Positions 1-64,000 of a DNA stretch of 64,000 nt are shown one piece after another. Both the position numbers and the translations under genes were made by a program. The notes beneath the pieces were generated by a model. That model worked only from the letters and a program-made list of their open reading frames with translations. It did not search any database and was not told the DNA's origin. Within the stretch, counting starts at the first letter, position 1. Every line of letters starts with the position of its first letter. The stretch is from positions 1 to 64,000 of IMG/VR virus record IMGVR_UViG_3300021959_004274; one strand, given 5' to 3'. The stretch is from a virus.

Positions 1-1
1 A

Positions 2-211
2 ATTATTAATCTTATGGGCAATAGCCATTTAATGAAAGCACTGGAAATGGATACAAAAAATAAAGTAACAACTTGGATGTTTGGAACTTATCCGCATCCT
101 ACAGACGAAATTGTTAACGGAGTTAGATTTGTAAGTAATCCTAGAGGACTAGCACACGATTTTACAAGATGGCCTAGTTATCACCCTAAACGGATTCAGG
201 TTCAATTTTAA
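2..211 (+). CDS. C-terminal part of a metallophosphoesterase-like protein (5'-partial)
   Basis: Frame is open from the window edge. The 'TWMFG..H...NGVRFVSNPRG' ending resembles calcineurin-like phosphoesterase C-termini, but the motif is degenerate. Confidence 0.5.
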   Translation: MINLMGNSHLMKALEMDTKNKVTTWMFGTYPHPTDEIVNGVRFVSNPRGLAHDFTRWPSYHPKRIQVQF

Positions 212-497
212 CCATTAAAGGATATCCATTTGATCTTGCTGATACAGTAACTTCAACTCCTTTTTGTTCAGCAATTTCGTAAGGTAACACAGCAACAGTA
301 GCACTTCCGTTGTTATGAATATCTAAAGTAATATGTTCGGCACCTTTAGTATCATAATCAAAATGTTCCATTAAAGTTTCAATAACAAATTCCACAGTGG
401 TTTTTTCGTCATTGACATAAATGACTCTATACATAGGTGGTTCAGCTATCTGAAAGTCAGGTTTAATTTTGTCTTTAATTTCTACTTGTGTTCCCAT
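186..497 (-). CDS. clpS: ATP-dependent Clp protease adaptor ClpS
   Basis: PPMYRVIYVNDEKTTVEFVI...IHNNGSA...YEIAEQK...YPL is the ClpS pattern. Confidence 0.92.
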   Translation of the reverse strand: MGTQVEIKDKIKPDFQIAEPPMYRVIYVNDEKTTVEFVIETLMEHFDYDTKGAEHITLDIHNNGSATVAVLPYEIAEQKGVEVTVSARSNGYPLMVKIEPESV

Positions 498-528
498 TAT
501 TATCCTTCTTTGTTATGATTAAAATAGT

Positions 529-552
529 AGGGGACTAAAATACTAGTCCCCT
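529..552 (-). terminator. Hairpin, probable intrinsic terminator after hsp20
   Basis: Inverted repeat aggggacta/tagtcccct with A/T-rich flanks. Confidence 0.6.
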
Positions 553-587
553 TTCTATTATTTACTACCTAGTATATTATAATTATA

Positions 588-1025
588 TTATGACTTATAG
601 GTAATTGCAATACTCTTTGGCTTCATTTGTTCTGGAACTTCTCGTTCTAAATGAACAGTTAGAATACCATGCTCAACTGTAGCAGATTTAACTTCTACAT
701 ACTCAGCAAGTTGGAATGTACGTACAAACTTACGTGTACCAATGCCTTGATGTAAATAATTAACTTCTGCTTCATTATCAGCTTTTTCGCCTGTGATGAT
801 TAATTGACCGTCATTAACTTGAACGTCAATTTCACCTTCAGCAAAGCCTGCTGTAGCAACTTCAATAATGTAGTTATCGTCATCTTTTTTGATGATGTTG
901 TACGGCGGATAGTTAGTTGAAGTAGTTGCGTCAATTCGTGAAAGCATAGAATCGAATAAACGATCAATACCTACAGAATTGCGATAGAAAGGTGATAAAT
1001 CTAATGATGTTGAAAATTTTGTCAT
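588..1025 (-). CDS. Small heat-shock protein (Hsp20/IbpA family)
   Basis: GIDRLFD, NYPPYNI, YLHQGIGTRKF and GILTVHLER motifs. Confidence 0.95.
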   Translation of the reverse strand: MTKFSTSLDLSPFYRNSVGIDRLFDSMLSRIDATTSTNYPPYNIIKKDDDNYIIEVATAGFAEGEIDVQVNDGQLIITGEKADNEAEVNYLHQGIGTRKFVRTFQLAEYVEVKSATVEHGILTVHLEREVPEQMKPKSIAITYKS

Positions 1026-1107
1026 TTTGCTGTCTCCTTATAATAAGCAAGATTTATATTTGGGCACCATGCCCTAAAGTTGTAAGACCCTTATGGCATC
1101 TTACAAA
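1026..1107 (-). promoter_or_regulatory. ROSE-like RNA thermometer in the hsp20 5' UTR
   Basis: Two upstream hairpins, then UCUUGCUU pairs with the SD AAGGAGA with a bulged G. Confidence 0.7.
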
Positions 1108-1132
1108 TTTATTTATCACAGAAGCAAGACTA

Positions 1133-1381
1133 TTAGAAAAGTTTCTTTGGTAGTTGTTGCGACGCGAGTTGTCTCTGCCAACGTTTCTTAGCGGCCGCTT
1201 TTTTGAGCTTACGCTTTTCAGTTGGTTTGATATAATACTCACGGTCACGCAAATCTTGAATCAGACCAGTGTTTGCTATCTTCTTCTTAAACTTACGTAG
1301 AGCTTTTTCAATGTTATCGTGGTCACCCAAAATAACTGTTGAACCGCCGCCACCTTTAAGTAGTGGATTATACTTTGCCAT
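1133..1381 (-). CDS. rpsU: Ribosomal protein bS21
   Basis: NIEKALRKFKKK...REYYIKPTEKRKLKKAAAKKR. Confidence 0.92.
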   Translation of the reverse strand: MAKYNPLLKGGGGSTVILGDHDNIEKALRKFKKKIANTGLIQDLRDREYYIKPTEKRKLKKAAAKKRWQRQLASQQLPKKLF

Positions 1382-2570
1382 TTGTCTCCTTCGTTAAAAT
1401 AGTCGGTTTATTTACCTGACTACTGTCTATTATAACACTCTTTATACCTTGTTGTCTATAATTTTGGACATTATACATGTGTGGCATTAATGCCTTTTCT
1501 AACTCAGTATGTAGGCCTCTAGCACCTGTTTTAAGCGTCTTTGTGCGTTTTACGATTGCATCTACAGCATCTGATGTTATATCTAACGTTAACTTGTCTA
1601 AACCAAACAAATATTTGTATTGTTCTATTAAATTGTTTTCAACACCGCTTAACACATGTTTTAGATCATCTAATGATAGTTCTTCTAGTGCTACTGTATT
1701 TGTAAAACGTCCAATAAGTTCTGGTATAAGTCCGTATTTGTTTAAATCATCTGGGTTTACTTCTTTAAATGCTTTTGTTGTTAATTCTTTTGATATTTTA
1801 CTACCAAACCCAATTGCATTGTTTGCTGTACGTCTTTGTACAATCTTTTCTAATCCAGTAAATGCACCACCACAGACAAACAGTATGTTTGAAGTATCTA
1901 TTTCAACTACTTCGCCACTAGGATGTTTACGATTACCTGTTAAGTTAACACGACATTTTGTGCCTTCTACTAGTTTTAGTAATGCTTGTTGTACGCCTTC
2001 GCCAGATACGTCTCTAGTAATACTTGTTGATTCACTCTTACGTGCAATTTTATCTATTTCGTCAATAAAAATAATACCACGTTCTGCTTGTCTAACATCA
2101 CCTTTGGCATTGTTAAGTAGTCTTGATATTAGTGTTTCTACATCATCACCTACATATCCTGATTCTGTTAAGCTAGTAGCATCGCCAATAGCAAACGGTA
2201 CATCTAAATATTTGGCTACTGTTTTAGCAATCATTGTTTTACCACAACCAGTAGGTCCAATTAATAGTACATTGGCTTTTGCTAATTCAATTGTAGATTT
2301 ATTACCAATACGTTTATAGTGGTTTGCTACTGCTACTGATATAGCCATCTTAGCGTCAGTCTGACCAATGATATATTTGTCTAAAAATTCTTTAATGGCC
2401 ACAGGATTAAGATCAATCTCTGGACGCTCGTATGTTTCTTGATCTTCAACTAATAATTGCTGACAAAAGTCTACACATTCAGAGCATATAGCACTGGCGT
2501 CACCAACAATTAATTTTTTAACTTGATCTTTCTGTTTGCCACAAAAACTGCATTCCTGTGTGTCTGCCAT
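1368..2570 (-). CDS. clpX: ClpX AAA+ unfoldase
   Basis: N-terminal C4 Zn finger (CSFC..CSEC), Walker A GPTGCGKT, GYVGDDVE, DEIDKI, RDVSGEGVQQALLK, IGF loop, GARGL. Confidence 0.97.
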   Translation of the reverse strand: MADTQECSFCGKQKDQVKKLIVGDASAICSECVDFCQQLLVEDQETYERPEIDLNPVAIKEFLDKYIIGQTDAKMAISVAVANHYKRIGNKSTIELAKANVLLIGPTGCGKTMIAKTVAKYLDVPFAIGDATSLTESGYVGDDVETLISRLLNNAKGDVRQAERGIIFIDEIDKIARKSESTSITRDVSGEGVQQALLKLVEGTKCRVNLTGNRKHPSGEVVEIDTSNILFVCGGAFTGLEKIVQRRTANNAIGFGSKISKELTTKAFKEVNPDDLNKYGLIPELIGRFTNTVALEELSLDDLKHVLSGVENNLIEQYKYLFGLDKLTLDITSDAVDAIVKRTKTLKTGARGLHTELEKALMPHMYNVQNYRQQGIKSVIIDSSQVNKPTILTKETNGKV

Positions 2571-3223
2571 TATTTGCCTTTCTGTAAATGTTGTGCTATT
2601 GCTTCGCGTTCATCTTCTGTTAATTGTTCTGGACTAAACTCTCCATTACTAATTAACGCAATCAAATGTTCAATGTACTCTTCATTATAAGTGTAACTGA
2701 CATTCAGTTGTTTGTCAACACGAATCCATTTCTTTTCATTCCATTTATATAATTGATGTGGAATTTGGTCTACACGTAAAAACGTATCACCTTTTTGTGG
2801 ATCACTAGGAAAGTTAGCACCAAAGCCACTTTCACGTGATGAGATATCTAGTTTATCTGCCGTGGGTAGTATTAAATCTTCCCAAGGTAAACGATCAATG
2901 TATCCTACTTGTTTTTTATACTTAATTGTTTTTAAGTTATCATCAGGATTAACTGCTTTCCAGACACGTTTTTGGTTTTCTCTGTAAAGAATTTCTTCTT
3001 TGGTTAACCCAGCATATTCATCAAAGTCGGGAATAGAAGATGATGTAACAACATTATGTTTGGGTGGCTTAGGCATTGAGTCTAAGCCTAAATCGTTGTT
3101 AAGTTGTTGTTCAACATTAACAACTTTTGGTTCAAGTAAGTCAAGTGCCTGGTCTAATCGCTTTAGAGCAACTCTATACTTGTTCCATATTGCGTCAATA
3201 GTTTTTTGACTATTCGATACCAT
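2570..3223 (-). CDS. Hypothetical phage protein
   Basis: 217-aa ORF coupled to clpX. Carries an FGANFPSDPQKGDTFLRVD segment. Confidence 0.7.
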   Translation of the reverse strand: MVSNSQKTIDAIWNKYRVALKRLDQALDLLEPKVVNVEQQLNNDLGLDSMPKPPKHNVVTSSSIPDFDEYAGLTKEEILYRENQKRVWKAVNPDDNLKTIKYKKQVGYIDRLPWEDLILPTADKLDISSRESGFGANFPSDPQKGDTFLRVDQIPHQLYKWNEKKWIRVDKQLNVSYTYNEEYIEHLIALISNGEFSPEQLTEDEREAIAQHLQKGK

Positions 3224-3410
3224 GTTTGGCTAATTTTTCTTCCACACTTGCTTCAAGTGTTAAAATGTCAGAAGGTGTAGTCCAATCTACTTCTAAGTCT
3301 GATTGATTTGCTCTAAGTGCTTCATTTTCATCTAAAGCAGTTGACAATTCATTTAGGCTTTTGCGGTACTTGGACCATATATTATCTAATGCGTCTTGTG
3401 GTTTTGCCAT
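3210..3410 (-). CDS. Hypothetical protein; N-terminus paralogous to 2570..3223
   Basis: 66-aa coupled ORF. Shares the IW.KYR..L..L..ALD pattern. Confidence 0.6.
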   Translation of the reverse strand: MAKPQDALDNIWSKYRKSLNELSTALDENEALRANQSDLEVDWTTPSDILTLEASVEEKLAKHGIE

Positions 3411-3411
3411 G

Positions 3412-4611
3412 TTATTTCTCCATTTTATGTGTTACTTGGCGTTCAAGTTCTTGTATATCTTTAGGTGGTGTATCATCAATATCTACTGTTTCTCTAATGA
3501 TTTTAACCTTACCTGTTGCTATAGGTTCATTGCCAGAGGCACGTTGAAATGCGTACTGACTAGCAATTAACAATCCAACAGCAAGTGGATCAAATACAAA
3601 TATAATTAGTATAATTACCCAGGTCACTGCTTTTTCTAAAATAGTTTTATCTGTTTCACCATAAACAAATTCAGCAATATATTTAATAGGACCAACTTCT
3701 GCTTCTAGTTTTCTGTATTCTTTCTCAAATACCAACTTGTCCTCTCTAACTAAATCCATTGCTTTTGTTTCTGCATCAATTTCTTTTTCAAGTTCTTTGA
3801 TACGCTTGTCAGCATTGGCGGCTTTTGATGTGGAGCCTTTACGTGCTTCACCAATACGTTTGTTTAACGTATTAAGTTCTTTTGCGTGTTTCTTGTCAAT
3901 GGCCGCTAGTTTTTTATCACGGTCTGAACGAGCAACACTGGATTCATTTTGCTCTGTTTGTTTTGCCTTGGCAACTTCTTTGTTATATTTTTCCTCACCG
4001 CCCCAATCTTCTAATAATGGTTTGGCCGCGGCAATTTCTTTATCGCGTCTATCTTGTGCTGTTGCTATACGTTTGTCTGCTTCTGCTCTAATAACATCTT
4101 TTTCACTTTTAATAACTGCTCTAAGTTCTTTAAGTGCTTCGTTGTCTTGTTCTAACAGTGCAGAGTCTGTGGATGCGTTACCTGTTTTTAGTAAACGATC
4201 TATTTCTTGTTGCCAACGATCAATCTTTACTTGTCCACGTGTAAGTTTTTCCTCAATGGCTTCTACCTGTGCTGTGGCTTCTCCACTAAGTGCTGTTTGT
4301 TCAATGTGTGCTTTAGATAAGAAACCAAAAATACCCATTGATGTTATGAACATTAAGAATACTACTGCAACTGCTAAGTAGTTTTTGAGCCAGAGTGTTG
4401 TATTGTACCAGTAACGGTGTAAGTACACTGCTGTAACTAATTTACCAACCTCTAAAACAATCCCCATTATAATAATAGCCGTAGCCGAGGCGGCAAAAAT
4501 AGCAACAAGACCTGCCACTGAATACCATACAGCAACCACTGAAATACTCAACCCTGATATCATTGTTATCCAAGGTAGGATATATTTGTCGCTGATAGTT
4601 AAATTTCTCAT
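3412..4611 (-). CDS. Membrane-anchored coiled-coil protein
   Basis: Three N-terminal TM segments, long coiled coil, 'EAEVGPIKY...IFVFDPLA' C-terminal TM. Start ATG 4611 lies 7 nt after TAAATA. Confidence 0.8.
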   Translation of the reverse strand: MRNLTISDKYILPWITMISGLSISVVAVWYSVAGLVAIFAASATAIIIMGIVLEVGKLVTAVYLHRYWYNTTLWLKNYLAVAVVFLMFITSMGIFGFLSKAHIEQTALSGEATAQVEAIEEKLTRGQVKIDRWQQEIDRLLKTGNASTDSALLEQDNEALKELRAVIKSEKDVIRAEADKRIATAQDRRDKEIAAAKPLLEDWGGEEKYNKEVAKAKQTEQNESSVARSDRDKKLAAIDKKHAKELNTLNKRIGEARKGSTSKAANADKRIKELEKEIDAETKAMDLVREDKLVFEKEYRKLEAEVGPIKYIAEFVYGETDKTILEKAVTWVIILIIFVFDPLAVGLLIASQYAFQRASGNEPIATGKVKIIRETVDIDDTPPKDIQELERQVTHKMEK

Positions 4612-4635
4612 AGTCACGTATTTATCGTATTTTGA

Positions 4636-4887
4636 CTACTTTTTATCGTCTTTGAGAATATCAAAGGTTATATCCTTTGCTCTCTCAGCTATTTCTTCAT
4701 CTTCTGCTAGTTTGATTAGAGGAATAATACGATCAAGTAACACAATTAACTGCTCTTTGCCGTCTTCTGTGATATGATTAAAATGGTCTGATATGCCACG
4801 ATAATAAAACGTACGGTCGCTAGTAAGCTCATTGATTGTGCCATACAGCATATCTTTAATTGCTTGTTTATTATATTTTTTATCCAT
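4636..4887 (-). CDS. Hypothetical protein
   Basis: 83-aa ORF directly after a sigma70-like promoter. Confidence 0.7.
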   Translation of the reverse strand: MDKKYNKQAIKDMLYGTINELTSDRTFYYRGISDHFNHITEDGKEQLIVLLDRIIPLIKLAEDEEIAERAKDITFDILKDDKK

Positions 4888-4892
4888 AATAA

Positions 4893-4921
4893 ATTATACT
4901 ATAGATAAAACTAATAGTCAA
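4893..4921 (-). promoter_or_regulatory. Sigma70-type promoter
   Basis: TTGACT-17-TATAAT. Confidence 0.75.
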
Positions 4922-4924
4922 AAG

Positions 4925-5620
4925 TTATTTTGCCGTTTTCTCTTGGGCAATTAAGTCTTGAAGATATGTAGGGTTCATTTCAAATATTTTTGTATCAACA
5001 GAACCTTTGTTACCTGCTAGTCTATAGTTTACACTATGTTCCATAGTACAATCATATCTTGGAAAGTGCTGTTGTAATGCACCATAAAATTGTCTGTCGG
5101 CTCCCCATTGACCATACCAAAATCCGCCAACAGCCGCGGCTACATTTTGACGTACAGCAAAACAGGAAGTGTCAATGTGATGTAGGTCTGGATTGTGAGC
5201 ACAGGACCATTTACCTAAACTTTCTGCATTGTCCTGCATTAAGAACTCACCTTGTTCATCACAGATGTTACGCAAGGAATAACACCATTCATTGCCATCT
5301 TCTAGTGTTTTAACAATAGCTTCACAGTGATTTGGTTCTAACCAATTGTCTTCATCTAAATAACAGATAACATCAGCGTTGACCAAATATCCAGCGGCCG
5401 CATAAACACGATGTCCGTACCAACCGTCAGCACCTACATTGTCATCCAACAGAATATATCTAGTGTGCTTGTAATAAAGCATATAGTTTGGTATCTTAAC
5501 GTCATTGCCGTCTGCTACCAGATAGTGTACAACATTTTCATAGGTCTGTTGACGTACTGAATGTACGCATTGTTCTAGATGTTTAGAGTTTCTAGTAGGT
5601 GTAACTATTGCTATCTTCAT
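4925..5620 (-). CDS. GT2-family glycosyltransferase
   Basis: KIAIVTPT...SVRQQTY...VADG...YLDEDNW. Confidence 0.85.
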   Translation of the reverse strand: MKIAIVTPTRNSKHLEQCVHSVRQQTYENVVHYLVADGNDVKIPNYMLYYKHTRYILLDDNVGADGWYGHRVYAAAGYLVNADVICYLDEDNWLEPNHCEAIVKTLEDGNEWCYSLRNICDEQGEFLMQDNAESLGKWSCAHNPDLHHIDTSCFAVRQNVAAAVGGFWYGQWGADRQFYGALQQHFPRYDCTMEHSVNYRLAGNKGSVDTKIFEMNPTYLQDLIAQEKTAK

Positions 5621-5624
5621 ACTG

Positions 5625-6206
5625 TTACTTATTGTTTACCAAGTCTTGGCGGAGTTTTATTAATAGTTTGGTGGTTTCAGGACCTATATAGCCAACAGGG
5701 TTTAGGCCATGTTCTTCTTGATATTGTTTAATCTCTTCCTCAGTTTTAGGAAATTGATCATAGATATCTGGATCCCACTCTTTAAGACCGTGTTCATAGT
5801 TCCAAAATGCTTGTCTAGTTAATGGTCCCATCTTACCATTTACAGGACGTATGCCTTCTATAATTTGGAATACTTTTATTTTATCTTTGGTATCAATAAT
5901 AGGTAACCATATTTGACAGTAGCCGCCTTCGCTTTTTATTTTACGTACAAGTCTGCAGTCTTTGCCTGTCAGTCTACTAACAAAATGATCTGTTAAAGTT
6001 TTACCTGTTTTTTGATAAGCAACAGCATCTCCTGCTGATTTTGCTAGATCAACTGCTTCTGCTATTTCTAATGCTGATGTTGCTCCTGATGCGGCAGTGG
6101 CCGCAGTGGCGGCTTCACCTATACCAAGTAACTTAACTATACCAACTGCACAGCCTTGTAATAATAAAATTAATATAACAACTGTAAATTTACTGATCCG
6201 AAGCAT
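5625..6206 (-). CDS. Predicted lipoprotein with C-terminal peptidoglycan-binding-like repeats
   Basis: Signal peptide with lipobox LLQGC. Repeats KIKVFQIIEGIRPVNGKMGPLTRQA and EIKQYQEEHGLNPVGYIGPETTKLL. Confidence 0.7.
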   Translation of the reverse strand: MLRISKFTVVILILLLQGCAVGIVKLLGIGEAATAATAASGATSALEIAEAVDLAKSAGDAVAYQKTGKTLTDHFVSRLTGKDCRLVRKIKSEGGYCQIWLPIIDTKDKIKVFQIIEGIRPVNGKMGPLTRQAFWNYEHGLKEWDPDIYDQFPKTEEEIKQYQEEHGLNPVGYIGPETTKLLIKLRQDLVNNK

Positions 6207-6504
6207 AGGTTTTATTCGGGTCTATGGTCCAGTTACAGGTTCTTATACCAATTTCATATATGGCCTCGTATGCTTCTTCATCGCCCTCTGTTGTGCGTAG
6301 AGCCTCGGCCAATAGTTTACAGCCTTGCTTTTTTTCACCCTTGCTTAAAAAGTATATGGCTCTGTCATATATTACCTGTGTTGAGTCTTTTGGGTAAGCA
6401 CCGTGCAATTGATGAACAGTACCTAATAGAACGGCTATAATTGTTATTCCACTAATTAAAAGTAATCTATTATAACCAAAATATATTTGTTGTAAGTCTT
6501 TCAT
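6190..6504 (-). CDS. Hypothetical protein with N-terminal TM helix
   Basis: 104-aa coupled ORF. Confidence 0.65.
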   Translation of the reverse strand: MKDLQQIYFGYNRLLLISGITIIAVLLGTVHQLHGAYPKDSTQVIYDRAIYFLSKGEKKQGCKLLAEALRTTEGDEEAYEAIYEIGIRTCNWTIDPNKTYASDQ

Positions 6505-6938
6505 TATCCTCTTCTCATTTTTGCCAAATCTTCAGCATCAGATTGCTTGAAGACTGGAATGGCATTTGACTTATGTAATTGCCCAATGCCTAACAGGTTC
6601 TCGCCTGTGTATTTTTGTGTTTCTTTTTTAGTAGCAACACCTATTCCGTTATCTAGACTAGGAATATGTTTAGTAGTTTGTCTATGTGGCGGCAATGACA
6701 AGTAGTTAGGATCTAACGTTCCTTGTTCACTAGGATGTACTTTTCTTTTTGTTACTCTACCACAACGTATATCTACATATTCATCAAACGTAACTTTAGG
6801 TTCTCCATTACGTTTACGTTTTTTATTGTAATGGAACATATCCATTTCTAACTGAGCTCGTTTGGCCTTAGTTAGTTTAAGTTTGTATTTAGTAGTTCTG
6901 GTTGTGGTTAATGCTGGGCCTACTAGGTGCATACTCAT
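6504..6938 (-). CDS. Conserved-type T4-like phage hypothetical protein
   Basis: C-terminal YTG..LLGIGQLHKSNAIPVF motif. Confidence 0.75.
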   Translation of the reverse strand: MSMHLVGPALTTTRTTKYKLKLTKAKRAQLEMDMFHYNKKRKRNGEPKVTFDEYVDIRCGRVTKRKVHPSEQGTLDPNYLSLPPHRQTTKHIPSLDNGIGVATKKETQKYTGENLLGIGQLHKSNAIPVFKQSDAEDLAKMRRG

Positions 6939-7020
6939 GACGGTATATTCTGTAAAATTTTAAATACAAAATAAAAACAAATTGTAGCTATCGCAACTGC
7001 ACTCCAAAATTCAATATTTT

Positions 7021-7206
7021 TCAATGTCCTGGACTCCCTATTAGGCCTTCTTCAATGTCATAACTTTGATTAATCTGTGCTTCTTTATCGCCTTCCATAC
7101 AACGTTGATAACAGGCCTGTGCTTCAGAGTAGTTGTCAAAACTATTGATGATTTCTTTCTTACCATCTTCGTCCCAATAAACTACTTCATATATTTTTTT
7201 AAGCAT
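7021..7206 (-). CDS. Small hypothetical protein
   Basis: 61-aa ORF coupled (TAATG) to the upstream ORF. Confidence 0.55.
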   Translation of the reverse strand: MLKKIYEVVYWDEDGKKEIINSFDNYSEAQACYQRCMEGDKEAQINQSYDIEEGLIGSPGH

Positions 7207-7370
7207 TATGTAGCTCTCTTGATTTCTTCAAGATCATCATCGTCTAACCAAGTTTTCTTTTTGTTCAACCTGTCAGCACATAATCTAATATCTAGTGCTA
7301 GTTGTCCATCTGCCTTGCTTACTTTACGAGCTATGTCGTGTAACATTATTACTGCTTCTTGTATATCCAT
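7206..7370 (-). CDS. Small hypothetical protein (54 aa, not in ORF track)
   Basis: MDIQEAVIMLHDIARKVSKADGQLALDIRLCADRLNKK...; ATG is 6 nt after the TATAAT box. Confidence 0.6.
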   Translation of the reverse strand: MDIQEAVIMLHDIARKVSKADGQLALDIRLCADRLNKKKTWLDDDDLEEIKRAT

Positions 7371-7376
7371 AATAGT

Positions 7377-7405
7377 ATTATACCTTATTCTGAATTATTA
7401 GTCAA
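7377..7405 (-). promoter_or_regulatory. Sigma70-type promoter
   Basis: TTGACT-17-TATAAT. Confidence 0.75.
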
Positions 7406-7562
7406 TATCCTTGTTTTTATGTTTCTGTTTGCGATTGTATTTGGTCTTGTCTACTTCAACCTTGTGTCCAAAAGGTAAGTCATCTCTAAACAGAGCATAG
7501 TGATGTGCTGATTTCTTTTTCATTCTCTGCACCCAGCCTTTTGGATTTTGGGGTCTACTCAT
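7398..7562 (-). CDS. ArfA-like basic peptide (54 aa, not in ORF track)
   Basis: MSRPQNPKGWVQRMKKKSAHHYALFRDDLPFGHKVEVDKTKYNRKQKHKNKDID; ATGA overlap with the upstream stop. Confidence 0.55.
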   Translation of the reverse strand: MSRPQNPKGWVQRMKKKSAHHYALFRDDLPFGHKVEVDKTKYNRKQKHKNKDID

Positions 7563-7777
7563 GATAAACTCCACCATACTTGTTCATCTCTTTGTTTACA
7601 CATTCTCGCATACCATTCTTTGTTAGTTTCTTTTGGTGGTTCTGGCCAATTAAAGCTAGGAACAAACATTAGAACGTTACCTATAACAAATGCTAACCAT
7701 AACCAATATTCCATATATACAGGCAGTTCATTGGCCCGAGCTGTTGCAATCAATCCCATTAAGAATTCTTCAATCAT
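7559..7777 (-). CDS. Small membrane protein
   Basis: 72 aa, one TM segment, coupled to the ligase stop. Confidence 0.55.
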   Translation of the reverse strand: MIEEFLMGLIATARANELPVYMEYWLWLAFVIGNVLMFVPSFNWPEPPKETNKEWYARMCKQRDEQVWWSLS

Positions 7778-17869: not shown

Positions 17870-20182
17870 CTAAATTTTGCATGAATCGCAGTCATCGTCG
17901 TTGAACTGCTCTTCTTCACTGTTGTTTACTTCTACTGAGTTTGCTACGTCACGATCAATGTCAATTTCGCCTTGACCATCGTGTGTGTTGTTGTAATATA
18001 ACTGTTTACCACCGTATTTATAAAACATAACGATATGTTGGAGTAGTTCACTCATAGGAATTTTATCGTCTTCGTAATACTGTGGATTGTAGGATGTATT
18101 TACTGAAATTCCTTGATCAATATACTTCTGGAGAATGGCCATAATTTTTAGATAACCCTCCGGTGACTTCTGATCCCATAACAGTTCATACTTATTTTTA
18201 AGGCGTCTAAATTCTGGGACAACTTGACGTAATGCACCGTGCTTACTTTGTTTAACAGATATGTAACTACGTGGCGGTTCTACACCGTTAGTTGAGTTAC
18301 TAATCTGTGCTGACGTTTCAGCAGGCATGAGTGCCATTAGTGTTGAATTACGGATGCCTGTTTGTTTAAGTTGTTCACGTAGGCCAGCCCAATCAACATG
18401 GTCAACTGGATCAACTAGCTCGTCAACATCCTTTTTGTAAGTATCAACAGGTAGTACGCCATCATGATACTTAGTTTCGTTTGACTTAGGACATGCACCA
18501 TACTCTTCTGCTAGATCTGCTGATGCTTTGATCAAATAGTAACTCCAATGCTGTGCCCAACGATCTAATTCAGGTAAGCAACTTGGGTCTGAATATGTAA
18601 AATCATTTTTTGCTAACCAGTAAGCAAGGTTAATAATACCTACGCCTAGTGGGCGTCTATTCTGTGTAGCATAAGCGGCCGCTAGTACTGGATAGTTTTG
18701 ATAACTTAATAATGCGTCTAGGCCTCTAACAGCAAGTTCACATGCTTTCTGCATTTCTTCTGGAGTTCTGAATACACCCCAATTGATTGCACTTAGTGTA
18801 CATAATGCAATTTCACCAGTTGGATCATTTAAATCTGTTAATGGTTTAGTAGGTAAATCAATTTCACAACATAAGTTTGATTGTCTTACTGGTGCTAGTT
18901 CAGGGTTAAATGAACCGTGTGTGTTAGCATGATCAACGTTTTGTAGATAAATTCTACCTGTGTCTTTACGCTCTTGTACAAACTGACTAAACAAATCAAT
19001 CGCTTTAATTGTTTTTTTACGTAGACGTGTGTTACGTTCTGCTGTTTCGTAGAGTTCTTTAAACTTGTCCTGGTCAGCAAAGAAAGCGTTATACATTTCT
19101 GGAACGTCATGTGGTGAGAATAATGTAATGTCACCACCTGATAATAATCTTTCATACATTAATTTATTAAACTGTATGCCATAGTCCATGTGACGTACAC
19201 GATTATCATCTGTACCTTTGTTGTTTTTAAGTACTAGTAAGTCTTCAACTTCCAAATGCCAAATAGGATAGTAAAGAGTAGCCGCTCCGTTTCTAACACC
19301 ACCTTGTGAACATGAGCGGGTCGCCGCCTGGAAAAGTTTAAAGAATGGTACAACACCTGTATGATATGCGTCGCCTTTTCTAATAGGTGACTTGATAGCA
19401 CGAATACGTCCTGCACCAATACCTATACCTGCTTTTTGTGAAACGTATCTTACAATACTTGAACTTGTTGCATTAATTGAATCTAACGAGTCATCTGTTT
19501 CAATTAATACACACGAGCTAAACTGTCGCTGACTTGTTCTAACGCCAGCCATAACAGGAGTGGGTAGTGACACTTGGTGTGTTGAAATAGCATCATAGTA
19601 GTCTTTAATATAGCTTAATCTTGTTTCTTTTGGATAGTTACTAAACAAAGTAGCCGCAATTAAAATATAAGTCATCTGTGGTGATTCGTATAGCTCACCT
19701 GTTACTCTATTTTGTACTAGGTACTTGCCACGGAACTGTTCCATAGCAACGTATGTTAATGACTCATCACGCTCGTGTTTAATAAAGGAATTAATGCGAT
19801 CCCACTCTTCTTCTGTGTACAGATCATACAGATCTGGATCATACATACCACGGTCAATGTTTTCTTTAATTAATTTTGTAATGTGCCATGGGTCAAACTG
19901 GCCATATACGTCTTTACGGATATGATAGTTAATTAATCGACCTGCTACGTATTGATAGTTTGGGGTTTCTTCTGTGATTAGATCAGCCGCTGACTTAATA
20001 ACTGTTTCTTGTATGTCTGAAGTTTTAATGCCTTCATAAAACTGTAAGTGACTTTTAATTTCAACTTCACTTGCTGATACACCTGTAATGTCCTCACATG
20101 CCCACATTACTACTTTATGAAGTTTATCAATGATCAACGGTTCTTTATTACCGTTTCTTTTAGTAACTAATATCTCTGCCAT
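17870..20182 (-). CDS. nrdA: Ribonucleotide reductase class Ia alpha subunit
   Basis: ATP cone (VTKRNG), QFSSCVL, SNLCCEI, MPAETS, C-terminal CDSC. No intron or intein seen. Confidence 0.97.
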   Translation of the reverse strand: MAEILVTKRNGNKEPLIIDKLHKVVMWACEDITGVSASEVEIKSHLQFYEGIKTSDIQETVIKSAADLITEETPNYQYVAGRLINYHIRKDVYGQFDPWHITKLIKENIDRGMYDPDLYDLYTEEEWDRINSFIKHERDESLTYVAMEQFRGKYLVQNRVTGELYESPQMTYILIAATLFSNYPKETRLSYIKDYYDAISTHQVSLPTPVMAGVRTSQRQFSSCVLIETDDSLDSINATSSSIVRYVSQKAGIGIGAGRIRAIKSPIRKGDAYHTGVVPFFKLFQAATRSCSQGGVRNGAATLYYPIWHLEVEDLLVLKNNKGTDDNRVRHMDYGIQFNKLMYERLLSGGDITLFSPHDVPEMYNAFFADQDKFKELYETAERNTRLRKKTIKAIDLFSQFVQERKDTGRIYLQNVDHANTHGSFNPELAPVRQSNLCCEIDLPTKPLTDLNDPTGEIALCTLSAINWGVFRTPEEMQKACELAVRGLDALLSYQNYPVLAAAYATQNRRPLGVGIINLAYWLAKNDFTYSDPSCLPELDRWAQHWSYYLIKASADLAEEYGACPKSNETKYHDGVLPVDTYKKDVDELVDPVDHVDWAGLREQLKQTGIRNSTLMALMPAETSAQISNSTNGVEPPRSYISVKQSKHGALRQVVPEFRRLKNKYELLWDQKSPEGYLKIMAILQKYIDQGISVNTSYNPQYYEDDKIPMSELLQHIVMFYKYGGKQLYYNNTHDGQGEIDIDRDVANSVEVNNSEEEQFNDDDCDSCKI

Positions 20183-20183
20183 T

Positions 20184-20615
20184 TTACCCTATCTTTTTTC
20201 TTAAACGTTCACAGTCAAACGTTTCTTTAATATTAAAATTGTATTGTTCTGTACTTATCACTGAACTCAGATCCCAGTTAAGAATATAATCATTATTAAC
20301 TACTAATATTATACAGTCACTGCCAATCTCGTCTACTGCTTTGGCAATTTTAATATCTGCTGATTCGTTAACTAGAATTATAGTATATGCTAAACCAAGA
20401 CAAGAAGCAAGTTCGCAATATCCGTTTTCTGCCAAAAGGTCCCAGGGACCTAACCAATTTGATTGATCGTTCCAGTGTATTAAATGATTAACTCTAGGTG
20501 CGTGACTCCACCATTCATTGATAGCGTCAAGTTGGGGTTTTAATTCGAGGTCTCGGACACGCTCACGTAGATCGTGCCACTCTCGAAGACGAGATTCAAA
20601 GTCTTGTGGCCACAT
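20184..20615 (-). CDS. Hypothetical phage protein
   Basis: 143-aa coupled ORF. Confidence 0.7.
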   Translation of the reverse strand: MWPQDFESRLREWHDLRERVRDLELKPQLDAINEWWSHAPRVNHLIHWNDQSNWLGPWDLLAENGYCELASCLGLAYTIILVNESADIKIAKAVDEIGSDCIILVVNNDYILNWDLSSVISTEQYNFNIKETFDCERLRKKIG

Positions 20616-20616
20616 C

Positions 20617-22194
20617 TTATCTTAGATGTGTTAATGAGTAGTGGATATAACCCGTGGATCCTGTGTTAGTACTTGTATAACGTAATCTAAATGATGAACC
20701 CGATTCGTCTACAGAAAGTACCACGCCAGTGTCTGCATTTTCATTATAGTCATCATAATATGATAATGCGTTTGAGCCTTCTGCTAAAGATACTACTATA
20801 CGTCCAATACGTTTAGCGTCACCTCTAGATATTGAATAGTCTATAGCAAAACAGCAGAAACCGTTTGCTTGTCTTGTGAATACATTTTGAGCAGATGACT
20901 GATTGTTTTCAACTGTTGCTCTTAATCCTGCGTCACGTTTGTAGTTACCATAAGCAACTGATCTGGCATTGTCAAAGTAAATACCTCTAACGTTAGAGCT
21001 AACATCAACACGTACATGAATTAAATCATCTGCATCTGTACGCTCAAACATGTCGCCAACTGAAACATTATCGTTACTTAATATTTGTATTACTGATTCA
21101 CTTGGGTTACCAGTACCGTTAAAGGTATTAGCAACGTTTAGGAAAATGTTGTGTCCTGATATGTTTCTTTCAACATTGTTAAAGTAAATGCCTGAGTCTG
21201 AAATGTCATCAAAAATGTTTTGTGTGATGCGATAGCCTTGTGGACCAACATCTGTTGTATCTTCACCTAACTGTACGCCTCTCCATAGTGTGTGGAAACG
21301 ACCGTTAGTAAATGTAAAACCGTTTGAGTTGTCATCTGCTTTAACACCATAGGTACAACCTTTAAAACTACATTTATCAAATGTAACCATTTCGGGTGTA
21401 GTAGCCGCTGTACCTGCTACTGAAAGGCACTTAGTACCTTTTGAGGCATCCTGTAAATTTGCTTCTAACAATGGACCAGTAAAGTTAACAGAATCAAAAT
21501 AACATTGTTCTGCTGATTCAATCAAGCAAATATGATTTTCAATTGTTGATTCAATTGACATTGAGTGCATTTCAATATACTTAGGAAGTGTTGCTGAGTT
21601 AGCACCAATGTTAGCACCAGTCTGTTGTAGACTGTCTGTTGTTCTTATAACGTATGCTGGTACAGACGAATCTTCAGGGGCCATTCTAATAATACTTGAC
21701 TCAACACCTTCGCCCCATATTTTAGCATAAGGTGGAATTTTAATAGTATCTGATACTCTGTAAATACCTGCTGGGAAGTATAGTGAGCGTCTAATTTCTG
21801 GATTCTTTTCACGACAGAATAATTCATAAAAAGCACGATTAATAGCCGCTGTGTCATCAGCTTCGCCATCACCTACAGCACCAAAGTCTTTAACACTGGC
21901 CATGTCATCTAGTTTACTACCTAGTGTACGTTCAACAGCAGGTTCATCTGTTTTAACTGTGTACCCTGCGGCTAATCCTTTGTAAGTATATGCTGATGCA
22001 ACTGATAATACATCACTGAACTCTGTAAGAACTTCAGTGTTTCCAATTACTGGAGCACCTTCTACTAAGGTACCATTACCAATGTATAGTCTACGTTGAT
22101 CAACTGACCAACCTAATTCACCACCCGCTAGTTGAGGTAGATTTTCTAATAGACCTTTTCTATGTTGAATTCGTGATATTTGAACTATTGCCAT
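20617..22194 (-). CDS. Tail/baseplate protein with pectate-lyase-like beta-helix
   Basis: N-terminal LPQLAGGELGW..D.RRLYIGNG; SVKDFGAVGDG..DDTAAI...LYFPAGIY. Confidence 0.8.
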   Translation of the reverse strand: MAIVQISRIQHRKGLLENLPQLAGGELGWSVDQRRLYIGNGTLVEGAPVIGNTEVLTEFSDVLSVASAYTYKGLAAGYTVKTDEPAVERTLGSKLDDMASVKDFGAVGDGEADDTAAINRAFYELFCREKNPEIRRSLYFPAGIYRVSDTIKIPPYAKIWGEGVESSIIRMAPEDSSVPAYVIRTTDSLQQTGANIGANSATLPKYIEMHSMSIESTIENHICLIESAEQCYFDSVNFTGPLLEANLQDASKGTKCLSVAGTAATTPEMVTFDKCSFKGCTYGVKADDNSNGFTFTNGRFHTLWRGVQLGEDTTDVGPQGYRITQNIFDDISDSGIYFNNVERNISGHNIFLNVANTFNGTGNPSESVIQILSNDNVSVGDMFERTDADDLIHVRVDVSSNVRGIYFDNARSVAYGNYKRDAGLRATVENNQSSAQNVFTRQANGFCCFAIDYSISRGDAKRIGRIVVSLAEGSNALSYYDDYNENADTGVVLSVDESGSSFRLRYTSTNTGSTGYIHYSLTHLR

Positions 22195-22230
22195 TGCTTC
22201 TTTTATCCTAGTTTATATGATAGTATTTAT

Positions 22231-22587
22231 CTAGTTGACAAGATAGATGACTAACAAATAATAGGTCGTAAAGTGAAATAATTGATCTACAACAGCAATC
22301 CACCACCAAACTTTGTCTTTACGTTCACAACCTAAGCCGTGTTGTACTCTATGCTTACAAAAGTCTATGTGCCAGTGTGCTATGTAGTCTAACAGTGATG
22401 CTAGTAGTGCTGTTTTAACATCAACAAATAGGAATACTAAGAAAGTACCTATTGCATGATGTAAGTAATGGCTATGACAGCCAAAGTAATTGTATTTGGC
22501 GTCTGTTTTACCCCATAATAATTGTGCTTGTAATCCAAGATCAATTATGACGTGCTTTACAAATAATAAAAATAGTATTTCAGACAT
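22231..22587 (-). CDS. Membrane protein with HxxxD motifs (DUF3307-like)
   Basis: KHVIID..LQ, HWHIDF, DQLFH. Confidence 0.7.
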   Translation of the reverse strand: MSEILFLLFVKHVIIDLGLQAQLLWGKTDAKYNYFGCHSHYLHHAIGTFLVFLFVDVKTALLASLLDYIAHWHIDFCKHRVQHGLGCERKDKVWWWIAVVDQLFHFTTYYLLVIYLVN

Positions 22588-23269
22588 TATGATGATTCTT
22601 ATAGTATTCTTCGACTCGTTGCCACCAAAGATCTCGCCACATATCAAACTCCGTGCCTTCGCTGATGAACTCTTGATATTTATAGTCTTTTGAACACATA
22701 AGAACTACACCCTTACGTATGTTGGTTCCGTATACTTCATTGTGTGCTTCTGCGTATGCGGCCAACTGTAAGAAATAGTCTTCAATCCATTCTCTTTTTT
22801 TAGGTTTGTTAGTTTGTTTAAAGTCAAGTATAGCAGGTTCGCCTTTGTGTACCCCTACAAGGTCTGTAGTACCTGCGTATATTTGTGGATGATATAAGGC
22901 AATTTCAGTACCCCAATATTCATCCACATTTTTAAGTCCTTCTTCAATTACAATTTTAGCCATGTCTAAACTTTGTTGTGCAAAAGGATTTCCTACACTT
23001 TCTTTTAGCTCTTCACCTAGCACATACTTTTCTAAATAAGTGTGCATTCGTGTTCCTCTATTGGCCGCTTCTGTAACTATTTCAGTTGCTTTGGCTTCAC
23101 CTACACTTTTACGCCAGTTTGCCAGAGCTTGTTGTTTTTCTTTTGATTTAGTTTTGTCCAATATAGTTGTAACACTTGGAACTGCGTTACCATCAGGACA
23201 TGTATATAGTCGTTTGCCGTTTACACTTTCTCTTGATAATTCTTTATAATCAAATTTGTTTGTTATCAT
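22580..23269 (-). CDS. PD-(D/E)XK exonuclease
   Basis: PSVTTIL, RGTRMH, YAGTTDL, ILDFKQ, QLAAY. Confidence 0.9.
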
Positions 23270-23589
23270 TTTACCGTAAAACTTTCGCCACAACCACATT
23301 CGCCTGTCGCATTAGGATTAATAAATTCAAAGCCTTCGTTTAGCCCTTTTTTAACATAGTCCATTTCTAGACCTTTAAGGTATGCTAGACTTTTCTCGTC
23401 TACTATTATTTTAACACCATTATTGTCAAACACCTTATCCCATTCCTCCAAAGTGTCTACAAACTCTAACACATAGGCCATGCCCGAACACCCTGTGGTT
23501 CTTACACCAACACGAAGTCCTATTGTACCTTCTCTTGAATTAATTGCTGATAGAGCTTTTGCGTGTGCTGAATCTGTCAGAGTTATCAT
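23266..23589 (-). CDS. iscA: A-type Fe-S carrier IscA
   Basis: [12 protein letters not shown]...[11 protein letters not shown]...CGCGESF. Confidence 0.92.
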
Positions 23590-23918
23590 ACTGAAAAACT
23601 TGACCCACACCCACAACTTGTAGTTGCATTTGGATTACGAATAGCAAATTGACTACCTTGTACAGATTCAGTCCAATCAACTTCTGCACCCTGTACATAT
23701 TGTGAACTCATGCTATCTATTAGAATATGTACTCCATCTTTTTCGATATCAAAGTCGTCTTCGTTTTGTTCTTCGTCTAAGGTAAAGCCGTATTGCATAC
23801 CTGAGCAACCGCCACCTTCAACAAACATTCTAACTTTCATGTTAGGATTATTTTCCTCAGCTAGAATTTCTTTTATTTTTGCTACTGCTGAATCTGTTAT
23901 TGTAATTAATTCACCCAT
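23586..23918 (-). CDS. erpA: A-type Fe-S carrier ErpA
   Basis: [11 protein letters not shown]...[14 protein letters not shown]. Confidence 0.9.
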
Positions 23919-24226
23919 CTTAGTGCAAACTCCGTTATTTTGTGTTTATCCACATAAGGATCAAACCATATTTCACTTTTAGTGCCTAGTTCGTGATCGT
24001 ACATATAATTATGTAGTCGCCATCCGTCACCTATGATATATTCTAGACCAATATCTACATCAAATGTTATTGTGCCTATATTAGTGTCTAACCAATTTAA
24101 TATAGGCACATGTAATAACATTTCTCTATTGATATATCTACGCTCTGATTGGCTAAGTTTGCTATAAACTTGTACTAGTTCTTTACTGGCTAGTAAGTTA
24201 TAGTTTAATACAAACTTATGATCCAT
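23906..24226 (-). CDS. Hypothetical protein
   Basis: 106-aa ORF overlapping both neighbours. Confidence 0.6.
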
Positions 24227-24603
24227 TCTTTGAGTTGTAATCTGCTATCGCACTCTTAATAGCATCTTCAGCGAGTACCGAGCAGTGGATTTTAACTGGA
24301 GGGAGTGCCAACTCCTCAACAATGTCGGTGTTCTTAATAGCTGTAGCCTCATCGAGGGTCTTGCCCTTGAGAAGTTCTGTGACAAGACTAGAACTAGCAA
24401 TAGCACTACCACAGCCATACGTTTTAAATTTTGCGTCCGTGATGATTCCATCATCCACCCTGATCTGTAACTTCATGACGTCTCCGTCATCCGCAAGCCG
24501 GAGCACCAACCATACCAGTGCCGACTTGCGGGTCCTCCTTATCTAATGATCCCACATTTCTGGGGTTTTCATAGTGATCTAAGACCTTGGCTGAATAGGC
24601 CAT
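24216..24603 (-). CDS. iscU: Fe-S scaffold IscU, interrupted by 7 extra nt (recoded or pseudogene)
   Basis: 24603-24490 encodes MAYSAKVLDHYENPRNVG...GMVGAPACG, then TGA. The +1 frame from 24482 encodes DVMKLQ...GCGSAIASSS...LPPVKIHC. Confidence 0.93.
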
Positions 24604-24606
24604 AAT

Positions 24607-25197
24607 CTAATCTCCTAAAATAGTTTTAATAACATTATTAGGTTGATAAGAATCCCATTTCTTTCTATTCTCCTCACCTAATATCCATTGTAGATTTTGT
24701 CTACCACCAATAATCACAGGATCTATTCCTAATTCAAACCCTTGCTTAAAAGGAATAATATGATCTAATTGATATTGGTCTTTTCTTTTACCTGTATTAT
24801 CAGGTATTGTTCCTTCTTTCTTCATAGCATACCAAGATCGATATGTTGCTTTACGACACTCTCTTTTGTATGCTGTAAATTCATCATCAACGTAATTTTT
24901 AGGACGTTGATTATTGATCTTGCCGTCCCAGTTAGGATTATTCTCTCCTAACCATCTTTTTGCTTGTTTAGGATTTTCCTTTCCTTTCCAATAACTCCGA
25001 CCTTTTTCTAAACCTTCCAAGTTCATTTTTGTTTTAACAAACTCTTTAGACATTTTCTTGCCTTTGTTCCAGGGTTCATATTCTCCTCGGTTTAAGGGAT
25101 TTTTACATTTTTGAGAGCAATAGTCTAAAAATCTAGGTCTAGTTTCGAACTCAGTTCCACAATGCTTACACTTTTTTATTATACCGTATTTTTTCAT
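24607..25197 (-). CDS. Free-standing HNH homing endonuclease-like protein
   Basis: N-terminal CxxC..YCSxxC zinc module, PWNKGKK (NUMOD-like), YQLDHIIP...NLQ....EENRKK. Start ATG 25197 lies 5 nt after TAAATA. Confidence 0.8.
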   Translation of the reverse strand: MKKYGIIKKCKHCGTEFETRPRFLDYCSQKCKNPLNRGEYEPWNKGKKMSKEFVKTKMNLEGLEKGRSYWKGKENPKQAKRWLGENNPNWDGKINNQRPKNYVDDEFTAYKRECRKATYRSWYAMKKEGTIPDNTGKRKDQYQLDHIIPFKQGFELGIDPVIIGGRQNLQWILGEENRKKWDSYQPNNVIKTILGD

Positions 25198-25250
25198 ACT
25201 AGTATTTATGTCTAGGTGCACCAACGTGTCATTTATAATACTTGAGTATT

Positions 25251-25278
25251 ATTGTACAGTATTTAGCAGGTGTGTCAA
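25251..25278 (-). promoter_or_regulatory. Sigma70-type promoter with embedded TAAATA
   Basis: TTGACA-16-TACAAT upstream of the HNH-iscU-erpA-iscA run. Confidence 0.6.
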
Positions 25279-25282
25279 CCAC

Positions 25283-25314
25283 AAAAAAAAGCTCTGCTAA
25301 AAAACAGAGCTTTT
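25283..25314 (-). terminator. Intrinsic terminator
   Basis: gctctg/cagagc stem followed by a T8 run on the minus strand. Confidence 0.8.
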
Positions 25315-25343
25315 ATGGAGTAGCAACGACCAATGTTGAAAGT

Positions 25344-25664
25344 TTACCTTTTCATTGCTCGTTTTGCCATGGAGGACACCGTTTTACGTGCTTTGTCTAC
25401 ACTCATTGTAGCATTACCCGCTGATGTTAAATCAAAACTAACATGCTGTGGGCTCACGTCTGCAATCATATTCTTTAACGGCGCTCTCTGTGCCATGCTT
25501 TGTAGCTGGCTCAGTGAAATATTAATGCCTAAATTATCTGCCATGTTAAGAAAAGTTTCTGTTCCAACTTTTCCTTTTGTGCCTAAGTCTTCTGAACGAC
25601 TAATAAGATACTGAACTAAGGCCGCAAGTTCCATTTCAGAACCATATACCTCAAACAGTTTCAT
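25344..25664 (-). CDS. Hypothetical, probably virion-associated protein
   Basis: MKLFE N-terminus; coupled ORF. Confidence 0.7.
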   Translation of the reverse strand: MKLFEVYGSEMELAALVQYLISRSEDLGTKGKVGTETFLNMADNLGINISLSQLQSMAQRAPLKNMIADVSPQHVSFDLTSAGNATMSVDKARKTVSSMAKRAMKR

Positions 25665-26515
25665 TAGCGTCTTTCTCTGCCTAAATCTGTATCTAAATCT
25701 GGTTCGTCTGTAATTTCTTCTTCGCTGTCTAGTTCCACATCTGGTTCTTCAACGTCTAAGTCTAAATCTACATCTGTATCAGTAGTGAATTCATCTGGAG
25801 TAATAGTTTCTTCGCCTGTAATTGGTGCCATTGCACTTTCTAAATCTGTTTTTGCCTGTTCTAATGCCTGTACTAGTGTTGATATTGCTGTGTTAGTTGC
25901 ATCATAGTATGCTTGTGTTTGATTAATACCCATTTCTTGTTTCATCATTTGTGCTAGGTTAGGTAAATCTTTATACTGCATTTCTGCAACATCTTCATAC
26001 ATTTTTTGGATTCTATCAACAACGTCTTGAGCCGCTAGTGTTACCTGTGCTTCTTCAACGTCTGCTTCGTTTATCTGTTTAGCTTCGTAAGTTTTTTTCT
26101 TACCGTACTCTTTCATTTTCTTTTTATGAGTAGAGCCACATGCTTCTTCCATTTCGTCGTCATCTTCTTGTGCTGGATCTTCAATATCTGCTGGCATCAT
26201 ACCTGTTGGTGCAGTATGATTCATTTTTCTCTCGCTTGTACCGCCTGCATACGGATTTTTATCGCTAGTTGCTTCGTTTACGTATGCTTCTAATGCTTCT
26301 TTCATCATTAATGCTTGTAAATAAGCTGGATTATTTTCACTAGTATGTCTGGCAATACTTGATTGTACTTCGTTAACTAATTGTGTTGTCTTAGCTAATA
26401 GTGATTGTGCGTGTTCCAATGATAGTCCTGTAACGTCAATCTTACGATTGAAGTAACTTTCCATAAGTTTGCCAACCTGTTTTATTTTATTTGTTGCGAG
26501 TTCTTGCAGTTTCAT
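25664..26515 (-). CDS. Acidic, probable head/scaffold-associated protein
   Basis: MKLQEL start, internal VNE/INE sites, acidic tail ending LGRERR. Confidence 0.65.
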   Translation of the reverse strand: MKLQELATNKIKQVGKLMESYFNRKIDVTGLSLEHAQSLLAKTTQLVNEVQSSIARHTSENNPAYLQALMMKEALEAYVNEATSDKNPYAGGTSERKMNHTAPTGMMPADIEDPAQEDDDEMEEACGSTHKKKMKEYGKKKTYEAKQINEADVEEAQVTLAAQDVVDRIQKMYEDVAEMQYKDLPNLAQMMKQEMGINQTQAYYDATNTAISTLVQALEQAKTDLESAMAPITGEETITPDEFTTDTDVDLDLDVEEPDVELDSEEEITDEPDLDTDLGRERR

Positions 26516-26975
26516 TATCAAATCCTTTTTGTTGATAGTATTTAGCTAAGTTAATAGTGTCACGTAACTTAATTTTAATATCGCCTCTTATAGCAATATC
26601 ATTTATTACTAAATCGGCCATCAACATTCTTCTTTCGTTATCTTTAGTGGTATCCATAATATGTTTATGATTTACAATATCCCACTCAAGCCTTTGTATT
26701 CTCTTGTCCTCGTTAAGCAAATGTATTGATTCTTCTATTCTGGCATGCTGTTCTAAAATACAAAACGCCAATGCGTTTCTACTAGATGTAAATTCGTGCA
26801 AAACATCGCCTGCACGTCTAACAGCAAAATAGCCATCCTTGGTTGGAGTGATTGTGTAACGTCTGAATACTATGTAATTGTCTTTAACTTTAACAATTAT
26901 ATTTGATGAAAGGCTTTGTAGACTCTGAGAGGCAACTTGTTTTAACTTTTTGTATTTTTGGTCTATGTTAGACAT
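26487..26975 (-). CDS. Hypothetical protein
   Basis: About 162-aa ORF. Confidence 0.65.
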   Translation of the reverse strand: MSNIDQKYKKLKQVASQSLQSLSSNIIVKVKDNYIVFRRYTITPTKDGYFAVRRAGDVLHEFTSSRNALAFCILEQHARIEESIHLLNEDKRIQRLEWDIVNHKHIMDTTKDNERRMLMADLVINDIAIRGDIKIKLRDTINLAKYYQQKGFDNETARTRNK

Positions 26976-26977
26976 AG

Positions 26978-27253
26978 TTACCAAACAAACTTAGTTAATA
27001 ACCAACCTACAACACCTATTAACATTGTAATAGCGGTGCCAGCCCAAGTAATCAGTTGTGTAGAACGACGACGATCAAGATGTACTATCATATCTTTGAT
27101 TTCGCCGACTGATCGTTCTAATGAACTAACTTTTTTCTCAACTGTGTCTAATTTAGTTTCCAACGCATCGTACCTTTCGGCACATAATTCAACGTGGGCT
27201 TCTAAATTTTCTTTCTCAATTTGAGTAGTACTCAATGCTCTTTTTCTCCACAA
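26978..27253 (-). CDS. Small coiled-coil protein with C-terminal TM (holin-like)
   Basis: LEAHVELCAERY, coiled coil, one TM. True start is probably TTG at LSTTQ. Confidence 0.6.
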   Translation of the reverse strand: MWRKRALSTTQIEKENLEAHVELCAERYDALETKLDTVEKKVSSLERSVGEIKDMIVHLDRRRSTQLITWAGTAITMLIGVVGWLLTKFVW

Positions 27254-27374
27254 GGATATTAAAGCATTAACTGTATGCTGAGCCTATTGTTTGCCTATAT
27301 GTGCCTATTTTTTGTCTTGTTATGCTTTGCTAGATTAGATCTAGTTGCTTATACGTTTTATTTATCATTATCGA

Positions 27375-27794
27375 CTAAATTCTCTGAAAATATGTGTTGG
27401 CGTGTTCACCTAAGGTGTTGATTGTGTTATTAATTTTAGCAGTTTCGGCTAAATTGTCAATGATCGGAATTCCGTTAAAGTCTGCAATTAGACTTCCTAA
27501 TGGATTTTTATCGTTGGCATAAGAGTCTTCGTGTTCGCTGTCAAAGTCAAAGCACCATACAGTATAAGGAAATAAACTTGGCATATAGTAACTACCAAAT
27601 ACGTGTTCTTCTATTTGCACATTGTCTATCTTTATTGGTTTATGTATAATAGATGGTTGACTGCGTAAAGATATTAACTGTAAGAATGTTTCGTAGTTAC
27701 GTTGTTGATTACGTCGTATAATATCCTCGGGTGTTTTAGGCTTACGTGTAAAACCTGTAGGTGTAATATCTATTAATGTATAACAGCGTATCAT
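27375..27794 (-). CDS. Hypothetical phage protein
   Basis: YTLIDITPTG...RNQQRNYET.LQ.ISLRSQP. Confidence 0.7.
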   Translation of the reverse strand: MIRCYTLIDITPTGFTRKPKTPEDIIRRNQQRNYETFLQLISLRSQPSIIHKPIKIDNVQIEEHVFGSYYMPSLFPYTVWCFDFDSEHEDSYANDKNPLGSLIADFNGIPIIDNLAETAKINNTINTLGEHANTYFQRI

Positions 27795-28045
27795 TCTTTT
27801 GTCAATTCTACTAGTACTCTAAGTTTATCTAGAGCTTCTTTAATAAATGGTTTTTGAGATAATGTTGACCAGTCTTGTTTATACATCCAGTCTCGATAGT
27901 CACGAAACTCGTCATGTATTTCTTTGACCAGTTCTCGTTTGTAATGCGGATCACCCAACTTTCGTCTATATATAGTTGTACCACCGTCTGGTGACTCGTA
28001 AACCCAAGCAGTTGTATCTTTTTCAAACAATTCTTGTTGTTCCAT
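27791..28045 (-). CDS. Hypothetical protein
   Basis: YESPDGGTTIYRR motif; ATG 28045 is 5 nt after TATAAATA. Confidence 0.7.
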   Translation of the reverse strand: MEQQELFEKDTTAWVYESPDGGTTIYRRKLGDPHYKRELVKEIHDEFRDYRDWMYKQDWSTLSQKPFIKEALDKLRVLVELTKE

Positions 28046-28064
28046 AAACATATTTATAGCCAAT

Positions 28065-28095
28065 AAAAAAGCCCACTGTAAAAAGTGGGCTCTTT
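28065..28095 (-). terminator. Intrinsic terminator
   Basis: gcccact/agtgggc stem followed by T6 on the minus strand. Confidence 0.8.
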
Positions 28096-28110
28096 AAATA
28101 AGTTAAAAAC

Positions 28111-28347
28111 TTATGATAATGTTGCTACAACTGTTACGCCTGTAGCTGATGGTGTTGGACCACCTTGAACTAAAACGTATGAACCGTCAGCTGTACCTTC
28201 AACTGCCGCGATTGTTCCGCCTTCGTTCTGGATTTCTTTACATGCGGCTTCAACTGTTGCTAAACCTGTATTTACTGTACATACGTAAGTAGTTGGGCCT
28301 AGACCTTGTGATGCTGAAACTGATGCGTTATTTGATAAAACTGCCAT
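28111..28347 (-). CDS. Small probable structural protein
   Basis: Strong SD AAGGAG, upstream TAAATA, own terminator; rich in small residues. Confidence 0.65.
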   Translation of the reverse strand: MAVLSNNASVSASQGLGPTTYVCTVNTGLATVEAACKEIQNEGGTIAAVEGTADGSYVLVQGGPTPSATGVTVVATLS

Positions 28348-28427
28348 AATAATATCTCCTTAATGTGTGGGAAATAATTTCTTCCCTAAACTTATTTAGT
28401 CCAATTTGATCGTATTTAAAGCGTAGT

Positions 28428-28676
28428 TTATTTGATTTTTCTAGGTTTGATTCGATCTACTGAAGGTCTAATAGGTATGTCTATGCAGTTTGTAGGTGCT
28501 ACAAACATATTGTATTCACCGTCTATGTATCTTAGCTCGTAATTGATTATACTGGTTTGTAGAATAGAGTGTACTTCGCAGGCTATTTGTGATGTAAAGT
28601 CAGGAACAAATGTTTGATCTTCGCATAGTTGTTCGCCATTGACAATGACGCAAATGCCAATTAAGTACCCCCACAT
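28428..28676 (-). CDS. Hypothetical protein
   Basis: 82-aa coupled ORF. Confidence 0.5.
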   Translation of the reverse strand: MWGYLIGICVIVNGEQLCEDQTFVPDFTSQIACEVHSILQTSIINYELRYIDGEYNMFVAPTNCIDIPIRPSVDRIKPRKIK

Positions 28677-29251
28677 TATTCAGTGCCAGGACTTACCTTA
28701 CTTACTTTTTGTAACAGCATGTATAAGTCTGTGTTGACAGGACGTCTAACAGTTTGTAGTACACGCATTATAACTTGATTACGATCTGATTTGCTAATAC
28801 GTTTATGCCAATCCTGTACTAATCTACGTAGCCACATCTGATCGCTAGTTACCACTCGTCCAAATCTTCTGTATAAAATCATTAACAATTGGTCGTAGTC
28901 TCTTTCATCTAACTGACCATCTGCTACTGCTCTGATAACACGTTTTAGTCTTAGTTCAGGAATAATGATATCCCAATTATTAAATAGTTTATCTGCATAC
29001 TGCCTTTGTTGCATTACTAATGTAAGTAGGTTGTACATGTCTGTCATTGACTGCCTAAAGCCAGTAAAGTTTTGTTGTTTAATAGTATCTTTAGCATATC
29101 TAACTGCTGACTTTTTATCAAGATAATAAACAACACGTAGCATTAACATATGGTCATAGACAAGTCCTGCCAAAGTGTTAACGTCTGTACCTTTGACTTG
29201 TTCAAGTCTACGATACATTCTTGACTCAATGATGCTTTTGATAAATTCCAT
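28676..29251 (-). CDS. Hypothetical protein
   Basis: MEFIKSIIESRMYR start; coupled ORF. Confidence 0.7.
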   Translation of the reverse strand: MEFIKSIIESRMYRRLEQVKGTDVNTLAGLVYDHMLMLRVVYYLDKKSAVRYAKDTIKQQNFTGFRQSMTDMYNLLTLVMQQRQYADKLFNNWDIIIPELRLKRVIRAVADGQLDERDYDQLLMILYRRFGRVVTSDQMWLRRLVQDWHKRISKSDRNQVIMRVLQTVRRPVNTDLYMLLQKVSKVSPGTE

Positions 29252-31053
29252 TATTTTATATTCTTTGCAAAGTTTGATTTTGAAAATCTTAAACGATCAA
29301 CATACTTAAGGCCACCTGCTACATAACCTTCGTGTCCTGATTCTCCATCTATTGTAGCACTAATGCCGCCACCTTGTTGATCTAATGCTCTAACTATCTG
29401 TGTTTTAATAACAGCAATAGCATTGAATATGTTAAAAATTAATTCAACAACTTTTATATTCTCGCCTACATAGTTAGCAAGTCTTTCACCTTTGCCTTGT
29501 GAAACTTTAGTTATTGCCCAATTAGCAAAGCTGTTGGCCATATTATTAAAGTTACCTTCTCTAACTTTAAAGTTAGCAAACTGTTTCATTAATTGTGGCA
29601 AGTCTGATAGTTGTAATTCTCTTAATTTTCCTGGCATAAAGAAACGATCAATAGCTCTACTATTTGACAAAATCTTAGATTCAATTTGATCTAGTTTATC
29701 TGTTGGAACATCTACCTTAGGTGTTTCTTTCATTTTAGGGCCTACAAATAAGATAGGACCTGTAGGTAATTTTTCTATAGCATGGAAAGGTTGTCCTGCA
29801 TCTTCTGGACCTGTTAAGAATGTGTGTATAGCAACACCTGCTTTACTTGCACCTATTTGTTTGCCTAGGTCAGTGTCTGCGTCAACTGAATATGTTACTG
29901 TGTTTGGCGTAAACACAAACTTACTACCTTGTTTTGCTGGTCTACCTGCATAGAGTAAATCGCCTTTAAAGAAACCTTGAAGGCCTTTAGGTGTTTGTGC
30001 TTCTAATGGTGCCCAAAGAGCTTTATACATATTAATTAATTCAGTACGATCGCCACCACGCATCAGCATAATTTTTTCTAGTTCTTCTGGACTTGTTGCT
30101 AGTCCAGAGTATGACTTAGCAGTAAAGCCTGACTTGTCTGTTAATATAAACTTACCGTTGCTGTCTCGGCCAAATATAATTGCTGGCTTGCCATCCCATT
30201 TAATTGTAATGTCTTGTGCTGAATTTGGCAACCATTTTAGATCTCTTATAGCACCTAGAGCACCGTGACTAGCATCATTGAATATCATATCTTCTGGATG
30301 TTCAATTCTTGCCGCTTCTGTAATAACTTTCATTCCTAGGTTAACTAATCTATCTCTTGTATGTGCAATCCAATTAACTTCTGTTGATTCAAACTGTAGT
30401 CCATCTTTTTCAAATGACTCTCTAGCATCTGCTACCAATGATTCGTATTCAGGGTCTTTACGTGCTTGTGCTAGTATACTTTCCACACTGGCTAAATCTT
30501 TACGTGAGCCACCAATTAGCATTTTAGCAATTTCGTCTGGCTTGTTTGATATAACTTTGTTTGTTTCTCTTGACACTAGTCCATACTTGTATGACCACTT
30601 CATACCTCTAGCTTTAGCAATACTGGCTAATAAGATAGCACGGTGTACACCTTTGTATTCTGAATCTGGTGATGCGTTTAACGCAAACTGTTGCCATTTA
30701 GGATCACCAAACATAAAGTCTACTTGTACATAGCCGTCTTGTGGATCACCGTTGATAGGACATTTATAGTGTACTGAGTCACCTGACTTAGCAACGTCAG
30801 TGCTATTAACACCTTTTGATATTAGTTTATTATATAATTCGTCTTTGGTATGCTTACTAGCATCAACTGCTAGATCTAAATCACCTGACGTAGGCTTCTT
30901 ACCTGTTGAACCTAGCATGTTATCTAGTAAAGGTAATCCTGTTAGTGATTCAAGATATTTTACAGTTGGCTTAACATCAACAAGATTAATTCTTTGTGTT
31001 AAAGGATTGCCTTGTTGATCTTTAAATACGTTGCCGCCCTCAAATAGTTCCAT
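29251..31053 (-). CDS. Pol-beta-type nucleotidyltransferase fused to a ligase-like (KxDG) domain
   Basis: LGSTGKK..SGDLDLAVD...VQVDFM; IEHPED...TIKWDG.PA...GDLL...HEGYV. Confidence 0.65.
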   Translation of the reverse strand: MELFEGGNVFKDQQGNPLTQRINLVDVKPTVKYLESLTGLPLLDNMLGSTGKKPTSGDLDLAVDASKHTKDELYNKLISKGVNSTDVAKSGDSVHYKCPINGDPQDGYVQVDFMFGDPKWQQFALNASPDSEYKGVHRAILLASIAKARGMKWSYKYGLVSRETNKVISNKPDEIAKMLIGGSRKDLASVESILAQARKDPEYESLVADARESFEKDGLQFESTEVNWIAHTRDRLVNLGMKVITEAARIEHPEDMIFNDASHGALGAIRDLKWLPNSAQDITIKWDGKPAIIFGRDSNGKFILTDKSGFTAKSYSGLATSPEELEKIMLMRGGDRTELINMYKALWAPLEAQTPKGLQGFFKGDLLYAGRPAKQGSKFVFTPNTVTYSVDADTDLGKQIGASKAGVAIHTFLTGPEDAGQPFHAIEKLPTGPILFVGPKMKETPKVDVPTDKLDQIESKILSNSRAIDRFFMPGKLRELQLSDLPQLMKQFANFKVREGNFNNMANSFANWAITKVSQGKGERLANYVGENIKVVELIFNIFNAIAVIKTQIVRALDQQGGGISATIDGESGHEGYVAGGLKYVDRLRFSKSNFAKNIK

Positions 31054-31610
31054 TATGCCTGGCCCTGAGCTTTTAGTAATTTTTCTAGATCTCTATAGGT
31101 TTGAGAATTTCTATCAACTTCTTGTCCGCACACTGTAATTTTACCAGCATTTGTAGATACTTTACAATCCTGCTGTGGTGCTAGAGTTGATCTCTGATTG
31201 TCTGTTGATGCTGTACCATCTAATTCGTCTTGTCCACTACGTGCTTGTGACACTGCTAATAGACCTGCCACTGCTTTTTGTACTAGAGCTTTGTCTCTTG
31301 GGTTTTGTACTAATGGATCAACTAAGTTTTGATACATGGCTTTAATATCTTGCGGAGCACTTTGTACAGTATATGGTTGTAGTACAGTAGCATCAAACCA
31401 TTTTTGTAACGCACTCTTAACTTGTGCTGGGTTTAATTCTTCGTAGCCATTTTTGGCTTCTGATTGATTAAGATAATTGATCCAGGCTGGAACTGCTTTT
31501 TTAGCAAACGTAGCAATAAAGTTTGCATTTTGGTTTTTTCCTATAGCATTTTTTAATTTTCCAAAAATGCCTGGTGCTTCTTGTACTTGGATTATTTCAT
31601 TAATCTTCAT
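31053..31610 (-). CDS. Hypothetical protein
   Basis: MKINEII..QEA start. Confidence 0.65.
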   Translation of the reverse strand: MKINEIIQVQEAPGIFGKLKNAIGKNQNANFIATFAKKAVPAWINYLNQSEAKNGYEELNPAQVKSALQKWFDATVLQPYTVQSAPQDIKAMYQNLVDPLVQNPRDKALVQKAVAGLLAVSQARSGQDELDGTASTDNQRSTLAPQQDCKVSTNAGKITVCGQEVDRNSQTYRDLEKLLKAQGQA

Positions 31611-31845
31611 CTTTACGTCTCACTGACCGAGCAAATTTTTTAGGGTCTCTTGATTTGATGGCGTTAACAAACTTACGCTGTAAATCTTCTGCTTGTTCTC
31701 GAGTGTAAAGATTATCGATTTGTTCAAAAATATTGATAGCAGACTGGATTATGTTATTAGCACGACTCTCAACTAGGTGATTTTTGTCTTTGCTAATGTG
31801 CATTGAGCTCAATTCATCTAAAATACTTTTTGTTTTACGTTGCAT
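31600..31845 (-). CDS. Hypothetical protein
   Basis: 81 aa; TAAATA upstream. Confidence 0.7.
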   Translation of the reverse strand: MQRKTKSILDELSSMHISKDKNHLVESRANNIIQSAINIFEQIDNLYTREQAEDLQRKFVNAIKSRDPKKFARSVRRKDED

Positions 31846-31879
31846 AAGTTAAGTTTCCGTTAGTGATAGTATTTATCAC

Positions 31880-33283
31880 TTAACTTGATTTTAGATTAGA
31901 AAGCATCTGCTTGAGCTTGTTGCCTTGTACATCTGCTGTAACTTTGGCTGACTCGCCCTCTGGTTCTGTTACTGTTTTTTCACCAACTGTGGTAGTTGTT
32001 TTGATAGATTTCATTAGTTCACTAGGATTTGTTTGAGTGTATGCTGACTGTTGATCCTCTGCTAGATCTGTAATACGCAAACTTTCTACATTAAACTCTA
32101 AGTCTACTTTACTGCCTACACCACTAGAACTTCTAGTTTTCATTAACTGTATTTGATAACGACCACGCTCACGCATAGCTCTCGATGTAAATATACCAAA
32201 CACATTATCAGCAGTATTAATTTTACTCAAGCCACCTGCAATATGACTATGATCAAATTCTACTTCTTCAACTGCCGCTCTGTTTAACTGCGATGCTGTA
32301 ACAAAGATAATGTCTAGTTCTTTTGCTAGGTTACGTAACTCTTCACTTACATATTTGTCTTTAACAAACAAATCGTTTGGTGACACTTTAGCACTCACAG
32401 GCATAATCAAATCTAAATAGTCAACACAAAGGAAGTCTACTTTAGTTTTTGTTTGTATTTCTAATTCTTTTAAGTATGCTCTAATGTCATTAACGTTTGA
32501 CTGTGCAGGCATATATTTGATTCTAAGTTTACCTGACTTCTTGCCTACAAGTTTAACTTTCATTTCAACATCTTCAAGTTTCTTAAAGATTTCTTTTGAA
32601 CTAGTGTTAGTCATCATACTATCAAGTCGCATAGCACACAATCCTTCACTAAGTTCTAGTGTAATGTAAGCACCGTTAAGTCCTAGTTGGCTCCAGTTCA
32701 CTGCCAAGTTCTGCATAAACAAACTTTTACCCGAACCAGATCCGCCTGCAAATATCTGTAGTTCACCTCTGTTGAATCCACCATACAACGGTCTATCTAA
32801 TGCTGACCAGCCCGACGACACTTGTCCGTTTTTACTTTTTAATAGTTCAAGTCTGCCTTTAGGATCCTCAAAGTAATCTGTACCCATGTCTTTGGTTAAC
32901 GATATTTGTACAGCATCTTTGATTAATTTTTCTACAGGATTGTAGTTGCCTTTTTCTAACATGTCTGCTGACTTAAGAATAGCACGTTCTAGTTCTTGAC
33001 GTCTAGTAAACGACTCAAACTCTTCCATAAACCAACTGTAATGATCATCTGTTAAGTCAGGAAGATGTTGTAGTTTAGTTTTACTAACTGCTTGTACTTG
33101 CTCAAACGTAGGAATAGCCTTGTGCTTGTCCACATGCTCTTTAATAAATTTGGCCGCTTCTTGTAGACTACGATCAAAGTTTTCTGGATTGTAGATATTC
33201 TGCACACGGATATAGCTCTGAGCATCCTGTAGCATCATTTCTAAAAATAGTTTTTGTACTTCTAATGTATATTCTGTTGCCAT
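31880..33283 (-). CDS. DnaB-like replicative helicase (gp41-like)
   Basis: GGSGSGKS, TLELSE, VDYLDL, TASQLNR, MKTRSS. Confidence 0.93.
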   Translation of the reverse strand: MATEYTLEVQKLFLEMMLQDAQSYIRVQNIYNPENFDRSLQEAAKFIKEHVDKHKAIPTFEQVQAVSKTKLQHLPDLTDDHYSWFMEEFESFTRRQELERAILKSADMLEKGNYNPVEKLIKDAVQISLTKDMGTDYFEDPKGRLELLKSKNGQVSSGWSALDRPLYGGFNRGELQIFAGGSGSGKSLFMQNLAVNWSQLGLNGAYITLELSEGLCAMRLDSMMTNTSSKEIFKKLEDVEMKVKLVGKKSGKLRIKYMPAQSNVNDIRAYLKELEIQTKTKVDFLCVDYLDLIMPVSAKVSPNDLFVKDKYVSEELRNLAKELDIIFVTASQLNRAAVEEVEFDHSHIAGGLSKINTADNVFGIFTSRAMRERGRYQIQLMKTRSSSGVGSKVDLEFNVESLRITDLAEDQQSAYTQTNPSELMKSIKTTTTVGEKTVTEPEGESAKVTADVQGNKLKQMLSNLKSS

Positions 33284-33297
33284 GTGTATATTATACG

Positions 33298-34269
33298 TTA
33301 CCTAATAGTTTTAACAAGTCTGCGTTTTGCCAATTCTATCTTGATTTTACTAGTTTCACGACTGTTCATAATAGTTATCAAGGTTCCTAATCTACCATAA
33401 TGTTTTACAGCATCGTTAACATCTTTAACATGCTCGGGCCAGTCTGGTATTGATACTGCCCAGCCTAGTTCTACTGCACGATCAATTAATTTTAGTCCAG
33501 CTTCGTCTTGATCAGGCACTACTGTTATCTGTTTGTGCTGTTGTTTTAATATTTGTGCTTGTTTATCACTGACTGTATTGTGTAAAACTGCTACTGCGTT
33601 AATGCTTAATGCGTCAAACAATCCTTCTACTACCACTAACTGTGTCCAATGTTCTTGTTGTAGATCTAATCCAAACACATAGCCTGCTTGTTGTTCATTG
33701 ATATACTTTGGTGTACGATCATCTAAGTAACGTGCTGACCAACCTACTACATCACCTTGATAAGTGTAAGGAACTACAATACGTTTTGCGTTACGTCCAT
33801 CAACCTCAGGCGATATCATATAAGGATAGTCTTCCCAATCTATTCCTCTGTTGCGTAAGTATTCTATAAACTCTGCATCACCTGTTTCTAGTAAGCGTAG
33901 TTCTTCAGGTAAGTCCTTATGTTCAAACTCTACTTTAACTTCTACTTCACGCTGTTGTTCTACTAGTTGTGCTATATCCTTATGCTTAAGACTTTCTAAA
34001 TTTAACCCTGCTATTGTATTTTGATCTAAGCCCATCCACGATAACAGTTTACGTGCTTTATAACTTAGTGTACGTCCTAGTTTAAAACTTGCTTTGAAAC
34101 CACAGTTAAAACAATGATAACTCCAATCTTCGCCGTTTTGTTTGATACCACCACGTTGTCTTTTATCCTGTCTTTCACCGTTGTGTTCACAGCAGACAGC
34201 ATTAAACGATACCCAGCCACTGGAAGTACGTTTATGTTTTGCAGGAATAACAGTCGTAATATCTAACAT
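33298..34269 (-). CDS. DNA primase (gp61-like)
   Basis: Zn-binding CC..H...YHCFNCG; TOPRIM VVEGLFDAL...PDQDEAG; KDVND. Confidence 0.9.
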   Translation of the reverse strand: MLDITTVIPAKHKRTSSGWVSFNAVCCEHNGERQDKRQRGGIKQNGEDWSYHCFNCGFKASFKLGRTLSYKARKLLSWMGLDQNTIAGLNLESLKHKDIAQLVEQQREVEVKVEFEHKDLPEELRLLETGDAEFIEYLRNRGIDWEDYPYMISPEVDGRNAKRIVVPYTYQGDVVGWSARYLDDRTPKYINEQQAGYVFGLDLQQEHWTQLVVVEGLFDALSINAVAVLHNTVSDKQAQILKQQHKQITVVPDQDEAGLKLIDRAVELGWAVSIPDWPEHVKDVNDAVKHYGRLGTLITIMNSRETSKIKIELAKRRLVKTIR

Positions 34270-34985
34270 TAAGTTAGTATAACATCATTTATTTGAGAAT
34301 ACAACATTTCTGATAAAATTTGGTGACCTTTTTCATTTGGATGATGTCCGGGTGCGTGTATTTGTTTTGTATCTGTACGTGCTTGTAGTATGTCTTGTAA
34401 GTTTTGGTCAGGCCATTCTAGTGTATCTGTATACTCTACCAGAGTTCCAGGATTATATAAGTTAAATTGCATCAACGGAATATTTTTAGTTTTACTGATA
34501 CCATCAAAAAAATAAACTGCTTGTTGATAGTTTAGTTTTGATAGCTCATCGCAGTGGCTTAGTGTTAGGTATTGTTTACCAAATTGTTGCCATTCTTTAG
34601 GAATAACATCACTACCAAAGTTTACCCAAGTAGAATGTACATATTTGTTCCACGCTGGATCATTTGAATAACTTACATGTTCTGGATTATACCAAGTTTG
34701 TCTATCTGGTGCAGTTAGTCCTACTAAACAAAGAGTATCTGACCAATCTGTATTTTCTAAAAACCAAAGGAAGTTCCACATTGTACTTTGTAGGCTGGCA
34801 CCTGGGTGTCCATAATTTTCGTAAGGTACACCAAGTTTATCTGCTATGAGTCCTGAAAAGCAATGACTAAGCCTGTAGTCATCATTTTGTGTAAAGCAAC
34901 ACTCCCATTCAGGATGCGAGGGATCTACTAGTTCATCACCGTAAATCCAACTATCGCCAAATACGGCTAGTTTTTTAATGTTCAA
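34269..34985 (-). CDS. SGNH/GDSL hydrolase-like protein
   Basis: FGDSW..G, NYG.PG.S, HPNEKGH. Confidence 0.8.
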   Translation of the reverse strand: MNIKKLAVFGDSWIYGDELVDPSHPEWECCFTQNDDYRLSHCFSGLIADKLGVPYENYGHPGASLQSTMWNFLWFLENTDWSDTLCLVGLTAPDRQTWYNPEHVSYSNDPAWNKYVHSTWVNFGSDVIPKEWQQFGKQYLTLSHCDELSKLNYQQAVYFFDGISKTKNIPLMQFNLYNPGTLVEYTDTLEWPDQNLQDILQARTDTKQIHAPGHHPNEKGHQILSEMLYSQINDVILT

Positions 34986-35738
34986 CTATCTAATTTTTAC
35001 GTCTGTTATACTACCAGATGTTTTCTCAATGGTTAATCTTAAGTAAGGATGAAACCCATTGATATTTATATAGCCTGTAGTTGATGAGGCAGATAATGCT
35101 ACAGCAGATCCTATGTCGTACCATGGACCACTAGTGTCAACAGTACCTTCTACTTTTATATTACCTGTAAATGTACTTGGAGTATATTGTAATGTTTGTA
35201 AGCCTTGATCATTACTGGTCCAAGTTGATGAATTAAATGTTGATACGTTACCATGATTAGGAATAGTAATTGAACGACTTGCTGTGTGAGCAGGCATAAC
35301 AGAATCTAAGATTTCAACAACGCCACGGGCACCGGCATTGTCATCTACAAATCCAGGATTGTATATTGCACTTGAACTTTGTTTACGTTCAAGCGTATAG
35401 TATCCTGTCTGTGCTGATACTATATCAAGTTCAGCTTCTGTTATTGTAACCTTAGCTCGACCTTTGACTAGGTCAATGGCTTCTAGGTCTTTACTTAGAA
35501 TTAATTCATCACCGTTACTGTGAATTAATCTAAATGTTACTGTTGTATCTGTTAGCGATACTGGCTTCTGATCTTGATTAACGAATCTAAACGTTAATAC
35601 ATTGTCAGTGCCTTTATGAAGTTTTAAATCTTTTGCGTACACGGGTGCCCACCTCACTGAAGTTATGTTCGTGTTGGAATAATCATTTAATATTACCAAC
35701 TGGTCCTGATTATATAAATAGACTTGAGTATTATACAT
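34986..35738 (-). CDS. Probable structural (baseplate/neck-like) protein
   Basis: Beta-rich; KGTDN.L.F.FVNQDQKP; TAAATA 6 nt upstream. Confidence 0.55.
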   Translation of the reverse strand: MYNTQVYLYNQDQLVILNDYSNTNITSVRWAPVYAKDLKLHKGTDNVLTFRFVNQDQKPVSLTDTTVTFRLIHSNGDELILSKDLEAIDLVKGRAKVTITEAELDIVSAQTGYYTLERKQSSSAIYNPGFVDDNAGARGVVEILDSVMPAHTASRSITIPNHGNVSTFNSSTWTSNDQGLQTLQYTPSTFTGNIKVEGTVDTSGPWYDIGSAVALSASSTTGYININGFHPYLRLTIEKTSGSITDVKIR

Positions 35739-35755
35739 ATAACATATTTATCAAC

Positions 35756-36133
35756 ATGTCAAACGATTTTTTTAAACAACTGTCAGAGAAGTATCCATTT
35801 ATCACTGTGGTGATGTATGGCAATGCAGAGTACGTAGGTATTGTGCAGAATCGTGATCACCTAGTGACCACAATGTATGACTTTGGGCGTATCATTGACA
35901 TTGAAATGAAACAAAGATTCTTAGAATTAGCAGAAACTTGGTGGTGGGAATCAAACAGATCAATTCCAATTAATATTTTCTTACGTGAAGAATGGGCTCA
36001 GTTTAAACCATTCCTACAAACATTTATTAATAAAGATTTAGAAATATTATACGGTCCTGCCACTTCATTAACAGACCTTGCTAAAAAGCGTACTAAGAAA
36101 AAATCAATTACACTTGTACGCCGAGTAGACTAA
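35756..36133 (+). CDS. Hypothetical phage protein
   Basis: YPFIT...EYVGIVQN...WWWESNRSIPINIFL; TATAAATA at 35713-35720. Confidence 0.75.
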   Translation: MSNDFFKQLSEKYPFITVVMYGNAEYVGIVQNRDHLVTTMYDFGRIIDIEMKQRFLELAETWWWESNRSIPINIFLREEWAQFKPFLQTFINKDLEILYGPATSLTDLAKKRTKKKSITLVRRVD

Positions 36134-36702
36134 ACCAATTCACTTAACAAATTCATATGTAAGGCAACCAGTACTGCGTAACTAACTGCGTGTGCTTTCT
36201 TAAAATAATAACTATCATCATCTGGCACCGTCCAAATATCTTCTGCAATAGTTTTCCAGTCTTTGCCTAGCAAGTGTCTTTTGCCTGGACGTATTAAAGC
36301 CAAAAACATAGCCATCCTGGGTATTGAATTTACTTCCATGTTTTTAATAAGATCATAATGATTACCAATGTGTATAATCTTTTCTACAAATGATTGATCT
36401 TTAAGTAATTCCCAACGAGGTTCTTGATTAAGCATTTGATCATAGTGCTGTTGATCACGAATTAGTTTGTAAACATTAACATTCAAAAAGTCAATCTTAA
36501 CATAGCCACGTTCTTCTGCTGACTCATAGTCAATACTAGCACAGTCATTGATTGGATCATAAGGTATTTCAGTTACATACACACCGGAGTTGTGTCTGCG
36601 TACTCCATCCTCACGATCTTGACGAGCAGAAGTATGCTCAATTAGTTTGAGTATATCCTCTCTATCTGCAAAATCAATATCAATGTCTGACTTAAACTTC
36701 AT
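36130..36702 (-). CDS. Miniature DnaE (Pol III alpha) palm-like protein
   Basis: SDIDIDF, HNSGVY, GYVKIDFL, ALIRPG and FKKAHAVSY in DnaE order. Confidence 0.8.
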   Translation of the reverse strand: MKFKSDIDIDFADREDILKLIEHTSARQDREDGVRRHNSGVYVTEIPYDPINDCASIDYESAEERGYVKIDFLNVNVYKLIRDQQHYDQMLNQEPRWELLKDQSFVEKIIHIGNHYDLIKNMEVNSIPRMAMFLALIRPGKRHLLGKDWKTIAEDIWTVPDDDSYYFKKAHAVSYAVLVALHMNLLSELV

Positions 36703-37403
36703 TACCAACCTGCCTGCTTTAACATTTCTCTAAGATATTCTGTATCACCTGGATAATCTTTTAATTTTTTATGCCAACGTTCTGGATCAATGAAATCATA
36801 CACAATAGCTAGTTGTTCTTGTGTTAGGTTTTCTAAAAACTCGTGCCCCGAATCACAGTTAAAAATAGTCCAGCCTGTAATCCGTCCTGCGGTGATTAAA
36901 TGACATATCTTGTTTGAGTTACCATACCGTAAAAAATGTTCTGTAGGATTGTTTGTGTCGTATGCCCAAGCAACACCTGTTTCTAATGCACGTGTTAGTG
37001 CATCTGTTGCTGGTTCTTTGTATACCCATTCTTTTAAGAACTCATCATACAGTTTGTCAGTTCCCCAATAGTCTATACGTTTATTTCCCTTTAATAACCA
37101 ATCAGCAAAACGTTCTGCGTTAACCACACGTGCATTAACACAATAGTTGCCAAACTTAATAAATGCTTTATAGTATGCAGATGTAGCAAAGTCGTCAAAT
37201 GTTTTTTGTTTTGCTGAGCCTTGTGTTAGTTCATAAAAGCGTATAAAGTTTGTAAAGCCAATCCGACTTGCTGGTGTATCTTTATCTTGGAAACGTTTCT
37301 TTTGTTCGCAGACATGCACAGACAGTGTAGACTCTCTGGCAAATGATCTTTCACAATACTTACATTTATAAGTCAGCTTTAATTCGCTTGTCGTCCCAGC
37401 CAT
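36702..37403 (-). CDS. Hypothetical protein with N-terminal zinc finger
   Basis: YKCKYCERSF......HVC. Confidence 0.7.
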   Translation of the reverse strand: MAGTTSELKLTYKCKYCERSFARESTLSVHVCEQKKRFQDKDTPASRIGFTNFIRFYELTQGSAKQKTFDDFATSAYYKAFIKFGNYCVNARVVNAERFADWLLKGNKRIDYWGTDKLYDEFLKEWVYKEPATDALTRALETGVAWAYDTNNPTEHFLRYGNSNKICHLITAGRITGWTIFNCDSGHEFLENLTQEQLAIVYDFIDPERWHKKLKDYPGDTEYLREMLKQAGW

Positions 37404-37845
37404 GTTCTTTTGCTAGTTCCTTAATATCTTTTGTTGTTAATAATGACAGTTGTAAATCAAGTTCATCTGATTTCATATTTGGATACAGTTCACTTAAAAA
37501 CTTTCTTGCTTTATTGTTTGACGTGCCTTCTTTCTTTTTGGCCGCTAACCAATAATGAAACTGATTACCCATCTTAGGACTTACCACAGTACACATTAAC
37601 CATTGTAGTTTTGGATGCTTGTTTAAGTCAAAGAAGTACTTGTTAACTGCCTCGTTAGTTGCTTGTAAATAATATGATTGTAAGTCTGCACGTCCGCCAA
37701 CACTGGCTCCGTACCTTAACATTAGGTAAGTAGAAAATTGTTTACGCTCTTCGTCTGTAAACTTATCATAATAGTTTCGATCTTTACGATCAAACGCCGC
37801 CATTTCATTACCAATGTATAATGGACTTGTTTTATCTGCTGGCAT
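37366..37845 (-). CDS. Possible clamp-loader small subunit (gp62-like)
   Basis: FSTYLMLRY...N.AVN.....HPKLQW...W..AKKK pattern; replication context. Confidence 0.5.
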   Translation of the reverse strand: MPADKTSPLYIGNEMAAFDRKDRNYYDKFTDEERKQFSTYLMLRYGASVGGRADLQSYYLQATNEAVNKYFFDLNKHPKLQWLMCTVVSPKMGNQFHYWLAAKKKEGTSNNKARKFLSELYPNMKSDELDLQLSLLTTKDIKELAKEHGWDDKRIKADL

Positions 37846-38345
37846 TAGAATACCTTATCGTATTGTACTACTTCACAGTTACGTGATATATCCTTAACAA
37901 AATATATACATTCAGGTTCTTTTTCGTCCCCTAATGGTATAGTTAATAGTTGTCCGTTTTTAAGTTTAGGACAATACCAATTAACATCATTATACACGTC
38001 AACAATTTCTATGTCAAGGAATGTGCTTCTGAATCCTGTTAATGGATTAAACTGAAATGCTTTAAATCCTCTGTCGTTAATTGATGTTAATGGTAATACT
38101 TCTAAATTACCACAGTCAGGCTCACCAATTAATATTTGCCAATCCACTGGCATTTTAATTTCGTAATTACCTATGCGTAATACTAGTGCAGGACTGTTAA
38201 ATGATTCTAAAAAGATCAATGGTATCCAATGATGATCTGGGTTGGCTGGATCTGAATTGTCCAGTACACTAAAACGCATATCATCAACTTCTTCGGGCAG
38301 TTGATCTAATTCATATCTTATGTTATCTAAAGTTAATATTCTCAT
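37845..38345 (-). CDS. Hypothetical phage protein
   Basis: PLIFLESFNSPA...W.YCPKLKNGQLL; own promoter. Confidence 0.7.
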   Translation of the reverse strand: MRILTLDNIRYELDQLPEEVDDMRFSVLDNSDPANPDHHWIPLIFLESFNSPALVLRIGNYEIKMPVDWQILIGEPDCGNLEVLPLTSINDRGFKAFQFNPLTGFRSTFLDIEIVDVYNDVNWYCPKLKNGQLLTIPLGDEKEPECIYFVKDISRNCEVVQYDKVF

Positions 38346-38351
38346 ACTGTT

Positions 38352-38380
38352 ATTGTATAGTCCTGTTTAAGTTTTGTCAA
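38352..38380 (-). promoter_or_regulatory. Sigma70-type promoter
   Basis: TTGACA-17-TACAAT; ATG 6 nt downstream. Confidence 0.75.
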
Positions 38381-39837
38381 TCTTGCCACTCCGTTTTTTC
38401 TACCGTAAATGGATAGTTTGCTTCTCGATAAAATTGTTTACGTTTAGTTAAATGCCTTTTAGCAAATTTACAGGTTGATGTTATATCCCAAATTTGCACA
38501 AAATCTTTATCCTCAGCCTTTCTAATGCCTCGACCAATACTCTGAATAACCCGTACAAAACTTTTACCAGGCTCCACAAGCACCAAATTGAAAATCCGAG
38601 GAATGTTAATACCAACAGCGGCAACACCATAAGTAGCAACAATAACTCTATCGTCCATTGTGGCCACTTCGTCATAGGATTCCTTTCTATCATTTGCTTT
38701 AGTTCCTCCTGAAACAAACACTGATCCAGGTATAAGTTCTGTTAAACGTTTACCTGGTGCTATACGATCTACAAGAATAAGTGTATTGCCTGACTCTTTA
38801 ATTGAGTTAATTAGCCCAGCAATATACTTCATGCGGTCTTCTGTTTCTAGTAGATAACGTAATTCACTTTGATAATCTCTGTATTCAACGTGATCAACTA
38901 ACTGTACAATATTAACATGACAGTTTGCCAACACTCCTTCTTGCTGTAGTTCATTTGCACTCAGTCTACCAATAACCTCACCTAAACTACATTTCAAACT
39001 CATAAACTCATATTCTTCTTTGGGTACTGTACCAGTTAATCCCCAACGTATAGGAACATGTGACATTGGTCCTGTTAATAATGTTCTAAGTGCATCCGCT
39101 TTGGCCATGTGTACTTCATCTACCATGACACAGACTACGTCATGTAAAAACTCATCTATTGTGATATCAATATCTTTAGCACGAGTTTTCTTCATCATAA
39201 TGTTTAGACTCTGCCAAGTACAAATAGTATGTGTCTTGCCAAACTCTTTACGATCACCAAAGAACACACCTACGTCTAATCCCATGTTAATGTAATCTTC
39301 TTCAGTTTGCGTGACTAGACTTTTATTTGGAACAATAACTATTGTACGACCATGTGCTTCACATCTATGACTTAGCACAGCAGTGATTAAAGTTTTACCT
39401 GCACCTGTGGCTACTTCTTGTATGCACTGTGGATTTTCTAAGAACTTATTAACTATCTCAACTTGATAGTCACGTAACATGATTGGTTGGCCTTTAGCAG
39501 GATGGTTAGGTGGCCAAACATAGTCTGCATAACTATCTTCTTTAACTTTTTCAAATCCATAGTTAGTTGAATAGTCACGGATGTCTTCTAGTTCAATATC
39601 ATAATTAAACTCTTCTAATACAGGAATAATATCTGGCAATAGGTTAACATAAGTTGATCCACCTAGTTGAAAGAACCCTACCTTACCATCCCATCGTCCT
39701 AGTCTCACTGCTGGCATATATCTAGCACCTGGGACTTCGTATTTGAATTTATTGGTCAGCGTTTTACGAGCGTCAAGTTCAAGACCTTCAATCTTTACAT
39801 TAACTTCATCACGGACTATGATTTTACAATTTCGCAT
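38377..39837 (-). CDS. uvsW: SF2 DNA helicase UvsW
   Basis: LRDYQ, ATGAGKT, VDEVH, GLTGT, QSIGRGIR. Confidence 0.92.
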   Translation of the reverse strand: MRNCKIIVRDEVNVKIEGLELDARKTLTNKFKYEVPGARYMPAVRLGRWDGKVGFFQLGGSTYVNLLPDIIPVLEEFNYDIELEDIRDYSTNYGFEKVKEDSYADYVWPPNHPAKGQPIMLRDYQVEIVNKFLENPQCIQEVATGAGKTLITAVLSHRCEAHGRTIVIVPNKSLVTQTEEDYINMGLDVGVFFGDRKEFGKTHTICTWQSLNIMMKKTRAKDIDITIDEFLHDVVCVMVDEVHMAKADALRTLLTGPMSHVPIRWGLTGTVPKEEYEFMSLKCSLGEVIGRLSANELQQEGVLANCHVNIVQLVDHVEYRDYQSELRYLLETEDRMKYIAGLINSIKESGNTLILVDRIAPGKRLTELIPGSVFVSGGTKANDRKESYDEVATMDDRVIVATYGVAAVGINIPRIFNLVLVEPGKSFVRVIQSIGRGIRKAEDKDFVQIWDITSTCKFAKRHLTKRKQFYREANYPFTVEKTEWQD

Positions 39838-39863
39838 ATTATATATTATATAGTATAAAAGGT

Positions 39864-39895
39864 GAAAGGCACACTATTTTGGTAATGTGCCTTTC
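39864..39895 (-). terminator. Hairpin, probable terminator of the early unit
   Basis: 10-bp stem gaaaggcaca/tgtgcctttc followed by acctttt on the minus strand. Confidence 0.6.
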
Positions 39896-39897
39896 CA

Positions 39898-39937
39898 TAG
39901 TCAGTTAGAAAGTGTTAGGAGCGAAACTAACTGACTA
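39898..39937 (-). ncRNA. Candidate anti-RBS regulatory hairpin (3'-UTR sRNA)
   Basis: Perfect 11-bp stem. The 18-nt loop UUUCGCUCCUAACACUUU is complementary to the RBS of the genes starting at 41659 and 40754. Confidence 0.55.
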
Positions 39938-39941
39938 AAAA

Positions 39942-40754
39942 CTATGCCGCCCTGCGTTTCATACAAGTTACTTCTGCCATCTCACGCCAGTTGTTTTGTG
40001 ATACCTTGCGTAAGTCAGCAACTTTAAGGGCCATACGTAAACTTACTTCATTTAACTTCTCGCAGTTTTCTGTTAAGAAGTCTAAGATTTCTTCTTGCTG
40101 TATACCTGATAAATCATAATCTTTAAACAGAGCACCAGTACCAGCAATCTGTTTAATACGTAATAGTTTATCACGCATAGTGTCTAATGTCAAGTCTAAG
40201 TAGTGACATCTTGATTGAACTGCTTCTAAATGGTCTTGTAACTTTTTACTTTTAACATTGTTAAATTTAACGTTAGTGATAAAAATTGCTGAACCTTCAA
40301 AGTTAAATGTGTCAGGAACACCTTCGTTGCGTAGTTTGTATGAATCTGTGTTCCAGCATATCTTACGTGTCTTCTTACTATCAAGTGCGGCCTTAATAAT
40401 GTTCAATGATAATTCATCTTGTAACACTGAGTCGCAGTCGTCAAACACTAAAACATTATCTTTTTCTTTGTAGTTGAATAGTTTACAGTATAGACCAATA
40501 GCACTCATAGCACCTTTAACAACATCATATGGCTTTGGCCTAGATCCTAGTTCGCTGTATATTCCAGCTTTTTCTAACTGCTGTTCAACACCATATGATT
40601 TACCAACTCCTGGAGGGCCTACTACAATCATAGCTCTGATATCACCGTTGATGCAGGCTTTGGTCATTTCGTCTAGGATGTTGAATCTTTTGGAAATACG
40701 TTCGATGATTTGCTCATCTGTTTCTTTTGTAAATTTTATTGTCTTTGCTGACAT
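39942..40754 (-). CDS. AAA-family ATPase
   Basis: GPPGVGKS Walker A, VLVFDDCD Walker B, IFITN, SR. Confidence 0.85.
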   Translation of the reverse strand: MSAKTIKFTKETDEQIIERISKRFNILDEMTKACINGDIRAMIVVGPPGVGKSYGVEQQLEKAGIYSELGSRPKPYDVVKGAMSAIGLYCKLFNYKEKDNVLVFDDCDSVLQDELSLNIIKAALDSKKTRKICWNTDSYKLRNEGVPDTFNFEGSAIFITNVKFNNVKSKKLQDHLEAVQSRCHYLDLTLDTMRDKLLRIKQIAGTGALFKDYDLSGIQQEEILDFLTENCEKLNEVSLRMALKVADLRKVSQNNWREMAEVTCMKRRAA

Positions 40755-40787
40755 ATTCGCTCCTTAATATGTTTACCTAACTTTAAT

Positions 40788-40816
40788 AGTATAAGATCTT
40801 AGTAATTAATTGTCAA
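40788..40816 (-). promoter_or_regulatory. Early sigma70 promoter
   Basis: TTGACA-17-TATACT. Confidence 0.8.
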
Positions 40817-40985
40817 CCGTTTTCATTACTTTTTCTTTAATTAGATCTAATATATCTTCTAGATCGTTAGCATCAATGCTGATACCCATTTGAGTTAACT
40901 GTTGATCTAACTTGGTAATATTATCTATGGACACTTCTTCAACTTGTGCCCATAGATTTTGATTTATATATTCTTCGTAACTCAT
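40806..40985 (-). CDS. Small hypothetical protein
   Basis: MSYEEYINQ..., starts right after the upstream stop. Confidence 0.5.
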   Translation of the reverse strand: MSYEEYINQNLWAQVEEVSIDNITKLDQQLTQMGISIDANDLEDILDLIKEKVMKTVDN

Positions 40986-40986
40986 A

Positions 40987-41337
40987 CTACCACCATGAAT
41001 TGTAATAAACTTTTCTGCCACCAGCAAGTTCACCCCTGGCTTCTGCAATAAAAGCCAAGTCTTGATCTTTGTAGTATTCGTCTGCTGGACCGCCAAAGAA
41101 GAAGCCTTGTGTTTCTGGAAGATCACGCATTAGAACAGAGTTCTCTAACAACTCAAGATCGTCAAGTGTTAGTTCAACTTCAACACAATTAAAACTATCT
41201 TCTGTGTTGCCAGTTTTAGCTCTCCATAACTTTTCCATAAAGCCATGTAAGTTAGGATGCTTTCTCCAGTAACTAATTTCTCTAGATTTTTTACTAGTTG
41301 TTTTTGCTCGACTGTATGCTGTCATATCTAAACCCAT
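40987..41337 (-). CDS. Hypothetical phage protein
   Basis: MGLDM...YWRKHPNLHGFM...FNC...GFFFG...YYNSWW; SD AAGGAG. Confidence 0.8.
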   Translation of the reverse strand: MGLDMTAYSRAKTTSKKSREISYWRKHPNLHGFMEKLWRAKTGNTEDSFNCVEVELTLDDLELLENSVLMRDLPETQGFFFGGPADEYYKDQDLAFIAEARGELAGGRKVYYNSWW

Positions 41338-41347
41338 AACTGTCTCC

Positions 41348-41659
41348 TTATCTATATAAGTGGCCTGAACCACAATTATTTTCTAAGTAATCAATGTCTT
41401 TATACAAGTTAAATCTAACCCCTTTTGCTGGTGCATTCCAACCTGCTGGTTTGTAAACGTCGCCTGTTGTTTTTTCAATAAAAGCAACAACGCTACGTGA
41501 TTCAAGTTCGCCGTTATCTTCAACATAACCGTCAACTATTTTAATATACTTGCGACCTTCTTGTGCGGCAAATCCTCTTTTTACGTGAGTGAGTCCTTGA
41601 CTATCAAAGTCACGTTGTAAACCTGCTATGTATCTGTCAATTAATTTGTTTAAGTCCAC
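41348..41659 (-). CDS. Hypothetical early protein
   Basis: GRKYIKI...SVVAFI...GDVYKPAGW.APAKGVR; GTG start with SD AGGAG. Confidence 0.8.
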   Translation of the reverse strand: MDLNKLIDRYIAGLQRDFDSQGLTHVKRGFAAQEGRKYIKIVDGYVEDNGELESRSVVAFIEKTTGDVYKPAGWNAPAKGVRFNLYKDIDYLENNCGSGHLYR

Positions 41660-41693
41660 GTTTCGCTCCTAAATATGTTTACCTAACAATAAT

Positions 41694-41722
41694 ACTATAG
41701 CAAATTTGGATTTTTTGGTCAA
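41694..41722 (-). promoter_or_regulatory. Early sigma70 promoter
   Basis: TTGACC-17-TATAGT. Confidence 0.7.
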
Positions 41723-41856
41723 CCAAAATATAGGTGATATACTAGTGTACCCACAGTAAAATAAACGCCAACTATTGCACAGATAAGTCCGTGTTCTAAT
41801 GTATTAAATTTTTGTATTAAACGCTCGTATGCTACTTGGTCTGCTGTTTTCTTCAT
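41719..41856 (-). CDS. Small membrane protein (45 aa, not in ORF track)
   Basis: SD AAGGAG, upstream consensus promoter, C-terminal TM. Confidence 0.6.
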   Translation of the reverse strand: MKKTADQVAYERLIQKFNTLEHGLICAIVGVYFTVGTLVYHLYFG

Positions 41857-41889
41857 AGGTTCTCCTTAATTTATTAGTTTATATCCATA

Positions 41890-41918
41890 ATTATAGACTA
41901 TTCTGTATTTTTTGTCAA
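41890..41918 (-). promoter_or_regulatory. Consensus early sigma70 promoter
   Basis: TTGACA-17-TATAAT. Confidence 0.85.
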
Positions 41919-41960
41919 GAGAAAAGACTATATATTGTGTGTTTAAGGGGTAATATTCAT

Positions 41961-41989
41961 AAAAAAAGCACTACATTTAGTAGTGCTTC
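41961..41989 (-). terminator. Intrinsic terminator
   Basis: aagcactac/gtagtgctt stem with a T run on the minus strand. Confidence 0.75.
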
Positions 41990-42028
41990 TTCTATTTTAG
42001 CTCAGTGGTAGAGTTTGTTACGGATAAA

Positions 42029-42691
42029 TTAAAAAGCTGGATCGTATGCCCAAGTTGGAATAGTTAAATTGGCTGTCATTGTTAATGTTTCGCCATTACC
42101 AACTATTGGCCACATACCTTCAGGTGTTACATCATATGCTTCACCGTTAAGTTGACCATTCGATAAAGTTTTATCTACTCGCATAAAGTGAGTTAAATCT
42201 TCACCTTCTTCTTCGTTAGCAACCATAATTACTGGTGCGTCTACTGTTGGTTGTGATGTACCTGCTAATAATTTATTATAAACTTCAGTACCTAATCTTG
42301 TTTCTCCAACAGTGTTAGCGATGTATGCTTGATCTTCTGCCGAAAATGGTACTGACCAGTCATCACCGTTTGCTTTTGCTTTGTCAAGAAAGTAACTTAA
42401 TGGAATAGTAACATTTGGATGTCCTACACCATTACATTCTAATTTACCTAATCCTAAATCAGCTGTATCATCTGTGCCTGTAACTGTAACTTCCCAGGAT
42501 GTATCGCCTGATACTGCTTCGTCTAACTCAAACGAAAATAATTCGTTTTCAGGTTTGTCGCCATCTGTGTGTGCGTCAGTATCTGCAGTTACCGCGCCAT
42601 TATAGACTTCGACTCCTCCTACTGTGACCACTACATTTAGTGATCCGGATGCGTCATGAGCACATCCATATTGTTTAAAAGTTCTTGCCAT
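42029..42691 (-). CDS. Acidic hypothetical (probable structural) protein
   Basis: 220 aa; SD GGAG; TAAATA upstream. Confidence 0.7.
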   Translation of the reverse strand: MARTFKQYGCAHDASGSLNVVVTVGGVEVYNGAVTADTDAHTDGDKPENELFSFELDEAVSGDTSWEVTVTGTDDTADLGLGKLECNGVGHPNVTIPLSYFLDKAKANGDDWSVPFSAEDQAYIANTVGETRLGTEVYNKLLAGTSQPTVDAPVIMVANEEEGEDLTHFMRVDKTLSNGQLNGEAYDVTPEGMWPIVGNGETLTMTANLTIPTWAYDPAF

Positions 42692-42727
42692 TTTTTAATC
42701 TCCGTATTTAAGCATGCCTTGCTACGT

Positions 42728-43447
42728 TTATTTATCTTTCTGCCAGTATTCAATTAAATTATTGTTTATTTCGTGTGGTTTAGGATCTCCGTGAAATACT
42801 ACAATACTGGTATCAACATCTAACTTAATATCTATTTCGTCTTTGTGTGGATATCCTCTTGTTTTAACATCTATTCCTCCATGTAATACTTGCCAGCGAT
42901 ACGATTTTATTTTGTTTTCAGGTAGTTGTCTTTTAGTTTCAACTATTTCAGTATCAATATAATTCTGATCACCGTGATATTGAAACATTATTCGATCTGA
43001 ATTATCTTTAAATTTAGTCCAGACATGTTCATAGTTAGTAGTATCAAACACCATAACACTAGAATTAATGGCTCGTCTATGAGGTTTCCATATACATTTA
43101 AAGTCTCTAACAGCCCAGAAGTTTTGCATTGACAGTTTACTCATCCAGTCTAGGTTACCTGTAATAATAACATCAAGGTCCATATAGATAATAGGACCTG
43201 CGTACAGTTTAGGATTGAATAATTGTGTTTTGTACCACCAGGCCTTTTTTGGACCTTCGCTGTTCTGTGATGTTAGTGTGTGTTTTATATATTTGTTAGG
43301 AACATCACGTTCTTGTTCTGTCCAAACATGAAAGCGTATGGGATTAGAAACATTACGTTGAATACTGTCGTGCAGTATATCAACATAGTCCCAACTATAA
43401 TAATTGCCGTGTATTAAACAGCCAAAGTCTATTACTCTATCGCCCAT
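42728..43447 (-). CDS. GT-A fold glycosyltransferase (GT8-like)
   Basis: WW.K..LF, YMDLDV, INSSVM, GDQ, VFHGDPKP. Confidence 0.8.
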   Translation of the reverse strand: MGDRVIDFGCLIHGNYYSWDYVDILHDSIQRNVSNPIRFHVWTEQERDVPNKYIKHTLTSQNSEGPKKAWWYKTQLFNPKLYAGPIIYMDLDVIITGNLDWMSKLSMQNFWAVRDFKCIWKPHRRAINSSVMVFDTTNYEHVWTKFKDNSDRIMFQYHGDQNYIDTEIVETKRQLPENKIKSYRWQVLHGGIDVKTRGYPHKDEIDIKLDVDTSIVVFHGDPKPHEINNNLIEYWQKDK

Positions 43448-44283
43448 TGTAGTCTATTGTACCAAACACCATTTTTAATTTCATCCACTGTATATTCTGT
43501 ATGTGCTATTTCAACGTACCATTGTGTTCTATCTGGAATAACAGGATCGTCTAAGTCAGTGTACTTATTACTACATGGATAGGCTAGACTAGTTTCATCA
43601 ACAATAACTGGACAGCCCTGTATCAAACTTTGTACAGCAGGTCCTGCTGAATTATAGTTTACTGTTGCCCAATAGTTAAATTTAAGATCAAAGTCATCAT
43701 AGGTATCGGATAATTTTTGAGGTGTTTCAAATTGATAATCTAAAAACTCTGTTCTATCAAACACTGATCTAGGATGTGGCCTAATAACCATGGGTCTATC
43801 TGTGTGCTGTTCAATTGTTTGTATTTCTTCTTGTAACCAATGTTCTATACCGTGTAGTTCGCTTACTTGTTCACTTTTAGCGTGTTGTAGACAAATTAGT
43901 ATAGGTTCTTTAGCATAGTGTCTACGCTGTGGTGCTAGTTCCGGTAAGCCTAGTTTCTTTGGTCTATCCCAATCTAAATTAACAGTATGTCCGTAATGAC
44001 CTTGTGCTGTGATGTGGTTTACGGCTACTTTCCAGGTAAAGTTGCGTTGTAGGGCGCCTACTTCAAGGATTAGACATGGTTTATTAAGGTTTTTGAAGTG
44101 CTGATAAACATCATAGTTGCCACGCATACGACCTGCCCATAAGCAAGACCATATAACGGCTATGTCTGCATTTAAATCGTTTTCAACTATTCTGTAATGT
44201 TTCTTTGCACTCTCTAAGAATGCTTCTATGACCGGCTTTGAGTTTAAACTACAATAGTCCGGAAAATACGTAAGTGTTTTCAT
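43432..44283 (-). CDS. Capsule-polysaccharide-synthesis-like glycosyltransferase
   Basis: ILICLQ...VIRPHP...NYNS..AVQSLIQGCP. Confidence 0.6.
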   Translation of the reverse strand: MKTLTYFPDYCSLNSKPVIEAFLESAKKHYRIVENDLNADIAVIWSCLWAGRMRGNYDVYQHFKNLNKPCLILEVGALQRNFTWKVAVNHITAQGHYGHTVNLDWDRPKKLGLPELAPQRRHYAKEPILICLQHAKSEQVSELHGIEHWLQEEIQTIEQHTDRPMVIRPHPRSVFDRTEFLDYQFETPQKLSDTYDDFDLKFNYWATVNYNSAGPAVQSLIQGCPVIVDETSLAYPCSNKYTDLDDPVIPDRTQWYVEIAHTEYTVDEIKNGVWYNRLQWAIE

Positions 44284-44301
44284 ATGTGTGTAAATACTTA
44301 T

Positions 44302-45141
44302 ATGAGATATGCTGTCATCACTACATTTCACCCACCAGGATTAACACAATACGCACAAACAATGATTGACACGTTTGAGCAATATTGGCCAGACACGGTG
44401 GACTTATACTGCTATGCAGAAGACTGCAAACCCATAACTACTAAACCTAATGTACACATCTTTGATTTGCATCAACGTTGCCTTGATCTGGTTAACTTTA
44501 AGAATAAATTTAAAAATGTTCCGTGGGCTAATGGACTGCAGATGAAAGAGTCTGGCCTGCCATTTAAAGACAATAACTTTAAGTGGGATGCCGTTAGATT
44601 TAGTAATAAAGTATTTACCGTAATTGATGCTTGTACCACACTAGATTATGACTGGGTAATATGGTTAGATGCTGACTCAAAAACGTTTGCACCTGTAACT
44701 GAATCATTCTTAGCAGAAGTATGTCCTAGTAGCAATTTTGTTAGTTACCTAGGTCGTAGAGCCAAATATCATAGCGAATGTGGCTGGGTAGCATATAACA
44801 CAAAACATCGTGACTGTCAGGACTTTATGTCTTCTTGGAAAGACTTATATGTTAACGAAGGTATATTTAATTTAAAAGAGTTTCATGACAGTTATGTATT
44901 TGATGTACTACGTCAGCAATATCAGCAAACAAAAAATACAGAATTCTTTAACCTGTCGCCCGAGCTACAAGGCAAAGGTCCAGGGCATCCTTTTATTGCT
45001 AGTAAGTTAGGAACAGTAATGGATCATATGAAAGGCACCAGGCGTAAAGAGCTAGGACACAGTTTATCTGATGATGTTACTATAAAAAATCAAGGAATAA
45101 ATCAAAACGTTGATTACTGGAAATCAGTTATTAAGACTTAG
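44302..45141 (+). CDS. Glycosyltransferase-like protein
   Basis: WDAVRFSNKVF, WLDAD, SECG, HDSYVF, DHMKG. Confidence 0.7.
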   Translation: MRYAVITTFHPPGLTQYAQTMIDTFEQYWPDTVDLYCYAEDCKPITTKPNVHIFDLHQRCLDLVNFKNKFKNVPWANGLQMKESGLPFKDNNFKWDAVRFSNKVFTVIDACTTLDYDWVIWLDADSKTFAPVTESFLAEVCPSSNFVSYLGRRAKYHSECGWVAYNTKHRDCQDFMSSWKDLYVNEGIFNLKEFHDSYVFDVLRQQYQQTKNTEFFNLSPELQGKGPGHPFIASKLGTVMDHMKGTRRKELGHSLSDDVTIKNQGINQNVDYWKSVIKT

Positions 45142-46063
45142 GTAATCTTTCTCTCATAAAATGCCAGGCACTGCCACGAGTAACTTCATCTGTAGACCAA
45201 TGGCATTGACTTAGTCTATGATAGAAATCATTTCTATCAAACAATTCAGGATTTTCTATGTTGTTAAGATCAGTATTACAAATAGGATAACACTGACTAC
45301 GTTTAGGAACAGGATCTGTAACAAATACAGGAACCCCAGACATTATACTTGCTACTCCAGGAGAACTGTTGTACGTTACAGTAGCATGAGTACGTTTTAG
45401 TTGTTCTGTTATGTTAATGTCTAAGGGACGTTGTTTTCTAATATTAGTCCAGGGAGATATATCAAGTTGATCTAGTGTAAGTAGGTCACCTGGGTGGCCT
45501 CTAACAATAATATCTCTCTGTGTTTTTGTTCTAATATGATTAATAGTTTGAGTTGCCCACTCAATGACATTAGCGCCATTCATTGACCAACCACCGTTGC
45601 GTTGTAGACATAACAATATTTCAGGACCAGTATGCCAATCAACATCTACAAATTTATAGTTTCTTTTAATTTTATTCCAGCGAGTTAGATCTCTGTCTTG
45701 ATCAAAATACCAAGCATCGTTGGCAAATATTCCATCTAATCCATACCGTTGATACTTGTTAATATCTGACATATCTAAAAATTGAAACAAATTGCTATCA
45801 ATAATTAAACTATGTTTACCATGCTGACGTTGATGATCTATTGCGTTTTTTCTAATCATTAAATGAGGTGCTTGTTTACTACCTTCATGAACATAACCCT
45901 GAATAACAGCAACATCACAATTAGGAATAACACGATTATCCTCAACTACAATAACCTGATCTCCAGCAAGTGCAACACCTTGAGCCCAACTATTTAAAAT
46001 CATTTTTTTAAATTCGTTTTTACTCAGTCGAGGTATGCCCGATAGATAAACTGCTACTCTCAC
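45131..46063 (-). CDS. Capsule-polysaccharide-synthesis-like glycosyltransferase
   Basis: ILLCLQ...IIVRGHP...TYNSS..VASIMSGVP. Confidence 0.6.
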   Translation of the reverse strand: MRVAVYLSGIPRLSKNEFKKMILNSWAQGVALAGDQVIVVEDNRVIPNCDVAVIQGYVHEGSKQAPHLMIRKNAIDHQRQHGKHSLIIDSNLFQFLDMSDINKYQRYGLDGIFANDAWYFDQDRDLTRWNKIKRNYKFVDVDWHTGPEILLCLQRNGGWSMNGANVIEWATQTINHIRTKTQRDIIVRGHPGDLLTLDQLDISPWTNIRKQRPLDINITEQLKRTHATVTYNSSPGVASIMSGVPVFVTDPVPKRSQCYPICNTDLNNIENPELFDRNDFYHRLSQCHWSTDEVTRGSAWHFMRERLPKS

Positions 46064-47808
46064 TTACTATACCACTCCTGTAATAATCTCCAGGCTGTAC
46101 CGTCCTGAAGTTCACCTTGCGTAAATTGATGATAGGCAAGATTACAAAGTAGATAGTATACTTCATCTTCTGTTGGTATAACTGGTGTTTCTAATAAACT
46201 AAGATCGTTTGAACACAACGGCGAGGCCGCATTTTGTCCTAATACAAAAGCAGGCTTACCTTCCATTAAAGATTCAACAGCGGCTATTGAATTATAAGTT
46301 ACTGTACAATGTACGTCATCCAGGAGAGCTTTTTGTATGGTATCTTCAAGCACACGTTCCTTTCTTGTTTTCTTTAAACGTATCTCAATGGGCCTATCTG
46401 TATATTTTTCAATTTCTTTTATAGTTGTTTCCATCCAGACATCTAAATCTTCACCATAAAAGCTCATAGCTTTATCACTAGGAGGTACTACTAATATCTT
46501 ACTGCCTGATGTAAACTTTTTAGTATATCCGTTTGCTTTAGTAAAACGGTCACTGGGCACATCTCTTAACTCTCCGCAATACTGTAAACTATTTTTAGTT
46601 ACTCTATGCCATAGTTTTGATTTACCGTTGCCATAGTAGCCAGTATCAACAAAATAAAAGTCTCTATTCTTTTCTCGGCACCAATCAAAGATGTGTCGTT
46701 TGGTTATACCTCTAAACACAATAGGTCTAGTATCCTGATCAGCATGTCCTTCGTAAACTGTTTTCCAATCAGTCAAACTTCCGCCTGCGCCTGTAGTAAA
46801 AAAATCTACTACTTTGTCCCACTTATAACCTTTTTTAATCAATGATTCACTTAATTCTTCCATATCGCTTATTCCTAATACTGAATCTGTTTTGTGATGA
46901 TTTTTTAATCTATTAACAAAGTCTGCTAACTTAGGTGTATCATCATATACATGATGTACATCGTCTAATATTTTTTTAAGATCTGTAAAATACTTTTTAT
47001 ATTCTATAGAATATTGAAGTTGATCTACTCCAACTATTCTTTTTAAGTCTTGTTCTTGCTGTTGGTTATATTCGTCTAAATACTCTAACCAAAGATCACC
47101 ATACTGTACTTGACTCCAACTGCCTATGCCTGCTAGTTGATATTCTTTAGGTAAGGTATTGTCGTCAAACCAAGGACCGCCATCTGTATAATGTATGGCA
47201 CCAGGTTTACCCCAATCCTTTTCTTCATAATAACCTGACAACCAGTTCCAAGTTGGTTGTAAAAATCTTATATTAGATTCTTTTGTCCATTCAAATCTAT
47301 GTAAGTAACTTAGCGGTTGTTTATTAATATTATCTAAACTCAGTCTACGACAATCTCTATGCTCACAATTAAATACCATCATCGACGACCAATTCTTTTT
47401 AGGATACACAGACTGTGTTTTACCGTCCATTTTTAATTTTGTTTTTGGACTGTATCCATAATTTTCATGAGGAACTACAGAAACAGAATTGCCAAACTCA
47501 TCAATATTGTCGTAAACTTCTTTAATATCTTGTGTCCATAAAAAATCACAGTCACAAAATATTGCTTTACCTTGATAGTTCATTAAGTAAGGAACTAAAA
47601 ATCTTGTGTAAGTAAATTCTGTTGATGCTGTATGTTCACGCTTACGTGTTATTATCTTGTCACGTTCTAGCTCATCTAGTTTGAGGTAATGTATTTTAAC
47701 AGGAGCAGAAGCGTGTTTTAATATGCTGTAGGCACAAACATCTGCGGCTATGGGTTCACGTGAATCCCATCCTATAAAAACATTGATTACTGTATGAGGT
47801 ATTGACAT
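46060..47808 (-). CDS. Two-domain glycosyltransferase (GT8-like plus capsule-synthesis-like)
   Basis: VFIGWDSRE...STEFTYTRFLVP...FCDCD...YPKKNWSS...HYTDGGPW; C-terminal TYNSIAAVES..GKP. Confidence 0.75.
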   Translation of the reverse strand: MSIPHTVINVFIGWDSREPIAADVCAYSILKHASAPVKIHYLKLDELERDKIITRKREHTASTEFTYTRFLVPYLMNYQGKAIFCDCDFLWTQDIKEVYDNIDEFGNSVSVVPHENYGYSPKTKLKMDGKTQSVYPKKNWSSMMVFNCEHRDCRRLSLDNINKQPLSYLHRFEWTKESNIRFLQPTWNWLSGYYEEKDWGKPGAIHYTDGGPWFDDNTLPKEYQLAGIGSWSQVQYGDLWLEYLDEYNQQQEQDLKRIVGVDQLQYSIEYKKYFTDLKKILDDVHHVYDDTPKLADFVNRLKNHHKTDSVLGISDMEELSESLIKKGYKWDKVVDFFTTGAGGSLTDWKTVYEGHADQDTRPIVFRGITKRHIFDWCREKNRDFYFVDTGYYGNGKSKLWHRVTKNSLQYCGELRDVPSDRFTKANGYTKKFTSGSKILVVPPSDKAMSFYGEDLDVWMETTIKEIEKYTDRPIEIRLKKTRKERVLEDTIQKALLDDVHCTVTYNSIAAVESLMEGKPAFVLGQNAASPLCSNDLSLLETPVIPTEDEVYYLLCNLAYHQFTQGELQDGTAWRLLQEWYSK

Positions 47809-47842
47809 TAAACTTAATAATTAACTACTAAGTTTATATTTA

Positions 47843-48610
47843 TTAGTATGTGCGGAAGTCTCTTATGCTTTTGTCTAACCACATAAGCACTAGATCTTGT
47901 TGACTAACATAGTTGCGTTGATTAAGACTTTTTACTGCTGATTCAGGAATAAGATTTTGTTCTGCTAAATCAAACCAGGTAGCAGTTTTATAATCTAATT
48001 TTTTAAAATTAGGTTGTTTGTAGACAATGGCGTGTATCCAAGGATCGTTACGATCTTTTTTAAAGAAACCACCACTACAATCCCAACCATTTATTGCTAA
48101 CTGGTGTATTAGACCTACTAATGTCCAGTGATAGTATTCATTTGAATATTGGTCAGAAATAATTTTAGTTCTTTCTACACAGGTGGTTTCAGGTACACTA
48201 ACGATTAACATACCATTATCTCTACACAGGTCATACCAATGTCCTAGTGTTTGCAAAGGATTAATTGCATATTGAAGTATATTAGGTGCGTTAATAACAT
48301 CAAATGAATTTGGTTTAAGGCCTGTGTTTTCCATGTCAGCCTCAACTATTTCTACAATATTGTGATGTTTTAGATCTTTATCAAATCTATTTTTAATATC
48401 AACACCGGTACATTTGATATTCAATGGTATTTGACGTTCATTTTCATCTTCAACTGTACGTGTTGCCCACCAATACATGTCATGGCCAAGTCCACAACCT
48501 ATGTCTAGCATAGTACCTATAGACTCCATAAAGTCTGGGTGTTGGTCTAGTAACTCTAACGTTTCTAAACTCAGTTGATGTGCTTCTTTGTCAAATAACT
48601 GTTTATACAC
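47843..48610 (-). CDS. Class I SAM methyltransferase-like protein
   Basis: MLDIGCGLG, FDVI. Confidence 0.75.
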   Translation of the reverse strand: MYKQLFDKEAHQLSLETLELLDQHPDFMESIGTMLDIGCGLGHDMYWWATRTVEDENERQIPLNIKCTGVDIKNRFDKDLKHHNIVEIVEADMENTGLKPNSFDVINAPNILQYAINPLQTLGHWYDLCRDNGMLIVSVPETTCVERTKIISDQYSNEYYHWTLVGLIHQLAINGWDCSGGFFKKDRNDPWIHAIVYKQPNFKKLDYKTATWFDLAEQNLIPESAVKSLNQRNYVSQQDLVLMWLDKSIRDFRTY

Positions 48611-49058
48611 TAATATCTTCCATGCCTGATGTTCTTAAGCGAACAACATGACCTAGCATAAAGTTTTTGCTTTCAAAGCCTTTTAGTATGCCTAGCCATT
48701 TGTTTCTAAGTAAAGCAACATCATTGATCAGTGTTTCAAAGTCAATAACTTCATCCTCGCCATCTACATACTTTTCTGCATCACGTGATGTCAATGCTCT
48801 TTGATATGCTTCTAAATACTTCTGAAAGTGCTTACGTCTAATCTTACGTAACTGTATATTTAGATAGTTTAAAATTGCTTCAATTTCTTGTAATTGATTA
48901 AAACGATGTTCTGTGATGCCAGGTAAGTCTCTAATGTTCTTTTCTACATTACCGTATATTGAGCATTCCTGTTTTGCTTTAATTAATTCATTTTCATAAT
49001 GTAATAACATGTCAGGAATTTTTGAAATGTCTTTTGTAACATCACTATACCAACTCAT
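48603..49058 (-). CDS. uvsY: Recombination mediator UvsY
   Basis: RFNQLQEIEAIL...YLE.YQRALTSRDAEKYVDGE; near uvsX. Confidence 0.8.
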   Translation of the reverse strand: MSWYSDVTKDISKIPDMLLHYENELIKAKQECSIYGNVEKNIRDLPGITEHRFNQLQEIEAILNYLNIQLRKIRRKHFQKYLEAYQRALTSRDAEKYVDGEDEVIDFETLINDVALLRNKWLGILKGFESKNFMLGHVVRLRTSGMEDISV

Positions 49059-49327
49059 TAATAATCCTCGCCTTCATTGTCGTCTTCTTCATACTCATCG
49101 CCCCAAGGATCTAAACCATCATCATCGTCGTCGAGAGTTTCGTCATAATCTAATAGTGCATCTTTGATGTCATCATCCTCATATAGATTTGATTCTTTAA
49201 TTTCTTTTGGGCTGACACCTTGTACATCTACTAGAGTATGTACTAGATCAATAGCGGCCTCTTTATAGTGACTTTCATTGATATGGCCTTTAAGTGTTTC
49301 AAAAATATCAGCGATTGCGTTCAGCAT
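49058..49327 (-). CDS. Small acidic hypothetical protein
   Basis: 89 aa between uvsX and uvsY. Confidence 0.7.
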   Translation of the reverse strand: MLNAIADIFETLKGHINESHYKEAAIDLVHTLVDVQGVSPKEIKESNLYEDDDIKDALLDYDETLDDDDDGLDPWGDEYEEDDNEGEDY

Positions 49328-49328
49328 T

Positions 49329-50462
49329 TTATTCCTCTGTCTCCTCTGTTTGAACTGCTTCGGCTTCGTCTATTGCTTTCATTTCCATTTCTGTAGCAAC
49401 ATCGATACTTGCCTCTACATCTGCTATATTTACTTCTTTTGATTGATTTTTGAGGTGTTCCATAACCTTATCTAAACAACCTTGTTCGTTTGATTCCCAG
49501 GCTTTACGGAACTGTTTAATTTCACCAGCACTGTCTGGTTCACCAAAACGTAGTCTATTACCATCTTTAACTAGTAAGCCTGCTTTTTCAGCCATATCAA
49601 CTAATCCTGAATATGGGTTCATACCTGTTTCATATGGAATCTTAACCTGTACTGATTCAAATGGTTTAGCATAACGAGTCTTCATAATTTTACATGCGGC
49701 TCTAATACCCATAACATCTGATACTTTGTTACCATCTTCGTCTTCTTTTAGTTTTAGTTTACGCATAGCAACAACAATACTTGAAGCATAGATAAAGCCT
49801 TGTCCACCTGATATTTTATCATCTGGATCAAACATGTCCTGACTTGCGTAAGTGTGGTTAGTACATACCATGCCAACGTTAGCAGAACCAAACATGTTAA
49901 CGCAGTTACGAACTAAGGCTGTTAGTGCTTTAGGCTTACGTCCCATATCACCTTTTAAGTCACCTTTTTGGAACTGATCAACATCTGTAGGAGTTAGTAA
50001 CATACCTAAACTGTCAATAACAAATAGTACCTTAGGACGATCTTCTTCTGCCATAGCACGATATTCACCCATAAAGTCGTTGATAGTTTTTGCTACATCA
50101 TCAATCATGGCCATGTTGAGTTTAAGTAGCTTATCTTCAGATGTATCAACATCCAATGCCTGTAACCAATTTTCATCTAAGGCGTTTTCACTATCAATTA
50201 AGACAACAAAGATGCCTTGCTTTTGTGCTTCTTTAACAATGTTACCTGAACAGATATAACTTTTACCCGCACCTGATTCACCAGCAAACACAGTTACTTT
50301 GCCTAGCGGAATACCTTTAGTAAAGTCTCCCGAAATCAAATAATTAAGGGCATAATTACCTGTTGATACCCAGTCTGTTGGATCGTTAAATCCTATTGAT
50401 AGTCCTGCAATGCTTTTGCTGATACTCTTTCTAAACTTACTTACATCAAATGGTTTGGCCAT
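49329..50462 (-). CDS. uvsX: RecA-like recombinase UvsX
   Basis: GESGAGKS, IDSENA, VIDSLG, TNHTY, SGG.G..YASS. Confidence 0.92.
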   Translation of the reverse strand: MAKPFDVSKFRKSISKSIAGLSIGFNDPTDWVSTGNYALNYLISGDFTKGIPLGKVTVFAGESGAGKSYICSGNIVKEAQKQGIFVVLIDSENALDENWLQALDVDTSEDKLLKLNMAMIDDVAKTINDFMGEYRAMAEEDRPKVLFVIDSLGMLLTPTDVDQFQKGDLKGDMGRKPKALTALVRNCVNMFGSANVGMVCTNHTYASQDMFDPDDKISGGQGFIYASSIVVAMRKLKLKEDEDGNKVSDVMGIRAACKIMKTRYAKPFESVQVKIPYETGMNPYSGLVDMAEKAGLLVKDGNRLRFGEPDSAGEIKQFRKAWESNEQGCLDKVMEHLKNQSKEVNIADVEASIDVATEMEMKAIDEAEAVQTEETEE

Positions 50463-50463
50463 G

Positions 50464-51483
50464 CTATTCTCCTAGTTCTATGTCAAAGTAGTCTTGGTAA
50501 CTTATACCACGCAGTTTATCCTGCTCTGTTACAAAGTCCACTAGTTCTTTTGTGTTATTATAACTTGATGCTACTAAATGTTCAAGTTGTTTGAGCAACA
50601 ATATGTCCGTTTTTTGGAAAAGTTCTTTTGCTCGTAGTGTAAATGGGTTTGTGGCTTTTATGCTTAGTTGTTCAGGAAACTCTAGTAATCCATAACTAAA
50701 AGGTATTCCTACAGAGTCTGCATAACGCAACATATTTTCCAAATCACAGATAGTAAACACATTCAGAGTACTCCAAAATCCTAGTTCTATTAAGTTACTA
50801 GTGTCTGCTAATTGTTTATACTCTTTTACCACCTGGTCCCATTTTTTCCAACTTACAGGCCACCGTGCATATTCATTAACCTGTTCAGTACCATCAAAAC
50901 TTAAAGTAATTGTAACTTTAATCTTACGTTCTAACAGCATTTTTACTTCCGGTATTACCGTTGTGCCGTTAGTGTTTATTCTAACTATTTTAACATTAGG
51001 TGGTAAGTTGTTTAACAACCGTTTATAGTTTTTACTATAACTTGGTTCGCCACCGTTTATATCTAATTCTACTATACGATCTTGTGGTAGGCTATCAAAA
51101 GCAGTAACGTTTTCTAATTTAATAATGTTTTTCTTTAAACTGCCTATAGTAGTTGACAATCCTTCATAACAAAACTGACAAGCAGAGTTACAAACATTAT
51201 CTAGCACCCCACCTACAATTAAGTAATCACTGTGGAATTTTTTAAGTAACGTATGTCTACTTTGTGTGTCTAATCTAATACTTTGTTTGGCTGTTTGTTC
51301 AGTTATTTGACAGCGTACACATTCATTAGGATGTGTTTCGGCCTGTTTTAATTTCTGAGCCCAGTCACTGGATTCCATTTCTTCATAGGAATTAAAGCGT
51401 GGAGCATCAACCATATGTCCACAACGACTAACTGTGCCGTCTTCGTTCAATCTAGCAAAGTGGTTAAATCTTGGGCAAAACAT
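50464..51483 (-). CDS. Radical SAM protein with N-terminal SPASM/twitch-like region
   Basis: CNSACQFC, INGGEP, NTNG. Confidence 0.85.
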   Translation of the reverse strand: MFCPRFNHFARLNEDGTVSRCGHMVDAPRFNSYEEMESSDWAQKLKQAETHPNECVRCQITEQTAKQSIRLDTQSRHTLLKKFHSDYLIVGGVLDNVCNSACQFCYEGLSTTIGSLKKNIIKLENVTAFDSLPQDRIVELDINGGEPSYSKNYKRLLNNLPPNVKIVRINTNGTTVIPEVKMLLERKIKVTITLSFDGTEQVNEYARWPVSWKKWDQVVKEYKQLADTSNLIELGFWSTLNVFTICDLENMLRYADSVGIPFSYGLLEFPEQLSIKATNPFTLRAKELFQKTDILLLKQLEHLVASSYNNTKELVDFVTEQDKLRGISYQDYFDIELGE

Positions 51484-52096
51484 GATATGCCTTTCCTATC
51501 AGAGTTGAGTATTCTGTTGGACATCTTTCATTAAGATGATTAAACATTTCTTTAACTGTCCAGCTTTGTCCAGTTAATTCATCTAAAATAATCTGATCTA
51601 TAGTAAATGCTGTTGCCAGTCCCGGACTATTAACAACATCTAACAAATCAATGTCTGTGTTTTTATCTTTAACAATATTGATATTTTGACAATACTGATT
51701 CATCATATTAATATTATGAAAATAAATTTTTGCATCTGTATCTAAGTATCTTGCAAGATTAATTATCCATTGATATTGATGTGCAAAATGCCTATCCAAT
51801 ATTATACCTTGCTTAAGATAGTGCTTAACAGTATCCACATTGAGATGGGTATTGTTATACAGATATGTTTGTACTCCACTAATATAGCGTTCTTTTGGAT
51901 TTCTAATAAACACATCTACAACACTAAGTTTCCTAATTTGCTCATTGATTATTTTTTTAAAATTTTTGTCCTGAGCAATAGCATCCATTGATGTGCTACC
52001 ACATTTAAAGATAGGATAAAAAAACTTATTAATTTCATGAAAGTCGTAGACTTCAACTCTATTTGGAAACAGTATGTCATCTAACCGTGTAAGCAT
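51464..52096 (-). CDS. Sulfotransferase-like protein
   Basis: PIFKCGSTS, FIRNPKERYISG, DRHF..Q. Confidence 0.6.
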   Translation of the reverse strand: MLTRLDDILFPNRVEVYDFHEINKFFYPIFKCGSTSMDAIAQDKNFKKIINEQIRKLSVVDVFIRNPKERYISGVQTYLYNNTHLNVDTVKHYLKQGIILDRHFAHQYQWIINLARYLDTDAKIYFHNINMMNQYCQNINIVKDKNTDIDLLDVVNSPGLATAFTIDQIILDELTGQSWTVKEMFNHLNERCPTEYSTLIGKAYHVLPKI

Positions 52097-53229
52097 TTAT
52101 ACATTTCCTTAAAGAGTTGTTTGCTGTGTAGTTTTCTAAGTTGATCTAATCTTTTTAAGTATGTTAATAAAATATCTTTTTTCTTTTCAAATGGTCTATC
52201 TAAGAAATTTAACATATTACGATAACTGTCTTCTAATAGGTATCCTGGATTAGCATCAATTTTTTCTTGTAATAAGTCTTTGAGATAGGTCAATGTAGAA
52301 TCGGGTAAATTTCTTATATCAAAAAATACTGGTGATTCAATTGGATTAACAATAAAACTGTTGTTATGAAATCCTAGCTTTTGTAAAAACTTAATACAAT
52401 CAAATATTGAAAGATAGTTTAAAGGAATCCATAACATATTAAAACTTACTTTATGATCTAAGTTTCTTATTATTTCTAAGTTGTCTAAAAAGTCTTGCCA
52501 CTTACCACCATATCTAATATACTCAAACTGATCTTCCATTGATTCTACACTTATTGTCCAATGTACATTTTTAAATTGACATATTAAGTCAAACACAGGT
52601 GTGCCTGTTTTACTTAAATTAGTGTTTATTCTTAAATTAACATCAGGGTTTACTTCTAATAATAATTTAAGTAGTTCTTCATTTTCTTTCATTAATAATG
52701 GTTCACCGCCAGCCATGTATACATGTTTTAGTTGATGTGCATTACTAAAAACAAATTGTTTAAGTTCTTCTACACGTTCAGCTGGAACCTGTGGCTTTTC
52801 AAGTTTTAATTCAGCTACCCATTTACTTGAATATTCTGGACCACAATATACGCAGGAAAAGTTACATGAATTTGACCATCTTATATCAATTTTGTGTAAG
52901 TCAAATTGATCTGTAGTTTTATATGTGTCCAACGATGTGTTACGTAGTTCTTTAAGATAAAATACTCTATCACTAACAATATCAAAACTTTTTTTACCTG
53001 CCTCTAATTGATAACACCCTTGACATCCTTGCCCAGGTTTGTTATCTAACATTGTTTGTTTTATTTCAGTATTCTGATCTAGTATTTCTTTTAATGTATT
53101 ATCTTTTAAATTGCCAATGGGTAAACGATTACGAATACAATTTTGCACTGTTCCGTCCCCATTGTACATAAATCCAGTCCATGGAATAGGACAAAAGTTT
53201 TTATTTGTTAGGTAAGTTTTACTGTCCAT
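52081..53229 (-). CDS. Radical SAM protein with N-terminal SPASM/twitch-like region
   Basis: FCPIPW...C..C; CNFSCVYC; AGGEPL; NTN. Confidence 0.88.
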   Translation of the reverse strand: MDSKTYLTNKNFCPIPWTGFMYNGDGTVQNCIRNRLPIGNLKDNTLKEILDQNTEIKQTMLDNKPGQGCQGCYQLEAGKKSFDIVSDRVFYLKELRNTSLDTYKTTDQFDLHKIDIRWSNSCNFSCVYCGPEYSSKWVAELKLEKPQVPAERVEELKQFVFSNAHQLKHVYMAGGEPLLMKENEELLKLLLEVNPDVNLRINTNLSKTGTPVFDLICQFKNVHWTISVESMEDQFEYIRYGGKWQDFLDNLEIIRNLDHKVSFNMLWIPLNYLSIFDCIKFLQKLGFHNNSFIVNPIESPVFFDIRNLPDSTLTYLKDLLQEKIDANPGYLLEDSYRNMLNFLDRPFEKKKDILLTYLKRLDQLRKLHSKQLFKEMYKCLHG

Positions 53230-53755
53230 AATCTACACCAAGTGCAAATTCATATACTCGTAGTCCGGGTTTAACTGATTCAATAATGTTAATCATTGAC
53301 TCTGCCCAGGCATCTACATCACAGGCTTGAGTGCTACTGTGTGGTCCTGTATTAACTTCTCCAGGTCTAATTAATGTAATTTTAGGCCACAGTGTGGATA
53401 ATGCTAATTGCAAACTAGCATTTTCTAATGCAACCTTCTGTGAGTAATATGGAATATGCTCATCACAATCAGGACCTGACATAGTCATCATAGTACTAAT
53501 AACTATAATTTCTTTACCTTCCTGACCTTTCCATCTATTGTGTATTTCAAACAATAAATCTGTTTGTGCAAAGCCTTGCTGTGCATTGTTAATAAACATA
53601 TCACACGATTCAATTTGATCTGCTACACGATTTATATTACGTATATCATTTCCATCTCGCTTGGAAAGACCTATAACGGTATGTCCACGCTGTTTATATT
53701 GACGTGTTAGTGCTTGGCCAATGCCAGAAGAGTGTCCTGTAATTGCTATTTTCAT
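53219..53755 (-). CDS. Short-chain dehydrogenase/reductase-like protein
   Basis: ITGHSSGIG, INNA, YxxxK (YYSQK). Confidence 0.8.
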   Translation of the reverse strand: MKIAITGHSSGIGQALTRQYKQRGHTVIGLSKRDGNDIRNINRVADQIESCDMFINNAQQGFAQTDLLFEIHNRWKGQEGKEIIVISTMMTMSGPDCDEHIPYYSQKVALENASLQLALSTLWPKITLIRPGEVNTGPHSSTQACDVDAWAESMINIIESVKPGLRVYEFALGVDYGQ

Positions 53756-53775
53756 AATAATAGTTATAAAGAAAG

Positions 53776-53806
53776 ATTGAGCGGTAAAATTAAATTACCG
53801 CCCAAT
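53776..53806 (-). terminator. Terminator after gp32
   Basis: 12-bp near-perfect stem followed by ctttcttt on the minus strand. Confidence 0.7.
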
Positions 53807-53820
53807 ATCACAACTACTTA

Positions 53821-54831
53821 TTATGATTTTCTTGCACGGATCATAGCAAGAATATCTTCTGCTTTAGATCCACCTGCAGGTGCCGCCGCTGTTTCTGCTA
53901 CTGGCTCTGGAGCCGGTGCTGTTTCAACTGCTGGTGCAGGAGCAACTGTTGGTTCAGGAGTAGCCGCTGGTGCTGTTTCCTGTACAGGAGTTGCTGTTGG
54001 TGCTGGTGTAACACTAACTGATGGTGCGTTTTGTGGAACCTGCATGCCTGATGGTCTGTAGTAAGCACCCCAACGCTCTGCGTCATATGGTCTGCCATCT
54101 ACTGATGCTTCAAACATTTCTTTCATAACTTTAAGTTCTTGCTCACTAGGCTTCTTAGGTAAGAAGTCAGCAAGTGTGTATAAGCCGTGTTCGTTAACTG
54201 CGGCTTGTTCTGCTTCTGTTAATGCAGACTCTTTTCTTGCCCATTGTGATGTTGTATAATCAGCATAACCACCTTTTTGTGTTTTAGTTACACGGAAGTC
54301 TAAACCATTTGTATAATCTGTTGGTAGTTCTTCCATATCTGGATCCATTAAACTTGACTTAATAAGAGTAAAGATTTGAGGACTCATAATAAAACGTCTA
54401 ATAGGATTAGCTGGTGTTGTGTCATCTTCTAAAGGATTTTGTCTAACAAAACCTTGGAATACGTAGGATTTCTTTTTCCAATACTTACGACCCATTTCTT
54501 CTAATGAACTGTCCTTAAACCATGTTCTAACTTCTGCTAGAATAGGACACGAATCACCCCACATTTCTACACATGGTACTTGAACTAATACGTTCTTATT
54601 ATCCATTTCGCCTTTAACGCCGTTAAATGGTAAACGGATCATGTTACGTTCTACCCAAAAGAATGTGTTGTTTGGATCTGCGTCTGGAAGGAATCTGATT
54701 GTTGCTGATTCGCCTTCTTTGATGTTCCAGTGTGGATAAATTGCGTTATCACCGGTGTATGATTGGTTGTTGCCTTGACTGCGTGATTCTGCCGCCTGTA
54801 ATTTTGCTCTAATATCTGCTAAACTTGCCAT
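53821..54831 (-). CDS. Single-stranded DNA-binding protein (gp32-like)
   Basis: IRFLPD...FFWVE...C.E.W...CPI...KYWKKKSY; Pro/Ala linker. Confidence 0.88.
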   Translation of the reverse strand: MASLADIRAKLQAAESRSQGNNQSYTGDNAIYPHWNIKEGESATIRFLPDADPNNTFFWVERNMIRLPFNGVKGEMDNKNVLVQVPCVEMWGDSCPILAEVRTWFKDSSLEEMGRKYWKKKSYVFQGFVRQNPLEDDTTPANPIRRFIMSPQIFTLIKSSLMDPDMEELPTDYTNGLDFRVTKTQKGGYADYTTSQWARKESALTEAEQAAVNEHGLYTLADFLPKKPSEQELKVMKEMFEASVDGRPYDAERWGAYYRPSGMQVPQNAPSVSVTPAPTATPVQETAPAATPEPTVAPAPAVETAPAPEPVAETAAAPAGGSKAEDILAMIRARKS

Positions 54832-54899
54832 AATGTATTTCTCCTTTATGTGCCATAATAATTTGCCTTAATGTGTGCCTAATAAAACACTACCTTAAT

Positions 54900-54928
54900 A
54901 GTGTAATATAATTTATTTATGCTGTCAA
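54900..54928 (-). promoter_or_regulatory. Sigma70 promoter with overlapping TAAATA, upstream of gp32
   Basis: TTGACA-17-TACACT; ATAAATAAAT lies in the spacer. Confidence 0.7.
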
Positions 54929-54961
54929 CAATAATATTGGTATATTTTACCAAATGGTCAT

Positions 54962-54997
54962 AAAAAAAGCACATAAACTAAATTATGTGCTTTCTTT
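54962..54997 (-). terminator. Intrinsic terminator
   Basis: aaagcacataa/ttatgtgcttt stem with A/T runs. Confidence 0.75.
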
Positions 54998-55018
54998 GAG
55001 GGTTTGTCAAAAACTACA

Positions 55019-56824
55019 TTACCAATTGATTAATGTTTTTAATCTCTCAACGTAGTTTTCTTCTACTTTATATATTTTACCATCTACTTCAAACTCTTTT
55101 TTGCCATCACGTTTAGCGTTAGCAAGTGCTAATGAAAATTCATTACCTTCGTCTACATCATCTTCGTTAACTGCGTCAGGTTGTACATTTGAAATAGCAG
55201 TTCTTAACAGTTTACCAGTTTCAGTTCTAAACTCAACTGCTTCGTCTGTTACTGTTTCAACTGTACCTTTAGTACCTTTGACTGTAACAATTTGATCACC
55301 TACTGATGGTGTGTATTCTTCTGTTACTGTATCTTCAGCCGCTAATACACCTGCCAGGTCTTTCATTTTACCAATATATGCTGGTTTGTCTGGATCCTGG
55401 TTTAAGCCTGGAGTTTTAACTTCTTCCCAATCTGACTTTTTACTTTGATACTTTTTCTCAAACTCTTCGTCTGATAGTTCTTCTAAGTCTAGGTGTAGCT
55501 CTTTCATTTTACCTTCTTCAAGTTCTACATCTTCCATTGGCACATCAGCGTCTCTTGCGTCCCACTCTGCGTCTGCATCTTCTTGAGCCGCTTCTAATGC
55601 TTCGTTGTGTAACTCGCCGCCTGGCTGTACCATTTGTGTACACCATTCGTCTGTTAGTTTATTGTTGCCGTCACCGTTACACCAAGCATTTAATGATTTA
55701 GGATCTACAAATGCTTTATTTTGTTCTTTATCAACAACTACTGTGTAGCGTACACCACCGTAGCCTGGTTCACCATCATCACCAGCAAATTCCCATTCCA
55801 TTTCGCTTTCCCATGAATCTGGATCAAAACCTTCGTTTACATCGTATGACATTTCTTCTGCCCACGATTCAAATTCTTTAATTTCTTTCATTGACTTACC
55901 CTCTAGTTCAAGTTTAGCCAACACTGGTATTGCTGACTCTACTCTTTGATCTAATAATCTTTCAGTAAATAATTCACGCACACGTTCCACTACTTCTTGT
56001 TGTGGTTGTTCACTGCTGTTGTATTCTTCAAATGCTTTATGATATCCACGTTTACCAATCATTGATTTAACTTTACGTTTAATATCCCCAAAGTGTCTAA
56101 GGCCACGTTCTGCAAGTTCTGTTGATTCAGAGTCTTGCCAGTCCTTACCACGTGCATATCTAGTAAAAGCACCTAGTGTTTCAATATCACTAACCAGTTC
56201 ACAAATGTACTGACCAAATGAGTCATATGGATTACCACCTTCACTTACATGTCTTGCCATAGCACGACCACCATATAGTTTATTAAATGGTAGTTTGAAA
56301 CGTTCGCCATCTGATGTTTCAACGTAAAGTGCGGCTACATTTCTGTATCGCTGATCACCTTGTTCTTCATCAATTGGTCTTGAATGTACTATTTTAAGTT
56401 TTGCTTCTTTAGTAGGTCTTGTGTATGATGTCTTTTTAAATCCGTAGTATTTTGATTCAGTGACTTGTGCCATTGTTTGCATAGCAAATTTTAGTTTATT
56501 CATATGTTTTAGACTAAACTCTAACATGTTACGTTTAGCAAAGTGGCGTAATTGATATAAAAAGTCATACCAATCTTTTTTATCTTCTGAATCCATACCT
56601 TTACCAAGCACATCACCATAGTAAACTTCTAACTCGCCTTTAGGGTTAATAGTAACTACTACTGTGCCGTAGTTTTGTTCTCCAACTTTATAGCTAAATG
56701 AGAATAAGTCTGCCTGTGTAGCATCAGATGTTTCTTTGCCTTTTGCGTCACGAGTGGTTAACTCAAAACTCTTAGCAACAAGTAGGTCAAACAGTTTCTG
56801 TCTTGTGTCTTCTAATGATATCAT
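55019..56824 (-). CDS. Large acidic, probable head-associated protein
   Basis: 601 aa downstream of terminase; many (V/L/I)xE sites; TAAATA-N5-ATG. Confidence 0.65.
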   Translation of the reverse strand: MISLEDTRQKLFDLLVAKSFELTTRDAKGKETSDATQADLFSFSYKVGEQNYGTVVVTINPKGELEVYYGDVLGKGMDSEDKKDWYDFLYQLRHFAKRNMLEFSLKHMNKLKFAMQTMAQVTESKYYGFKKTSYTRPTKEAKLKIVHSRPIDEEQGDQRYRNVAALYVETSDGERFKLPFNKLYGGRAMARHVSEGGNPYDSFGQYICELVSDIETLGAFTRYARGKDWQDSESTELAERGLRHFGDIKRKVKSMIGKRGYHKAFEEYNSSEQPQQEVVERVRELFTERLLDQRVESAIPVLAKLELEGKSMKEIKEFESWAEEMSYDVNEGFDPDSWESEMEWEFAGDDGEPGYGGVRYTVVVDKEQNKAFVDPKSLNAWCNGDGNNKLTDEWCTQMVQPGGELHNEALEAAQEDADAEWDARDADVPMEDVELEEGKMKELHLDLEELSDEEFEKKYQSKKSDWEEVKTPGLNQDPDKPAYIGKMKDLAGVLAAEDTVTEEYTPSVGDQIVTVKGTKGTVETVTDEAVEFRTETGKLLRTAISNVQPDAVNEDDVDEGNEFSLALANAKRDGKKEFEVDGKIYKVEENYVERLKTLINW

Positions 56825-56846
56825 AAGTGTATTTATCTAATCATAA

Positions 56847-58412
56847 TTAAATCATTATGAATGGAAGTGGCTCCACAATATCATCATTGTGATCACGTAA
56901 GTTGTCACCAATGTTTTTATGATATTCCTGTAGTTGTTGCATCATACGCACACCCAATACTGTTGCCATAACTAAGTCGTCATGCTCACCTGGTTTAGCC
57001 GCATAACTTGTGCCGTGTGCTACAAAGTTTTTAAGTTCACTGACTAAAGGTCTTGATTTAATTTTTAGTTTATTTGATTCAATTAAATTTTTAAGTTTAG
57101 CACAGGCAGATATTTTTGACTTGTTTGTGGTATTAAAACCTTTACGATAACGTCTACCATTGCCCATTGTTTTTGTTTCACTTAAGAATATGCCAGGAAT
57201 GTTTTCCTCACCAAACTCTGCTAGACTTATCAATGCCGCTTCACCTAGAGTGTTGTTTTCTACCGAATAGTATATTGAGTTTTGATCTTCTAAGGTTTCG
57301 TTTAAGTGTCTAATAATATCAACAAACACACGAACCTGTTCAGGTATAGTTGTTCTATTATGTTTCCATTCTGCTACTTGTTCTGTTGTTGTAGCATTAA
57401 TAACCTGCATAGCGGAGTAATCGCCACCTGTTCCTAAACTTGGATCCCAGGCCACTACATAGATATCACCCTTTTCAGGTTTACTGTACCATCGTACTTG
57501 TCCCATTTGCCGTATAGGATCAATACCCTGAAGATCTATTAACTTAGTAGGTGCAATCAATGTTTCATCATTGATAATAAATTCACAATCCATTTCACGT
57601 CTAAAACGTTCATCTCCTAGTTTAGCACGTTCTTCTTTAGCCCATTGCTCATCTCTATCTGGATGTTCATTCCAATATGATCTATATGCTCTAAATCCGT
57701 TAACACCTAGGTCAGTTGGGTTGCCATGTTCGTCTTCTGTTTTGTTTGCTTGTTTCCATAGTAAAGCAAACTGATCTTCATCTGAGTTAGGTGTTGATGT
57801 AATAATCGCTTTACCACCAGTGGTAAGTGTGGGTGAGATTGAAGTCCAGAACTCTCGGGCAATAGTAGGTCTCACAAAAGCAAACTCGTCACAGTATAGC
57901 ATTGAAATGGACATACCTCGTCCAGTGTTTTCAGTTGTTGTTTGTGCTACTATACGACTGCCGTTGTCAAATTCTATACTACCTTTATTATAACTAACAG
58001 CACCTGCTCTGATATGATCTGGACATGACTCATAAGCATATCTAACACGTTGCATAATTTCTTGTGCGCCTGCGTATTTGTGTGCGGCTACTAGCACAGT
58101 TGAATCTGGAACAAACATAGCATACCATAACAAGTAGCCAGCGGCTGATGTTGACTTGCCTGTTTGCCTAGGCATCATTGATATACTAAATCTATTATCG
58201 TGGTAAGTATTGATTAATCTTTCTTGATATTCGTAAGGTTTATACTTCATATTACCATGTATAGGATGCTGTATGGTAAAGAAGTTACTCATAAAATACA
58301 TTGGGCCAGATTTAGGATCAGCACATTTTTTAAATTCTTGTAACTGTGCTGTTGTGAATTCTGTTTTCTTGTGTGCTTTTTTAATTAATACGCCGTCTAG
58401 TGATTTAGCCAT
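56847..58412 (-). CDS. Terminase large subunit (gp17-like)
   Basis: PRQTGKS, YCDEFAF, TSTPN, WDPSLG, HDDLVMA. Confidence 0.95.
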   Translation of the reverse strand: MAKSLDGVLIKKAHKKTEFTTAQLQEFKKCADPKSGPMYFMSNFFTIQHPIHGNMKYKPYEYQERLINTYHDNRFSISMMPRQTGKSTSAAGYLLWYAMFVPDSTVLVAAHKYAGAQEIMQRVRYAYESCPDHIRAGAVSYNKGSIEFDNGSRIVAQTTTENTGRGMSISMLYCDEFAFVRPTIAREFWTSISPTLTTGGKAIITSTPNSDEDQFALLWKQANKTEDEHGNPTDLGVNGFRAYRSYWNEHPDRDEQWAKEERAKLGDERFRREMDCEFIINDETLIAPTKLIDLQGIDPIRQMGQVRWYSKPEKGDIYVVAWDPSLGTGGDYSAMQVINATTTEQVAEWKHNRTTIPEQVRVFVDIIRHLNETLEDQNSIYYSVENNTLGEAALISLAEFGEENIPGIFLSETKTMGNGRRYRKGFNTTNKSKISACAKLKNLIESNKLKIKSRPLVSELKNFVAHGTSYAAKPGEHDDLVMATVLGVRMMQQLQEYHKNIGDNLRDHNDDIVEPLPFIMI

Positions 58413-58413
58413 A

Positions 58414-58608
58414 TCACTTCCTTGGCATTGGATTTTCACCAGTTAGATGGGGTTGTGCAAACCATAACTTAAACCATTCAGGTGTACCTGGCTGTATATT
58501 ATGTTTTTTCATATACTCGCTTTTCTCGGTGGCAGTGTAACTCATATTTTCTCCCATAGTAGGAGTTGAGTTTACACCTGCCAAGTGTTTAAGCTCTTCT
58601 ATATTCAT
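58414..58608 (-). CDS. Small hypothetical protein
   Basis: ELKHLAG...NIQPGTPEWFKLWF; TAAATA-N5-ATG. Confidence 0.7.
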   Translation of the reverse strand: MNIEELKHLAGVNSTPTMGENMSYTATEKSEYMKKHNIQPGTPEWFKLWFAQPHLTGENPMPRK

Positions 58609-58612
58609 ACTA

Positions 58613-59263
58613 CTATTTAACGTCTATTGGTCTCTTTTTAACTGCTACTATGCCGTATGCTTTTTCTGCAAACGTTTGTTCTGTTGCTTTATCTAGTGCT
58701 TGTGATTCTAAGGTATTTGTTATTTCAATATCAAACCCTGCTTTAACTATTAGATTCATTAGCATACGATCTGTCATTACAGAATAGTTGTTTGGATGTG
58801 CTTCGTGGTTTCTTACATTATGTGGTTGTGCTGTTTCTATATACAACTTACCTTTTTGTTTTAACACTCTATTAAATTCTAACAATGTAATATAAGGAAA
58901 TGGTGATTTTTCTAAATCACGTCTACAGTAAATAAAGTCAACACTTTCGTCCTTATCTGACAAAAAACTAGTATGTTCGTAACGAACTTTGTGCCCTTTA
59001 TCTTGACAAAGCTGAACTTCATCTTTAAATGATGTAATGCCTGTAACATTTTTATATTTTTCTTTTTTTGCTACATCTAAAAAGTAACCTGCTGAGCAAC
59101 CTATATCTAATATTGTTGCTGTTTTTTTAATTTTAAGAGGTTTAATCATAAGATTATAAACTTCTTCTGTTGTTATTTTATTGAATTCATTTTCAGGTTC
59201 AGCTATACGCTGTGTTTGAATAAATTCATTATAGAGCTTAAATTTTACTGTGTCGAACTTCAT
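58613..59263 (-). CDS. Class I SAM methyltransferase-like protein
   Basis: ILDIGCSAG, SVDFIY, EFNRVLK..G.LYI. Confidence 0.8.
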   Translation of the reverse strand: MKFDTVKFKLYNEFIQTQRIAEPENEFNKITTEEVYNLMIKPLKIKKTATILDIGCSAGYFLDVAKKEKYKNVTGITSFKDEVQLCQDKGHKVRYEHTSFLSDKDESVDFIYCRRDLEKSPFPYITLLEFNRVLKQKGKLYIETAQPHNVRNHEAHPNNYSVMTDRMLMNLIVKAGFDIEITNTLESQALDKATEQTFAEKAYGIVAVKKRPIDVK

Positions 59264-59294
59264 GATATTTCCTTAAAAGTGTTTGTATTACTTA

Positions 59295-59987
59295 TTAGTT
59301 GTTTCGATAGTGAATAAATTTTGTTGAATTGATTATAGCGTAGTCAGGTTCGAGCATTCGTTTCACCTGAGCTTTATACTCCTCAGATGCCAAGGTTTGC
59401 TTAATTAGGTCTTGTATTTGACTCATAATTGGATCTTGCTGACTAGTTACATTACTATTTTTATAAACATTGTCAGACGGTTCATTTAGACCAAAATGAG
59501 TTTGTAAGTTGGGCTTTAAATGATAAGGGTGCCACCAAAAGTAGTTTCTAGGTAATTCTGGAAGTATTGATTGATAAAAATAATATTGTGGCCAAGTATG
59601 ATCATCAAACCAACAGACCTGATCTGCCATTATTCTTTCTACTATAGGCCAATATGTTCTTAAATCATCTATAGTAAATGCCTTAGAATTTTCTGACCAG
59701 GGAGGAAACATGATATTAGATTGTAAATATTGTGCAAACCCAGATACTAGTCTAAGAAGTGGATCTCTAAGAATAACTGTAATTGATTGTAACTTAGTTT
59801 TAGTTTGTGGGATGTCTCTATAATTAAAAGTGGTCCAGCCATTTTCAACTAGCCAACTGTTAGTAAAACTACTGGCGTTCTTAGGAATGTTAACATAAAA
59901 AGTAGCACCATCAGGGCTTAATAAACCGCCGCCCCACTTTTGTGAAAATAACGATTTAGTTAAATGTCTTGCTAATTGTTCGTACAT
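59295..59987 (-). CDS. Sulfotransferase-like protein
   Basis: YVNIPKNASS, ILRDP..R.VSG, DDHT.PQ. Confidence 0.65.
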   Translation of the reverse strand: MYEQLARHLTKSLFSQKWGGGLLSPDGATFYVNIPKNASSFTNSWLVENGWTTFNYRDIPQTKTKLQSITVILRDPLLRLVSGFAQYLQSNIMFPPWSENSKAFTIDDLRTYWPIVERIMADQVCWFDDHTWPQYYFYQSILPELPRNYFWWHPYHLKPNLQTHFGLNEPSDNVYKNSNVTSQQDPIMSQIQDLIKQTLASEEYKAQVKRMLEPDYAIINSTKFIHYRNN

Positions 59988-60604
59988 TATATTGCCTTTT
60001 CTGTGTATTCACTCTTGTTCCATCCTAGCAAATATTTAGCCTTCCAGTCGTTTTGTGTAAACCCTTTAAGGTGTTGCCATTCATCTCTTTCACGCCATAT
60101 CTGTCTTGCTGAGTCTTCAAAGTCCAACCGATTTATTTTATCTTCAAACGCATATAGTTTATCTCTAAACTCATTAAAGTCGTTGAAGTCACATTCAACA
60201 TGTAGTACTTCAAAAACTTCCCCGTCATCTCTAACATAGTCTATGTCAAAGTCCCAACCCCATTGTTGACGTGTGCGTAACAGTAAGTCTGCTTGTGGAA
60301 TAGTTTTTTGTAGTTCTAACAGTTGTTCTCTGGCTTGGTCAGCAAAACTAGCACGGTGTAAAATCATTGCGTGATCTAACAAGAGTCTAGGATGATCTAA
60401 AGTTAGCCATTGTTCTTGCCATAGTCTATGATTGAGTATTGGTTGATCTAAAGGATGACCTTCTGCTTCATAATAGCGTTGTTCTGCTTGAGTTAACTCA
60501 AAGCCATCTTTATCGTAATAGTGGAAATCTTTATTGGTGAGTTGCTCCACTGCTAGTGTACAAAGGGGGTTTTGTACTAGTGGAACATTAACTCGTTGAA
60601 ACAT
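59987..60604 (-). CDS. Hypothetical phage protein
   Basis: 205-aa coupled ORF. Confidence 0.7.
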   Translation of the reverse strand: MFQRVNVPLVQNPLCTLAVEQLTNKDFHYYDKDGFELTQAEQRYYEAEGHPLDQPILNHRLWQEQWLTLDHPRLLLDHAMILHRASFADQAREQLLELQKTIPQADLLLRTRQQWGWDFDIDYVRDDGEVFEVLHVECDFNDFNEFRDKLYAFEDKINRLDFEDSARQIWRERDEWQHLKGFTQNDWKAKYLLGWNKSEYTEKAI

Positions 60605-60605
60605 G

Positions 60606-61181
60606 TTAACCGCGTGATTGCTTAGGGCCTTGGCGACACTTCCACTTTTTATCTGTAGAGCAGTAGTATTTGCCGTGTTTGCAATTATCTAAGTTTTCTT
60701 CTTTAACGCAACTGCCTGGTTCGCCACGCTTCTTGCCTGGAACTTTTTTATAACCTTTCCAGCATTTGTCATAGACTTTGCTGTTAGGATGAGCTTCGTG
60801 CATACCAAAGTTGCCTGATGTAGAAGCTTGTTTAATGCCTTTTTCTTCTGCGTAGGCGTCTACTGACATAGCAAGTTGGAAATCAAGTACTGTAAGACCC
60901 TTAACGTCAAACGTAGACGTCTTTACTTTAACTTCTGTAACGTCTTGTGTTACTTCTGCAAAGTGATCCATTTTCTCAGATAGGTCATTAATAAAGCCTA
61001 TCATTTCTTCTGCTTGTCTGTGATCTTGGCAAACATACATTGTTTGTATTTCTCGATGATCTAACATTTCCCAGTCTGGTAAGAACTTATTTTTAATCTT
61101 ATCAAGTTGCTCGTGACTAGGAACAAACTCTTCTACATCGTTTGCTCTAAATTGACCTTCTCGGAATTCTTCAAATCTCAT
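60606..61181 (-). CDS. Pterin-4a-carbinolamine dehydratase-like domain plus Cys-rich C-terminal modules
   Basis: LPDW...SEKMDHFAEV...STFDVKGLT.LDFQLA; CWKGY...CVKE; C..GKYYC..DKKWKC. Confidence 0.65.
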   Translation of the reverse strand: MRFEEFREGQFRANDVEEFVPSHEQLDKIKNKFLPDWEMLDHREIQTMYVCQDHRQAEEMIGFINDLSEKMDHFAEVTQDVTEVKVKTSTFDVKGLTVLDFQLAMSVDAYAEEKGIKQASTSGNFGMHEAHPNSKVYDKCWKGYKKVPGKKRGEPGSCVKEENLDNCKHGKYYCSTDKKWKCRQGPKQSRG

Positions 61182-61594
61182 AACTTGACCTTGCCTTCTC
61201 GCAATAGCTTTTCTCTATTGGCCATGTGTTTGATCTGTATCTCTTCTTTTGAGCCACCAAAGTAAGCAACAGCATGTCCTTCTTCTACCAAGACGTCTGT
61301 TACCATACGTCCATCATTTGTAGTAAAGTCACCTAGAATACGACCAAACTTGCCTTTTGAATCATATTCTTTACATTTAAGTATAGACTTCTTACCTAAT
61401 AGTTGTTTGAGTCTGTCTTTAGCGGCCAGTCCAAACTTCTTTTCTGTTAAATCTCTTGTTCTTGATTCTGGAGTATCAATACCCATGATGCGTACACGTT
61501 CGTCCTTTAGCATCACGCCAAATCCTAAATCAATATCTATGTCAACTGTATCGCCGTCAACTACACGTTTAATTACTGCTTGATACTCGTACAT
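61178..61594 (-). CDS. Thermonuclease (SNase-like)
   Basis: RVVDGDT...VRIMGIDTPE...GKFGRILG. Confidence 0.9.
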   Translation of the reverse strand: MYEYQAVIKRVVDGDTVDIDIDLGFGVMLKDERVRIMGIDTPESRTRDLTEKKFGLAAKDRLKQLLGKKSILKCKEYDSKGKFGRILGDFTTNDGRMVTDVLVEEGHAVAYFGGSKEEIQIKHMANREKLLREGKVKL

Positions 61595-61738
61595 TTAATC
61601 CCTCACGTCTGCTGTTGTTATATTTGTGGGCTCTTCATCATCGCTATCGCAGTCTTTACAATAGCAATCTGGGCACTCCCAACATTCTGTGCATGATTGT
61701 CCACAGTGTGCGGAACAACCACAGTGTTCACATTTCAT
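61595..61738 (-). CDS. Cys-rich metallothionein-like peptide (47 aa, not in ORF track)
   Basis: MKCEHCGCSAHCGQSCTECWECPDCYCKDCDSDDEEPTNITTADVRD; exactly fills the gap and is coupled at both ends. Confidence 0.65.
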   Translation of the reverse strand: MKCEHCGCSAHCGQSCTECWECPDCYCKDCDSDDEEPTNITTADVRD

Positions 61739-62091
61739 CGAGGATATCCTTTAAAAGGTTGAACGGTTGATTGTTTGTTTGTGTCTTCAGGTTCACTACT
61801 AGGACCTTTAATCATGTCCTGCACTGGAATACCTAATGCTTTACATGCTTCTCGATACATTTCTGCTTCTTCTTCGGTATATGTACCAATGTACATTTTG
61901 TTACCCATGGCTGATTCAATATCAATGTCATCTAATGCCTCTGGATAGCGACCCATTAGCATACTGGCACGATATAGGCCATAATATCTATCTGCATTTG
62001 TAGAAGTCAACGCACCCGGTGATGCGGCATCATGCGTAGGTATTATTTTACCTTTATGATTTTTTTCTGTAATAAACTGTTTAGCTCTCAT
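61735..62091 (-). CDS. Hypothetical, probable head-internal protein
   Basis: MRAKQFITE N-terminus. Confidence 0.7.
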   Translation of the reverse strand: MRAKQFITEKNHKGKIIPTHDAASPGALTSTNADRYYGLYRASMLMGRYPEALDDIDIESAMGNKMYIGTYTEEEAEMYREACKALGIPVQDMIKGPSSEPEDTNKQSTVQPFKGYPR

Positions 62092-62369
62092 TCTTCTTCA
62101 ATAATCTCTAAAACTAATTCACCTTGACCTTTTATTAGTCTGTGATATTGTTCACTAGCAATAAAATATGTTTCATTCTCTTCTAGTTCAACCGGCAATT
62201 CGTTATCAAACTGTAATTGCCAACCTTGTCCTTCTATTACTTTTATCTGTCTGTCATTAGCATCACGATGCCAGGCTAAATCTGTTTCTTCAACAGTTCC
62301 TTCAAACCGTCTGTAGATAGTATTATCTAAACGTGTTTCAAAGTATGGTTTGTTACCACCACTGACCAC
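62088..62369 (-). CDS. Cupin-like hypothetical protein
   Basis: WHRD..DR...W.LQFDNELP......YHRLIKG. Confidence 0.6.
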   Translation of the reverse strand: MVSGGNKPYFETRLDNTIYRRFEGTVEETDLAWHRDANDRQIKVIEGQGWQLQFDNELPVELEENETYFIASEQYHRLIKGQGELVLEIIEEE

Positions 62370-62916
62370 CTTTAACTCCTAAACTTTTATATCTTGGTGT
62401 ACGACAAGCCCAATAGCCTGCTTTAGTTTTATCATTCTTTTGTTTACAGTTGTGTCTAGCAACAAATGATTTTACTCTTTCTGGATTACCCGACTTAACT
62501 GATAAGCCAGTTGTGTCGCCCCAACTAACTTTTTTAACTTTACCTGTTTTAGGATTTTTAACGTAGACATAAAACTTCTTAGATCCACCACGTTTAGGTT
62601 TATTAAGTTCTACTTTCTTACCTTGGTATTCTGCTTCAGATATAGCATCATCTGCAAATGGTTGATCTAACGGTACTTTGTATCCGTTTTTAAGAGTAAC
62701 AACTTGGCCAATATCTGATTCTAATAAGTCCTGATCTTCCCAGTCTGGTGTGTAGTTACCTTCTTTGATCTGCTGTCTAGCATAGTTAAACAACGCAAAG
62801 TAATTATCGCTACCAGGGCGAAATATATTCTCCCTGATAGGAATATTTTTGTCAATGTGATACTGGAACGCTTGTTCTATTGTGTTAGGTCGTTCTAATA
62901 CTTCACGAACAAGCAT
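62353..62916 (-). CDS. Hypothetical phage protein
   Basis: EAEYQGKKVELNKPKRGGSKKFYVYV...SFVARHNC...KAGYWAC. Confidence 0.75.
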   Translation of the reverse strand: MLVREVLERPNTIEQAFQYHIDKNIPIRENIFRPGSDNYFALFNYARQQIKEGNYTPDWEDQDLLESDIGQVVTLKNGYKVPLDQPFADDAISEAEYQGKKVELNKPKRGGSKKFYVYVKNPKTGKVKKVSWGDTTGLSVKSGNPERVKSFVARHNCKQKNDKTKAGYWACRTPRYKSLGVKGGQWW

Positions 62917-62920
62917 GGTA

Positions 62921-64000
62921 TTAACCTTTGTATTCTTTGTATAAGTCTAAAAGGCTTTCTTCTAACTCTTTGCTGTCGTGTAGTTTAACACTGTCACCAC
63001 GTAGTGCTGACTTGTCTTTAGGACCATTTAAACCACCTGACTGTTTGTTTAACTGTGTGTCAACATCAGCATATTTAGGATCAGGTGAATTAGCAAGTTC
63101 TTCTCCTACTTCCTCGTGTTCTTCTTCTGGTTTATATTCTTTATAACCATCTGAACGCATACCCGATAGTGCTAATAGTTGTTTAACCATATCAACGTGA
63201 TCGCCCTGAGCATTAATGTTTACTGACTCATTGCCTTGATCATCAATTGATTGTGTTAGTTGTACACTTTCATTAATTTGTGTTGCTTCTGTAACTACTT
63301 CTTCTGCAGGAAGTAAATCAGCAAGTTTTGATTCAAATTGTCTTGTTAATTCATCTACTTCTACTTCTTCAATACCTTCCTTCTTAGGACGACCACGCTC
63401 TCTCTTAGGTGCATCTGGGTCAACTATTGCATCTACTGGTTCCAATGATGTAACTTTAGTACCTTTTTGTGTATAGTGATAGTGTCTACGTGAACCATCT
63501 TTAAATGTAACAGTAAAACCTGCTTCATCATCTTTGTATGGATCCATTTCAACTTCATGACCATTTGCTTCATGCTTTTTAATAATGTCAGATACATGAT
63601 TTGGATCATAGTATTCTAAAATGCTTTCATCTGCTTCTACTGATTCTTCAATACCACACGCCGCCATAAATCTTTCTTTGTCAAAGCGTGGATTTTGTTT
63701 AGCAAAAACATCTGCGTGATGTTGTGCTAGTTCTGCTTTCTTAGCTGGTTCAGCATTTTTAATTAAGTCTGCTACCATTTGAAAATCTTTACGTGTTGGG
63801 CCTTCAGAAATTACTTCTTCTTCTTGTGCATCATCTTCATGCACATCAATTGACTCTTCTACTTCTTCTTTGTCCTCGTCCTCGTCCTCGTCTTTATCTT
63901 CTGTTTTGCCTTTTTTAGCATCTAACATTTTCTGAAAAGCCGCTTTCTGTGCTGGACTTTGTGCTTCTGTAATTGATTCTTCTTCAGCTTCTACTGACTC
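62921..64000 (-). CDS. Acidic head/scaffold-like protein (5'-partial)
   Basis: Frame is open to the window end; E-rich with many (I/V/L)xE sites. Confidence 0.65.
   Translation of the reverse strand, partial: ESVEAEEESITEAQSPAQKAAFQKMLDAKKGKTEDKDEDEDEDKEEVEESIDVHEDDAQEEEVISEGPTRKDFQMVADLIKNAEPAKKAELAQHHADVFAKQNPRFDKERFMAACGIEESVEADESILEYYDPNHVSDIIKKHEANGHEVEMDPYKDDEAGFTVTFKDGSRRHYHYTQKGTKVTSLEPVDAIVDPDAPKRERGRPKKEGIEEVEVDELTRQFESKLADLLPAEEVVTEATQINESVQLTQSIDDQGNESVNINAQGDHVDMVKQLLALSGMRSDGYKEYKPEEEHEEVGEELANSPDPKYADVDTQLNKQSGGLNGPKDKSALRGDSVKLHDSKELEESLLDLYKEYKG

What the first reader, a model, noticed from the sequence alone, without database searches (positions are those of the whole stretch)
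24216..24603. iscU split by GGA-UGA-C-GGA: candidate 7-nt programmed ribosomal hop (miniature gene-60-type bypass)
Seen: ATG 24603 reads a textbook IscU N-terminus up to Ala36-Cys37-Gly38 (GGA, 24492-24490). Next come TGA (24489-24487), one C, a second GGA (24485-24483), then GAC GTC ATG AAG TTA CAG. Hopping from the first GGA to the second skips exactly 7 nt and gives PACGDVMKLQ. The product is a 126-aa IscU with all three Cys and the LPPVK motif intact, and neither half shows other damage. The stop and landing codon lie in a perfect hairpin AUGACG-GAGA-CGUCAU (24490-24475) with a GNRA tetraloop. Established: T4 gene 60 bypassing uses matched GGA take-off and landing codons, a stop right after take-off and a tetraloop hairpin; UGA-C is the weak stop context of the prfB frameshift. 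Inference: this is programmed stop-hopping, possibly tying IscU output to RF2 activity. Alternatives: a +1 frameshift (giving CG-D-GDVM), re-initiation at Met41 from GGAG (split IscU), a template-switch mutation that perfected the palindrome, or an assembly error.
Basis: partly seen in the sequence, partly recalled or inferred. Interest (0 to 1): 0.95.

Follow-up and report, generated by a model that had tools for sequence, protein, structure and literature searches.

The report
Short ribosome-hop gap in phage iscU
A jumbo phage's iron-sulfur scaffold gene (iscU) is interrupted by 7 extra bases that start with a stop codon, and about 100 related phage versions suggest ribosomes hop over this gap with help from an RNA hairpin, a miniature of the T4 gene 60 bypass linked to a selfish nuclease gene.

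Summary
On the minus strand, iscU reads ...TGC GGA | TGA C GGA | GAC GTC ATG. Skipping 7 nt restores a canonical 126-aa IscU.

It is not an assembly error or a singleton. Scans found 99 distinct insert-bearing iscU contexts in 78 viral and 68 metagenome contigs, and none in 185,579 cellular genomes.

The gaps fall into at least 29 types of 6-10 nt, covering all three frames. Nearly all begin with TAG, TGA or TAA. All end in GGN followed by GAY GTN ATG.

Every insert allele, and almost no insert-less allele, has a 10-11-bp RNA hairpin whose 3' arm ends in the take-off codon. The hairpin shows compensatory changes at three pairs.

Both gene halves are under strong purifying selection (dN/dS about 0.1).

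An HNH-like gene lies just upstream in 54 of 88 insert contexts and in 0 of 55 insert-less ones. The window's closest backbone relatives lack both the gene and the insert.

Best reading (about 0.67): a hairpin-assisted Gly-to-Gly ribosomal hop inside a homing-endonuclease cassette.

No protein-level evidence exists. This scan had already flagged the same family on another genome (e1-5790766).

The parts
24490..24603 (-). iscU part 1: Met1 to Gly38 (take-off codon GGA at 24492-24490)
   Evidence: 38-aa ORF, NifU_N positions 1-35, E 2.7e-11. dN/dS is 0.07 for codons 1-24 across insert alleles.
24491..24531 (-). 5' RNA hairpin: 5' arm 24531-24521, 19-nt loop 24520-24502, 3' arm 24501-24491. The 3' arm ends in the GG of the take-off codon.
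   Evidence: The 10-bp core is paired in 27 of 27 distinct insert rows and in 98 of 98 contexts. Three pairs show compensatory changes. Covariation is 0.275 against 0.085 for shuffles (0 of 500 as high). Insert-less alleles pair at 64.8%, the same as shuffled.
24483..24489 (-). 7-nt untranslated gap: stop TGA (24489-24487), C (24486), landing codon GGA (24485-24483)
   Evidence: The same site carries 6-10-nt gaps of at least 29 types in relatives.
24219..24482 (-). iscU part 2: Asp39 to Ser126 (stop TAA at 24218-24216), with Cys63, Cys106 and LPPVK
   Evidence: NifU_N positions 35-124, E 3.5e-36. dN/dS is 0.08 across insert alleles.
24475..24490 (-). Present in this window but not conserved in the family.
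   Evidence: it folds in the window. GACGTCAT is present in 17 of 99 contexts.
24607..25224 (-). HNH-like free-standing endonuclease gene, ending 3 nt before the iscU ATG. The iscU Shine-Dalgarno AGGAG (24616-24612) lies inside its 3' end.
   Evidence: invariant CxxC...CxxxC and DH...N...N. PF01844 sub-threshold in 15 of 27 homologues; best fold match is the Gme HNH nickase, Z 4.9; presence/absence polymorphism and mosaic identity.

Best explanation
The 7 nt (TGA C GGA) are a non-coding gap inside a working iscU gene.

Proposed mechanism. A ribosome carrying peptidyl-tRNA-Gly on the take-off codon GGA meets a stop codon in its A site and pauses. The mRNA just behind it can refold into a 10-11-bp hairpin whose 3' arm includes the first base(s) of the take-off codon. 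This refolding pulls the mRNA forward and helps unpair the tRNA. The tRNA re-pairs with the next GGN, 7 nt downstream, and decoding resumes at GAC (Asp39). The product is a normal 126-aa IscU.

Origin. The gap and hairpin belong to a mobile cassette carried by the HNH-like homing endonuclease gene just upstream. The gap most likely breaks that enzyme's target in the conserved ACGD-coding DNA, which protects the carrier phage. The hop keeps the gene usable.

What is shown and what is inferred. Shown: the anatomy, its recurrence, the covariation, the selection signal and the association with the HNH gene. Inferred: the hop itself, its efficiency, the pulling role of the hairpin and the cleavage specificity of the endonuclease.
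For: (1) Gap lengths. There are 99 distinct insert contexts and 27 types, plus 2 more outside the search pattern. Hop lengths are 6 nt (1 context), 7 (54), 8 (14), 9 (26) and 10 (4). Every one ends in GGN, and a GGN-to-GGN hop restores PACG|DVMKLQ.

(2) Coding constraint after the gap. In a scan that forced nothing between the stop and Met41, all 50 contigs had GGN GAY GTN directly before the ATG. Variation was confined to third codon positions, while the adjacent gap varies freely in sequence and length. Near-identical genes can differ in the gap alone (L123 against L143).

(3) Stop-first rule. In 93 of 99 contexts the gap starts with a stop codon right after take-off.

(4) The 5' hairpin. 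Its 10-bp core is 100% paired in the insert alleles. Pair types are CG/AU/UA/GC at one position, UA/CG/GC at another and GC/AU at a third. No shuffle of 500 reached the observed covariation. It is absent from insert-less alleles, and RNAalifold finds the same stem. An invariant U.G pair fits sense-strand RNA.

(5) Selection. dN/dS is 0.10 for the N part and 0.08 for the C part, the same as in insert-less genes. It is 0.07 for codons 1-24, outside the hairpin, and 0.05-0.3 within single insert types.

(6) Homing signature. HNH is present in 54 of 88 insert contexts, with 3 remnants, and in 0 of 55 insert-less ones. L005 and L006 share 95-100% nt identity with the window's upstream flank but lack both HNH and insert. 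L093 shares an 87-99% identical HNH on a backbone that is 55-60% identical upstream.

(7) No cellular genome of 185,579 species carries such an insert.

(8) Precedent. In T4 gene 60, a 5' stem-loop and pairing of exiting mRNA are proposed to drive forward bypassing, and the cassette is carried by the HNH gene mobA (bioRxiv 10.1101/2024.12.09.627546; 10.1101/2022.08.31.505936).
Against: No peptide, reporter, ribosome-profiling or transcript data exist, and read mapping was not possible.

From my own knowledge of the literature, unassisted short stop-hops in E. coli constructs run at about 1% or less. A useful yield therefore depends on an untested effect of the hairpin.

At take-off the hairpin's 3' arm lies inside the ribosome, so its action is a model, not an observation.

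In 27 of 99 contexts the landing codon belongs to the other Gly isoacceptor box. Six contexts (GGT TGTT GGA) have no stop after take-off.

An ATG (Met41) lies 6 nt after the landing codon, and a strict Shine-Dalgarno-like tetramer precedes it in 46 of 99 insert contexts against 8 of 58 insert-less ones. Re-initiation is therefore possible.

The C part recombines more than the N part (pS 0.43-0.7 against 0.13-0.2 within types). Part of its intactness could be inherited from recently invaded intact genes.

The phylogenetically paired test of HNH against insert is underpowered: 7 pairs, none opposite, median p 0.125.
Confidence: 0.67

Rival explanations
1. Split IscU by termination and re-initiation. 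Ribosomes terminate at the stop after Gly38 and restart at Met41, 6 nt after the second GGA. This gives a 38-aa N fragment and an 86-aa C fragment that assemble non-covalently. Asp39 and Val40 would not be made.
For: An ATG follows in every allele. A GGAG-type Shine-Dalgarno motif precedes it in the window and in 46 of 99 insert contexts, against 8 of 58 insert-less ones. Any gap length is compatible. A stop right after Gly38 is expected. Purifying selection on both halves also fits a two-piece protein.
Against: All 50 contigs of the unbiased scan keep GGN GAY GTN as codons, with third-position changes only, next to a freely varying gap. That is unexpected for a non-coding spacer. More than half of the contexts lack a strict Shine-Dalgarno motif. 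The universal landing GGN and the covarying hairpin that ends in the take-off codon have no obvious role. The break would separate the cluster ligand Cys37 from the rest of the protein and delete the conserved Asp39 (established IscU biochemistry, from my own knowledge).
Confidence: 0.17
2. Different conventional recoding events in different lineages: a +1 frameshift at GGA TGA C in this window (giving CG-D-GDVM), -1/+2 shifts for 8-nt inserts, and stop readthrough for 6- and 9-nt inserts.
For: UGA C is a weak termination context, and stop-adjacent +1 shifts are known (prfB, antizyme; from my own knowledge). The +1 product here would still contain the CGD motif.
Against: This needs three unrelated mechanisms at one site in close relatives, some of them sister sequences with different gap lengths. 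GGA cannot re-pair in the +1 frame (GAU). No Shine-Dalgarno motif lies 3 nt upstream. It does not explain why every gap ends in GGN, nor why one hairpin is shared by all length classes.
Confidence: 0.05
3. The interrupted iscU is a dead gene. The insert is only a scar, or an immunity mark of the endonuclease cassette, and intact-looking halves reflect recent invasion of working genes.
For: A few insert alleles carry further lesions: L087/L242 have TAA CTA inside LPPVK, L247 has a 1-nt deletion and L270 has TAG at Tyr61. The C part recombines often.
Against: The N part travels with the cassette, yet it has dN/dS 0.07-0.11 at saturated dS. About 95 of 99 contexts have no other lesion. The stop-first and GGN-last rules, and a hairpin kept by compensatory change, imply selection on expression.
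Confidence: 0.05
4. The gap is removed at the RNA level. RNA polymerase realigns from GG to the next GG, pushed by the nascent hairpin, or the gap is removed by editing, so the mRNA is continuous.
For: The hairpin ends exactly at the repeated GG, much as a terminator hairpin lies close to the RNA 3' end.
Against: There is no homopolymer run or U tract, and I know of no precedent for a 6-10-nt polymerase jump. A transcription-level event gives no reason for the gap to begin with an in-frame stop codon in 93 of 99 contexts.
Confidence: 0.03

Closest known systems
Phage T4 gene 60 translational bypass within the MobA (HNH) homing-endonuclease element (bioRxiv 10.1101/2022.08.31.505936; 10.1101/2024.12.09.627546)
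   Same: Take-off at a Gly codon (GGA) followed at once by a stop. Landing on a Gly codon. An untranslated gap. An mRNA stem-loop 5' of take-off. Linkage to a free-standing HNH-type gene with presence/absence polymorphism and mosaic flanks. A conserved gene kept usable despite the insert.
   Different: The gap is 6-10 nt instead of 50 (20 in one Aeromonas clade). There is no room for the take-off/A-site stem-loop or for the Shine-Dalgarno-like element 6 nt before landing. The take-off codon lies in the 3' arm of the upstream hairpin rather than the 5' arm of a downstream one. The host gene is iscU, not a topoisomerase subunit. The gene is not split by the endonuclease gene, which sits upstream of it. 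Landing codons are often non-identical. A nascent-peptide signal is unknown. Homology of this HNH to MobA was not tested.
Low-level stop-hopping in synthetic E. coli constructs (Weiss et al. 1987; O'Connor et al. 1989; recalled from memory and mentioned in bioRxiv 10.1101/2024.12.09.627546)
   Same: A short hop of peptidyl-tRNA over a stop codon to a matching codon a few nucleotides downstream, so that 6-9 nt specify one amino acid.
   Different: Those hops were unstimulated, inefficient and artificial. Here the site is natural, conserved in about 100 alleles, and comes with a covarying hairpin and a mobile-element context.
Multiple bypass elements (byps) in Magnusiomyces mitochondrial mRNAs (cited in bioRxiv 10.1101/2024.12.09.627546)
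   Same: Natural, mobile, non-coding inserts in conserved genes, skipped by ribosomes between matching codons.
   Different: Those are longer (tens of nt), mitochondrial and hairpin-containing inserts. There is no homing-endonuclease link of this kind.
prfB (RF2) programmed +1 frameshift at CUU UGA C
   Same: A UGA C stop context directly after the shift codon in this window.
   Different: prfB needs a re-pairing slippery codon and a Shine-Dalgarno motif 3 nt upstream, and is always +1. Relatives of this site need 0, +1 and +2 shifts and use TAG and TAA as well as TGA.

Membership tests
Programmed translational bypassing (T4 gene 60 type) | Take-off codon and a downstream landing codon that the same peptidyl-tRNA can re-pair with | tested here: met
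   GGN at both sites in all 29 types. Identical codons in 46 of 99 contexts, same isoacceptor box in 72 of 99, first two bases always GG.
Programmed translational bypassing (T4 gene 60 type) | Stop (or slow) codon in the A site directly after take-off | tested here: met
   TGA in 52 contexts, TAG in 31, TAA in 10 of 99. Six contexts (TGTT) lack a stop.
Programmed translational bypassing (T4 gene 60 type) | Gap is non-coding: free to vary in sequence and in length, including lengths not divisible by 3, while the flanks stay coding | tested here: met
   Hop lengths 6-10 nt. The gap differs between near-identical genes. The flanking GGN GAY GTN varies only at third positions.
Programmed translational bypassing (T4 gene 60 type) | Stimulatory mRNA structure 5' of take-off | tested here: met
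   A 10-11-bp hairpin with compensatory changes, specific to insert alleles. Its stimulatory effect is inferred.
Programmed translational bypassing (T4 gene 60 type) | Take-off (A-site) stem-loop with a stable tetraloop that includes the stop codon | tested here: not met
   The window has ATGACG-GAGA-CGTCAT, but only 17 of 99 contexts can form it.
Programmed translational bypassing (T4 gene 60 type) | Nascent-peptide signal and a single polypeptide spanning the gap | not testable with these tools
   Needs mass spectrometry or reporter assays.
Homing-endonuclease cassette (MobA/gene 60-like) | Endonuclease gene present or absent between otherwise collinear genomes, with mosaic (co-converted) flanks and the insert at a conserved target | tested here: met
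   L005 and L006 lack HNH and insert on a near-identical backbone. L093 shares the HNH on a divergent backbone. HNH in 54 of 88 insert contexts against 0 of 55 insert-less ones. The paired test is underpowered. Cleavage specificity is untested.
HNH endonuclease | Beta-beta-alpha-metal fold with the D/H-H...N...N/H motif | tested here: inconclusive
   Invariant D154-H155, N177 and N186, plus four Cys. PF01844 below cut-off in 15 of 27 members, best E 0.007. Best structural match is the Gme HNH nickase, Z 4.9, rmsd 3.5 A over 66 residues. Sequence search of PDB found nothing.
IscU / NifU_N scaffold | NifU_N domain with three Cys, Asp39 and LPPVK | tested here: met
   PF01592 covers positions 1-35 and 35-124 in the two halves. 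The residues are read directly.
prfB-type +1 programmed frameshift | Slippery P-site codon that re-pairs in +1, an upstream Shine-Dalgarno motif, and a fixed +1 geometry among homologues | tested here: not met
   GGA to GAU cannot re-pair. Relatives need 0, +1 and +2 shifts.

The most novel reading that the evidence does not exclude
A minimal natural bypass module: one 5' hairpin that contains the take-off codon, a stop codon, and the next cognate-like codon 6-10 nt downstream. This module would be enough to make bacterial ribosomes hop efficiently without a gene 60-type A-site stem-loop. Homing endonucleases of aquatic jumbo phages would use such modules routinely to immunise their own target sites inside conserved genes. 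Unchecked notes from this scan report similar gaps in helicase, polymerase, portal, neck and exonuclease genes.
Probability: 0.45. Interest if true: 0.92.

Novelty: new variant of a known kind. Interest (0 to 1): 0.87.

Why it matters
At the bench, programmed bypassing in bacteria and phages rests essentially on one system, T4 gene 60.

This family offers a much simpler architecture in a different gene. It comes with about 29 natural gap variants and a hairpin with natural compensatory mutations, in effect a ready-made mutagenesis series.

It would allow a direct test of the idea that pairing of exiting mRNA drives forward ribosome movement. It would also support a general evolutionary route in which homing endonucleases protect their own genomes with untranslated gaps that ribosomes skip.

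On the practical side, gene callers split or discard such genes, so phage auxiliary metabolism (here Fe-S cluster assembly) is under-annotated.

Tried and rejected

2. Matched-codon covariation. The first scan showed GGA..GGA and GGC..GGC only. Wider scans showed many mismatched third bases, so strict matching was dropped.

3. Downstream 60-nt folding energy does not differ between insert and insert-less alleles (-6.5 against -6.9 kcal/mol).

4. The RF2 link was rejected because TAG and TAA gaps are common.

5. Alternative genetic codes cannot help, because the two halves are in different frames.

6. No tRNA gene was found in the window, so there is no evidence for a phage-encoded hopper tRNA here.

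7. HNH identity. Pfam gave nothing above cut-off for the window protein. PHROGs gave only phrog_5104, of unknown function. PDB sequence searches found nothing. Foldseek had no hit at E <= 0.001, though HNH domains dominate the weak list.

8. Cultured phages. The GenBank phage collection holds only distant iscU-bearing records and no close relative of this locus.

9. The own genome holds no second copy of iscU or of this HNH.

10. Literature. Five full-text searches or look-ups found no report of bypassing in iscU.

11. The decoy check is consistent with hopping but not significant. A GGG one base before landing occurs only with GGC/GGT take-off and GGC landing: 16 contexts, 5 types.

Full report
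**Observation.** On the minus strand the window encodes a textbook IscU N-terminus, from ATG 24603 to Gly38 (GGA, 24492-24490). It is followed by TGA (24489-24487), one C, a second GGA (24485-24483) and then GAC GTC ATG AAG... in the +1 frame down to a stop at 24218-24216. Pfam NifU_N matches positions 1-35 in the first piece (E 2.7e-11) and 35-124 in the second (E 3.5e-36). The genome search reports the same two pieces, with one TGA between them. Skipping the 7 nt gives a 126-aa IscU with the ACGD motif, three Cys and LPPVK. The window is part of a 92-kb IMG/VR viral record rated 25% complete, which fits a fragment of a jumbo phage.

**Recurrence.** A degenerate pattern for this junction hit 17 other iscU genes in viral contigs, with diverged synonymous sites around it. 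A variable-gap pattern then showed that many different short inserts occupy exactly this site.

A scan that fixed only GAPACG, a stop-like triplet and MKLQ, and nothing in between, returned 50 contigs. All 50 read GGN GAY GTN directly before the ATG, with variation only in third codon positions.

Complete scans with a specific pattern gave:
- 78 viral contigs (their names carry 69 different dataset numbers by my count from the table);
- 68 metagenome contigs;
- no hit in one genome from each of 185,579 bacterial and archaeal species.

Pooled and de-duplicated, these are 99 distinct 240-nt contexts and 27 take-off/gap/landing types. Hop lengths are 6 nt (1 context), 7 (54), 8 (14), 9 (26) and 10 (4). 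Two further types lie outside the pattern: L047 GGT TAGA GGA and L069 GGA TGACT GGA. Gaps start with TGA (52), TAG (31), TAA (10) or TGT (6). An assembly error or a private mutation is therefore excluded, although reads themselves could not be examined.

**Why a hop.** The inserts put the downstream part in all three frames, sometimes in sister sequences (L115 TGAG-GGC against L212 TGAATTA-GGT) or in near-identical genes (L123 TAGTTA-GGT against L143 TGTT-GGA). No single frameshift or readthrough can serve the family. One rule does: peptidyl-tRNA-Gly leaves GGN and re-pairs with the next GGN. This yields PACGDVMKLQ every time.

The gap behaves as non-coding, with free sequence and length. The nine bases after it behave as codons.

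Take-off and landing codons are identical in 46 of 99 contexts and fall in the same isoacceptor box in 72 of 99. Only GG is invariant.

**The hairpin.** An earlier first-stage note on this window (e1-6004568) pointed to a hairpin ending at the take-off codon, and I tested it. The 41 nt at 24531-24491 form an 11-bp stem with a 19-nt loop. The 3' arm is the Pro35-Ala36-Cys37 codons plus the GG of Gly38. The 71-nt stretch 24470-24540, which holds this hairpin and the local 3' hairpin, folds at -31.5 kcal/mol (z -3.6 against shuffles).

- All 31 unique insert-bearing N parts pair at 10-11 of 11 positions, with mean MFE -24.3 kcal/mol. The 57 insert-less alleles pair at 7.1 of 11 on average, not contiguously, with mean MFE -12.4.
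- On 27 distinct rows the 10-bp core is 100% paired. Three pairs show changes on both sides: CG 13, AU 10, UA 3, GC 1 at one pair; UA 13, CG 8, GC 3 plus wobbles at another; GC 22, AU 2, GU 3 at the third.
- The covariation score is 0.275 against 0.085 for shuffles (0 of 500 as high). Slid controls pair at only 29-53%.
- The same structure on insert-less alleles pairs at 64.8%, no better than shuffled (212 of 500), with no excess covariation.
- RNAalifold finds the same stem on its own.
- An invariant U.G pair and other G.U pairs fit an RNA structure on the sense strand.
- Across all pooled contexts the core is 10 of 10 in 98 of 98.
- One insert-less allele (L027) carries the hairpin. It looks like a recombinant that lost the gap.

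**Proposed mechanism (inferred).** With GGN in the P site and a stop in the A site, the 3' arm of the hairpin lies in the mRNA channel and the 5' arm has already emerged. Each base of forward mRNA movement lets another G/C-rich pair form. The last pairs compete with the codon-anticodon pairing at the take-off codon. Movement stops when the tRNA finds the next GGN. This matches the driver role proposed for exiting-mRNA pairing and the 5' stem-loop in T4 gene 60 (bioRxiv 10.1101/2024.12.09.627546).

**Selection.** Hop-corrected genes give dN/dS of 0.10 (N part) and 0.08 (C part) for insert alleles, against 0.09 and 0.075 for insert-less ones. Codons 1-24, outside the hairpin, give 0.07. Within single insert types dN/dS is 0.05-0.32.

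Within a type the N part is much less diverged at synonymous sites (pS 0.13-0.20) than the C part (0.43-0.70). This suggests that the N part travels with the cassette and that recombination is frequent near the gap. That weakens the C-part argument, since intactness may be inherited. It strengthens the N-part argument: a cassette-borne segment stays IscU-like over saturated dS. Only four or five of the 99 contexts carry extra lesions.

**The endonuclease link.** The gene ending 3 nt before the iscU ATG (24607-25224) has homologues directly upstream of iscU in 54 of 88 insert contexts that have enough flank, plus 3 remnants. It has none in 55 insert-less contexts.

Insert-less loci belong to the same phage group, with the same gene order: structural protein, small ORF, iscU, iscA, exonuclease.

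- L005 and L006 are 95-100% identical to the window in the upstream gene but lack both the 0.6-kb gene and the 7 nt, and their iscU is only 73-83% identical.
- L093 has a backbone only 55-60% identical upstream, but its copy of the gene is 87-99% identical, and iscU identity decays from 86% to 76%.

This is the mosaic pattern expected of homing with co-conversion. A tree places insert and insert-less alleles interleaved, with at least 7 changes forced by well-supported branches. The phylogenetically paired test is directional but underpowered: 7 pairs, none opposite, median p 0.125.

The protein's HNH identity is likely but not proven. It has invariant DH...N...N and four Cys, sub-threshold PF01844 hits in 15 of 27 members and a best fold match to an HNH nickase at Z 4.9. 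There is no PDB sequence match.

**Rivals.** Termination followed by re-initiation at Met41 (a split IscU) is the serious alternative. It tolerates any gap length, and a strict Shine-Dalgarno-like motif precedes the ATG in 46 of 99 insert contexts, against 8 of 58 insert-less ones. It does not explain the codon-like conservation of GGN GAY GTN, the universal landing GGN or the hairpin, and it would remove Asp39. Lineage-specific frameshifts plus readthrough, a dead gene, and an RNA-level removal are each less likely, for the reasons given under rival explanations.

**Comparison and novelty.** The closest known system is the T4 gene 60 bypass inside the MobA HNH element (bioRxiv 10.1101/2022.08.31.505936).

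Shared features:
- Gly take-off and landing codons;
- a stop directly after take-off;
- an upstream stem-loop;
- an HNH cassette.

Differences:
- a 6-10-nt gap instead of 50;
- no conserved take-off stem-loop;
- the take-off codon lies in the 3' arm of the upstream hairpin;
- a different host gene;
- the endonuclease gene sits upstream of the gene rather than splitting it.

Full-text searches found no report of bypassing in iscU. Within this scan, the same iscU family was already flagged and followed up on another genome (e1-5790766). Unchecked notes describe similar endonuclease-linked short gaps in other phage genes. I did not test those.

**Verdict.** The hop reading is supported by strong comparative evidence (confidence about 0.67) but lacks any protein-level proof. 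I class it as a new variant of a known kind, of high interest.

Noticed in passing
L181:2197-3495 (minus strand; IMGVR_UViG_3300005077_000572): The same iscU that carries a 10-nt gap (GGT TAGAACC GGC) also has an intein-like insert of about 345 aa at Cys63 (TYG|C...HN|CGS). Pfam gives a weak Hint hit (E 1.9e-4) and splits NifU_N into two stretches. Phage iscU seems to be a hotspot for selfish elements.
   Followed up: partly
L087 and L242 (iscU, LPPVK motif): A second in-frame 6-nt insert, CCG [TAA CTA] GTT AAG, inside LPPVK, in alleles that also have the 7-nt Gly38 gap. There is no matching Pro landing codon. It could be a second recoding site or a nonsense lesion.
   Followed up: partly
L247 and L270: Insert-bearing iscU alleles with extra damage. 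L247 has a 1-nt deletion in an A run after LPPVK. L270 has TAG in place of Tyr61, close to a contig end.
   Followed up: no
L027 (IMGVR_UViG_3300013126_000167): An insert-less iscU that still has the perfect 11-bp hairpin. Its 41-nt hairpin segment is identical to that of the insert-bearing L077. It looks like a recombinant or a precise loss of the gap.
   Followed up: partly
L108, L125, L143, L162, L228 (type GGT TGTT GGA): A 7-nt gap variant without a stop codon after take-off. The 0 frame runs on for 12 codons. It has the full hairpin, and L143 is nearly identical to a TAGTTA-type gene (L123). How, or whether, it is expressed is unexplained.
   Followed up: partly
window 23266-24226 (minus strand): iscU is followed by a 106-aa ORF with no family match (23906-24226; found only in the window, L005 and L006), two divergent IscA-type carriers (23586-23918 and 23266-23616, both PF01521) and a PD-(D/E)XK exonuclease (22580-23299).
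   Followed up: no
other genomes (notes e1-5690228, e1-5929525, e1-5660468, e1-5885913, e1-5956807): Unchecked notes of this scan describe endonuclease-linked 4-11-nt stop-first gaps in phage helicase, DNA polymerase, exonuclease, portal and neck genes. If real, the iscU case is one instance of a wider phenomenon.
   Followed up: no

Follow-up and report, generated by a model that had tools for sequence, protein, structure and literature searches.

Translational control in T4-type phages is, in the textbook picture, the work of proteins (RegA, RegB, gp32 and gp43) and of local hairpins. The local hairpins of T4 genes e, soc, 49 and I-TevI sequester the ribosome-binding site (RBS), and they are the only kind of RNA element listed in a review of post-transcriptional control (PMC3014915). 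T4-like phages also carry PeSL cassettes, which combine a stem-loop, a sigma70-like early promoter, a Shine-Dalgarno (SD) sequence and a start codon and which are repeated shuffling sites (Arbiol et al. 2010, PMC2839356; Comeau et al. 2014, PMC4122927). Among bacteria, the icaR mRNA of Staphylococcus aureus has a 3' untranslated region (3'UTR) that pairs with the SD of the same mRNA, which blocks formation of the initiation complex and creates a substrate for RNase III (Ruiz de los Mozos et al. 2013, PMC3868564). OppZ and CarZ of Vibrio cholerae are 3'UTR-derived sRNAs that pair with their parent transcripts and inhibit their translation in a negative feedback (Hoyos et al. 2020, PMC7398697). 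The Cuckoo/CcsR1-4 RNAs of the Alphaproteobacteria, finally, have variable stems and an anti-SD-like loop and are cut from a 3'UTR (PMC4615179, PMC8034643).

Here we describe a locus of an uncultured T4-like phage at which, in our view, the 3'UTR of an early transcript for an nrdC.10-type ATPase probably forms an anti-RBS module that would damp the translation of mRNAs carrying a matching RBS tag. We found no published description of an RBS/anti-RBS system at nrdC.10. The stretch of DNA analysed, hereafter the window, comprises 64,000 nt of IMG/VR record IMGVR_UViG_3300021959_004274, which has 92,187 bp in all and is a phage fragment estimated to be about 25% complete, with 36% G+C. A megablast search against 50,697 phage records gave no near relative, and in a distant blastn search of the window the helicase gene alone was matched. 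The 64-kb window has no tRNA genes (ARAGORN), nor does any Rfam family reach the gathering threshold anywhere in it.

The gene at the centre of the locus (39942-40754, minus strand) encodes a 270-aa AAA+ ATPase that matches phrog_1250 and is homologous to T4 NrdC.10. In Acinetobacter phage ZZ1 the homologue bears the annotation nrdC.10, the name of a T4 gene, and a PDB sequence search with the ATPase gave no meaningful match. The window protein is without an N-terminal extension of about 85 amino acids that is present in most relatives: most homologues (L029-L046 and most metagenome loci) are 333-358 aa long, against 268-275 aa in clade H, in the window clade and in the latter's sister clade. 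The window ORFs immediately upstream were considered as a source of the extension and rejected, having no similarity to it. The leader word ACAUAU-AAGGAGCGAAU-AUG is kept before long and short forms of the ATPase alike.

Upstream on the same strand lies the second tagged gene, which encodes a 103-aa DUF7717 protein and begins with GTG (41348-41659, minus strand). The initial annotation had placed strong sigma70 promoters ahead of both genes, and sigma70-like promoters are indeed there, at 40816-40788 for the ATPase (TTGACA-17-TATACT, 11/12) and at 41722-41694 for the DUF7717 gene (TTGACC-17-TATAGT with TG, 10/12), both on the minus strand. A consensus scan found no minus-strand terminator between the DUF7717 promoter and position 39895, and transcription from this promoter can therefore reach the 3' end used by the ATPase gene. 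The DUF7717 gene, two small ORFs and the ATPase gene can thus share one 3' end, which places the anti-RBS hairpin at the close of an early transcription unit. Farther upstream, at 41918-41890, there is another, perfect sigma70-type promoter (12/12), which drives a 45-aa ORF (41856-41719) with an ordinary AAGGAGAA RBS, and ahead of that promoter stands a strong hairpin with a T-run at about 41990-41960. The early unit closed by the anti-RBS hairpin may begin in the region 41990-41856.

On the other side of the ATPase gene, a UvsW-like helicase gene (38377-39837, minus strand) has its own promoter-like boxes right after the terminator and is context, outside the element. A TATAAT box (39843-39838) lies immediately before its ATG (39837), which is without a Shine-Dalgarno sequence; an alternative -10 box a few bases upstream would give a leader of a few nucleotides, so the helicase mRNA may be nearly leaderless. 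In clade G of the relatives described below, the ATG of the downstream gene lies about 6 nt or less past the terminator U-tract, with no promoter between.

The ATPase stop codon (TAG, 39944-39942, minus strand) is followed by four T and then by hairpin 1 (39937-39898). The stem of this hairpin is formed by TAGTCAGTTAG (39937-39927) and CTAACTGACTA (39908-39898) in 11 perfect pairs, and its open loop is the 18-nt TTTCGCTCCTAACACTTT (39926-39909), which reads UUUCGCUCCUAACACUUU as RNA. Hairpin 2 follows at 39895-39864, with 13 bp and a 6-nt loop and then ACCTTTTATA; it is terminator-like in a consensus scan, and together with its T-rich tail (39895-39854, minus strand) it would form the intrinsic-terminator-like end of the early unit. 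The first description of the locus, which had an 11-bp stem and an 18-nt loop 4 nt past the ATPase stop and then a terminator-like hairpin, agrees with ours in coordinates and in fold. The 106-nt 3' region has a minimum free energy of -32.7 kcal/mol (z = -6.4, 200 shuffles).

Within the loop lies the anti-RBS motif GUUUCGCUCCUAA (39927-39915, minus strand), with its core UUCGCUCCU at 39925-39917; the core complements the ATPase RBS, and the full 13 nt complement the DUF7717 RBS. The motif is predicted to be exposed, with an unpaired probability of 0.98. Opening the 9-mer would cost 0.08 kcal/mol; for the 13-mer, where the last stem base is included, the cost would be 3.3 kcal/mol.

Hairpin 1 was also considered as a plain intrinsic terminator and rejected, since its loop has 18 nt and the bases after it are UGG and then hairpin 2 instead of a U-tract; only hairpin 2 has the form of such a terminator. 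Likewise, a promoter-like site inside the ATPase gene (40193-40165) was discarded as the promoter of a separate sRNA. Its -35 box is not kept in close relatives, and thus no separate sRNA promoter is evident. A reading of the opposite strand, with AGGAGCGAA as the RBS of a plus-strand ORF, was rejected as well. The nearest ATG is about 19 nt off, the clade E and clade I sequences that were read have no equivalent ATG (L029, of clade G, has one 15 nt away), and the neighbouring genes and the terminator tail are all on the minus strand.

Both partners of the motif lie next to start codons. The ATPase RBS AGGAGCGAA (40764-40756, minus strand) is an SD with the private extension CGAA, 1 nt before the ATG at 40754, and it is the exact 9-nt complement of TTCGCTCCT (39925-39917). 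The DUF7717 RBS UUAGGAGCGAAAC (41672-41660, minus strand) abuts the GTG at 41659 and is the exact 13-nt complement of GTTTCGCTCCTAA (39927-39915), whose first G is the last stem base. The initial annotation had reported a 9-nt and a 13-nt complement at these two sites, and both matches are exact. The DUF7717 gene has a duplicated ATPase leader, 26 nt at 41687-41662 (minus strand) that are 96% identical to 40781-40755. The ATPase leader itself can form a weak hairpin (40772-40751, minus strand; arms ACAUAUU and AAUAUGU) with AAGGAGCG in the loop and the AUG in the 3' arm, and equivalent leader hairpins are found in several clades, not in all of them (arms GACAUA/UAUGUC, UUGCAU/AUGCAA and UCAUUU/AAAUGA). 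Since the leader hairpin would display AAGGAGCG in its loop, a loop-loop contact with the 3' hairpin is possible, and we mention it as a lead only. A pairing of CUAAC in the stem with GUUAG in the leader was given no weight, because GUUAG is a general start-of-transcript word that is also found in clades without this stem.

The match between tag and loop is highly specific within the phage genome. The sequence AGGAGCGAA occurs three times in the window, where 0.21 occurrences are expected and none of 100 shuffled sequences reached three, and in the whole 92,187-bp record its only three sites are the two RBSs and their complement in the loop. By arithmetic, about 0.02 chance 13-nt complements of the 20-nt loop region are expected in 92 kb. 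When the loop was set against 1547 start regions by duplex energy, the DUF7717 start ranked first (-22.1 kcal/mol) and the ATPase start sixth (-15.7 kcal/mol), the background of these start regions being -6.8 kcal/mol (sd 2.7). Among 77 heuristically called genes, nrdC.10 alone has a 9-nt complement of its own RBS in its own 3'UTR; the next gene has 7 nt and the rest have 6 or fewer. No further copy of hairpin 1 or of the ATPase 3'UTR was found in the 92-kb record. A search of the record for the tag at gene starts thus recovered the two RBSs first noted and no others, which points to a small unit and not to a general early regulon. The initial idea of an anti-RBS loop directed at early genes accordingly stands for the tagged RBSs, through the exposure of the loop and its covariation with them, and falls as a general early regulon.

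To follow the element through its relatives, the ATPase was searched in IMG/VR and in metagenome contigs, which gave 132 loci at 54-93% identity, the metagenome part being the best 80 of at least 576. At each locus the gene start and stop were located, and the leader and the 3' region were read. Across 133 related loci, with the metagenome part again the best 80 of at least 576, the nrdC.10 RBS and an exposed motif ahead of the terminator are complementary and change together clade by clade. Close relatives (L001-L007, L173, L175 and L176) keep the hairpin, the loop core and a AGGAGCGA RBS, and the tag is retained in clades at 63-93% protein identity. Distant clades (63-68% identity) have a hairpin at the same place, with 7-9-nt loops that contain CGCUCC and with an nrdC.10 RBS of AAGGAGCGAAUUAUG; their stems are wholly different, for example AUAGAUACUUAU..., GGAUAUAUAUAGU... 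and AGAUACUUUAGU....

The tag and anti-tag pairs read in this way are GGAGCGA with UCGCUCC, GGAGCUA with UAGCUCC, AGGAGCUA(A) with UAGCUCCU (the clade RBS being AAGGAGCUAA, with (G)UAGCUCCU), GAGCUAGA with UCUAGCUC, the RBS UAGGAGAGCUAGA with UCUAGCUCCU, GGAGAGAG(A) with CU-rich loops containing CUCUCUCC, CAGGAGCA with UGCUCCUG, GCUAGGAG-G-UCC (also given as GCUAGGAG-UCC) with GGA-CUCCUAGC, and GAGGGC with GCCCUC. The pair formed by the second position after GGAG goes through the states G:C, U:A and A:U, which match well-supported clades in an ATPase tree of 90 unique loci. The CU-loop clade has, in addition, compensatory changes in three of nine stem pairs. Since many of the sequences are related, locus counts overstate the number of independent events; the distinct compensatory switches number about six to eight. 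Several clades have an exact complement of no more than 6-8 nt.

The position of the motif is also kept. The motif or its hairpin lies 4-30 nt past the stop codon, and insertion of a small ORF behind nrdC.10 leaves the motif directly before the terminator, 135-355 nt past the stop. Such insertions between nrdC.10 and the motif were seen in L214, L226, L239, L240, L246, L196, L198 and L229, and in all of them motif and terminator have remained together, at the new 3' end; L196, L198 and L229 have an extra CU-rich hairpin right after the stop. In clade E the motif lies in a linker, not in a loop.

The clade that is sister to that of the window (82-88% identity; L008-L028 and others) lacks hairpin 1 and has only the terminator, with GGGGGUAA as the RBS, and the motif was not detectable in L185, L204, L221, L245 and L050-52. 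The nrdC.10 gene of T4 has the RBS GGAGAAUAAA, with no complement seen in its 3' region, and that of Acinetobacter phage ZZ1 has neither tag nor motif. The element, missing in some relatives and in T4, is therefore dispensable. The hairpin behind nrdC.10 in T4 (L253, NC_000866, 14262-14292, minus strand; GGCAGUUCAGAAAUAGA...CUGCC) resembles the terminator hairpins GGGCAGUUUAGAAAUAGACUGCCC of the marine CU-loop clade, for which the 3' regions of L194, L190 and L230 were compared. In L017 (996-1168; same contig as L178), tRNA genes for Tyr-GTA and Trp-CCA lie directly behind nrdC.10, at the place of the hairpin and terminator of other clades.

Two early targets had been claimed for the loop. One of them, the ATPase's own RBS, holds as the predicted conserved partner. 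The other, the DUF7717 RBS, is by the same comparison a lineage-specific extra target derived from duplication of the leader cassette, and a homologue was seen in L002 only, with an 11-nt match there versus 13 nt in the window. Neighbouring genes with the same tag are found in several clades. In L049 (922-3953 and 3781-3860), nrdC.10 is followed by two copies of UUCGCUCCC, one beginning at the stop codon and the other located in a hairpin loop. Promoter-leader cassettes of a similar kind precede GGAGCG(A/C) RBSs at five neighbouring genes; the nrdC.10 RBS of L049 itself (GCGGAGCUGAC) is a poor match.

In permutation tests, an RBS paired better with the 3'UTR of its own locus than with non-cognate ones. 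For 12 hand-picked clade representatives, a clade's own 3'UTR was the best for its own RBS in 10 cases, and none of 100,000 permutations reached the observed energy sum (p of about 1e-5). A set of 12 representatives chosen automatically, at 80% protein identity, with a 400-nt 3' region and with clades without the element included, gave a permutation p of 1.5e-4; fewer automatic representatives mean less power, with p = 0.012 for nine and p = 0.08 for six. The covariation of loop and target to which the initial annotation had pointed is present, clade by clade. Of the 90 unique loci, 63 have, within 400 nt past the stop, a complement that takes in the SD core and measures 6 nt or more, and at these 63 loci the mean unpaired probability is 0.79 for the motif versus 0.45 for the surrounding RNA. 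The tag is private: a 201-kb relative has AGGAGCGA at two sites, both of them in the nrdC.10 locus, relatives of 235 and 323 kb have it three to four times, and AGGAGCTA occurs three times in a 33-kb contig, as the RBS, as its 3'UTR complement and at one other site. At 111 unrelated IMG/VR sites with the same RBS, AAGGAGCGAATTATG, CGCTCC was not found once within 110 nt past the stop.

Tag and loop have thus changed together across more than 100 related aquatic phages and very probably pair, and we consider the anti-RBS pairing to be very probably real and under selection. That the pairing takes place in the cell, that it represses, whether in cis or in trans, and that it serves in timing is what we infer from these observations, and repression as the direction of effect is deduced only from the SD being covered. 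We suggest that hairpin 1, which precedes the terminator hairpin, presents in its loop the complement of an SD tag with a private extension, GGAG followed by CGA(A), and that this tag marks the RBS of the ATPase and, in the window lineage, also that of the DUF7717 gene by way of its copied leader. After transcription of the 3' end, the loop would base-pair with the tag and hide the SD and the spacer up to the start codon, whereby 30S binding would be blocked and the tagged genes damped. With SD and spacer covered, such a block is the simplest effect to expect; a duplex-specific RNase may also cut the paired region.

The module could act in cis on the full-length mRNA or in trans, by way of the mRNA or a 3' fragment. 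Because the anti-tag is made last, a transcript controlled in cis could be translated during its synthesis and damped when complete; in the trans alternative, 3' ends would accumulate and act on other tagged mRNAs. The predicted net duplex energy after opening costs is -11.3 kcal/mol for the ATPase and -14.8 kcal/mol for the DUF7717 gene, and canonical pairing with the 16S tail gives -8.4 and -7.2 kcal/mol, respectively. Since the own-RBS match has 9 nt and the canonical 16S tail also pairs with UAAGGAG, the ribosome could compete for the site. A small set of tagged genes would fit the longer DUF7717 match, the tagged neighbours in several clades and L049. Both tagged RBSs can lie on one transcript, however, and the small-set observations in the window therefore fit action in cis too.

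The same pairing could also have a positive effect, which we regard as unlikely. It might shield GGAG from a RegB-like, SD-specific endonuclease or from 5'-end-dependent decay, or it might loop the mRNA and hand terminating ribosomes back. The covariation evidence fits any functional pairing, and the hairpin or motif, at 4-30 nt past the stop, is within reach of terminating ribosomes; moreover, RegB cleavage of early SDs is established in T4-type phages (PMC3014915), and the hbs mRNA has a stabilising interaction between its 5' and 3'UTRs (PMC5737220). However, the pairing covers both SD and spacer, which is in itself a block to initiation. We know of no bacterial precedent for ribosome recycling through SD masking. 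The record, about 25% complete, has no match to RegB (PF10715), but control genomes were without a match too, and this result is thus uninformative.

It is very unlikely, we believe, that hairpin 1 is a protein-binding or processing signal, for NrdC.10, an RNA chaperone or an RNase, with incidental complementarity to the RBS. A conserved hairpin with a conserved loop beside a terminator would suit such a signal, and the small 5' leader hairpin could be an operator. A binding or processing site would be expected to have one loop sequence, however, whereas the loop observed shifts with the RBS tag, and always to its complement, and in clade E the motif is in the linker rather than in a loop.

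There is even less reason to think that the element is an inverted repeat at the DNA level, with the RBS cassette and an inverted partial copy of it flanking nrdC.10 as sites for recombination or shuffling of the PeSL kind or for a DNA-binding protein and held alike by gene conversion; only a slim chance can be given to this. Promoter-leader cassettes are duplicated in the window phage and in relatives, and PeSL cassettes, with their stem-loop, early promoter and SD, are known shuffling sites of T4-like phages (PMC4122927). Yet the shared stretch is only 6-13 nt long, is always centred on the SD and never includes the rest of the leader, and the motif lies in a loop or a linker framed by covarying RNA stems and stays beside the terminator despite ORF insertions. 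Furthermore, the 3'UTR is not repeated in the genome, and nrdC.10 was inverted relative to its neighbours at none of 133 loci, in the stretches read and with the metagenome part the best 80 of at least 576. The locus might, lastly, be no more than two normal terminal hairpins, with a C/U-rich loop that fits purine-rich RBSs by accident. CUCC words of the anti-SD type are short and frequent around terminators, and the 9-nt own-RBS match alone would not be significant genome-wide, but the genome specificity counts, the duplex ranks, the permutation tests and the covariation of the flanks beyond GGAG/CUCC, through three Watson-Crick pair types at the second tag position, make chance extremely improbable.

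We therefore return to the 3'UTR anti-RBS module that damps translation of tagged mRNAs. A more ambitious version of it, possible but on balance doubtful, is a family-wide circuit of aquatic T4-like phages in which an SD barcode of early mRNAs, in a 5' hairpin loop, would kiss an anti-barcode loop at the end of the nrdC.10 unit as soon as that end is transcribed, so that early synthesis would shut itself off with no protein repressor. Translation of an mRNA would then take place largely during its synthesis, and the two barcodes would co-evolve in the manner of lock and key. Even in its simpler form, a conserved long-range RNA-RNA control, backed by compensatory changes in more than 100 uncultured relatives from marine and fresh waters, would extend the picture of translational control in T4-type phages by a layer made of RNA alone. 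The relatives would also provide a natural series of at least six to eight matched tag/anti-tag pairs, which could serve as orthogonal translational switches, and NrdC.10, a widespread phage ATPase, would be singled out as a protein whose dose is tightly controlled by the phage.

Set beside the systems described at the outset, the putative element is a phage-borne form of a known kind of RNA control. Like the local hairpins of T4, it would put RNA structure on the SD and/or the AUG, and the predicted 5' leader hairpin of the window holds the AUG in its stem. Those hairpins are local to the initiation region, whereas the partner sequence in the window belongs to the 3' end of the transcript, at a distance of about 850 nt for the ATPase and 1.75 kb for the DUF7717 gene. 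The layout of a PeSL cassette is matched by hairpin 2 with the helicase promoter (39866-39838) and also by the promoter-leader cassettes at 40816-40755 and 41722-41660, which are duplicated once. However, PeSLs recur at many intergenic sites, their description includes no anti-SD loop or RBS pairing, and hairpin 1 with its 3'UTR is unrepeated in the 92-kb record.

The clade I relatives have CU-rich loops that are very similar to those of the Cuckoo RNAs. Cuckoo loops, however, carry one invariant motif, CCUCCUCCC, aimed at cellular mRNAs, whereas the phage loop varies by clade and tracks a private tag. Moreover, the phage has one loop-bearing hairpin (two in L049) where Cuckoo RNAs have two to four adjacent ones; the two are not homologous, and the window is without an Rfam match. 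With OppZ and CarZ, the phage element has in common its place in the 3'UTR, the use of its parent's intrinsic terminator (hairpin 2) and predicted pairing with its own parent's RBS, which in the phage is a computational result of complementarity, accessibility and covariation. OppZ and CarZ are set free by RNase E and work in trans through Hfq, and OppZ triggers Rho termination as well; the putative element described here is encoded by a phage and known from its sequence.

The icaR mRNA offers an analogue and not a homologue. There is no sequence relation between its motif, UCCCCUG, and the phage UUCGCUCCU, and the phage 3'UTR is short (about 90 nt), with the motif in a hairpin loop beside the terminator. 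In further contrast to icaR, the SD of the phage is privately extended, and throughout a virus family this extension covaries with the loop; a second gene bears the tag, and the system is at present a matter of sequence. What the two share is the central arrangement: a motif in the 3'UTR complements the SD region of the same mRNA, and in the phage both sites are bracketed by the promoter at 40816-40788 and the terminator at 39895-39864.
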